Below, in pieces: positions 1-64,000 of a stretch of 64,000 nt of DNA (positions are counted from its first letter, which is position 1; each line of letters opens with the position of its first letter). The notes under the pieces were generated by a model that saw only the letters and a program-made list of their open reading frames with translations, had not been told where the DNA came from and searched no databases. A program made the translations under genes and the position numbers. Source of the stretch: Eledone cirrhosa (lineage: Eukaryota); NCBI GenBank assembly GCA_964016885.1, contig OZ024756.1, positions 8,370,001-8,434,000 on the forward strand, read 5' to 3'.

Positions 1-70
1 GGTCGATAAAATAAAGTACTAGTAATGCACTGGGTAATTGCTGGCCTTGTGCCAAAAAGTAGAAACAATT
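1..70 (+). mobile_element. SINE-like element, 3' part (cut by window edge)
   Basis: GGTCGATAAAATAAAGTAC-AGTAATGCACTGGGTAATTGCTGGCCTTGTGCC...AGTAGAAACAATTA is nearly identical to 746-816, 13483-13553 and 15154-15223. Confidence 0.8.
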
Positions 71-85
71 ATTTCTATATCCAGT

Positions 86-615
86 TGCCATGCTCATGTG
101 TTTCATTTTTGGCATAGTTTCTACAACTGGATGCTCTTCCTAACGTCAACCACTTTACAGAGCGTACTGGGTGTATTTTATCGTGGTACCAGCACCACCA
201 CTTTACAAAGTGCACTGAGTGTGTCCTTTCGTGGCACCAGCACCATTCTATCATGGCACTACCATTTTACAGAGTGTATTGAGTACTTGTTATCATGGCA
301 CTAGCGATACCACTTTACAGAGCAGACTGAGTGCATTTTATCATGGCACTAACACTACCACTTTACAGAGCGTACTGAGTGTGTTTTATCATGGCACTAA
401 CACTACCACTTTACAGAGCGTACTGAGTGTGTTTTATCATGGCACTAACACTACCACTTTACAGAGCGTACTGGGTGTGTTTTATCATGGCACTAACACT
501 ACCACTTTACAGAACATACTGGGTGTGTTTTATCATGGCAACAGCACTAAATGGTTTCAGTTTGCTTACTTTCCCTTTACAGAGTGTATTGAGTACTTGT
601 TACATGGCACCGGCA
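86..615 (+). repeat. 48-bp minisatellite (~9 copies) grown from a dispersed repeat
   Basis: Unit CCACTTTACAGAGCGTACTGAGTGTGTTTTATCATGGCACTAACACTA recurs at 310, 358, 406, 454 and 502, with degenerate copies around. It is preceded by the head TTTCTACAACTGGATGCTCTTCCTAACGTCAAC, also seen at ~19449. Confidence 0.9.
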
Positions 616-691
616 TTAGTGAGCTTGCCTTAGAACTTATATACGGCAAGGGTCGTAACTCTGTGTGTCAAAGCATATCTGTTACGTCCCT

Positions 692-816
692 TTACGATCT
701 GAGTTCAAATCCCGCCGAGGTTGACTTTGCTTTTCATCCTTACGGGGTCGATAAAATAAAGTACCAGTAATGCACTGGGTAATTGCTGGCCTTGTGCCTA
801 AAGTAGAAACAATTAT
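692..816 (+). mobile_element. tRNA-derived SINE copy (Pol III B-box plus conserved body)
   Basis: B-box-like GAGTTCAAATCC at 701-712, then GCCGAGGTTGACTTTGC-TTTCATCCT...GGTCGATAAAATAAAGTACCAG. Several homologous copies occur in the window. Confidence 0.8.
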
Positions 817-1309
817 TTAAATTAAAACCTTTCCTGATTATTTAATTAATCCTTTTGATCCTCACCCTACAAAGACCGTCACCAATGCCATGAAATAAAA
901 CTTTTCATTTTAAACTATTATTATCTAAATCAGAGATTCTCAAAGTGGGTGGTAGACTTTGATGTTATTTATTTTGAGAACAATACCTTAACATCAGTAT
1001 GAGTGGCTAGTTACAGCCAGTTTGAACAAAAAGAGATGAGAGGATTCTGGCTGGATACAACTGGTTTAAATACTAAAGGGTTAAATATATGTAAAATTAA
1101 ATATGGCAATGATCAGAGTGGTAAGAGGAAAGTCAAAGAAAATCAAAGATTCAAGCATCATTAAATCTGGCTCGATGGGACTGGGGTCATCCTAGGACAG
1201 CGACCCCAATCATTGTGCTTAGAGACCAACAGTGACCCGTAACACATCGGCTTGCCACCAAAATGGCAGCTCCAACATCTGACTATTCTGTGGAGCGCCA
1301 ACAACCTGG

Positions 1310-1400
1310 CCAGAAGAACCCTCAACCTGTTCTGAAACCAACCACAAGAACCCTCAACTTGTTCTGAAACCAACCAGAAGTACCCTGACACCTGTCTGCT
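1310..1400. repeat. short 32-bp tandem repeat (~2.7 copies)
   Basis: AAGAACCCTCAAC(C/T)TGTTCTGAAACCAACC at 1314 and 1346, with a third degenerate copy following. Confidence 0.85.
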
Positions 1401-1496
1401 CCCTCCCACCAACACCGTCTTTACAATGTTCTAATTAATCAATTATTAAATCTGTAATTAAAAACAGAAAATGTTTAAAAGAGAAATGTTGTTTAC

Positions 1497-1658
1497 TTGA
1501 AGCAGAATCGAGTCCAGCAGAGGGCCGGTATAACCCAGGGAAATCTTTGTCATGGCCATCTGTGCTTTCATAACTCATGATGGTGGCAGTTGGTGGCAGT
1601 GGAGGTAGATCCTTTAGGTCTTGAAGAGTGAAACCCTTCTTTCTACAAGCAGCTTCTC
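1497..1658 (-). CDS. probable internal or near-terminal coding exon of an unidentified gene (xEAACRKKGFTLQDLKDLPPLPPTATIMSYESTDGHDKDFPGLYRPSAGLDSAS)
   Basis: Minus-strand acceptor TTTCTATTTTTCAG|G at 1659/1658 and donor CAA|GTAAAC at 1497/1496. The exon is 162 nt, phase 1-1, with one open frame and the other two stopped. GC is higher than in the flanks. Confidence 0.6.
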
Positions 1659-1934
1659 CTGAAAAATAGAAATTATTAAATTATTTTGAACTCTGAACTG
1701 TAGAAACATAACTAAATACTGTCAAATGTCCTGTTTGATGCTCAAATGATTCTTCTAATCTACCTACCTTTTTATTTTCTCAATAAGTAAGGAATATATC
1801 AGCTAAATACAGTTTAATAGAAAAAGAAAAAAATGATTGAGAAGGAAGAATGGAATGTAAAATATAAAGAAAACCAGAAAAAGGAGGGAATGGCAAGGAC
1901 TCTAGTGTCACAGGAGAATTATTTGGTCCTGGGC

Positions 1935-4900
1935 CTACATACATCTAGGACCACATACAACACACCAGCAGGCAATACATACATCTAGGACCACATACAA
2001 CACACCAGCAGGTAATACACACATCTAGGACCACATACAACACACCAGCAGGTAATACACACATCTAGGAACACATACAACACATAAGCAGGTAATACAT
2101 ACATATACGACCACATATAACACACCAGCAGGTAATATACACATCTAGGACCACATACAAGACACAAGCAGGTAATACATACATCTAGAAACACATACAA
2201 CACATAAGCAGGTAATACACACATATAGGACCACATATAACACACCAGCAGGTAATACACACATCTAGGACCACATACAATACACAAGCTGGTAATACAC
2301 ACATCTACGGCCACATTACAACACACCAGCAGGTAATACATACATCTAGGACCACATACAACACACAAGTAGGTAATACACACATCTAGGACCACATACA
2401 GTACACAAGCAGGTAATACATATATCTAGGACCACATACAACACACAAGCAGGTAATACACACATCTAGGACTACATATTACACACCAGCAGGTAATACA
2501 CACATCTAGGACCACATACAACACACCAGCAGGTAATACATACACCTAGGACCACATACAACACACCAGCAGGTAATACACATATCTATGACCACATACA
2601 ACACACAAGCAGGTAATACACACATATAGGACCACATACAACACACCAGCAGGTAATACACATATCTATGACCACATACAACACACAAGCAGGTAATACA
2701 TACATCTAGGACCACATACAACACACAAGCAGGTAATACACACATCTAGGACCACATACAACACACAAGCAGGTAATACATACATCTAGGACCACATACA
2801 ACACAGAAGCAGGTAATACACACATCTACGACCACATATAACACACAAGTAGGTAATACAAACATCTAGGACGACATACAATACACAAGTAGGTAATACA
2901 CACATCTAGGACCACATACAATACACAAGCAGGTAATACACACATGTAGGGCCACATTACAACATACAAGCAGGCAATACATACATCTAGGACCATATAC
3001 AACATACAAGCAGGTACAACATACATCTAGGGCCACATACAATACACCAGCAGGTAATACACACATCTAGGACCACATAATTCACAAGCAGGTAATACAC
3101 ACATGTAGAGCCACATTACAACACACAAGCAGGTAATACATACATCTAGGACCACATACAACACACCAGCAGGTAATACACACATCTAGGATCACATACA
3201 ACACACCAGCAGGTAATACATACATCTAGGACCACATACAACACACAAGCAGGTAATACATACATCTAGGACCACATACATCACACAAGCAGGTAATACA
3301 CACATCTAGGACCACATATTACACACAAGCAGGTAATACACACATCTAGTACCACATACAACACACAAGCAGGTAATACATACATCTAGGACCACATACA
3401 ACACACCAGCAGGTAATACACACATCTAAGATCACATACAACACACCAGCAGGTAATACATACATCTAGGACCACATACAAAACACAAGCAGGTAATACA
3501 CACATCTAGGACCACATATTACACACAAGCAGGTAATACACACATCTAGTACCACATACAACACACAAGCAGGTAATACATACATCTAGGACCACATACA
3601 ACACACCAGCAGGTAATACACACATCTAGGGCCACATACAACACACAAGCAGGTAATACACACATCTAGGGCCACATACAACACACAAGCAGGTAATACA
3701 TACATCTAGGACCACATACAACACACCAGCAGGTAATACATACATCTAGGACTACATACAACACACAAGCAGGTAATACATACATCTAGGACCACATACC
3801 ACACACCAGCAGGTAATACATACATCTAGGACCACATACAACACACAAGCAGGTAATACATACATCTAGGACCACATACCACACACCAGCAGGTAATACA
3901 TACATCTAGGACCACATACAACACACCAGCAAGTAATACATACACCTAGGACCACATACAACACACAAGCAGGTAATACATACATCTAGGACCACATATA
4001 ACACACCAGCAGGTGATACATACACCTAGGACCACATACAACACACAAGCAGGTAATACATACATCTAGGACCACATACAACACACCAGCAGGTAATACA
4101 TACACCTAGGACCACATACAACACACAAGCAGGTAATACATACATCTAGGACCACATTCAAGACACAAGCAGGTAATACACACATCTAGGACCAAATACA
4201 ACACACCAGCAAGTAATACATACATCTAGGACCACATACAACACACAAGCAGGTAATACATACATCTAGGACCACATACAACACACCAGCAAGTAATACA
4301 CACATCTAGGACCACATACAACACACAAGCAGGTAATACATACACCTAGGACCACATACAACACACAAGCAGGTAATACATACACCTAGGACCACATACA
4401 ACACACCAGCAAGTAATACATACACCTAGGACCACATACAACACACCAGCAGTTAGTACATACATCTAGGACCACATACAACACACAAGCAGGTAATACA
4501 TACACCTAGGACCACATACAACACACAAGCAGGTAATACATACATCTAGGACCACATACAACACACCAGCAAGTAATACATACACCTAGGACCACATACA
4601 ACACACCAGCAAGTAATACATACACCTAGGACCACATACAACACACCAGCAGGTAATACATACATCTAGGACCACATACAACACACCAGCAAGTAATACA
4701 TACACCTAGGACCACATACCACACACAAGCAGGTAATATATACATCTAGGGCCACATACAACACACAAGTAGGTAATACACACATCTAGGACCACATACA
4801 ACACACCAGCAAGTAATACACACCTCTAGGACCACATACAACACACAAGCAGGTAATACACACATCTAGGACCACATACAACACACCAGCAAGTAATACA

Positions 4901-7900
4901 TACACCTAGGACCACATACCACACACAAGCAGGTAATACATACATCTAGGGCCACATACAACACACAAGTAGGTAATACACACATCTAGGACCACATACA
5001 ACACACCAGCAAGTAATACACACCTCTAGGACCACATACAACACACCAGCAGGTAATACATACATCTAGGACCACATACAACACACCAGCAAGTAATACA
5101 TACACCTAGGACCACATACCACACACAAGCAGGTAATACATACATTTAGGACCACATACAACACACAAGTAGGTAATACACACATCTAGGACCACATACA
5201 ACACACCAGCAAGTAATACACACCTCTAGGACCACATACAACACACCAGCAAGTAATACACACATCTAGGACCACATACAACACACCAGCAAGTAATACA
5301 CACCTCTAGGACCACATACAACACACCAGCAAGTAATACATACACCTAGGACCACATACCACACACAAGCAGGTAATACATACATCTAGGGCCACATACA
5401 ACACACAAGTAGGTAATACACACATCTAGGACCACATACAACACACCAGCAAGTAATACACACCTCTAGGACCACATACAACACACAAGCAGGTAATACA
5501 CACATCTAGGACCACATACAACACACCAGCAAGTAATACATACACCTAGGACCACATACCACACACAAGCAGGTAATACATACATCTAGGGCCACATACA
5601 ACACACAAGTAGGTAATACACACATCTAGGACCACATACAACACACCAGCAAGTAATACACACGTCTAGGACCACATACAACACACCAGCAGGTAATACA
5701 TACATCTAGGACCACACACAACACACCAGCAAGTAATACATACACCTATGACCACATACAACACACCAGCAAGTAATACATACATTTAGGACCACATACA
5801 ACACACCAGCAAGTAATACATACACCTAGGACCACATACCACACACCAGCAAGTAATACATACATTTAGCACCACATACAACACACCAGCAAGTAATACA
5901 TACACCTAGGACCACATACAACACACCAGCAAGTAATACATACATGTAGGACCACATACAACACACCAGCAAGTAATACATACACCTAGGACCACATACA
6001 ACACACCAGCAAGTAATACATACATTTAGGACCACATACAACACACCAGCAAGTAATACATACACCTAGGACCACATACAACACACCAGCAAGTAATACA
6101 TACATCTAGGATCACATACAACACACCAGCAAGTAATACATACACCTAGGACCACATACAACACACCAGCAAGTAATACATACATTTAGGACCACATACA
6201 ACACACCAGCAAGTAATACATACACCTAGGACCACATACCACACACAAGCAGGTAATACATACATTTAGGACCACATACAACACACAAGTAGGTAATACA
6301 CACATCTAGGACCACATACAACACACCAGCAAGTAATACACACCTCTAGGACCACATACAACACACCAGCAAGTAATACACACATCTAGGACCACATACA
6401 ACACACCAGCAAGTAATACACACCTCTAGGACCACATACAACACACCAGCAAGTAATACATACACCTAGGACCACATACAACACACCAGCAAGTAATACA
6501 CACCTCTAGGACCACATACAACACACCAGCAAGTAATACACACATCTAGGACCACATACAACACACAAGCAGGTAATACACACCTCTAGGACCACATACA
6601 ACACACCAGCAAGTAATACACACATCTAGGACCACATACAACACACAAGCAGGTAATACACACCTCTAGGACCACATACAACACACCAGCAAGTAATACA
6701 CACATCTAGGACCACATACAACACACCAGCAAGTAATACACACCTCTAGGACCACATACAACACACCAGCAAGTAATACATACATCTAGGACCACATACA
6801 ACACACCAGCAAGTAATACACACCTCTAGGACCACATACAACACACCAGCAAGTAATACACACCTCTAGGACCACATACAACACACCAGCAAGTAATACA
6901 CACCTCTAGGACCACATACAACACACCAGCAAGTAATACACACCTCTAGGACCACATACAACACACCAGCAAGTAATACACACCTCTAGGACCACATACA
7001 ACACACCAGCAAGTAATACACACATCTAGGACCACATACAACACACCAGCAAGTAATACACACATCTAGGACCACATACAACACACCAGCAAGTAATACA
7101 CACCTCTAGGACCACATACAACACACCAGCAAGTAATACACACCTCTAGGACCACATACAACACACCAGCAAGTAATACACACCTCTAGGACCACATACA
7201 ACACACCAGCAAGTAATACACACCTCTAGGACCACATACAACACACCAGCAAGTAATACACACCTCTAGGACCACATACAACACACCAGCAAGTAATACA
7301 CACCTCTAGGACCACATACAACACACCAGCAGGTAATACACACCTCTAGGACCACATACAACACACCAGCAAGTAATACACACCTCTAGGACCACATACA
7401 ACACACCAGCAAGTAATACACACCTCTAGGACCACATACAACACACCAGCAAGTAATACACACCTCTAGGACCACATACAACACACCAGCAAGTAATACA
7501 CACCTCTAGGACCACATACAACACACCAGCAGGTAATACACACCTCTAGGACCACATACAACACACCAGCAAGTAATACACACCTCTAGGACCACATACA
7601 ACACACCAGCAAGTAATACACACCTCTAGGACCACATACAACACACCAGCAGGTAATACACACCTCTAGGACCACATACAACACACCAGCAAGTAATACA
7701 CACCTCTAGGACCACATACAACACACCAGCAAGTAATACACACCTCTAGGACCACATACAACACACCAGCAAGTAATACACACCTCTAGGACCACATACA
7801 ACACACCAGCAAGTAATACACACCTCTAGGACCACATACAACACACCAGCAAGTAATACACACCTCTAGGACCACATACAACACACCAGCAAGTAATACA

Positions 7901-10900
7901 CACCTCTAGGACTACATACAACACACCAGCAAGTAATACACACCTCTAGGACCACATACAACACACCAGCAGGTAATACACACCTCTAGGACCACATACA
8001 ACACACCAGCAAGTAATACACACTTCTAGGACCACATACAACACACCAGCAAGTAATACACACATCTAGGACCACATACAACACACCAGCAGGTAATACA
8101 CACCTCTAGGACCACATACAACACACCAGCAGGTAATACACACCTCTAGGACCACATACAACACACCAGCAAGTAATACACACATCTAGGACCACATACA
8201 ACACACCAGCAAGTAATACACACCTCTAGGACCACATACAACACACCAGCAAGTAATACACACCTCTAGGACCACATACAACACACCAGCAAGTAATACA
8301 CACCTCTAGGACCACATACAACACACAAGCAGGTAATACATACATCTAGGACCACATACAACACACCAGCAAGTAATACACACATCTAGGAGGGCCACAT
8401 TACAACACACCAGCAAGTAATACACACCTCTAGGACCACATACAACACACCAGCAAGTAATACACACCTCTAGGACCACATACAACACACCAGCAAGTAA
8501 TACACACCTCTAGGACCACATACAACACACAAGCAGGTAATACATACACCTAGCAACACATACAACACACCAGCAGGTAATACACACATCTAGGAGGGCC
8601 ACATTACAACACACCAGCAGGTAATACACACCTCTAGGACCACATACAACACACCAGCAGGTAATACATACATCTAGGACCACATACAACACACCAGCAA
8701 GTAATACATACACCTAGGACCACATACCACACACAAGCAGGTAATACATACATTTAGGACCACATACAACACACAAGTAGGTAATACACACATCTAGGAC
8801 CACATACAACACACCAGCAAGTAATACACACCTCTAGGACCACATACAACACACCAGCAAGTAATACACACATCTAGGACCACATACAACACACCAGCAA
8901 GTAATACACACCTCTAGGACCACATACAACACACCAGCAAGTAATACATACACCTAGGACCACATACCACACACAAGCAGGTAATACATACATCTAGGGC
9001 CACATACAACACACAAGTAGGTAATACACACATCTAGGACCACATACAACACACCAGCAAGTAATACACACCTCTAGGACCACATACAACACACAAGCAG
9101 GTAATACACACATCTAGGACCACATACAACACACCAGCAAGTAATACATACACCTAGGACCACATACCACACACAAGCAGGTAATACATACATCTAGGGC
9201 CACATACAACACACAAGTAGGTAATACACACATCTAGGACCACATACAACACGCCAGCAAGTAATACACACGTCTAGGACCACATACAACACACCAGCAG
9301 GTAATACATACATCTAGGACCACATACAACACACCAGCAAGTAATACATACACCTAGGACCACATACAACACACCAGCAAGTAATACATACATTTAGGAC
9401 CACATACAACACACCAGCAAGAAATACATACACCTAGGACCACATACTACACACCAGCAAGTAATACATACATTTAGGACCACATACAACACACCAGCAA
9501 GTAATACATACACCTAGGACCACATACAACACACCAGCAAGTAATACATACATTTAGGACCACATACAACACACCAGCAAGTAATACATACACCTAGGAC
9601 CACATACAACACACCAGCAAGTAATACATACATTTAGGACCACATACAACACACCAGCAAGTAATACATACACCTAGGACCACATACAACACACCAGCAA
9701 GTAATACATACATCTAGGACCACATACAACACACCAGCAAGTAATACATACACCTAGGACCACATACAACACACCAGCAAGTAATACATACATTTAGGAC
9801 CACATACAACACACCAGCAAGTAATACATACACCTAGGACCACATACCACACACAAGCAGGTAATACATACATTTAGGACCACATACAACACACAAGTAG
9901 GTAATACACACATCTAGGACCACATACAACACACCAGCAAGTAATACACACCTCTAGGACCACATACAACACACCAGCAAGTAATACACACATCTAGGAC
10001 CACATACAACACACCAGCAAGTAATACACACCTCTAGGACCACATACAACACACCAGCAAGTAATACATACACCTAGGACCACATACAACACACCAGCAA
10101 GTAATACACACCTCTAGGACCACATACAACACACCAGCAAGTAATACACACATCTAGGACCACATACAACACACAAGCAGGTAATACACACCTCTAGGAC
10201 CACATACAACACACCAGCAAGTAATACACACATCTAGGACCACATACAACACACAAGCAGGTAATACACACCTCTAGGACCACATACAACACACCAGCAA
10301 GTAATACACACATCTAGGACCACATACAACACACAAGCAGGTAATACACACCTCTAGGACCACATACAACACACCAGCAAGTAATACACACATCTAGGAC
10401 CACATACAACACACCAGCAAGTAATACACACCTCTAGGACCACATACAACACACCAGCAAGTAATACATACATCTAGGACCACATACAACACACCAGCAA
10501 GTAATACACACCTCTAGGACCACATACAACACACCAGCAAGTAATACACACCTCTAGGACCACATACAACACACCAGCAAGTAATACACACCTCTAGGAC
10601 CACATACAACACACCAGCAAGTAATACACACATCTAGGACCACATACAACACACCAGCAAGTAATACACACCTCTAGGACCACATACAACACACCAGCAA
10701 GTAATACACACCTCTAGGACCACATACAACACACCAGCAAGTAATACACACCTCTAGGACCACATACAACACACCAGCAAGTAATACACACCTCTAGGAC
10801 CACATACAACACACCAGCAAGTAATACACACCTCTAGGACCACATACAACACACCAGCAAGTAATACACACCTCTAGGACCACATACAACACACCAGCAA

Positions 10901-12298
10901 GTAATACACACCTCTAGGACCACATACAACACACCAGCAGGTAATACACACCTCTAGGACCACATACAACACACCAGCAAGTAATACACACCTCTAGGAC
11001 CACATACAACACACCAGCAAGTAATACACACCTCTAGGACCACATACAACACACCAGCAAGTAATACACACCTCTAGGACCACATACAACACACCAGCAA
11101 GTAATACACACCTCTAGGACCACATACAACACACCAGCAAGTAATACACACCTCTAGGACCACATACAACACACCAGCAGGTAATACACACCTCTAGGAC
11201 CACATACAACACACCAGCAAGTAATACACACCTCTAGGACCACATACAACACACCAGCAAGTAATACACACCTCTAGGACCACATACAACACACCAGCAG
11301 GTAATACACACCTCTAGGACCACATACAACACACCAGCAAGTAATACACACCTCTAGGACCACATACAACACACCAGCAAGTAATACACACCTCTAGGAC
11401 CACATACAACACACCAGCAAGTAATACACACCTCTAGGACCACATACAACACACCAGCAAGTAATACACACCTCTAGGACCACATACAACACACCAGCAA
11501 GTAATACACACCTCTAGGACCACATACAACACACCAGCAAGTAATACACACCTCTAGGACCACATACAACACACCAGCAAGTAATACACACCTCTAGGAC
11601 CACATACAACACACCAGCAGGTAATACACACCTCTAGGACCACATACAACACACCAGCAAGTAATACACACCTCTAGGACCACATACAACACACCAGCAA
11701 GTAATACACACATCTAGGACCACATACAACACACCAGCAGGTAATACACACCTCTAGGACCACATACAACACACCAGCAGGTAATACACACCTCTAGGAC
11801 CACATACAACACACCAGCAAGTAATACACACATCTAGGACCACATACAACACACCAGCAAGTAATACACACCTCTAGGACCACATACAACACACCAGCAA
11901 GTAATACACACCTCTAGGACCACATACAACACACCAGCAAGTAATACACACCTCTAGGACCACATACAACACACAAGCAGGTAATACATACATCTAGGAC
12001 CACATACAACACACCAGCAAGTAATACACACATCTAGGAGGGCCACATTACAACACACCAGCAGGTAATACACACCTCTAGGACCACATACAACACACCA
12101 GCAAGTAATACACACCTCTAGGACCACATACAACACACCAGCAAGTAATACACACCTCTAGGACCACATACAACACACAAGCAGGTAATACATACACCTA
12201 GCAACACATACAACACACCAGCAGGTAATACACACATCTAGGAGGGCCACATTACAACACACCAGCAGGTAATACACACCTCTAGGACCACATACAAC
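1935..12298. repeat. 40-bp minisatellite array, ~259 copies
   Basis: Consensus CTAGGACCACATACAACACACCAGCA(A/G)GTAATACACAC(C/A)T with a strict 40-bp period, a few 41- and 44-bp variants, and strong A/C skew on the + strand. Confidence 0.98.
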
Positions 12299-12365
12299 AA
12301 AAGGCAGGTGAAAGGGGTGGACAAACGTACCGCTGCCAAAGTAAAAGATAACAATATTGCGATGA

Positions 12366-12421
12366 GCACTGGGAAACAACTCGTAATTGCTGGCCTTGTG
12401 CCAAAAAGTAGAAAAAATTAT
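12366..12421 (+). mobile_element. SINE 3' tail fragment
   Basis: GCACTGGG-(AAACAACTCG)-TAATTGCTGGCCTTGTGCCAAAAAGTAGAAA matches the tail at 27-70. Confidence 0.7.
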
Positions 12422-12566
12422 ATTTATAATGTTCCAAACAATAATTAATAGTATTTATTAATTGTGTTTATATTTTTATTCCGTAAGAATTATAAACAAT
12501 TGTAACGTTAATTATACACTGTGAATAAAACAGTCCCGGTTCTGTTGTGCTAGAGCGTATCATGTT

Positions 12567-12598
12567 TGATATAGAAATGGCTTCTACAACTAGAACTC
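12567..12598. mobile_element. fragment of fold-back family B
   Basis: ATATAGAAATGGCTTCTACA-ACTAGAACT matches 16510-16540 and abuts (TA)n. Confidence 0.65.
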
Positions 12599-12650
<52 letters not shown>

Positions 12651-12769
12651 TATATTTAAAATTGTTGGGTTACAACTAGTAAATATTTATAACTGATATA
12701 AAAGCACTCGACAAATACTTGGAGTATGTTTACAATATTAAATAAATGGAAAACTATATTTATAAAACC

Positions 12770-12843
12770 ATATTTATTTCATTATATATATTTCGGGGAT
12801 ATATTAACAATATGCTATGCCTTCATCAGACAAAATACAATAT
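12770..12843 (-). ncRNA. minimal type I hammerhead ribozyme motif (inverted copy)
   Basis: Reverse-complement copy of the motif at 12981-13057: CTGATGA at 12829-12823, GAAA at 12794-12791, same stems I and III. Confidence 0.7.
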
Positions 12844-12980
12844 AAACAGTTTTATAGATAAATATATTCGACATACCGTAATAAACATCAACATCAACAT
12901 CACTCTGCTAGAGTGAACCTCTTCAAATGATGTTGATGTTTATTACGGTATGTCGAATATATTTATCTATAAAACTGTTT

Positions 12981-13057
12981 ATATTGTATTTTGTCTGATG
13001 AAGGCATAGCATATTGTTAATATGATATCTCCGAAATATATATAATGAAATAAATAT
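12981..13057 (+). ncRNA. minimal type I hammerhead ribozyme motif
   Basis: Stem I 5' ATATTGTATTTTGT, CTGATGA (12995-13001), stem II AGG..CATATT/AATATG..CC, GAAA (13033-13036), short stem III with palindromic ATAT loop, AUA triplet (cut after 13044), stem I 3' ATGAAATAAATAT. Confidence 0.7.
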
Positions 13058-13277
13058 GGTTTTATAAATATAGTTTTCCATTTATTTAATATTGTATATA
13101 TATATATATATATATATACATATTTAGATAAGGAAAAGAAACTGAAAATGTAACTGGAGTCTTTTAAGAATATTATTTACTTGACCGGCTTCACAGTTTT
13201 AATGATTTTCAAAAGAAAAATCGAGATGGAGGGGTTGTGTTTCTGTTGAGGTTTGTTTCGCACTTAGTTGGGAGTTC

Positions 13278-13278
<1 letters not shown>

Positions 13279-13321
<43 letters not shown>

Positions 13322-13437
13322 AGTTGACGGGTCTAGCATGGGTTTTACTGTTAGTACCGGTTATATATATGTATATATATATATATATATAAAATAAATT
13401 GACGGGTCTAGCATGGATTTTACTGTTAGTACCGGTT
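13279..13437. repeat. tandem duplication of (TA)n plus a 47-bp unique segment
   Basis: AAAATAA(G/A)TTGACGGGTCTAGCATGG(G/A)TTTTACTGTTAGTACCGGTT at 13316 and 13391, each preceded by (TA)n. Confidence 0.9.
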
Positions 13438-13460
13438 GCATCTCAGCGCACTCAATAGGT

Positions 13461-13553
13461 ACTTTGCCTTTCATCCTTACGGGGTCGATAAAATAAAGTA
13501 CCAGTAATGCACTGGGTATTTGCTGGCCTTGTGTCTCAAGTAGAAACAATTAT
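13461..13553 (+). mobile_element. 5'-truncated SINE copy
   Basis: ACTTTGCCTTTCATCCTTACGGGGTCGATAAAATAAAGTACCAGTAATGCACTGGGTA...AGTAGAAACAATTA matches 724-816. Confidence 0.8.
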
Positions 13554-13669
13554 GTAAACTGCCAGAGTAGACACATAATTATTCGTTTCAATACACACAG
13601 TTCGGTGAAATATATATACACAGTTCAATTAATATACATACTGTATTTTTATATGCGTATCCTTATATA

Positions 13670-13850
13670 TACGAGAATATGTTGAAACATTCATAGGCTG
13701 ACTATTAAGCAGTGATGCTAGAGCTGTGAAATTTTGCATACATTAATTTCAACTCTTATTTATGACTGCATCGTTTCTTTCCAGGGACTATGTTGAAAAA
13801 TAACCCTCATTTGGTCAGACCATGAGAGAATCTTGGTCAGCCGAGCTTCA
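13670..13850. mobile_element. degenerate mariner-like MITE (second copy)
   Basis: Homologous along its length to 15899-16088 (TGAAACATTCATAGGCTGACTAT...GGGACTATGTTGAAAAATAA...CCATGAGAG.ATCTTGGTCAGCC). It starts TACGAG and the right TIR is eroded. Confidence 0.7.
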
Positions 13851-14339
13851 TATATTATACAGACGTGATAAAAAGTATTTTAGAAAACTGTATATTTATA
13901 AATATATAAATAAATAACTTCATTTGAAACAGAGAGACATTAATCGATGAAATCAATTACAGAAAACATCGATATAAGCCGCCACATCAAAAGAAGAAGA
14001 ATTGTTGATTAGCCCCGATCTTGGAGACGTTCTAACCATGCCATTCCATCCTATCGCATCTTTTTTTTAATTATATTTTTACCCTCGTTTATCTATGATT
14101 ATATTCTCCAAACCTTCTTTGTTTTAGACGTGGGTAGACGGGTAACATGTGACTTTGATGAGATATTTGGCTTCTATTTCTAGCACATTGAGCGACCACA
14201 TCAGAGCCTTCTCCCTTGACAGTTCAATAACCAGGATAAAAGGGTAGACAGAAAAACGGATACAAAAGATTACCCCCCAAAAACACGCAAGAAGCTATTA
14301 AAGGTTGTATTGGCTTGCTAAATAAACGAACAAATGGAT

Positions 14340-14386
<47 letters not shown>

Positions 14387-14387
<1 letters not shown>

Positions 14388-14565
14388 CGGAGGAAATGTC
14401 GTAAGGAACCGGGTGGACCATAACGCACCAAAGTACTCAATACTTAGGGTAGTAGAGTGGGTAATAGGAACGAGTAGGACCCCGACGGTTGAGCTCAAGC
14501 CGTTTCGACAGAATTAGCCATCGAAACGGCTTGAATTCAGCCGTCGGGGTCCTACTCGTTCCTAT
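14387..14565. mobile_element. fold-back element family C, copy 1, inserted in (TA)n
   Basis: ~45-bp inverted arms at 14464-14508 and 14521-14565, with (TA)n on both sides. It is near-identical to 17231-17390 and contains the hammerhead 3' half GAAAC-GGC..GCC-GTC. Confidence 0.8.
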
Positions 14566-14569
14566 ATAT

Positions 14570-14638
<69 letters not shown>

Positions 14639-14916
14639 AAGAGAGAGATGGATAGATAGAGAGATAGTGAGAGAGATGAATAGATATACACACTCACATA
14701 TATGTCTTTTAAAGAGGAAGTAACACACTCACATATATATATTTCCAATGACAAGACTGTCACTGACAACACCAACACACATTGTGGTAGTTAAAACTAT
14801 TATCACCCCCAGATAATTCCAGCAGGATCATGCCTGGAATGTTACAAATTTAATGGAGGTTTTTAAACTAGAGTTCCTCTTATTCAATCGACATTCCTTT
14901 GTCTTGTCATTTACAG

Positions 14917-15334
14917 CAGAGGTTCTCAAAGTAGGTGCTACTGCCCCTCGAGGGAGTTCAGAACGTACAGGGACACTGGGGCTTAAGGGAGGTGGTAGAG
15001 ATGATATAATAGTATATTAAATATCAAATGATACATATTATATACAAATATAGTAAAATATAAAATATATAATATTTATACATAGTATATATTATATTAT
15101 TACGTTCTGAGTTCAAATCCCGCCGAGGTTAACTTTGCCTTTCATCCTTACCAGGTCGATAAAATAAAGTACCAGTAATACACTGGAATAATTGCTGGCC
15201 TTGTGTCAAAAGTAGAAAATTATTTGCAATTTGTGTGTTGGCAGGTCTCTCTGGAAACAGGGTAGTGGTGGGGGGGGGGGCTGAGGCTATTACGTGCAGT
15301 GAGGGCAGTGGTGCCTAAGGTTTGAAAACCTGTC
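14917..15334. mobile_element. hAT(Charlie)-like MITE with nested SINE
   Basis: TIRs CAGAGGTTCTCAAA and TTTGAAAACCTG. The flanking direct repeat ATTTACAG (14909-14916, 15335-15342) fits an 8-bp hAT target-site duplication. Confidence 0.7.
15100..15223 (+). mobile_element. tRNA-derived SINE copy nested in the hAT MITE
   Basis: TTACGTTCTGAGTTCAAATCCCGCCGAGGTTAACTTTGCC...GCTGGCCTTGTGTCAAAAGTAGAAA is homologous to 692-816. Confidence 0.8.
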
Positions 15335-15549
15335 ATTTACAGAAATCAGAGATTTTCTAACAACAAAAAAAACATCTAAATTTACCTTTTAATTACCCTA
15401 GTTTATTTGTATGTTGCTGTTGTTGCTGTTTTTGTTTAGTCCCAATTCAGAGCCGATTGTACTGACCAGTGGTCTAAGATATTCCAGCCAAGATCATCAT
15501 TTTTGTTATTGTTTAGTTCCAATTCAAACCCGATTGACAAGTATCCATA

Positions 15550-15650
15550 CAAGGTCGGTAAAATAAAGCACCAGTCACACACAGGAGTCTAATATAACTC
15601 ACTTCCCCCTCTTCTAAAGTTGGTCTTCAGCTAAAATTAGAACCCATTAT
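15550..15650 (+). mobile_element. old, longer-form SINE relic
   Basis: GGTCGGTAAAATAAAGCACCAGT is followed by an extra internal segment (..ACTTCCCCCT..) that the young copies lack. Confidence 0.5.
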
Positions 15651-15898
15651 CAGTGATAAGTGGAGCCGGCATACGGAAGTAATATGGAATATATCAATTG
15701 TTTTAAGTCTAGGATTTAGTCAGAAATATCTGGCTTACCGGATATATGAACAATCACACTAATTGGGAAAATTGCGTTTTAATAAAGTTATCGTTTGCAT
15801 AAGAGAAACCCTATAGTTTATGTTGAAATACAAACATGTTGAAATAATTGAAGATAAAAATGATATTTTAAATAACTTATTTCTAGGATATGACATTA

Positions 15899-16088
15899 TG
15901 GGGGTAAGCTGAAACATTCATAGGCTGACTATGAAGGAGTGATGCTAAAGCTGTTAAATCTTGCATACATTAATTGCAACTCTTCTTATCAATAACTGCA
16001 TTGAGGGACTATGTTGAAAAATAAACCTCATTTGGTCATTCCATGAGAGTATCTTGGTCAGCCTATGAACCTTTTCAGCTAACTGTCG
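15899..16088. mobile_element. Tc1/mariner-like MITE with TA target-site duplication
   Basis: ~30-bp TIRs (TA)TGGGGGTAAGCTGAAACATTCATAGGCTGAC and GTCAGCCTATGAACCTTTTCAGCTAACTGTCG(TA). Confidence 0.75.
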
Positions 16089-16432
16089 TATATGTCCAGT
16101 ACCTAACTAAACACTAGGTTAAATGTATGAGTAATTTTCGAGAAATAACTATTTACAGAGATAGATTTTAGGGGTTAGAACTGAGGACCTTGTGCTTGAA
16201 AAGTGAACCTATAGCAACATGACAAATAAGAAATGTACAGAGTGTGTAAATTTTAAAGAATTACAGTCGAAATATTAGATTTTGAGGTCTGCAGTTGGTG
16301 CCATAACGTAATCTACAGAGGTTACCCACTGACCAACGATACTGATTAGCATTGAGATTCTATAATCTTTCCCGGGATATATATTGGTAAACTCTAATAT
16401 AATCTAATACACATGTGTGTGTGTGTGTGTGT

Positions 16433-16632
16433 GGGAGTCCTGGGTTCAATCGGGGGTAACCACTATAAGTAAGGTTCTCAATACATTAGTAGAGTATATA
16501 CAAAATTTAATATAGAAATGGCTTCTACAGGACTAGAACTGTTTCATTCGAAGGAAATCATCAGGCTTTCCTGATAATTTCCTTCTAATGAAACAGTTCT
16601 AATCAAGTAGAAGCCATTTCTATATTAAATAT
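16433..16632. mobile_element. fold-back element family B, copy 1, between (TG)n tracts
   Basis: Inverted arms at 16505-16564 and 16571-16630, homologous to 17577-17770 in the opposite orientation, with hammerhead cores in the arms. Confidence 0.75.
16520..16565 (-). ncRNA. hammerhead ribozyme core (intact core; 5' strand of stem I lost at the inversion point)
   Basis: The minus strand reads CTGATGA-T-TTC(CTTC)GAA-T-GAA-ACAG(TTCTAGTC)CTGT-A|GAAGCC, with a GUA triplet. The matching stem I strand GGCTTTC survives in front of the + arm core at 16564-16570. Confidence 0.55.
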
Positions 16633-17009
16633 TGTGTGTGTGTGCATACACCTAGGACCACATACGTGTGTGTGTGTATACAAACACACATGGTGTGTTA
16701 TTGTGGTTGATGTGGGTGTAGTTTAAGCTGACATAAATATATTTAAAAAAAAGTATAGTTGGAAATTTTTGATAAGGGGAATAAATGAATAATGTGTCTC
16801 TTGGAGGGCTAGAAATCTTTTTTTTTTTGCCCATTTATTCCTGAGAGGGTCGTGGAGGCTCCTCAAACACTCTGCATCAGGTCCTGTAAGAAGCAACCAT
16901 CTCCAACTGATTCGGTTGGACAGCCAAGCATGACCAACCAAGCTCATGGATGTTATCCAACCATCTTGCTCGGGGTCTACCCCTATCGACGAGAAACCAG
17001 TGAGGAAAC

Positions 17010-17185
17010 TAATTGTTTCTACTTTTTGGCACAAGGCCAGCAATTATCCAGTGCATTACTGATGAAAATAATTGTTTCTACTTTAGGCACAAGGCCAGCA
17101 ATTACTCAGTGCATTACTGGTACTTTATTTTATCGACCCCGTAAGGATGAAAGGCAAAGTTAACCTCAGCGCGATTGAAGCTGTA

Positions 17186-17186
<1 letters not shown>
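17010..17186 (-). mobile_element. SINE copy with duplicated 3' tail
   Basis: Reverse complement of the SINE body at 17066-17186 plus a second tail at 17010-17061. Confidence 0.8.
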
Positions 17187-17230
<44 letters not shown>

Positions 17231-17231
<1 letters not shown>

Positions 17232-17385
17232 CGAAGGAAATGTGATAAGGAACCAGGTGGACCATAACGCACCAAAGTACTCAATACTTAGGGTAGTAGA
17301 GTGGGTAATAGGAACGAGTCGGACCCCGACGTCCAGAATTAGCCGTCGAAACGGCTTGAGCTCAGCCGTCGGGGTCCTACTCGTT

Positions 17386-17390
<5 letters not shown>
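17231..17390. mobile_element. fold-back element family C, copy 2, inserted in (TA)n
   Basis: Near-identical to 14387-14565 but with a shorter left arm (17308-17331). (TA)n lies at 17190-17230 and 17388-17427. Confidence 0.8.
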
Positions 17391-17430
<40 letters not shown>

Positions 17431-17576
17431 TAGGTACCAAAGCAAACATTCTATGCACAGGCAGAGTGTATATATTAGAAAAAACGAGTTTACATGTATA
17501 TGATGTAAATATATGTAAACGAAACTTCGTTTATTTTCTTATATCTATATAAATATATAGATATATATATAGAGAG

Positions 17577-17770
17577 AGAGATGACTTCTACAGGACTAGG
17601 ACTGTTTCATTCGTATGAAATTATCAGTATATTCCTGATTTCATACGAATGAAACAGTTCTAGTCCTGTAGAAGTCATTTCTAAATATAACAAAGATGCT
17701 TCTACTCTACCAATGTATTGAGTATCTCTTTTTAACTGTGGTTAAACCTCGACACAACTAGGGAATCTAC
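17577..17770. mobile_element. fold-back element family B, copy 2
   Basis: Inverted arms at 17577-17627 and 17635-17682 containing GAAACAGTTCTAGTCCTGTAGAAG, then a tail to 17770 ending in TA repeats. Confidence 0.75.
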
Positions 17771-18465
17771 ATATATATATTTATATGTGTGTGTATATTA
17801 TATATGTGTATGTACATGTATATATATACGTGTATGTGTATATACATAAATACACATATATGTATTCATATTTATCAATAGGTGTATATGTATGAATGAA
17901 TATATATATATATATTTATGGAATATATATACATATATTTATGGAATATATATACTTACGTATATATATATATATACATATATATTAGAGGACGGAGCGG
18001 TTATTAAGTGGGTCTGTAATAGTGTAATTAAGCGAGTACTTAATAGAATCGTTAATGAGAAGACAAACGATAAAAACGTCAAAAAGCGAAACACAGAGAC
18101 ACAAACAGAGATTGATTGATCAATAGTCAATTCTGATTACCTACTTTTACGACATATTCAAATAAATCATAGTAAAGAGAACATAATATTTTACCTTGTA
18201 ATAAATATTTTTAAATATTGTCCATTTTAAAAGGTTTATTATCTCTCAGCTAGCATCCACTTTCCAGCAAGCGAATCTCTTTCCTCCATTAATAACAGGA
18301 ACGCAACGATTATTGTTTCGTTCAGCCATACAACTACTATGGATGCCCAAAAGTGATATATTTGTTTATAAGCAATATCTGTAAATGAATGTATACATAA
18401 TATATAAAATATTGTATATATATATATATTACAAAAATTCAGAAACGAAAGGAAACCACATTTCT

Positions 18466-18510
<45 letters not shown>

Positions 18511-18793
18511 TTTTCTTCTTTTGTGTAAGGAGAAGAAAAATAGAATTAAACACTATGTATGGAATTTTCAATTTGTTTCTTTGTAAAGGGGAATAAATTT
18601 ACGGAAGTGGTGCCTTGTTACTAACTGGAATCTGAGTCAGTGAGAAGTAACTTTCGGTTTAGTCAGAGAGTCTTGATGATGGCATCACTTGAAATAACAG
18701 TCATTTTTAATAAATGAACAAAGAACATATTTAAGTGAACTAATTCAACGACTTCCATCAGCCACTTTTAGTTGTCAATAACAACCAGGATGA

Positions 18794-18859
18794 AATTACA
18801 GGATTTTATTGTTTAATTGTAGGGGTTTTTTTTAATTACTACTTATATTGGAATTGTAT

Positions 18860-18901
<42 letters not shown>

Positions 18902-19104
18902 TCATACACACACACACACATATATATATATACACACACACATATATATACACACATATATATATATTTTCATACATACATATATATATATATATACACA
19001 CACACACGTACATAAATATATGTGTGTGTGCGTGTGTGTACAATTCCAATATAAGTAGTAATTTAAAAAAAAGCCCTACAATTAAACAATAAAATACTGT
19101 AATT
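18794..19104. repeat. ~70-bp inverted repeat bracketing a CA/TA microsatellite
   Basis: AATTACAGGATTTTATTGTTTAATTGTAGGG...TTGGAATTGTA (18794-18858) is the reverse complement of 19039-19104. Confidence 0.9.
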
Positions 19105-19440
19105 ATATATAAGTATATACACATACACACATGTATAAATATATATATATATATATTATAAATATATATATATGTATGTGTATATATATATATTTATGTG
19201 TGTATGTATATATATATATATATATCCACACTGTAAAGTGGTTGTGTAGAAAAATCTCAGTCTATAATGTAAAGTGGTCATGTATATACATACACATATG
19301 TATATACATACATACATACATATATATACACAAATATATATGTATATACATACATATACACACATATATATATACATACAAATATACACACACATACATA
19401 AGTTTATTTATCTGTCTGTCTGTCTATCTATCTATCTACT
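19105..19440. repeat. compound (TA)/(CA)/(TATC) microsatellite
   Basis: Visible directly; similar tracts lie at 17770-17985 and 18469-18505. Confidence 0.9.
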
Positions 19441-19448
19441 TGTCTTGG

Positions 19449-20293
19449 TTTCTACAGTTGGATACCCTTCCTAACGCCAACTACATTTACAGTGTTTACG
19501 GGACGCTTTTTGTGATAACACTTACATGATCACTTTACAGTGTGGACTGGTGCTTTTTGTTGTGACACCTACACAACCACTTTACAGTGTGGACTGGTGC
19601 TTTTTGTTGTGACACCTACACAACCACTTTACAGTGTGGACTGGTGCTTTTTGTTGTGACACCTACACAACCACTTTACAGTGTGGACTGGTGCTTTTTG
19701 CTGTGACACCTACACAACCACTTTACAGTGTGGACTGGTGCTTTTTGTTGTGACACCTACACAACCACTTTACAGTGTGGACTGGTGCTTTTTGTTGTGA
19801 CACTTACATGACCACTTTACAGTGTGGACTGGTGCTTTTTGTTGTGATACTTACATGACCACTTTACAGTGTGGACTGGTGCTTTTTGTTGTGACACTTA
19901 CATGACCACTTTACAGTGTGGACTGGTGCTTTTTGTTGTGACACCTACACAACCACTTTACAGTGTGGACTGGTGCTTTTTGTTGTGACACTTACATGAC
20001 CACTTTACAGTGTCGACTGGTGCTTTTTGTTGTGACACCTACACAACCACTTTACAGTGTGGACTGGTGCTTTTTGTTGTGACACCTACACAACCACTTT
20101 ACAGTGTGGACTGGTGCTTTTTGTTGTGACACCTACACAACCACTTTACAGTGTCGACTGGTGCTTTTTGTTGTGACACCTACACAACCACTTTACAGTG
20201 TCGACTGGTGCTTTTTGTTGTGACACCTACACAACCACTTTACAGTGTCGACTGGTGCTTTTTGTTGTGACACCTACACAACCACTTTACAGT
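19449..20293 (+). repeat. 47-bp minisatellite (~17 copies) grown from a dispersed repeat
   Basis: Unit CCACTTTACAGTGTGGACTGGTGCTTTTTGTTGTGACACCTACACAA (e.g. at 19577 and 19624), preceded by the head TTTCTACAGTTGGATACCCTTCCTAACGCCAAC. Confidence 0.95.
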
Positions 20294-20339
20294 ATATATA
20301 TGTATGTGTTCACATTACACACACACACAAAATTACACA

Positions 20340-20545
20340 GAAACACTCAGTATAATAGAAACCTGAGGTAGTGTGCAGGAGAGAGGACTGCACTGCTATG
20401 GACATGTGATGTGTATGGAAGATGACAGCTGTATAAAGAAGTGTAGAAAAATATCAGTGCACAGAATCCATCGAATAGGAAAATAAAGGAAACTTGAACC
20501 TCATAACGTAGATAATAAACATCTGCAGTGCTGGAGAAAAGACTG
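20340..20545 (+). mobile_element. degenerate RTE-clade LINE 3' remnant
   Basis: The + frame from 20373 reads VQERGLHCYGHVMCMEDDSCIKKCRKISV, resembling the RTE C-terminal motif (RLRWYGHVxRM...VKKC). It is interrupted by stops. Confidence 0.7.
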
Positions 20546-20728
20546 CTCAGGTGTGTCAAGGGTACAACAAACAACTCTAGTATTGATGTAAACATGAAAA
20601 CACATATCCAGGAGAATCTGTGAAGTGGTTGGTGATAGGATGGGCAGCCAGCACCTGAAAACTAGCCAAATAAAGGAGTATGAGGATACTTCATTTCTAT
20701 CAAAGATATGACAATCTCTCTTGTGAAG

Positions 20729-23700
20729 ACACCTCACCTACCCTTGCTGATGTTGCCATAACACCTCACCGGTCCTTGCTGATGGTGCCATAACACCTCA
20801 CCTGTCCTTGCTGATGGTGCCATATCACCTCACCTATCCTAATTGATGGTGCCATAACACCTCACCTGTCCTAATTGATGGTGCCATAACACCTCACCTG
20901 TCCTTACTAAGGGTACCATAACACCTCACCTGTCCATACTGGTGGTGCCATAACACCTCCCCTGTCCTTACTGATGTTACCATAACACCTCACCTGTCCT
21001 TACTGATGGTGCCATAACACCTCAGCTGTCCTTGCTGATGTTGCCATAACACCTCACCTGTCCTTGCTGAAGATGCCATAACACCTCACCTGTCCTTGGT
21101 GATGGTGCCATAACACCTCACCTGTCCTTACTGATGGTGCCATAACACCTCACCTGTCCATGCTGATGGAGCCATAACACCTCACCTGTCCTTACTGATG
21201 GTACCATAACACCTCACCTGTCCTTACTAATGGTGCCAAAACACCTCACCTGTCCTTACTAATGGTACCATAGCACCTCACCTGTCCTTGCTGATGTTGC
21301 CATAACACCTCACCTGTCCTTGCTGAAGATGCCATAACACCTCACCTGTCCTTGGTGATGGTGCCATAACACCTCACCTGTCCTTACTGATGGTGCCATA
21401 ACACCTCACCTGTCCATGCTGATGGAGCCATAACACCTCACCTGTCCTTACTGATGGTACCATAACACCTCACCTGTCCTTACTAATGGTGCCAAAACAC
21501 CTCACCTGTCCTTACTAATGGTGCCAAAACACCTCACCTGTCCTTAATAATGGTACCATACCACCTCACCTGTCCTTACTAATGGTACCATAACACCTCA
21601 CCTGTCCTTACTAATGGTACCATACCACGTCACCTGTCCTTACTAATGGTGCCATAACACCTCACCTGTCCTTACTAATGGTACAATAACACCTCACCTG
21701 TCCTTACTAATGGTGCCATAATACCTCACCTGTCCTTACTTAATGGTGCCATTACACCTCACCTGTCCTTACTGATGATGCCATAACACATCACCTGTCC
21801 TTTCTAATGGTGCCATACCACCTCACCTGTCCTTACTGATGGTGCAATAACAACTCACCAGTCCTTACTAATGGTGTCATAACACCTCATCTGTCCTTAC
21901 TGATGGTGCCATAACAACTCACCTGTCCTCACTGATGGTGCCATACCACCTCACCTGTCCTTACTATTGGTGCCATAACAACTCAGCTGTCCTTACTGAT
22001 GGTGCCATAACACCTCACCTGTCCTTACTAATGGTGCCATAAAAGCACACCTGTCCTTACTGATGGTGCCATGACACCTCACCTGTCCTTACTGATGGTG
22101 CAATAACAACTCACCTGTCCTTACTGATGGTACTATAACACCTCACCTGTCCTTACTAATGGTGCCATAACACCTCACCTGTCCTTACTGATGGTACCAT
22201 AACACCTCACCTGTCCTTACTGATGGTGCCATAACACCTCACCTGTCCTTACTGATGCTGCCATAACACCTCACCTCTCCTTACTGATGGTGTCATGACA
22301 CATAACCTCTCCTTACTGATGGTGCCATAACACCTCACCTGTCCTTACTAATGGTGCCATAAAAGCTCACCTTTCCTTACTAATAGTGCCAAAACACCAC
22401 ACTTGTCCTTACTGATGGTACCATAACACCTCACCTGTCCTTACTGATGGTGCCATAACACCTCACCTGTCCTTACTGATGCTGCCATAACACCTCACCT
22501 CTCCTTACTGATGGTGTCATGACACATAACCTCTCCTTACTGATGGTGCCATAACACCTCACCTGTCCTTACTAATGGTGCCATAAAAGCTCACCTTTCC
22601 TTACTAATAGTGCCAAAACAACACACCTGTCCTTACTAATGGTACCATAACACCTCACCTGTCCTTAATGATGGTGCCATAACACCTCACCTGTCCTTAC
22701 TAATGGTACATTAACAACTCACCTGTCCTTACTGATGATGCCATAACACCTCACCTCTCCTTACTAATGGTGCCATAATACCTCACCTGTCCTTGTTGAT
22801 GGTGCCATAACACCTCACCTCTCCTTACTAATGGTGCCATAACACCTCACCTGTCCTTACTAATGGTACCATAACACCTCACCTGTCCTTACTGATGGTA
22901 CCATAACACCTCACCTGTCCTTACTGATGGTGCCATAACACCTCACCTCTCCTTACTAATGGTGCCATAATACCTCACCTGTCCTTGTTGATGGTGCCAT
23001 AACACCTCACCTCGCCTTACTAATGGTGCCATAACAACTCACCTGTCCTTGTTGATGGTGCCATAACACCTCACCTGTCCTTACTAATGGTGCATTAACA
23101 ACTCACCTGTCCTTACTGATGGTGCCATAACACCTCACCTGTCTTTGCTGATGGTGCCATGACACCTCACCTGTCCTTACTAATGGTGCATTAACAACTC
23201 ACCTGTCCTTACTGATGATGCAATAACAACTCACCTGTTCTTACTGATGATGCCAGAACAACTCACCTGTCCTTACTGATGATGCCATAACACCACACCT
23301 GTCCTTACTGATGGTACCATAACACCTCACCTGTCCTTACTGATGTTACCTTAACACCTCACCTGTCCTTACTGATGATGCCATAACACCACACCTCTCC
23401 ATACTGATGGTACCATAACACCTCACCTGTCCTTACTGATGGTGCCATAACACCTCACCTGTCCTTACTAATGATGCCATAACAACTCACCTGTCCTTAC
23501 TGATGGTGCCATAACACCTCACCTGTCCTTACTGATGGTGCCATAACACCTCACCTCTCCTTACTAATGGTACATTAACAACTTACATGTCTTTACTGAT
23601 TGCGCCATAGCACCTTACCTGTCCTTACTGATGGTGCTATAAAAACTCACCTGTCCTTACTGATAGTACCATAATACCTCACCTGTCCTTACTAATGGTG

Positions 23701-26700
23701 CCATAACACCTCACCTGTCCTTACTGATGGTGCCATAACACCTCACCTCTCTTTACTGATGGTACCATAACACCTCACCTGTCCTTACTGATGGTACCAT
23801 AACACCTCACCTGTCCTTACTATTGGTGCCATAACACCTCACCTGCCCTTACTGATGGTACCATAACACCTCACCTGTCCTTACTGATGGTGCCATAACT
23901 CCTCACCTGTCCTTACTAATGGTGCCATAATACCTCACGTGTCCTTACTGATGGTGCCATGACAACTAACCTGTCCTTACTATTGGTGCCATAACACCTC
24001 ACCTGTCTTTACTGATGGTACCATAACACCTCACCTGTCCTTACTGATGGTACCATAACACCTCACCTGTCCTTACTATTGGTACCATAACACCTACCTG
24101 TCCTTACTATTGGTGCCATAACACCTCACCTGTCCTTACTGATGTTGCCATAACACCTCACCTGTCCTTACTGATGATGCCATAATACCTCACGTGTCCT
24201 TACTGATGGTGCCATGACAACTAACCTGTCCTTACTATTGGTGCCATAACACCTCACCTGTCTTTACTGATGGTACCATAACACCTCACCTGTCCTTACT
24301 GATGGTACCATAACACCTCACCTGTCCTTACTATTGGTACCATAACACCTACCTGTCCTTACTATTGGTGCCATAACACCTCACCTGTCCTTACTGATGA
24401 TGCCATAACACCTCACCTGTCCTTACTGATGGTACCATAACACCTCACCTGTCCTTACTATTGGTGCCATAACACCTCACCTATCCTTACTAATGGTGCC
24501 ATAACACCTCACCTGTCCTTACAGATGGTGCCATAACACCTCACCTGTCCTTACTGATGGTGCCATAATATCTCACCTGTCCTTACTGATGGTACCATAA
24601 CACCTCACCTATCCTTACTATTGGTACCATAACACCTACCTGTCCTTACTATTGGTGCCATAACACCTCACCTGTCCTTACTGATGTTGCCATAACACCT
24701 CACCTGTCCTTACTGATGATGCCATAACACCTCACCTGTCCTTACTGATGGTACCATAACACCTCACCTGTCCTTACTATTGGTGCCATAACACCTCACC
24801 TATCCTTACTAATGGTGCCATAACACCTCACCTGTCCTTACAGATGGTGCCATAACACCTCACCTGTCCTTACTGATGGTGCCATAATATCTCACCTGTC
24901 CTTACTGATGGTACCATAACACCTCACCTATCCTTACTATTGGTACCATAACACCTACCTGTCCTTACTATTGGTGCCATAACACCTCACCTGTCCTTAC
25001 TGATGTTGCCATAACACCTCACCTGTCCTTACTGATGATGCCATAACACCTCACCTGTCCTTACTGATGGTACGATAACACCTCACCTGTCCTTACTATT
25101 GGTGCCATAACACCTCACCTGTCCTTACTGATGGTGCCATAACACCTCACCTGTCCTTACTAATGGTGCCATAACAACTCACCTGTCCTTACCGATGGTA
25201 CCATAACACCACACCTATCCTTACTATTGGTACCATAACACCTCACCTGTCCTTACTAATGGTGCCATAACACCTCACCTGTCCTTACAGATGGTGCCAT
25301 AACACCTCACCTGTCCTTACTAATGGTGCCATAACAACTCACCTGTCCTTACCGATGGTACCATAACACCACACCTATCCTTACTATTGGTACCATAACA
25401 CCTCACCTGTCCTTACTAATGGTGCCATAACACCTCACCTGTCCTTACTGATGTTGCCATAACACCTCACCTGTCCCTACTGATGGTCCCATAAAACCTC
25501 ACCTGTGCTTGCTGATGGTGCCATAACACCTCACCTGTCCTTACTAATGGTACCATAACACCACACCTATCCTTACTATTGGTACCATAACACCTCACCT
25601 GTCCTTACTAATGGTGCCATAACACCTCAGCTGTCCTTACTGATGTTGCCATGACACCTCACCTGTCCTTACTAATGGTGCCATAAAAGCTCACCTGTCC
25701 TTACTGATGGTACCATAACACCTCACCTGTCCTTACTGATGATGCCATAACACCACACCTGTCCTTACTGATGGTACCATAACATCTCACCTGTCCTTCC
25801 TGATGGGGCCATAACACCTCACCTGTCCTTACTGATGGTGCCATAACACCTCACCTTCCCTTACTAATGATGCCATAACAACTCACCTGTCCTTACTGAT
25901 GGTGCCATAACACCTCACCTGTCTTTACTATTGGTGCATTAACACCTCACCTGTCCTTACTGATGGTGCCATAACACCTCACCTTCCCTTACTAATGATG
26001 CCATAACACATCACCTGTCCTTACTAATGGTGCCATAACACCTCACCTGTCCTTACTGATGGTGCAATAACAACCCACCTGTCCTTACTAATGGTGTCAT
26101 AACACATTACTTCTCCTTACTGATGGTGCCATAATACCTCATCTGTCCTTACTGATGGTGCCATACCACCTCACCTGTCCTTACTAATGGTGCCATAACA
26201 ACTCACCTGTCCTTACTGATGATGCAATAACAACTCACCTGTCCTTACTGATGATGCCAGAACAACTCACCTGTCCTTACTGATGATGCCATAACACCAC
26301 ACCTGTCATTACTGGTGGTGGAATAACAACTCACCTGTCCTTACAGATGATGCCATAACACCACACCTCTCCTTACTGATGGTACCATAACACCTCACCT
26401 GTCCTTACTGATGGTGCCATAACACCTCACCTGTCCTTACTAATGATGCCATAACAACTCACCTGTCCTTACTGATGGTACCATAAAACCTCACCTGTCC
26501 TGACTAATGGTGCATTAACAACTCACCTGTCCTTACTGATGATGCAATAACAACTCACCTGTCCTTACTGATGGTGCCATAACACCTCACCTGTCCTTAC
26601 TGATGGTGCCATAACACCTCACCTGTCGTTACTAATGGTGCATTAACAACTTACATGTGTTTACTGATTGCGCCATAACACCTTACCTGTCCTTACTGAT

Positions 26701-29700
26701 TCTGCTATAAAAACTCACCTGTCCTTACTGATAGTACCATAATACCTCACCTGTCCTTACTAATGATGCTATAACACCTCACCTGTCTTTACTGATGGTA
26801 CCATAACACCTCACGTGTCCTTACTAATGGTGCATTAACAACTCACCTGTCCTTACTGATGATGCCAGAACAACTCACCTATCCTTACTGATGATGCAAT
26901 AACACCACACCTGTCCTTACTGACGATGCCATACACCACACCTGTCCTTACTGATGGTACCATAACACCTCACCTGTCCTTACTGATGGTGCCATAACAC
27001 CACACCTGCCCTTAATAATGATGCCATAACACCTCACCTGTCCTTACTAATGGTGCATTAACAACTCACCTGTCCTTACTGATAATGTAATAACACCACC
27101 TTTCCTTACTGATGGTGCCATAACACCTCACCTGTCCTTACTGATGGTGCCATAACACCTCACCTGTCCTTACTGATGGTGCCATAACAACTCGCCAGTC
27201 CTTACTAATGGTGCATTAACAACTCACCTGTCCTTACTGATGATGCAATAACAACTCACCTGTCCTTACTGATGGTACCATAACACCTCACCTGTGCTTA
27301 CTGATGGTACCATAACACCTCACCTGTCCTTACTGATGATGACATAACAGCACACCTGTCCTTACTGATGGTGCAATAACAACTCACCTGTCCTTACTAA
27401 TGGTGTCATAACACATTACCTCTCCTTACTGATGGTGCCATTACACCTCACCTGTGCTTACTAATGGTGCCATAACACCTCACCTGTCCTTAATAACGAT
27501 GCCATAACAACTCACCTGTCCTTACTGATGGTACTATAACACCTCACCTGTCCTTACTAATGGTGCCATAACACCTCACCTGTCCTTATTGATGGTACCA
27601 TAACACCTCACCTGTCCTTACTGATGGTGCCATAACACCTCACCTGTCCTTACTGATGCTGCCATAACACCTCACCTCTCCTTGCTGATGGTGTCATAAC
27701 ACATTACCTCTACTTACTGATGGTGCCATAACACCACACCTGTCCTTACTGATGGTGCCATAACACCTCACCTGTCCTTACTAATGGTGCCATAAAAGCT
27801 CACCTTTCCTTACTGATGGAACCACAACACCTCACCTGTCCTTTCTGATGGTACATTAACAACTCACCTGTCCTTACTGATGATGCCATAACACCTCACC
27901 TGTTGTTACTAATGGTGCCATAACACCTCATCTGTCATTTCTGATGGTACCATAACACCTCACCTGTCCTTACTGATGGTGCAATAACACCTCACCTGTC
28001 CTTATTGATGGTGCCATAACACCTCACCTGTCCTTACAAATGGTGCCATAACACCTCACCTGTCCTTACTGATGGTGCCATAACACCTCACCTGTCCTTA
28101 CTGATGGTCCCATAACACCTCACCTGTCTTTGCTGATGGTGCCATAACAACTCAGCTGTCCTTACTGATGGTACCATGACACCTCACCTGTCCTTACTGA
28201 TGGTGCCATAACAACTCAGCTGTCCTTACTGATGGTACCATGACACCTCACCTGTCCTTACTAATGGTGCCATAACAACTCACCTGTCCTTACTAATGGT
28301 GCATTAACAACTCACCTGTCCTTACTGATGATGCAATAACAACTCACCTGTCCTTACTGATGATGCCAGAACAACTCACCTGTCCTTACTGATGATGCCA
28401 TAACACCACACCTGTCATTACTGGTGGTGGAATAACAACTCACCTGTCCTTACAGATGATGCCATAACACCACACCTCTCCTTACTGATGGTACCATAAC
28501 ACCTCACCTGTCCTTACTGATGGTGCCATAACACCTCACCTGTCCTTACTAATGATGCCATAACAACTCACCTGTCCTTACTGATGGTACCATAAAACCT
28601 CACCTGTCCTGACTAATGGTGCATTAACAACTCACCTGTCCTTACTGATGATGCAATAACAACTCACCTGTCCTTACTGATGGTGCCATAACACCTCACC
28701 TGTCGTTACTAATGGTGCATTAACAACTTACATGTGTTTACTGATTGCGCCATAACACCTTACCTGTCCTTACTGATTCTGCTATAAAAACTCACCTGTC
28801 CTTACTGATAGTACCATAATACCTCACCTGTCCTTACTAATGATGCTATAACACCTCACCTGTCTTTACTGATGGTACCATAACACCTCACGTGTCCTTA
28901 CTAATGGTGCATTAACAACTCACCTGTCCTTACTGATGATGCCAGAACAACTCACCTATCCTTACTGATGATGCAATAACACCACACCTGTCCTTACTGA
29001 CGATGCCATACACCACACCTGTCCTTACTGATGGTACCATAACACCTCACCTGTCCTTACTGATGGTGCCATAACACCACACCTGCCCTTAATAATGATG
29101 CCATAACACCTCACCTGTCCTTACTAATGGTGCATTAACAACTCACCTGTCCTTACTGATAATGCAATAACACCACCTTTCCTTACTGATGGTGCCATAA
29201 CACCTCACCTGTCCTTACTGATGGTGCCATAACACCTCACCTGTCCTTACTGATGGTGCCATAACAACTCGCCAGTCCTTACTAATGGTGCATTAACAAC
29301 TCACCTGTCCTTACTGATGATGCAATAACAACTCACCTGTCCTTACTGATGGTACCATAACACCTCACCTGTGCTTACTGATGGTACCATAACACCTCAC
29401 CTGTCCTTACTGATGATGACATAACAGCACACCTGTCCTTACTGATGGTGCAATAACAACTCACCTGTCCTTACTAATGGTGTCATAACACATTACCTCT
29501 CCTTACTGATGGTGCCATTACACCTCACCTGTGCTTACTAATGGTGCCATAACACCTCACCTGTCCTTAATAACGATGCCATAACAACTCACCTGTCCTT
29601 ACTGATGGTACTATAACACCTCACCTGTCCTTACTAATGGTGCCATAACACCTCACCTGTCCTTATTGATGGTACCATAACACCTCACCTGTCCTTACTG

Positions 29701-32700
29701 ATGGTGCCATAACACCTCACCTGTCCTTACTGATGCTGCCATAACACCTCACCTGTCCTTACTAATGGTGCCATAAAAGCTCACCTTTCCTTACTGATGG
29801 AACAACAACACCTCACCTGTCCTTACTGATGATGCCATAACACCACACCTGTCCTTACTGATGGTACCATAACACCTCACCTGTCCTTACTGATGGTGCC
29901 ATAACACCTCACCTGTCCTTACTAATGGTACATTAACAACTCACCTGTCATTTCTGATGGTACCATAACAGCTCACCTGTCCTTACTAATAGTGCCATAA
30001 CACCTCACCTGTCCTTACTGATGGTACCATAACACCTCACCTGTCCTTACTGATGATGCCATAACACCTCACCTGTTGTTACTAATGGTGCCATAACACC
30101 TCATCTGTCATTTCTGATGGTACCATAACAGCTCACCTGTCCTTACTAATAGTGCCATAACACCTCACCTGTCCTTACTGATGGTACCATAACACCTCAC
30201 CTGTCCTTACTGATGGTGCAATAACACCTCACCTGTCCTTATTGATGGTGCCATAACACCTCACCTGTCCTTACAAATGGTGCCATAACACCTCACCTGT
30301 CTTTGCTGATGGTGCCATGACACCTCACCTGTCCTTACTGATGGTGCCATAACACCTCACCTGTCTTTGCTGATGGTGCCATGACACCTCACCTGTCCTT
30401 ACTGATGGTGCCATAACAACTCACCTGTCCTTACTGATGGTCCCATAACACCTCACCTGTCTTTGCTGATGGTGCCATGACACCTCACCTGTCCTTACTG
30501 ATGGTGCCATAACACCTCACCTGTCCTTACTGATGGTCCCATAACACCTCACCTGTCTTTGCTGATGGTGCCATGACACCTCACCTGTCCTTACTGATGG
30601 TGCCATAACAACTCAGCTGTCCTTACTGATGGTACCATGACACCTCACCTGTCCTTACTAATGGTGCCATAACAACTCACCTGTCCTTACTAATGGTGCA
30701 TTAACAACTCACCTGTCCTTACTGATGATGCAATAACAACTCACCTGTCCTTACTGATGATGCCAGAACAACTCACCTGTCCTTACTGATGATGCCATAA
30801 CACCACACCTGTCATTACTGGTGGTGGAATAACAACTCACCTGTCCTTACAGATGATGCCATAACACCACACCTCTCCTTACTGATGGTACCATAACACC
30901 TCACCTGTCCTTACTGATGGTGCCATAACACCTCACCTGTCCTTACTAATGATGCCATAACAACTCACCTGTCCTTACTGATGGTACCATAAAACCTCAC
31001 CTGTCCTGACTAATGGTGCATTAACAACTCACCTGTCCTTACTGATGATGCAATAACAACTCACCTGTCCTTACTGATGGTGCCATAACACCTCACCTGT
31101 CCTTACTGATGGTGCCATAACACCTCACCTGTCGTTACTAATGGTGCATTAACAACTTACATGTGTTTACTGATTGCGCCATAACACCTTACCTGTCCTT
31201 ACTGATTCTGCTATAAAAACTCACCTGTCCTTACTGATAGTACCATAATACCTCACCTGTCCTTACTAATGATGCTATAACACCTCACCTGTCTTTACTG
31301 ATGGTACCATAACACCTCACGTGTCCTTACTAATGGTGCATTAACAACTCACCTGTCCTTACTGATGATGCCAGAACAACTCACCTATCCTTACTGATGA
31401 TGCCATAACACCACACCTGTCCTTACTGACGATGCCATACAACACACCTGTCCTTACTGATGGTACCATAACACCTCACCTGTCCTTACTGATGGTGCCA
31501 TAACACCACACCTGCCCTTAATAATGATGCCATAACACCTCACCTGTCCTTACTAATGGTGCATTAACAACTCACCTGTCCTTACTGATAATGCAATAAC
31601 ACCACCTTTCCTTACTGATGGTGCCATAACACCTCACCTGTCCTTACTGATGGTGCCATAACACCTCACCTGTCCTTACTGATGGTGCCATAACAACTCG
31701 CCAGTCCTTACTAATGGTGCATTAACAACTCACCTGTCCTTACTGATGATGCAATAACAACTCACCTGTCCTTACTGATGGTACCATAACACCTCACCTG
31801 TGCTTACTGATGGTACCATAACACCTCACCTGTCCTTACTGATGATGACATAACAGCACACCTGTCCTTACTGATGGTACCAAAACACCTCACCTGTCCT
31901 TGCTGATGGTGCCATAACACCTCACCTGTCCTTACTAATGGTGCATTAACAACTCACCTGTCCTTACTGATGATGCCATAACACCTCACCTGTCCTTACT
32001 AATGGTGCCATAACACCTCACCTGTCCTTACTGATGGTGCAATAACAACTCACCTTCCTTACTAATGGTGTCATAACACATTACCTCTCCTTACTGATGG
32101 TGCCATAACACCTCACCTGTCCTTACTAATGGTGCCATAACACCTCACCTGTCCATACTGAGGGTACCATAACACCTCACCTGTCCTTACTGATCGTGCC
32201 ATAACACCTCACCTGTCCTTACTGATGGGCTCATATCACCTCACCTGTCTTTGCTGATGGTGCCATGACACCTCACCTGTCCTTACTAATGGTGCCATAA
32301 CACCTCACCTGTCCTTACTAATGGTGCCATAACACCTCACCTGTCCTTACTGATGGTGCCATAACAACTCAGCTGTCCTTACTGATGGTGCCATGAAACC
32401 TCACCTGTCCTTATTAATGGTGCCATAACACCTCACGTGTCCTTACTAATGGTGCATTAACAACTCACCTGTCCTTACTGATGATGCCAGAACAACTCAC
32501 CTATCCTTACTGATGATGCCATAACACCACACCTGTCCTTACTGACGATGCCATAACACCTCACCTGTCCTTACTGATGGTGCCATAACACCACACCTGC
32601 CCTTAATAATGATGCCATAACAACTCACCTGTCCTTACTGATGGTGCCATAACACCTCACCTGTCCTTACTAATGGTGCATTAACAACTCACCTGTCCTT

Positions 32701-35700
32701 ACTGATAATGCAATAACACCTCACCTTTCCTTACTGATGGTGCCATAACACCTCACCTGTCCTTACTGATGGTGCCATAACACCTCACCTGTCCTTACTG
32801 ATGGTGCCATAACAACTCGCCAGTCCTTACTAATGGTGCATTAACAACTCACCTATCCTTACTGATGATGCAATAACACCTCACTTGTCCTTACTATTGG
32901 TGCCATAACACCTCACCTGTCCTTACTGATGGTACCATAACACCTCACCTGTCCTTACTATTGGTGCCATAACACCACACCTGTCCTTACTGATGGTACC
33001 ATAACACCTCCCCTGTCCTTACTATTGGTGCCATAACACCTCACCTGCCCTTACTGATGGTCCCATAACACCTCACCTGTCCTTGCTGATGGTGCCATGA
33101 CACCTCACCTGTCCTTACTAATGGTGCCATAATACCTCACCTGTCCTTACTGATGGTGCCATAACAACTCACCTGTCCTTACTAATGGTGTCATAACACC
33201 TCACATGTCCTTACTATTTGTGCCATAACACCTCACCTGTCCTTACTGATGGTGCCATAACAACTAATCTGTCCTTACTGATGGTGCCATAGCACCTCAC
33301 CTGTCCTTACTGATGGTGCCATAACACCTCACCTGTCCTTACTGATGGTGCCATAACACCTCACCTGTCCTTACTGATGGTGCCATAACAACTCACCCAT
33401 CCTTACTAATGGTGCCATAAGACCTCACCTGTCCTTACTGATGGTGCCATAACACCTCACCTGTCCTTACAATTGGTGCCATAACACCTCACCTGTCCTT
33501 ACTGATGATGCCATAACACCACACCTGTCCTTACTGATGGTACCATAACACCTCACCTGTCCTTACAGATGGTGCCATAACACCTCACCTCTCCTTACTG
33601 ATGGTGCCATAACACCTCACCTGTCCTTACTAATGGTGCCATAACACCTCACCTGTCCTTACTGATGGTGCCATAATACCTCACCTGTCCTTACTGATGG
33701 TGCCATAACAACTCACCTGTCCTTACTAATGGTGTCATAACACCTCACATGTCCTTACTATTTGTGCCATAACACCTCACCTGTCCTTACTAATGGTGCC
33801 ATAATACCTCACCTGTCCTTACTGATGGTCCCATAACACCTCACCTGTCCTTGCTGATGGTGCCATGACACCTCACCTGTCCTTACTAATGGTGCCATAA
33901 TACCTCACCTGTCCTTACTGATGGTGCCATAACAACTCACCTGTCCTTACTAATGGTGTCATAACACCTCACATGTCCTTACTATTTGTGCCATAACACC
34001 TCACCTGTCCTTACTGATGGTGCCATAACAACTAATCTGTCCTTACTGATGGTGCCATAGCACCTCACCTGTCCTTACTGATGGTGCCATAACACCTCAC
34101 CTGTCCTTACTGATGGTGCCATAACACCTCACCTGTCCTTACAATTGGTGCCATAACACCTCACCTGTCCTTACTGATGATGCCATAACATCACACCTGT
34201 CCTTACTGATGGTACCATAACACCTCACCTGTCCTTACTGATGGTGCCATAACACCTCACCTCTCCTTACTCATGGTGCCATAACACCTCACCTGTCCTT
34301 ACTGATGGTGCCATAACAACTCGCCAGTCCTTACTAATGGTGCATTAACAACTCACCTGTCCTTACTGATGATGCAATAACAACTCACCTGTCCTTACTG
34401 ATGGTACCATAACACCTCACCTGTGCTTACTGATGGTACCATAACACCTCACCTGTCCTTACTGATGATGACATAACAGCACACCTGTCCTTGCTGATGG
34501 TGCCATAACACCTCACCTGTCCTTACTAATGGTGCATTAACAACTCACCTGTCCTTACTGATGATGCCATAACACCTCACCTGTCCTTACTAATGGTGCC
34601 ATAACACCTCACCTGTCCTTTCTGAGGGAACCATAACACCTCACCTGTCCTTACTGATCGTACCATAACACCTCACCTGTCCTTACTGATGGGCTCATAT
34701 CACCTCACCTGTCTTTGCTGATGGTGCCATGATACCTCACCTGTCCTTACTAATGGTGCCATAACATGTCACCTGTCCTTACTAATGGTGCCATAACACC
34801 TCACCTGTCCTTACTGATCGTGCCATAACACCTCACCTGTCCTTGCTGATGGGCTCATATCACCTCACCTGTCTTTGCTGATGGTGCCATGACACCTCAC
34901 CTGTCCTTAATAATGGTGCCATAACACCTCACCTGTCCTTACTAATGGTGCCATAACACCTCACCAGTCCTTACTGATGGTGCCATAACAACTCAGCTGT
35001 CCTTACTGATGGTGCCATGAAACCTCACGTGTGCTTACTAATGGTGCATTAACAACTCACCTGTCCTTACTGATGATGCCAGAACAACTCACCTATCCTT
35101 ACTGATTATGCCATAACACCACACCTGTCCTTACTGACGATGCCATAACACCACACCTGTCCTTACTGATGGTACCATAACACCTCACCTGTCCTTACTG
35201 ATGGTGCCATAACACCACACCTGCCCTTAATAATGATGCCATAACAACTCACCTGTCCTTTCTGATGGTGCCATAACACCTCACCTGTCCTTACTAATGG
35301 TGCATTAACAACTCACCTGTCCTTACTGATAATGCAATAACACCTCACCTTTCCTTACTGATGGTGCCATAACACCTCACCTGTCCTTACTGATGGTGCC
35401 ATAACACCTCACCTGTCCTTACTGATGGTGCCATAACAACTCGCCAGTCCTTACTAATGGTGCATTAACAACTCACCTGTCCTTACTGATGATGCAATAA
35501 CAACTCACCTGTCCTTACTGATGGTACCATAACACCTCACCTGTGCTTACTGATGGTACCATAACACCTCACCTGTCCTTACTGATGATGACATAACAGC
35601 ACACCTGTCCTTACTGATGGTACCAAAACACCTCACCTGTCCTTGCTGATGGTGTCATAACACATTACCTCTCCTTACTGATGGTGCCATAACACCTCAC

Positions 35701-38700
35701 CTGTCCTTACTAATGGTGCCATAACACCTCACCTGTCCTTACTGAGGGTACCATAACACCTCACCTGTCCTTACTGATCGTGCCATAACACCTCACATGT
35801 CCTTACTGATGGGCTCATATCACCTCACCTGTCTTTGCTGATGGTGCAATGACACCTCACCTGTCCTTACTAATGGTGCCATAACACCTCACCTGTCCTT
35901 ACTAATGGTGCCATAACACCTCACCTGTCCTTACTGATGGTGCCATAACAACTCAGCTGTCCTTACTGATGGTGCCATGAAACCTCACCTGTCCTTATTA
36001 ATGGTGCCATAACACCTCACGTGTCCTTACTAATGGTGCATTAACAACTCACCTGTCCTTACTGATGATGCCAGAACAACTCACCTATCCTTACTGATGA
36101 TGCCATAACACCACACGTGTCCTTACTGACGATGCCATAACACCACACCTGTCCTTACTGATGGTACCATAACACCTCACCTGTCCTTACTGATGGTGCC
36201 ATAACACCACACCTGCCCTTAATAATGATGCCATAACACCTCACCTGTCCTTACTAATGGTGCATTAACAACTCACCTGTCCTTACTGATAATGCAATAA
36301 CACCTCACCTTTCCTTACTGATAGTGCCATAACACCTCACCTGTCCTTACTGATGGTGCCATAACACCTCACCTGTCCTTACTGATGGTACCATAACACC
36401 TTACCTGTCCTTACTATTGGTGCCATAACACCTCACTTGTCCTTAATATTGGTGCCATAACACCTCACCTGTCCTTACTGATGGTACCATAACACCTCAC
36501 CTGTCCTTACTATTGGTGCCATAACACCACACCTGTCCTTACTGATGGTACCATAACACCTCACCTGTCCTTAGTATTGGTGCCATAACACCTCACCTGC
36601 CCTTACTGATGGTCCCAAAACACCTCACCTGTCCTTACTAATGGTGCCATAAAAGCTCACCTTTCCTTACTGATGGTGCCATAATACCTCACCTGTCCTT
36701 ACTGATGGTGCCATAACAACTCACCTGTCCTTACTAATGGTGTCATAACACCTCACATGTCCTTACTATTTGTGCCATAACACCTCACCTGTCCTTACTG
36801 ATGGTGCCATAACAACTAATCTGTCCTTACTGATGGTGCCATAGCACCTCACCTGTCCTTACTGATGGTGCCATAACACCTCACCTGTCCTTACTGATGG
36901 TGCCATAACACCTCACCTGTCCTTACTGATGGTGCCATAACACCTCACCTGTCCTTACTGATGTTGCCATAACACCTCACCTGTCCTTACTGATGATGCC
37001 ATAACACCTCACCTGTCCTTACTGATGGTACCATAACACCTCACCTGTCCTTACTAATGGTGCCATAACACCTCACATGTCCTTACTAATGGTGCCATAA
37101 CAACTCACCTGTCCTTACCGATGGTGCCATAATATCTCACCTGTCCTTACTGATGGTACCATAACACCTCACCTATCCTTACTATTGGTACCATAACACC
37201 TCACCTGTCCTTACTAATGGTGCCATAACACCTCACCTGTCCTTACAGATGGTGCCATAACACCTCACCTGTCCTTACTGATGGTGCCATAATATCTCAC
37301 CTGTCCTTACTGATGGTACCATAACACCTCACCTATCCTTACTATTGGTACCATAACACCTCACCTGTCCTTACTAATGGTGCCATAACACCTCACCTGT
37401 CCTTACAGATGGTGCCATAACACCTCACCTGTCCTTACTAATGGTGCCATAACAACTCACCTGTCCTTACCGATGGTACCATAACACCACACCTATCCTT
37501 ACTAATGGTGCCATAACACCTCAGCTGTCCTTACTGATGTTGCCATAACACCTCACCTGTCCCTACTGATGGTCCCATAAAACCTCACCTGTGCTTGCTG
37601 ATGGTGCCATGACACCTCACCTGTCCTTACTAATGGTGCCATAAAAGCTCACCTGTCCTTACTGATGGTACCATAACACCTCACCTGTCCTTACTGATTA
37701 TGCCATAACACCACACCTGTCCTTACTGATGGTACCATAACATCTCACCTGTCCTTCCTGATGGGGCCATAACACCTCACCTGTCCTTACTGATGGTGCC
37801 ATAACACCTCACCTTCCCTTACTAATGATGCCATAACAACTCACCTGTCCTTACTGATGGTGCCATAACACCTCACCTGTCTTTACTATTGGTGCATTAA
37901 CACCTCACCTGTCCTTACTGATGGTGCCATAACACCTCACCTTCCCTTACTAATGATGCCATAACACATCACCTGTCCTTACTAATGGTGCCATAACACC
38001 TCACCTGTCCTTACTGATGGTGCAATAACAACCCACCTGTCCTTACTAATGGTGTCATAACACATTACTTCTCCTTACTGATGGTGCCATAATACCTCAT
38101 CTGTCCTTACTGATGGTGCCATACCACCTCGCCTGTCCTTACTAATGGTGCCATAACAACTCACCTGTCCTTACTGATGATGCAATAACAACTCACCTGT
38201 CCTTACTGATGATGCCAGAACAACTCACCTGTCCTTACTGATGATGCCATAACACCACACCTGTCATTACTGGTGGTGGAATAACAACTCACCTGTCCTT
38301 ACAGATGATGCCATAACACCACACCTCTCCTTACTGATGGTACCATAACACCTCACCTGTCCTTACTGATGGTGCCATAACACCTCACCTGTCCTTACTA
38401 ATGATGCCATAACAACTCACCTGTCCTTACTGATGGTACCATAAAACCTCACCTGTCCTGACTAATGGTGCATTAACAACTCACCTGTCCTTACTGATGA
38501 TGCAATAACAACTCACCTGTCCTTACTGATGGTGCCATAACACCTCACCTGTCCTTACTGATGGTGCCATAACACCTCACCTGTCGTTACTAATGGTGCA
38601 TTAACAACTTACATGTGTTTACTGATTGCGCCATAACACCTTACCTGTCCTTACTGATTCTGCTATAAAAACTCACCTGTCCTTACTGATAGTACCATAA

Positions 38701-41700
38701 TACCTCACCTGTCCTTACTAATGATGCTATAACACCTCACCTGTCTTTACTGATGGTACCATAACACCTCACGTGTCCTTACTAATGGTGCATTAACAAC
38801 TCACCTGTCCTTACTGATGATGCCAGAACAACTCACCTATCCTTACTGATGATGCAATAACACCACACCTGTCCTTACTGACGATGCCATACACCACACC
38901 TGTCCTTACTGATGGTACCATAACACCTCACCTGTCCTTACTGATGGTGCCATAACACCTCACCTGTCCTTACTAATGGTGCATTAACAACTCACCTGTC
39001 CTTACTGATGATGCCAGAACAACTCACCTATCCTTACTGATGATGCAATAACACCACACCTGTCCTTACTGACGATGCCATACACCACACCTGTCCTTAC
39101 TGATGGTACCATAACACCTCACCTGTCCTTACTGATGGTGCCATAACACCTCACCTGCCCTTAATAATGATGCCATAACACCTCACCTGTCCTTACTAAT
39201 GGTGCATTAACAACTCACCTGTCCTTACTGATAATGTAATAACACCACCTTTCCTTACTGATGGTGCCATAACACCTCACCTGTGCTTACTGATGGTACC
39301 ATAACACCTCACCTGTCCTTACTGATGATGACATAACAGCACACCTGTCCTTACTGATGGTGCAATAACAACTCACCTGTCCTTACTAATGGTGTCATAA
39401 CACATTACCTCTCCTTACTGATGGTGCCATTACACCTCACCTGTGCTTACTAATGGTGCCATAACACCTCACCTGTCCTTAATAACGATGCCATAACAAC
39501 TCACCTGTCCTTACTGATGGTACTATAACACCTCACCTGTCCTTACTAATGGTGCCATAACACCTCACCTGTCCTTATTGATGGTACCATAACACCTCAC
39601 CTGTCCTTACTGATGGTGCCATAACACCTCACCTGTCCTTACTGATGCTGCCATAACACCTCACCTCTCCTTGCTGATGGTGTCATAACACATTACCTCT
39701 ACTTACTGATGGTGCCATAACACCTCACCTGTCCTTACTGATGCTGCCATAACACCTCACCTCTCCTTGCTGATGGTGTCATAACACATTACCTCTACTT
39801 ACTAATGGTGCCATAACACCACACCTGTCCTTACTGATGGTGCCATAACACCTCACCTGTCCTTACTAATGGTGCCATAAAAGCTCACCTTTCCTTACTG
39901 ATGGAACCACAACACCTCACCTGTCCTTACTGATGGTACATTAACAACTCACCTGTCCTTACTGATGATGCCATAACACCTCACCTGTCCTTACTGATGG
40001 TGCCATAACACCTCACCTGTCCTTACAAATGGTGCCATAACACCTCACCTGTCCTTACTGATGGTGCCATAACACCTCACCTGTCCTTACTGATGGTCCC
40101 ATAACACCTCACCTGTCTTTGCTGATGGTGCCATGACACCTCACCTGTCCTTACTGATGGTGCCATAACAACTCAGCTGTCCTTACTGATGGTACCATGA
40201 CACCTCACCTGTCCTTACTAATGGTGCCATAACAACTCACCTGTCCTTACTAATGGTGCATTAACAACTCACCTGTCCTTACTGATGATGCAATAACAAC
40301 TCACCTGTCCTTACTGATGATGCCAGAACAACTCACCTGTCCTTACTGATGATGCCATAACACCACACCTGTCATTACTGGTGGTGGAATAACAACTCAC
40401 CTGTCCTTACAGATGATGCCATAACACCACACCTCTCCTTACTGATGGTACCATAACACCTCACCTGTCCTTACTGATGGTGCCATAACACCTCACCTGT
40501 CCTTACTAATGATGCCATAACAACTCACCTGTCCTTACTGATGGTACCATAAAACCTCACCTGTCCTGACTAATGGTGCATTAACAACTCACCTGTCCTT
40601 ACTGATGATGCAATAACAACTCACCTGTCCTTACTGATGGTGCCATAACACCTCACCTGTCGTTACTAATGGTGCATTAACAACTTACATGTGTTTACTG
40701 ATTGCGCCATAACACCTTACCTGTCCTTACTGATTCTGCTATAAAAACTCACCTGTCCTTACTGATAGTACCATAATACCTCACCTGTCCTTACTAATGA
40801 TGCTATAACACCTCACCTGTCTTTACTGATGGTACCATAACACCTCACGTGTCCTTACTAATGGTGCATTAACAACTCACCTGTCCTTACTGATGATGCC
40901 AGAACAACTCACCTATCCTTACTGATGATGCCATAACACCACACCTGTCCTTACTGACGATGCCATACAACACACCTGTCCTTACTGATGGTACCATAAC
41001 ACCTCACCTGTCCTTACTGATGGTGCCATAACACCACACCTGCCCTTAATAATGATGCCATAACACCTCACCTGTCCTTACTAATGGTGCATTAACAACT
41101 CACCTGTCCTTACTGATAATGCAATAACACCACCTTTCCTTACTGATGGTGCCATAACACCTCACCTGTCCTTACTGATGGTGCCATAACACCTCACCTG
41201 TCCTTACTGATGGTGCCATAACAACTCGCCAGTCCTTACTAATGGTGCATTAACAACTCACCTGTCCTTACTGATGATGCAATAACAACTCACCTGTCCT
41301 TACTGATGGTACCATAACACCTCACCTGTGCTTACTGATGGTACCATAACACCTCACCTGTCCTTACTGATGATGACATAACAGCACACCTGTCCTTACT
41401 GATGGTACCAAAACACCTCACCTGTCCTTGCTGATGGTGCCATAACACCTCACCTGTCCTTACTAATGGTGCATTAACAACTCACCTGTCCTTACTGATG
41501 ATGCCATAACACCTCACCTGTCCTTACTAATGGTGCCATAACACCTCACCTGTCCTTACTGATGGTGCAATAACAACTCACCTTCCTTACTAATGGTGTC
41601 ATAACACATTACCTCTCCTTACTGATGGTGCCATAACACCTCACCTGTCCTTACTAATGGTGCCATAACACCTCACCTGTCCATACTGAGGGTACCATAA

Positions 41701-44700
41701 CACCTCACCTGTCCTTACTGATCGTGCCATAACACCTCACCTGTCCTTACTGATGGGCTCATATCACCTCACCTGTCTTTGCTGATGGTGCCATGACACC
41801 TCACCTGTCCTTACTAATGGTGCCATAACACCTCACCTGTCCTTACTAATGGTGCCATAACACCTCACCTGTCCTTACTGATGGTGCCATAACAACTCAG
41901 CTGTCCTTACTGATGGTGCCATGAAACCTCACCTGTCCTTATTAATGGTGCCATAACACCTCACGTGTCCTTACTAATGGTGCATTAACAACTCACCTGT
42001 CCTTACTGATGATGCCAGAACAACTCACCTATCCTTACTGATGATGCCATAACACCACACCTGTCCTTACTGACGATGCCATAACACCTCACCTGTCCTT
42101 ACTGATGGTGCCATAACACCACACCTGCCCTTAATAATGATGCCATAACAACTCACCTGTCCTTACTGATGGTGCCATAACACCTCACCTGTCCTTACTA
42201 ATGGTGCATTAACAACTCACCTGTCCTTACTGATAATGCAATAACACCTCACCTTTCCTTACTGATGGTGCCATAACACCTCACCTGTCCTTACTGATGG
42301 TGCCATAACACCTCACCTGTCCTTACTGATGGTGCCATAACAACTCGCCAGTCCTTACTAATGGTGCATTAACAACTCACCTATCCTTACTGATGATGCA
42401 ATAACACCTCACTTGTCCTTACTATTGGTGCCATAACACCTCACCTGTCCTTACTGATGGTACCATAACACCTCACCTGTCCTTACTATTGGTGCCATAA
42501 CACCACACCTGTCCTTACTGATGGTACCATAACACCTCCCCTGTCCTTACTATTGGTGCCATAACACCTCACCTGCCCTTACTGATGGTCCCATAACACC
42601 TCACCTGTCCTTGCTGATGGTGCCATGACACCTCACCTGTCCTTACTAATGGTGCCATAATACCTCACCTGTCCTTACTGATGGTGCCATAACAACTCAC
42701 CTGTCCTTACTAATGGTGTCATAACACCTCACATGTCCTTACTATTTGTGCCATAACACCTCACCTGTCCTTACTGATGGTGCCATAACAACTAATCTGT
42801 CCTTACTGATGGTGCCATAGCACCTCACCTGTCCTTACTGATGGTGCCATAACACCTCACCTGTCCTTACTGATGGTGCCATAACACCTCACCTGTCCTT
42901 ACTGATGGTGCCATAACAACTCACCCATCCTTACTAATGGTGCCATAAGACCTCACCTGTCCTTACTGATGGTGCCATAACACCTCACCTGTCCTTACAA
43001 TTGGTGCCATAACACCTCACCTGTCCTTACTGATGATGCCATAACACCACACCTGTCCTTACTGATGGTACCATAACACCTCACCTGTCCTTACAGATGG
43101 TGCCATAACACCTCACCTCTCCTTACTGATGGTGCCATAACACCTCACCTGTCCTTACTAATGGTGCCATAATACCTCACCTGTCCTTACTGATGGTGCC
43201 ATAACACCTCACCTGTCCTTACTGATGGTGCCATAACAACTCACCCATCCTTACTATTGGTGCCATAACACCTCACCTGCCCTTACTGATGGTCCCATAA
43301 CACCTCACCTGTCCTTGCTGATGGTGCCATGACACCTCACCTGTCCTTACTAATGGTGCCATAATACCTCACCTGTCCTTACTGATGGTGCCATAACAAC
43401 TAATCTGTCCTTACTGATGGTGCCATAGCACCTCACCTGTCCTTACTGATGGTGCCATAACACCTCACCTGTCCTTACTGATGGTGCCATAACACCTCAC
43501 CTGTCCTTACAATTGGTGCCATAACACCTCACCTGTCCTTACTGATGATGCCATAACATCACACCTGTCCTTACTGATGGTACCATAACACCTCACCTGT
43601 CCTTACTGATGGTGCCATAACACCTCACCTCTCCTTACTCATGGTGCCATAACACCTCACCTGTCCTTACTGATGGTGCCATAACAACTCGCCAGTCCTT
43701 ACTAATGGTGCATTAACAACTCACCTGTCCTTACTGATGATGCAATAACAACTCACCTGTCCTTACTGATGGTACCATAACACCTCACCTGTGCTTACTG
43801 ATGGTACCATAACACCTCACCTGTCCTTACTGATGATGACATAACAGCACACCTGTCCTTGCTGATGGTGCCATAACACCTCACCTGTCCTTACTAATGG
43901 TGCATTAACAACTCACCTGTCCTTACTGATGATGCCATAACACCTCACCTGTCCTTACTAATGGTGCCATAACACCTCACCTGTCCTTTCTGAGGGAACC
44001 ATAACACCTCACCTGTCCTTACTGATCGTACCATAACACCTCACCTGTCCTTACTGATGGGCTCATATCACCTCACCTGTCTTTGCTGATGGTGCCATGA
44101 TACCTCACCTGTCCTTACTAATGGTGCCATAACATGTCACCTGTCCTTACTAATGGTGCCATAACACCTCACCTGTCCTTACTGATCGTGCCATAACACC
44201 TCACCTGTCCTTGCTGATGGGCTCATATCACCTCACCTGTCTTTGCTGATGGTGCCATGACACCTCACCTGTCCTTAATAATGGTGCCATAACACCTCAC
44301 CTGTCCTTACTAATGGTGCCATAACACCTCACCAGTCCTTACTGATGGTGCCATAACAACTCAGCTGTCCTTACTGATGGTGCCATGAAACCTCACGTGT
44401 GCTTACTAATGGTGCATTAACAACTCACCTGTCCTTACTGATGATGCCAGAACAACTCACCTATCCTTACTGATTATGCCATAACACCACACCTGTCCTT
44501 ACTGACGATGCCATAACACCACACCTGTCCTTACTGATGGTACCATAACACCTCACCTGTCCTTACTGATGGTGCCATAACACCACACCTGCCCTTAATA
44601 ATGATGCCATAACAACTCACCTGTCCTTTCTGATGGTGCCATAACACCTCACCTGTCCTTACTAATGGTGCATTAACAACTCACCTGTCCTTACTGATAA

Positions 44701-47700
44701 TGCAATAACACCTCACCTTTCCTTACTGATGGTGCCATAACACCTCACCTGTCCTTACTGATGGTGCCATAACACCTCACCTGTCCTTACTGATGGTGCC
44801 ATAACAACTCGCCAGTCCTTACTAATGGTGCATTAACAACTCACCTGTCCTTACTGATGATGCAATAACAACTCACCTGTCCTTACTGATGGTACCATAA
44901 CACCTCACCTGTGCTTACTGATGGTACCATAACACCTCACCTGTCCTTACTGATGATGACATAACAGCACACCTGTCCTTACTGATGGTACCAAAACACC
45001 TCACCTGTCCTTGCTGATGGTGTCATAACACATTACCTCTCCTTACTGATGGTGCCATAACACCTCACCTGTCCTTACTAATGGTGCCATAACACCTCAC
45101 CTGTCCTTACTGAGGGTACCATAACACCTCACCTGTCCTTACTGATCGTGCCATAACACCTCACATGTCCTTACTGATGGGCTCATATCACCTCACCTGT
45201 CTTTGCTGATGGTGCAATGACACCTCACCTGTCCTTACTAATGGTGCCATAACACCTCACCTGTCCTTACTAATGGTGCCATAACACCTCACCTGTCCTT
45301 ACTGATGGTGCCATAACAACTCAGCTGTCCTTACTGATGGTGCCATGAAACCTCACCTGTCCTTATTAATGGTGCCATAACACCTCACGTGTCCTTACTA
45401 ATGGTGCATTAACAACTCACCTGTCCTTACTGATGATGCCAGAACAACTCACCTATCCTTACTGATGATGCCATAACACCACACGTGTCCTTACTGACGA
45501 TGCCATAACACCACACCTGTCCTTACTGATGGTACCATAACACCTCACCTGTCCTTACTGATGGTGCCATAACACCACACCTGCCCTTAATAATGATGCC
45601 ATAACACCTCACCTGTCCTTACTAATGGTGCATTAACAACTCACCTGTCCTTACTGATAATGCAATAACACCTCACCTTTCCTTACTGATAGTGCCATAA
45701 CACCTCACCTGTCCTTACTGATGGTGCCATAACACCTCACCTGTCCTTACTGATGGTACCATAACACCTTACCTGTCCTTACTATTGGTGCCATAACACC
45801 TCACTTGTCCTTAATATTGGTGCCATAACACCTCACCTGTCCTTACTGATGGTACCATAACACCTCACCTGTCCTTACTATTGGTGCCATAACACCACAC
45901 CTGTCCTTACTGATGGTACCATAACACCTCACCTGTCCTTAGTATTGGTGCCATAACACCTCACCTGCCCTTACTGATGGTCCCAAAACACCTCACCTGT
46001 CCTTCCTGATGGTGCCATGACACCTCACCTGTCCTTACTAATGGTGCCATAATACCTCACCTGTCCTTACTGATGGTGCCATAACAACTCACCTGTCCTT
46101 ACTAATGGTGTCATAACACCTCACATGTCCTTACTATTTGTGCCATAACACCTCACCTGTCCTTACTGATGGTGCCATAACAACTAATCTGTCCTTACTG
46201 ATGGTGCCATAGCACCTCACCTGTCCTTACTGATGGTGCCATAACACCTCACCTGTCCTTACTGATGGTGCCATAACACCTCACCTGTCCTTACTGATGG
46301 TGCCATAACAACTCACCCATCCTTACTAATGGTGCCATAAGACCTCACCTGTCCTTACTGATGGTGCCATAACACCTCACCTGTCCTTACAATTGGTGCC
46401 ATAACACCTCACCTGTCCTTACTGATGATGCCATAACACCACACCTGTCCTTACTGATGGTACCATAACACCTCACCTGTCCTTACTGATGGTGCCATAA
46501 CACCTCACCTCTCCTTTCTGATGGTGCCATAACACCTCACCTGTCCTTACTGATGGTGCCATAACACCTCACCTGTCCTTACAATTGGTGCCATAACACC
46601 TCACCTGTCCTTACTGATGATGCCATAACACCACACCTGTCCTTACTGATGGTACCATAACACCTCACCTGTCCTTACTGATGGTGCCATAACACCTCAC
46701 CTCTCCTTTCTGATGGTGCCATAACAACTCGCCAGTCCTTACTAATGGTGCATTAACAACTCACCTGTCCTTACTGATGATGCAATAATAACTCACCTGT
46801 CCTTACTGATGGTACCATAACACCTCACCTGTGCTTACTGATGGTACCATAACACCTCACCTGTCCTTACTGATGATGACATAACAGCACACCTGTCCTT
46901 ACTGATGGTACCAAAACACCTCACCTGTCCTTGCTGATGGTGCCATAACACCTCACCTGTCCTTACTAATGGTGCATTAACAACTCACCTGTCCTTACTG
47001 ATGATGCCATAACACCTCACCTGTCCTTACTAATGGTGCCATAACACCTCACCTGTCCTTACTGATGGTGCAATAACAACTCACCTTCCTTACTAATGGT
47101 GTCATAACACATTACCTCTCCTTACTGATGGTGCCATAACACCTCACCTGTCCTTACTAATGGTGCCATAACACCTCACCTGTCCTTACTGATGGTACCA
47201 TAACACCTTACCTGTCCTTACTATTGGTGCCATAACACCTCACTTGTCCTTAATATTGGTGCCATAACACCTCACCTGTCCTTACTGATGGTACCATAAC
47301 ACCTCAACTGTCCTTACTATTGGTGCCATAACACCACACCTGTCCTTACTGATGGTACCATAACACCTCACCTGTCCTTAGTATTGGTGCCATAACACCT
47401 CACCTGCCCTTATTGATGGTCCCATAACACCTCACCTGTCCTTCCTGATGGTGCCATGACACCTCACCTGTCCTTACTAATGGTGCCATAATACCTCACC
47501 TGTCCTTACTGATGGTGCCATAACAACTCACCTGTCCTTACTAATGGTGTCATAACACCTCACATGTCCTTACTATTTGTGCCATAGCACCTCACCTGTC
47601 CTTGCTGATGGTACCATAACACCTCACCTGTGCTTACTGATGGTACCATAACACCTCACCTGTCCTTACTGATGATGACATAACAGCACACCTGTCCTTA

Positions 47701-50700
47701 CTGATGGTACCAAAACACCTCACCTGTCCTTGCTGATGGTGCCATAACACCTCACCTGTCCTTACTAATGGTGCCATAACACCTCACCTGTCCTTACTGA
47801 TGGTGCAATAACAACTCACCTTCCTTACTAATGGTGTCATAACACATTACCTCTCCTTACTGATGGTGCCATAACACCTCACCTGTCCTTACTAATGGTG
47901 CCATAACACCTCACCTGTCCTTTCTGAGGGTACCATAACACCTCACCTGTCCTTACTGATCGTGCCATAACACCTCACCTGTCCTTACTGATGGGCTCAT
48001 ATCACCTCACCTGTCTTTGCTGATGGTGCCATGACACCTCACCTGTCCTTACTAATGGTGCCATAACACCTCACCTGTCCTTACTAATGGTGCCATAACA
48101 CCTCACCTGTCCTTACTGATGGTGCCATAACAACTCAGCTGTCCTTACTGATGGTGCCATGAAACCTCACCTGTCCTTATTAATGGTGCCATAACACCTC
48201 ACGTGTCCTTACTAATGGTGCATTAACAACTCACCTGTCCTTACTGATGATGCCAGAACAACTCACCTATCCTTACTGATGATGCCATAACACCACACCT
48301 GTCCTTACTGACGATGCCATAACACCACACCTGTCCTTACTGATGGTACCATAACACCTCACCTGTCCTTACTGATGGTGCCATAACACCACACCTGCCC
48401 TTAATAATGATGCCATAACAACTCACCTGTCCTTACTGATGGTGCCATAACACCTCACCTGTCCTTACTAATGGTGCATTAACAACTCACCTGTCCTTAC
48501 TGATAATGCAATAACACCTCACCTTTCCTTACTGATGGTGCCATAACACCTCACCTGTCCTTACTAATGGTGCCATAACACCTCATCTGTCCTTACTGAT
48601 GGCGCCATAATACCTCACCTGTCATTACTGATGGCACCATAACACCTCACCTATCCTTACTATTGGTACCATAACACCTCACCTGTCCTTACTATTGGTA
48701 CCATAACACCTCACCTGTCCTTACAGATGGTGCCATAACACCTCACCTGTCCTTACTAATGGTGCCATAACACCTCACCTGTCCTTACTATAGTGCCATA
48801 ACACCTCACCTGTCCCTACTGATGGTCCCATAACACCTCACCTGTGCTTGCTGATGGTGCCATGACACCTCACCTGTCGTTACTGATGTTGCCATGACAC
48901 CTCACCTGTCCTTTTCTAATAGTGCCATAACACCTCACCTGTCGTTACTAATGGTGCATTAACAACTCACCTGTCCTAACTGATGATGCCATAACACCAC
49001 ACCTGTCCTTACTGATGGTACCATAATACGTCACCTGTCCTTACTGATGGTGCCATAACACCTCACCTGTCCTTACTGATGGTGCCATAACACGTCACCT
49101 GTCCTTACTAATTATGCCATAACAGCTCACCTGTCCTTACTGATGGTGCCATAACACCTCACCTGTCCTTACTGATGGTACCATAACACCTCACCTGTCC
49201 TTACTGATGGTGCCATAACACCTCACCTGTCCTTACTGATGGTGCCATAACACATCACCTGTCCTTACTGATGGTGCCATAACACCTCACCTGTCCTTAC
49301 TAATGGTGCCATAATACCTCACCTGTCCTTACTAATGGTGCCATAACAACTCACCCGTCCTCACTAATGGTGCCATAACACCTCACCTGTCCTTACTCTT
49401 GGGGCCATAACAACTCACCTGTCCTTACTAATGGTGCCATAATACCTCACCTGTCCTTACTAATGGTGCCATAACAACTCACCCGTCCTCACTAATGGTG
49501 CCATAACACCTCACCTGTCCTTACTCTTGGGGCCATAACAACTCACCTGTCCTTACTGAAGGTGCCATAACACTTCACCTGTCCTTACTGATGGTGCCAT
49601 AACCCTTCACCTGACATTACTATTGGTGCCATAACACCTCACCTGTCCTTCCTGATGGTACCATAACGCCTCACCTGTCCTTACTAATGTTGCCATAATA
49701 CCTCACCTGTCCTTACTGATGGTGCCATAACACCTCACCTGTGCTTACTGATGGTGCCATAACACCTCACCTGTCCTTACTGATGGTGCCATAACACCTC
49801 ACCTGTCCTTACTAATGGTGCCATAATACCTCACCTGTCCTTACTGATGGTGCCATAACAACTCACCCGTCCTTACTAATGGTGCCATAACACCTGACGT
49901 GTCCTTACTCTTGGGGCCATAACAACTCACCCGTCCTTACTGATGGTGCCATAACCCTTCACCTGACATTACTATTGGTGCCATAACACCTCACCTGTCC
50001 TTCCTGATGGTACCATAACACCTCACCTGTCCTTACTGATGGTACCATAACACCTCACCTGTCCTTACTATTGGTGCCATAACACCACACCTGTCCTTAC
50101 TGATGGTACCATAACACCTCACCTGTCCTTACTATTGGTGCCATAACACCTCACCTGCCCTTACTGATGGTCCCATAACACCTCACCTGTCCTTGCTGAT
50201 GGTGCCATGACACCTCACCTGTCCTTACTAATGGTGCCATAATACCTCACCTGTCCTTACTGATGGTGCCATAACAACTCACCTGTCCTTACTAATGGTG
50301 TCATAACACCTCACATGTCCTTACTATTTGTGCCATAATACCTCACCTGTCCTTACTGATGGTGCCATAACAACTAATCTGTCCTTACTGATGGTGCCAT
50401 AGCACCTCACCTGTCCTTACTGATGGTGCCATAACACCTCACTTGTCCTTACTGATGGTGCTATAACACCTCACCTGTCCTTACTGATGGTGCCATAACA
50501 ACTCACCCATCCTTACTAATGGTGCCATAAGACCTCACCTGTCCTTACTGATGGTGCCATAACACCTCACCTGTCCTTACAAATGGTGCCATGACACCTC
50601 ATCTGTCCTTACTGATGATGCCATAACACCACACCTGTCCTTACTGATGGTACCATAACACCTCACCTGTCCTTACTGATGGTGCCATAACACCTCACCT

Positions 50701-53700
50701 CTCCTTACTGATGGTGCCATAACACCTCACCTGTCCTTACTGATGGTGCCATAACAACTTGCCAGTCCTTACTAATGGTGCATTAACAACTCACCTGTCC
50801 TTACTGATGATGCAATAACAACTCACCTGTCCTTACTGATGGTACCATAACACCTCACCTGTCCTTACTGATGATGACATAACAGCAGACCTGTCCTTAC
50901 TGATGGTACCAAAACACCTCACCTGTCCTTGCTGATGGTGCCATAACACCTCACCTGTCCTTACTAATGGTGCATTAACAACTCACCTGTCCTTACTGAT
51001 GATGCCATAACACCTCACCTGTCCTTACTAATGGTGCCATAACACCTCACCTGTCCTTACTGATGGTGCAATAACAACTCACCTTCCTTACTAATGGTGT
51101 CATAACACATTACCTCTCCTTACAGATGGTGCCATAACACCTCACCTGTCCTTACTAGTGGTGCCATAACACCTCACCTGTCCTTTCTGAGGGTACCATA
51201 ACACCTCACCTGTCCTTACTGATCGTGCCATAACACCTCACCTGTCCTTGCTGATGGGCTCATATCACCTCACCTGTCTTTGCTGATGGTGGCATGACAC
51301 CTCACCTGTCCTTACTAATGGTGCCATAACACCTCACCTGTCCTTACTAATGGTGCCATAACACCTCACCTGTCCTTACTGATGGTACCATAACACCTCA
51401 CCTGTCCTTACTATTGGTGCCATAACACCTCACCTGTCCTTACTGATGGTACCATAACACCTCACCTGTCCTTACTATTGGTGCCATAACACCTCACCTG
51501 TCCTTACTGATGGTGCCATAACACCTCACCTGTCCTTATTGATGGTGCCATAACACCTCACCTGTCCTTACTAATGTTGCCATAATACCTCACCTGTCCT
51601 TACTGATGGTGCCATAACACCCCACCTGTCCTTACTATTGGTGCCATAACAACTCACCTGTCCTTACTGATTGTGCCATAATACCTCACCTGTCATTACT
51701 GATGATGCCATAACAACACACCTGTCCTTAATAATGGTGCCATAACACCTCAGCTGTCCTTACTATTGGTGCCATAACACCTAACCTGTCCTTACTTATT
51801 TTACCGTAACACCTCACCTGTCCTTACTATTGGTGCCATAACACCTCACCTGTCCTTACTATTGGTCCCATAACACCTCACCTGTCCTTAGTGATATTGC
51901 CATAACACCTCACCTGTCCTTACTGATGTTGCCATAACACCTCACCTGTCCTTACTGATGGTGCCATAACACCTCACCTGTCCTTACTAATGGTGCCATA
52001 ATACCTCACCTGTCCTTACTGATGGTGCCATAACAACTCACCTGTCCTTACTATTGGTGCCATAACACCTCAATTGTCCTTACTATCGGTGCCGTAACAC
52101 CTCACCTATCCTTACTAATGGTGCCATAAAACCTCACCTGTCCTTACTAATGGTGCCATAACACCTCATCTGTCCTTACTAATGGTGCCATAACACCTCA
52201 CCTGTCCTTACTGATGGTACCATAACACCTCACCTGTCCTTACTGATGGTGCCATAACACCTCACCTGTCCTTATTGATGGTGCCATAACACTTCACCTG
52301 TCCTTAGTGATGGTGCCATAACAACTCACCTGTCCTTACTAATGGTGCCATAACACTTCACCTGGCCTTACTATTGGTGCCATAACACCTCACCTGTCAT
52401 TACTGATGGTACCATAACACCTCACCTGTCCTTACAATTGGTGCCATAACACCTACCTGTCCTTACTGATTGTGTCATAATACCTCACATGTCCTTACTG
52501 ATGGTGCCATAACACTTCACCTGGCCTTACTATTGGTGCCATAACACCTCACCTATCCTTACTATTGTTACCATAACACCTCACCTGTCCTTACTAATGG
52601 TGCCATAACACCTCACCTGTCCTTACAGATGGTGCCATAACACCTCACCTGTCCTTACTAATGGTACCATAAAAGCTCACATGTCCTTACTAATGGTGCT
52701 ATAACACCTCACCTGTCCTTACTGATGTTGCCGTAACACCTCACCTGTGTTTACTAATGGTGCATTAACAACTCACCTGTCCTTACTGATTGCGCCATAA
52801 CACCTCACCAGTCCTTACTGATGGTGCCATAAAAACTCACCTGTCCTTACTAATGGTACCATAATACCTCACCTGTCCTTACTGATGGTGCCATAAAAAC
52901 TCACCTGTCCTTACTAATGGTACCATAACACATCACCTGTCCTTACTATTGGTGCCATAACACCTCACCTGTCCTTACTGATGGTACCATAACACCTCAC
53001 CTGTCCTTACTAATGGTGCCATAACACCTCACCTGTCCTTACTGATGGTGCCATAACACCTCATATGTCCTTACTGATGGTGCCATAACACCTCACCTGT
53101 CCTTACTGATGGTACCATAACACATCACCTGTCCTTACTATTGGTGCCATAACACCTCACCTGTCCTTACTATTGGTGCCATAATACTTCAGCTGTCCTT
53201 ACTGATGGTGCCATAACAACTCACCTGTCGTTATTAATGGTGCCATAACACCTCACATGTCCTTACTATTGGTGCCATAACAACTCACCTGTCGTTACTG
53301 ATGGTACCATAACACGTCACCTGTCCTTACTATTGGTGCCATAACACCTCACCTGTCCTTACTGATCGTGCCATAACACCTCACCTGTCCTTACTAATGG
53401 TACCATAAAACCTGAAAGGTCCTTACTGATGGTGCCATAAAAACTCACCTGTCCTTACTAATGGTGCCATAACACCTCACCTGTCCTTACTGATGGTGCC
53501 ATAACACCTCACCTGTCCTTACTGATGGTGCCATAACACCTCACCTGTCCTTACTGATGTTGCCATAACACCTCACCTGTCCTTACTGATGGTGCCATAA
53601 CAACTCACCTGTCCTTACTAATGGTGCCATAACACCTCACCTGTCCTTACTAATGGTGCATTAACCACTCACCTGTCCTTACTGATGATGCATTAACAAC

Positions 53701-56700
53701 TCACCTGTCCTTAATGACGATGTCATAACACCACACCTGTCCTTACTGATGGCACCATAACACCTCACCTGTCCTTACTGATGGTACCTTAACACCTCAC
53801 CTGTCCTTACTGATGATGCCATAACACCACACCTGTCCTTAATGATGGTACCATAACACCTCACCTGTCCTTACTGATGGTGCCATAACACCTCACCTGT
53901 CCTTACTGATGGTGCCATAACACCTCACCTGTCCTTACTAATTATGCCATAACAGCTCACCTGTCCTTACTGATGGTACCATAACACCTCACCTGTCCTT
54001 ACTAATGGTGCCATAACACCTCACCTGTCCTTACTGATGGTACCATAACGCCTCACCTGTCCTTACTGATGATGCCATAACACCTCACCTGTCCTTACTG
54101 ATGGTGCCATAACACCTCACCTGTCCTTACTAATGATGCCATAACACCTCACCTGTCCTTACAATTGGGGCCATAACAACTCACCTGTCCTTACTGATGG
54201 TGCCATAACACTTCACCTGTCCTTACTGATGGTGCCATAACACCTCACGTCTCCTTACTAATGGTGCCATAATACCTCCCCTGTCCTTACTAATGGTGCC
54301 ATAACACTTCACCTGACCTTACTATTGGTGCCATAACACCTCACCTGTCCTTACTAATGGTGCATTAACAACTCACATGTCCTTACTATTGGTGCCATAA
54401 CACCTCACCTGTCCTTACTGATGGTAACATAACACGTGACCTGTCCTTACTATTGGTGCCATAACACCTCACCTGTCCTTACTATTGGTGCCATAACACC
54501 TCACCTGAACTTACTGATCGTGCCATAACACCTCACCTGTCCTATCTGATGGTACCATAACACCTCACCTGTCCTTACTGATGTGTGCCATAACACCTCA
54601 CCTGTCTTTACTGATGGTACCATAAAAGCTCACATGTCCTTACTAATGGTGCCATAACACTTCACCTGTCCTTACTGATGGTGCCATAAAACCTCCCCTG
54701 TCCTTAATAATGGTGCCGTAATACCTCACCTGTCCTTACTGATGGTTCCATAACAACTCACCTGTCCTTACTAATGGTGCCATAACACCTCACCTGTCCT
54801 TACTATTGATGCCATAACAACTCACCTGTCCTTACTGATGGTGCCATAACACCTCACCTGTCCTTACTGATGGTGCCATAACACCTCACCTGTCCTTACT
54901 GATGGTGCCATAACACCTCACCTGTCCTTACTAATGGTGCCATGATACCTTACCTGTCCTTACTGATGGTGCCATAACAACTCACCTGCCCTTACTAATG
55001 GTGCCTTAACACCTCAGCTGTCCTTACTAATGGTGCTATAACACCTCACCTGTCCTTACTAATGGTACCGTAACACCTCACCTGTCGTTACTAATGGTGC
55101 CATAACACCGCACCTGTCCTTACTAATGGTGCCATTACACCTCACCTGTCCTTACTGATGGTACCATACCACCTCACCTGTCCCTACTAATGGTGCATTA
55201 ACAACTCACCTGTCCTTACTGATGATGCAATAACACCTCACCTGTCCTTACTGATTACGCCATAACACCTCACCTGTCCTTACTGATGGTACCATAACAC
55301 CTCACCTGTCCTTACTATTGGTGCCATAACACCTCACCTGTCCTTACTATTGGTGCCATAATACTTCACCTGTCCTTAGTGATGGTGCCATAACAACTCA
55401 CCTGTCCTTACTAATGTTGCCATAACACCTCACCTGTCCTTACTATTGGTGCCATAACACCTCACCTGTCCTTACTGATGGTGCCATAACACCTCACCTG
55501 TCCTTACTAATGATGCCATAACACCTCACATGTTCTTACTATTGGTGCCATAACACCTCACCTGTCCTTACTGATGGTACCATAACACGTCACCTGTCCT
55601 TACTATTGGTGCCATAACACCTAACCTGTCCTTACTATTGGTGCGATAACACCTCACCTGTCCTTACTGATCGTGCCATAACACCTCACCTGTCCTTACT
55701 AATGGTGCCATAACACCTCACCTGTCCTTACTATTGGTGCAATAACAACTCACCTGTCCTTCCTGATGGTGCCATGACACCTCACCTGTTCTTACTGATG
55801 GTGCCATAACAACTCACCTGTCCTTACATATGGTGCCATAACAACTCACCTGTCGTTATTAATGGTGCCATAACACCTCACATGTCCTTACTATTGGTGC
55901 CATAACACCTCACCTGTCCTTACTGATGGTACCATAACACGTCACCTGTCCTTACTATTGGTACCATAACACCTCACCTGTCCTTACTATTGTTGCCATA
56001 ACACCTCACCTGTCCTTACTGATCGTGCCAGAACACACCTGTCCTTACTGATGGTGCCATAACACCTCACCTGTCCTTACTGATGTTGCCATAACACCTC
56101 ACCTGCCCTTACTGATGGTACCATAACACCTCACCTGTCCTTACTATTGGTGCCATAACACCTCACCTGTCCTTACTGATTGTACCATAACACCTCACCT
56201 GTCCTTACTGATGGTGCCATAACAACTCACCTGTCCTTACTAATGGTGCCATAACACCTCACCTGTCCTTACTAATGGTGCCATAACACCTCACCTGTCC
56301 TTAATAATGGTACCATAACACCTCACCTGTCCTTACTAATGGTGCCATAACACCTCACCTGTCCTTACTAATGGTGCCATAACACCTCACCTGTCCTTAC
56401 TGATGGTCCCATAACACTTCACCTGTCCTTGCTGATGGTGCCATGACAGCTCACCTGTCCTTACAGATGGTGCCATGACACCTCACCTGTCCTTACTGAT
56501 GGTGCCATAACACCTCACCTGTCCTAACTGATAGTGTCATAACACCACACCTGTCCTTACTGATGGTACCATAACACCTCACCTGTCCTTACTGATGGTA
56601 CCTTAACACCTCACATGTCCTTACTGATGATGCCATAACACCACACCTGTCCTTACTGATGGTACCATAACACCTCACCTGTCCTTACTGATGGTGTCAT

Positions 56701-59700
56701 AACACCTCACCTGTCCTTACTGATTGTGCCATAACACCTCACCTGTCCTTACTAATTATGCCATAACAGCTCACCTGTCCTTACTGATGGTACCATAACA
56801 CCTCACCTGTCCTTACTAATGGTGCCATAACACCTTACCTGTCCTTACTGATGGTACCATAAAACCTCACCTGTCCTTACTGATGGTGCCATAACACCTC
56901 ACCTGTCGTTACTGATGGTGCCATAACACCTCACCTGTCCTTACTGATGGTGCCATAACACCTCACCTGTCCTTACTAATTGTGCCATAATACCTCACCT
57001 GTCCTTACTGATGGTGCCATAACAACTCACCCGTTCTTACTAATGGTGCCATAACACCTCACCTGTCTTTACTCTTGGGGCCATAACAACTCATCTGTAC
57101 TTACTGATGGTGCCATAACACTTCACCTGTCCTTACTGATGGTGCCATAACACCCCACCTCTCCTTACTAATGGTGCCATAATACCTCACCTGTCCTTAC
57201 TGATGGTGCCCTAACAACTCACCTGTCCTTTCTAATGGTGCCATAACACTTCACCTGACCTTACTATTGGTGCCATAACACATCACCTGTCCTTACTGAT
57301 GGTACCATAACACCTCACCTGTCCTTACTATTGGTGCCATAACACCTCACCTGTCCTTACTAATGGTGCCTTAACACCTCAACTGTCCTTACCGATTGTG
57401 CCATAATACCTCACCTGTCCTTACTGATGGTACCATAACACCTCACCTATCCTTACTATTGGTACAATAACACCTCACCTGTCCTTACAGATGGTGCCAT
57501 AACACCTCACCTGTCCTTACTAATGGTACCATAAAAGCTCAGATGTCCTTACTGATCGTGCCATAACACCTCACCTGTCCTTACTGATGTTGCCATAACA
57601 CCTCACCTGTCCTTACTGATTGTGCCATAACACCTCACCTGTCCTTACTGATGGTACCATAACACCGCACCTGTCCTTACTAATGGTACCATAAAAGCTC
57701 ACATGTCCTTACTAATGGTGCCATAACACCTCACCTGTCCTTACACTTGGGGCCATAACAACTCACCTGTGCTTACTGATGGTGCCATAACACCTCACCT
57801 GTCCTTACTGATGGTGCCATAACACCTCACCTGTCCTTACTGATGTTGCCAAAACACCTCACCTGTCCTTACTGATGGTACCATAACACCTCACCTGTCC
57901 TTACTGATGGTGCCATAACACCTCACCTGTCCTTACTGATGGTCCAATAACACCTCACCTGTCCTTGCTGATCGTGCCATGACACCTCACCTGTCCTTAC
58001 TGATGGTGCCATGACACATCACCTGTCCTTACTAATGGTGCCATAACACCTCACCTGTCCATACTAATGGTGCATTAACAACTCACATGTCCTTACTATT
58101 GGTGCCATAACACCTCACCTGTCCTTAGTGATGGTACCATAACACGTCACCTGTCCTTACTATTGGTGCCATAACACCTCACCTGTCCTTACTATTGGTG
58201 CCATAACACCTCACCTGTCCTTACTGATCGTGCCATAACATCTCACCTGTCCTTACTGATGGTACCATAACACCTCACCTGTCCTTACTGATGATACCTT
58301 AACACCTCACCTGTCCTTACTGATGGTGCCATAACACCTCACCTGTCCTTACTAATGGTGCCATAACAACTCACCTGTCCTTACTGATGGTACCATAACA
58401 CCTCACCTGTCCTTACTGATGATACCTTAACACCTCACCTGTCCTTACTGATCGTGCCATAACACCTCACCTGTCCTTACTAATGGTGCCATAACACCTC
58501 ACCTGTCCTTACTGATGATACCTTAACACCTCACCTGTCCTTACTGATGGTGCCATAACACCTCATCTGTCCTTACTGATGGTGCCATAACAACTCACCT
58601 GTCCTTACTGATGGTGCCATAACACCTCACCTGTCCTTACTGATGGTGCCATAACACCTCACCTGTCCTTACTGATGGTGCCATAACACCTCACCTGTCC
58701 TTACTGATGGTGCCATAATATCTCACCTGTCCTTACTGATGGTACCATAACACCTCACCTATCCTTACTATTGGTACCATAACACCTCACCTGTCCTTAC
58801 TATTGGTGCCATAACACCTCACCTGTCCTTACTATTGGTGCCATAATACTTCACCTGTCCTTACTGATGGTGCCATAACAACTCACCTGTCCTTACTGAT
58901 GGTGCCATAACACCTCACCTGTCCTTACTGATGGTACCATAACACCTCACCTGTCCTTACTATTGGTGCCATAACACCTCACCTGTCCTTACTATTGGTG
59001 CCATAATACTTCACCTGTCCTTACTGATGGTGCCATAACAACTCACCTGTCCTTACTAATGGTGCCATAACACCTCACCTGTCCTTACTATTGGTGCCAT
59101 AACAACTCACCTGTCCTTACTGATGGTGCCATATCACCTCACCTGTCCTTACTGATGGTGCCGTAACACCTCACCTGTCCTTACTGATGGTGCCATAACA
59201 CCTCACCTGTCCTTACTAATGGTGCCATAACAACTCACCTGTCGTTATTAATGGTGTCATAACACCTCACATGTCCTTACTATTGGTGCCATAACACCTC
59301 ACCTGTCCTTACTATTGGTGCCATAACACCTCATCTGTCCTTACTGATGGTGCCATAACACATCACCTGTCCTTACTAATGGTGCCATAACACCTCACCT
59401 GTCCTGACTATTGGTGCCATAACACATCACCTGTCCTTACTAATGGTGCCATAACACCTCACCTGTCCTTACTGATGGTGCCATAACACCTCACCTGTCC
59501 TTACTGATGGTGCCATAACACCTCACCTGTCCTTACTGATGGTGCCATAACACCTCACCTGTCCTTACTGATGGTGCCATAACACATCACCTGTCCTTAC
59601 TGATGGTGCCATAACACATCACCTGTCCTTACTGATGGTGCCATAACACATCACCTGTCCTTACTGATGGTGCCATAACACATCACCTGTCCTTACTAAT

Positions 59701-62700
59701 GGTGCCATAACACATCACCTGTCCTTACTGATGGTGCCATAACACATCACCTGTCCTTACTGATGGTGCCATAACACATCACCTGTCCTTACTGATGGTG
59801 CCATAACACATCACCTGTCCTTACTAATGGTGCCATAACACATCACCTGTCCTTACTGATGGTGCCATAACACATCACCTGTCCTTACTAATGGTGCCAT
59901 AACACATCACCTGTCCTTACTGATGGTGCCATAACACATCACCTGTCCTTACTAATGGTGCCATAACACATCACCTGTCCTTACTAATGGTGCCATAACA
60001 CATCACCTGTCCTTACTGATGGTGCCATAACACATCACCTGTCCTTACTAATGGTGCCATAACACATCACCTGTCCTTACTGATGGTGCCATAACACATC
60101 ACCTGTCCTTACTGATGGTGCCATAACACCTCACCTGTCCTTACTGATGGTGCCAAAACAACTCACCTGTCCTTACTGATGGTGCCATAACACCTCACCT
60201 GTCTTTACTGATGGTGCCATAACACCTCACCTGTCCTTACTGATGGTGCCATAACACATCACCTGTCCTTACTGATGGTGCCATAACACATCACCTGTCC
60301 TTACTGATGGTGCCATGACACATCACCTGTCCTTACTGATCGTGCCATAACACCTCACCTGTCCTGACTATTGGTGCCATAACACCTCACCTGTCCTTAC
60401 TGATGGTGCCATGACACATCACCTGTCCTTACTGATCGTGCCATAACACATCACCTGTCCTTACTGATGGTGCCATGACACATCACCTGTCCTTACTGAT
60501 CGTGCCATAACACCTCACCTGTCCTGACTATTGGTGCCATAACACCTCACCTGTCCTTACTGATGGTGCCAAAACAACTCACCTGTCCTGACTATTGGTG
60601 CCATAACACCTCACCTGTCCTTACTATTGGTGCCATAACACCTCATCTGTCCTTACTGATGGTGCCAAAACAACTCACCTGTCCTTACTGATGGTGCCAT
60701 AACACATCACCTGTCCTTACTGATGGTGCCATGACACATCACCTGTCCTTACTGATCGTGCCATAACACCTCACCTGTCCTGACTATTGGTGCCATAACA
60801 CCTCACCTGTCCTTACTGATGGTGCCAAAACAACTCACCTGTCCTGACTATTGGTGCCATAACACCTCACCTGTCCTTACTATTGGTGCCATAACACCTC
60901 ATCTGTCCTTACTGATGGTGCCAAAACAACTCACCTGTCCTTACTGATGGTGCCATAACACATCACCTGTCCTTACTGATGGTGCCATGACACATCACCT
61001 GTCCTTACTGATCGTGCCATAACACCTCACCTGTCCTGACTATTGGTGCCATAACACCTCACCTGTCCTTACTGATGGTGCCAAAACAACTCACCTGTCC
61101 TGACTATTGGTGCCATAACACCTCACCTGTCCTTACTATTGGTGCCATAACACCTCATCTGTCCTTACTGATGGTGCCAAAACAACTCACCTGTCCTTAC
61201 TGATGGTGCCATAACACATCACCTGTCCTTACTGATGGTGCCATGACACATCACCTGTCCTTACTGATCGTGCCATAACACCTCACCTGTCCTTACTGAT
61301 CGTGCCATAACACCTCACCTGTCCTTACTGATGGTGCCATAACACATCACCTGTCCTTACTGATCGTGCCATAACACCTCACCTGTCCTTACTGATGGTG
61401 CCATAACAACTCACCTGTCCTTACTAATGGTGCCATAACACCTCACCTGTCCTTACTATTGGTGCCATAACACCTCACCTGTCCTTACTGATGGTGCCAT
61501 AACACCTCACCTGTCCTTACTGATGTTGCCATAACACCTCACCTGTCCTTACTGATGGTGCCATAACACCTCACCTGTCCTTACTGATGGTGCCATAACA
61601 ACTCACCTGTCCTTACTGATGTTGCCATAACACCTCACCTGTCCTTACTAATGGTGTCATAACAGATTACCTCTACTTACTGATGGTGCCATAACACCTC
61701 ACCTGTCCTTACTGATTGTACCATAACACCTCACCTGTCCTTACTGATGGTGCCATAACAACTCACCTGTCCTTACTAATGGTGCCATAACACCTCACCT
61801 GTCTTTACTAATGGTGCCATAACACCTCACCTGTCTTTACTGATGGTACCATAACACCTCACCTGTCTTACTAATGGTGCCATAACACCTCACCTGTCCT
61901 TACTAATGGTGCCATTACACCTCACCTGTCCTTACTGATGGTACCATACCACCTCACCTGTCCCTACTAATGGTGCATTAACAACTCACCTGTCCTTACT
62001 GATGATGCAATAACACCTCACCCGTCCTTACTGATGGTACCATAACACCTCACCTGTCCTTACTGATGGTACCATAACACCTCACCTGTCCTTACTAATG
62101 GTGCCATTACACCCCACCTGTCCTTACTGATGGTACCATAACACCTCACCTGTCTTACTAATGGTGCCATAACACCTCACCTGTCTTACTAATGGTGCCA
62201 TAACACCTCACCTGTCCTTACTAATGGTGCCATTACACCCCACCTGTCCTTACTGATGGTACCATAACACCTCACCTGTCTTACTAATGGTGCCATAACA
62301 CCTCACCTGTCTTACTAATGGTGCCATAACACCTCACCTGTCCTTACTAATGGTGCCATAACAACTCACCTGTCCTTACTAATGGTGCCATTACACCCCA
62401 CCTGTCCTTACTGATGGTACCATAACACCTCACCTGTCCTTACTAATGGTACCATAACACCTCACCTGTCTTACTAATGGTGCCATAACACCTCACCTGT
62501 CCTTACTAATGGTGCCATTACACCTCACCTGTCCTTACTGATGGTACCATACCACCTCACCTGTCCCTACTAATGGTGCATTATCAACTCACATGTCCTT
62601 CCTGATGATGCAATAACACCTCACCTGTCCTTACTGATGGTGCCATAACACCTCACCTGTCCTTACTGATGGTACCATAACACCTCACCTGTCCTTACTG

Positions 62701-64000
62701 ATGTTGCCATAACACCTCACCTGTCCTTACTGATGGTGCCATAACACCTCACCTGTCCTTACTAATGGTACCATAACACATCACCTGTCCTTACTAATGG
62801 TACCATAAAAGCTCAGATGTCCTTACTAATGATGACATAACACCTCACCTGTCCTTACTGATGGTGCCATAACACCTCACCTGTCCTTACTGATGGTGCC
62901 ATAACAACTCACCTGTCCTTACTGATGTTGCCATAACACCTCACCTGTCCTTACTGATGGTACCATAACACCTCACCTGTCCTTACTATTGGCGCCATAA
63001 CACCTCACCTGTGCATACTGATGGTGCCATAACACCTCACCTGTCCTTACTGATGGTGCCGTAACACCTCACCTATCCTTACTAATGGTGCCATAAAACC
63101 TCACCTGTCCTTACTAATGGTGCCATAACACTTCACCTGTCCTTACTGATGGTGCCATAACATCTCACCTGCTCTTAATAATGGTGCCATAATACTTCAC
63201 CTGTCCTTACTGATGGTGCCATAACACCTCACCTGACCTTACTATTGGTGCCATAATAACTCACCTGTCCTTACAGATGGTGCCATAACACCTCACCTGT
63301 CCTTACTAATGGTGCCATAATACCTCACCTGTCCTTACTGATGGTGCCATAACAACTCACCTGTCCTTACTAATGGTGCCATAACACCTCACCTGTCCTT
63401 ACTAATGGTGCCATAACACCTCACCTGTCATTACTAATGGTACCATAACCCCTCAACTGTCCTTACTAATGGTGCCATAACACCTCACCTGTCCTTACTA
63501 ATGGTGCCATACCACCTCACCTGTCCCTACTAATGGTGCATTAACAACTCACCTGTCCTTACTGATGATGCTATAACACCTCACCTGTCATTACTGATGG
63601 TACCATAACACCTCACCTGTCCTTACTAATGGTGCATTAACAACTCACCTGTCCTTACTGATTGCGCCATAACACCTCACCTGTCCTTACTGATGGTGCC
63701 ATAAAAACTCACCTGTCCTTACTAATGGTACCATAATACCTCACCTGTCCTTACCAATGGTGCCATAACACCTCACCTGTCCTTACTAATGGTGCATTAA
63801 CAACTCACCTGTCCTTACTGATTGCGCCATAACACCTCACCTGTCCTTACTGATGGTGCCATAAAAACTCACCTGTCCTTACTAATGGTACCATAATACC
63901 TCACCTGTCCTTACTATTGGTGCCATAACACCTCACCTGTCCTTACTAATGGTGCCATAATACCTCACCTGTCCTTACTGATGGTGCCATAACAACTCAC
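20729..64000. repeat. 32-bp satellite array, ~1,350 copies, running off the window
   Basis: Consensus ACACCTCACCTGTCCTTACTGATGGTGCCATA with a 32-bp period (e.g. 59461 vs 59493). TAA/TGA on both strands closes all frames, and rare variants recur in blocks. Confidence 0.98.

What the first reader, a model, noticed from the sequence alone, without database searches (positions are those of the whole stretch)
12567..17770. Cluster of microsatellite-embedded fold-back elements of three families, all carrying hammerhead ribozyme motifs
Seen: five elements (12647-13096, 14387-14565, 16433-16632, 17231-17390, 17577-17770) plus a fragment (12567) share one layout: dinucleotide microsatellite, a 70-90 bp unique tail, an inverted repeat centred near a hammerhead core (CTGATGA..GAAA..NUH, or its 3' half), then microsatellite. 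The three families are not alignable overall. Known: Penelope-like retroelements carry minimal type I hammerheads in their pseudo-LTRs and often leave inverted pLTR segments. Inference: these are a non-coding, ribozyme-bearing, (TA)n-associated mobile system (Penelope-dependent, retrozyme/MITE-like). No RT or GIY-YIG ORF is present in the window.
Basis: partly seen in the sequence, partly recalled or inferred. Interest (0 to 1): 0.85.

Follow-up and report, generated by a model that had tools for sequence, protein, structure and literature searches.

The report
Stub ends of Hydra-type Penelope retrotransposons
The five hairpin-shaped inserts are the short tail ends of three protein-coding Penelope-like jumping genes, likely folded back when both cut ends of a TA repeat copied the same RNA; only one still holds a complete self-cutting RNA motif, so this is mostly a known kind of debris, with one shared small hairpin that may tell the enzyme where to start copying.

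Summary
The layout is real: (TA)n, inverted arm, sense arm, a 60-86 nt one-sided tail, microsatellite. The three families are dispersed repeats, with exact tail-pattern hits of 617 (A), 26,521 (B) and 3,147 (C). Each traces to a coding Hydra-clade Penelope-like element: A to a 4-kb element with a 737-aa ORF, B to a 719-aa ORF, C to degraded ORF ends in two collinear loci. So this is not a separate non-coding system. Only element A holds complete hammerheads. B copies start downstream of the 5' core half (U3-A8 variant in the parent), and both C copies are broken. The 3' ends and the inverted arm's outer edge are fixed (B: 89 of 100 and 69 of 78), junctions differ per copy (61 of 64 distinct), and 5' ends pile up at a likely transcription start, not at the ribozyme cut site. 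This fits twin priming at two internal RNA sites, as published for another Penelope element. The scan found this architecture before on other DNA of this genome. Added here: parents for all three families, and a tail hairpin (RCTC...GAGYRC) shared by 7 of 8 families examined and two published Hydra consensuses.

The parts
12647..12896 (-). Family A sense arm (+24 to +284 of the unit): complete type I hammerhead (core at 12829), tail hairpin (12704-12725) and 86-nt tail
   Evidence: 97.7% identical to the 3' end of the 4-kb element in L213
12905..13096 (+). Family A inverted arm (+1 to +198), with the second complete hammerhead (core at 12995)
12562..12597 (-). Family C fragment (+31 to +68), 3' part of the hammerhead region only
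13317..13461 (-). Family D tail fragment (3' half of the tail hairpin to the 3' end, last 45 nt duplicated); longer copies elsewhere carry a hammerhead and the full hairpin (L235)
14387..14509 (-). Family B copy 1 sense arm (+19 to +144): 3' half of hammerhead, tail hairpin (14433-14458), 80-nt tail
14509..14565 (+). Family B copy 1 inverted arm (+8 to +64)
16433..16565 (-). Family C copy 1 sense arm (+6 to 3' end): CTGATGA core at 16564 with stem I strand cut off; tail
16564..16633 (+). Family C copy 1 inverted arm (0 to +69), core mutated
17231..17330 (-). Family B copy 2 sense arm (+42 to +144), tail hairpin 17277-17302
17331..17390 (+). Family B copy 2 inverted arm (+5 to +64)
17561..17627 (-). 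Family C copy 2 inverted arm (+7 to +72), core mutated
17636..17770 (+). Family C copy 2 sense arm and diverged tail (alignable +11 to +110), core partly deleted

Best explanation
These are 5'-truncated, inverted 3' ends of three coding Hydra-clade Penelope-like retrotransposons, likely made when the element's enzyme nicks both strands of a (TA)n repeat and both DNA ends prime reverse transcription at two fixed sites on the element RNA. Shown: parentage, fixed 3' end, fixed outer edge of the inverted arm, per-copy junctions, a sharp 5' wall. Inferred: one nick primes at the unit's 3' end and the other 60-86 nt upstream, which leaves the one-sided tail. Both cDNAs run toward the RNA's 5' end, probably the transcription start in the pseudo-LTR, and their ends join, often over short palindromic words. 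The short template is probably the 5' copy of the unit in the terminally redundant full-length RNA, or a short transcript from promoter-bearing long copies. The hammerhead is a carried-along part of the pseudo-LTR and is probably not needed to make the stubs; in the folded-back A copy it is predicted to be buried in the long hairpin.
For: Parents: 5 of 5 same-strand 4-kb pairs of A tails enclose one ORF (4 open for 737-738 codons, 1 frameshifted). L257 has B unit - 719-aa ORF - 3' UTR - B unit, 41% identical to the A protein. L425 and L426 have ORF end - UTR - long C - C unit in one orientation. Both intact proteins show the Hydra hallmarks listed in PMC8557442 section 11: RWR for RWK, DKT, CxCx5C, CxxC and CxH, plus YRDD. 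Geometry in position-ordered samples: B 3' end at +144 in 89 of 100, inverted-arm edge at +64 in 69 of 78; A 3' end at +284 in 60 of 60, edge at +196-198 in 27 of 34; C edge at +61-73 in 18 of 20. Arms within a locus differ by 0.69 nt per 24 against 2.53 between loci; 61 of 64 inter-arm segments are distinct, and the repeated ones sit on different haplotypes. Three B copies have sense arms starting beyond the inverted arm's edge (L324, L354, L371), which a simple fold-back cannot give. 56 of 100 B sense arms start at -5 to +10 and only 8 reach past -10. TATAAATAC lies 30 nt before the C wall in 24 of 30 long copies (these were picked by similarity to that stretch). L377 starts at the B wall and runs on into the ORF. 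PMC11167929 reports for an anole Penelope element: both strands cut and extended, two internal RT start sites bounding the tail, and hammerhead mutants without effect on insertion.
Against: No RNA data could test the transcription start or any cleavage. B has a weak TATA-like word and A none, so the wall could be a strong RT stop instead. C's parent ORF is seen only as degraded pieces 1.3-1.8 kb upstream across microsatellites, in 2 of 6 extended loci, and my first two tries to link it failed. Pfam gave no family for either protein tested and no tree was built, so clade assignment rests on motifs. Samples are exact-pattern (young) copies from contig C1 only. Arm identity could partly reflect gene conversion. 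The in vitro mechanism comes from another clade (Poseidon).
Confidence: 0.82

Rival explanations
1. Same origin, but the short units (above all B) now spread SINE-like: short copies are transcribed and reverse-transcribed in trans by the Hydra enzyme, so they are a true non-autonomous family.
For: B has 26,521 exact tail hits and only 8 of 100 copies extend upstream of the wall. In L376 a short unit starting at +5 is joined to the middle of the ORF, which shows template jumps from a short product. PMC3846280 reports pLTR-mediated mobilisation in trans (passages). The preprint 10.64898/2026.07.22.740005 argues that retrozymes are non-autonomous PLE derivatives (part 1 of 5).
Against: All three main B haplotypes (25, 22 and 15 copies) also occur in long copies (7 long among 100), so no large short-only lineage was seen. 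Short copies lack the upstream TATA-like region. ORF-bearing RNA starts at the same wall (L377). No tandem arrays of the unit, the retrozyme hallmark, were seen.
Confidence: 0.3
2. The inverted arm arises by self-priming (fold-back) on one strand, as proposed for rotifer Penelope elements, rather than by twin priming.
For: Short palindromic words sit at many junctions. PMC3846280 reads junction palindromes as self-priming on an antisense template (passage).
Against: The two arms often end at different points, and some do not overlap at all (L324, L354, L371; L199, L209). The outer edge stays fixed whether the inner end is at -378 or +101 in A.
Confidence: 0.1
3. They are MITE-like DNA transposons that move as whole hairpins.
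For: Short, non-coding, high copy, inverted repeats, TA flanks.
Against: The inverted repeat is one-sided with a 60-86 nt tail, junctions are not inherited (61 of 64 distinct), and each unit is continuous with an RT-endonuclease ORF in long copies.
Confidence: 0.02

Closest known systems
Hydra clade of C-terminal EN+ Penelope-like elements (Craig et al. 2021, PMC8557442; section 11, passages, supplement parts seen)
   Same: Single ORF of about 720-740 aa with RWK-like, DKT, CxCx5C, CxxC and CxH motifs; (TA)n insertion; type I hammerhead near the 3' end, family C with the same extra U on each side of stem II as many listed Hydra hammerheads; partial tandems, inverted 5'-truncated copy, one-sided tail.
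   Different: New families (the N-terminal sequences differ from the Hydra-1_Obim stretch shown). Units are 4.0 kb (A) against <3 kb reported; tails are 60-86 nt against 30-40 bp given for PLEs; B has tens of thousands of stubs and a U3-A8 core with the likely promoter inside stem II.
Poseidon element of Anolis (Frangieh et al. 2024, PMC11167929; parts 1-2 of 4 read)
   Same: Tail bounded by two fixed RT start sites; AT-rich target; hammerhead not needed for insertion.
   Different: Other clade; there the start sites lie inside the ORF start in an AC-rich stem-loop, here they flank an RCTC...GAGYRC hairpin upstream of the ORF.
Minimal hammerheads of PLE pseudo-LTRs (Cervera and de la Pena 2014, PMC4209133; part 1 of 4 read)
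   Same: Type I motifs in pLTRs, mostly as single motifs of truncated PLEs, pairs 100-700 bp apart on opposite strands, and a U3-A8 core variant.
   Different: Nothing essential; here most short B and C copies have lost part of the motif.
Non-LTR retrozymes of animals (Li et al. preprint 10.64898/2026.07.22.740005; part 1 of 5 read)
   Same: Non-coding, hammerhead-derived, PLE-related.
   Different: Retrozymes are defined there as tandem units each with a complete hammerhead; these are single fold-back stubs, mostly without a complete motif, and continuous with coding parents.

Membership tests
Hydra-clade PLE | Single ORF with RT and C-terminal GIY-YIG-type endonuclease linked to the unit | tested here: met
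   A: 737 aa; B: 719 aa; Atlas neighbours carry PF26215, PF01541 or PF00078 on part of their members. C: only degraded ORF ends in 2 of 6 extended loci. Pfam itself gave no hit.
Hydra-clade PLE | RWK-like, DKT, CxCx5C linker, CxxC and CxH motifs | tested here: met
   Read from the translations against PMC8557442 section 11; RWR instead of RWK in both
Hydra-clade PLE | Placement in the Hydra clade by RT phylogeny | not tested
   Reference proteins were visible only in the paper's supplement and were not available as input; no tree built
Hydra-clade PLE | Insertion in (TA)n | tested here: met
   3' flank is (TA)n in 91 of 100 B and 56 of 60 A copies; C ends in (TA)n or (CA)n
Hydra-clade PLE | Type I hammerhead in the pseudo-LTR | tested here: met
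   A: 79 of 85 motif matches identical and complete; C: complete in long copies, 5 of 30 position-ordered copies; B: only in long copies, U3-A8 in 7 of 10 distinct contexts, mismatched 3:8 pair in 3
EN+ PLE insertion structure | Partial tandems, inverted 5'-truncated copy, one-sided tail | tested here: met
Self-cleaving hammerhead ribozyme | Self-cleavage of the RNA | not testable with these tools
   No assay; no pile-up of insertion 5' ends at the predicted B cut site (5 of 100 in +41-50, against 6 and 6 in the neighbouring bins)
Non-LTR retrozyme | Tandem units each with a complete hammerhead | tested here: not met
   No tandem arrays of the short units in the window or sampled copies; 1 of 5 window elements has a complete motif
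MITE / DNA transposon | Terminal inverted repeats at both ends, copied as a fixed unit | tested here: not met
   One-sided tail; 61 of 64 junctions distinct
MITE / DNA transposon | Target-site duplication | tested here: inconclusive
   Cannot be read inside (TA)n flanks

The most novel reading that the evidence does not exclude
The RCTC-loop-GAGYRC hairpin just 3' of the inverted arm's start is a clade-wide RNA signal that recruits the Hydra reverse transcriptase and sets both initiation sites, and a unit of about 145 nt (start site to 3' end, ribozyme-free) is the minimal RNA that the enzyme inserts into (TA)n, by twin priming.
Probability: 0.4. Interest if true: 0.58.

Novelty: new member of a known kind. 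Interest (0 to 1): 0.3.

Why it matters
As a class it is known: Penelope ends with hammerheads, inverted copies and tails are published, and the scan has noted them before in this genome. The value is practical. Young, intact Hydra elements (A copies 98% identical, open ORFs) and thousands of stubs give exact predicted RT start sites, a 5' wall and a candidate recognition hairpin. These make the open question of how Penelope inverted structures form directly testable in a clade for which I found no in vitro study. The data also suggest that the most successful family spreads stubs without a complete ribozyme, in line with the hammerhead being dispensable for insertion.

Tried and rejected
Rfam scan: no hammerhead model hit at E<=10; no hit in parent loci either, only a U6 copy in L181. 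The genome-wide GIY-YIG Pfam search returned other Penelope families; in its 30 fetched loci the only strong matches to A/B/C were 3 unlinked B or C units. Pfam gave no family for P0001 or P0002; the PDB sequence search gave 3 hits at E 0.65-0.91, none meaningful. Idea that cleaved RNA is the template: a hint at +42-49 in the first 30 B copies vanished at n=100. Idea that U6 is part of family C: present in 1 of 30 loci, rejected. The ORF beside C in L181/L253 belongs to another family with its own hammerhead end. A search with part of the L254 UTR found a different repeat and no long C in 30 loci. 4 of 6 extended long-C loci showed no ORF. Sequencing runs: no RNA holder listed; laying contigs of X1, X4 and X5 mixed related families and gave nothing on starts or ends. 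Minimum-energy folding of the isolated A hammerhead did not give the hammerhead fold (-6.2 kcal/mol), and B tails did not fold the proposed hairpin as their best structure. The tail hairpin was not seen in the L255 family, and the A-like copy in L256 lacks its 5' half. A word search of earlier scan notes for the hairpin or promoter found nothing.
Full report
Setting. The window is G000:C17:8370001-8434000 of a 3.0-Gb genome; the host was not identified. The finding lies in an 8.4-kb gap between a 40-bp satellite (1936-12299) and a 32-bp satellite (20729-64000), rich in (TA)n.

Observation. Each has an inverted repeat, a one-sided tail and microsatellite flanks. The hammerhead claim holds only in part. 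A type I descriptor found two complete motifs, both in element A (12995 +, 12829 -; 8-bp stem I), against 2 of 200 block shuffles with any hit. B1 and B2 carry only the 3' half. C1 has one intact core whose stem I strand is cut off, and C2 has none. Rfam found no hammerhead. The window holds no RT or endonuclease frame.

Copy number. Exact tail patterns gave 617 (A), 26,521 (B) and 3,147 (C) hits, with 0 for reversed controls; these are lower bounds. In 98,022 nt of loci picked for an unrelated GIY-YIG hit there were 3 B or C units, so five elements in 5.2 kb is a local excess. I attribute it to the dense (TA)n targets but did not test that.

Parents. A: five pairs of tail hits about 4.0 kb apart on one strand were fetched, and all 5 enclose the same ORF (4 open for 737-738 codons, 1 frameshifted). 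B: L257 reads unit, 719-aa ORF, 3' UTR, unit, and the protein is 41% identical to A's; four other B pairs fetched were not such tandems. C: long copies extend about 290 nt upstream of the short unit to a microsatellite. In 2 of 6 extended loci (L425, L426) a degraded ORF end lies upstream in the same orientation, and L254 has the related ORF as an adjacent inverted arm; this link is weaker than for A and B. Both intact proteins show RWR, DKT, YRDD, CxCx5C, a split GIY-YIG-like motif, CxxC and CxH, the features given for the Hydra clade in PMC8557442 section 11. Pfam was silent; Atlas neighbours are animal proteins of about 700 aa, part of them with PLE-type domains. No tree was built.

Hammerheads in the parents. 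A is complete and almost invariant (79 of 85 matches identical). C has the layout of many listed Hydra motifs, with an extra U on each side of stem II, and is complete on the tail arm in 5 of 30 position-ordered copies. B's 5' core half lies about 40 nt upstream of where short copies begin. It reads U3-A8 in 7 of 10 distinct long contexts and is mismatched in 3. A U3-A8 variant is reported for Schistosoma PLEs in PMC4209133 (part 1 of 4). A transcript through the folded-back A copy is predicted to form one long hairpin (-257 to -261 kcal/mol) that buries both motifs.

Geometry. Samples were the first listed exact-pattern hits on contig C1: 100 of 26,521 B, 60 of 617 A, 30 of 3,147 C. Coordinates run from a zero at the pile-up of 5' ends. 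B: 3' end at +144 in 89 of 100, (TA)n beyond it in 91, an inverted arm found in 78 with its outer edge at +64 in 69. A: 3' end at +284 in 60 of 60, an arm in 34, edge at +196-198 in 27. C: an arm in 20, edge at +61-73 in 18. The tail is thus the stretch between two fixed sites. Among 64 B copies with both arms covering +40 to +63, arms differ by 0.69 nt within a locus and 2.53 between loci; 61 inter-arm segments are distinct, and the two repeated ones occur on different haplotypes. The fold-back is therefore made at each insertion. Three B copies have sense arms that start beyond the inverted arm's edge, an inversion without overlap.

The 5' wall. 56 of 100 B sense arms start between -5 and +10; 8 reach past -10 (two of these are the arms of one locus). 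In A, 28 of 60 extend upstream and 18 start within 10 nt of zero. In C, 28 of 30 start at or after zero. Long C copies have CCAAT words and TATAAATAC 30 nt before zero in 24 of 30 (selected by similarity to that stretch). B has a weaker TATA-like word 25-29 nt upstream, and A none. The words at the wall resemble initiator motifs (consensus recalled; PMC3846280 notes a TATA box plus TCACT in a rotifer pLTR, passage). L377 begins at the B wall with an inverted arm and runs on into the ORF, so ORF-bearing RNA starts there too. A start site is the simplest reading but is untested: no RNA run was listed. The predicted B cleavage site (+44/45) shows no excess of ends (5 of 100, neighbouring bins 6 and 6).

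Mechanism. Inferred: the enzyme nicks both strands of (TA)n; one end primes at the unit's 3' end and the other at the upstream fixed site; both cDNAs run to or toward the RNA's 5' end and are joined. PMC11167929 (parts 1-2 of 4) shows for an anole element that both strands are cut and extended, that two internal start sites bound the tail, and that hammerhead mutants do not affect insertion. PMC8557442 describes tandems, inverted copies and tails as general PLE features (passages). Whether the short template is the 5' copy in the full-length RNA or a separate short RNA is open. The three main B haplotypes all occur among the 7 long copies of the 100, which argues against a large short-only lineage, but rarer haplotypes had no long copy in this small sample.

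Shared tail hairpin. Just 3' of the upstream fixed site, A, B and C share RCTC-loop-GAGYRC (0.015-0.15% of shuffled tails match, but the pattern was defined after seeing them). It also appears in the families of L232, L253 and L258 (the last related to A) and in family D, which was not used to define it. It is not seen in the L255 family and is half lost in L256, so 7 of 8 families looked at by eye. In the supplement of PMC8557442 the ends of Hydra-2_Amil and Hydra-2_Ajap show it with GCTC/GAGC, a change on both sides of one pair. Hydra-1_Amil has a partial match; Hydra-1_Obim and Hydra-1_Ajap end soon after the hammerhead without it; the end of Hydra-1_Crog and all Repbase families were not seen. 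The stem is only 4-6 bp and is not the best fold for B tails, so its role is a hypothesis. Four paper searches did not show a description of it, but none targeted the motif, and Repbase notes or unread supplement parts may hold one. An earlier scan note (e1-9593267) mentions a small start signal whose nature I could not see.

Verdict. A real feature of a known kind: stubs of new Hydra-clade Penelope families, already noted by the scan elsewhere in this genome. Interest 0.3, carried by the testable start sites and the candidate hairpin.

Noticed in passing
window 13317-13461 (-); L235, L260: Tail fragment of a fourth hammerhead-bearing family (D), with its last 45 nt duplicated across a (TA)n run; a longer copy in L235 has a hammerhead and the tail hairpin with a 26-nt loop.
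   Followed up: partly
window 1936-12299, 20729-64000, 19478-20293, 149-547: Large satellite arrays of 40 bp (259 copies) and 32 bp (1,353 copies, to the window end), plus 47-48-bp minisatellites; the 47-bp unit matched 37 of 428 fetched loci.
   Followed up: no
window 13461-13553, 15100-15225, 17001-17176: Copies of another very common short repeat (matched 108 of 428 fetched loci), one with a 58-nt tandem duplication.
   Followed up: no
window 13678-13842 and 15905-16063: Two diverged copies (89-93%) of a further dispersed repeat, matched in 8 of 428 loci.
   Followed up: no
L181 1142-1246 (-): A U6 snRNA copy (110 bits) inserted antisense inside a long family C copy; seen in 1 of 30 long-C loci.
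   Followed up: partly
L376-L377 (G000:C1:25028471-25030258): One insertion made of an inverted arm, the 5' unit plus about 240 codons of the B ORF, then a jump to a short 3' unit starting at +5: a template switch. L154 shows a similar jump from the 3' UTR.
   Followed up: partly
L222 3800-3850 and other long B copies: The likely promoter (TATA-like word and start site) of family B lies inside the enlarged stem II of its own hammerhead, so an RNA starting there cannot contain the whole ribozyme.
   Followed up: partly
L168, L344: Poly(T) or poly(A) runs of 15 nt or more at the junction between the two arms of B copies.
   Followed up: no
L091-L120: The genome holds many other GIY-YIG-coding Penelope families (10,596 first-look candidates), some with degenerate hammerhead-like ends.
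   Followed up: no
L227, L244, L425: The CCAAT-bearing 43-nt segment upstream of family C is tandemly amplified 8-14 times in some copies.
   Followed up: no
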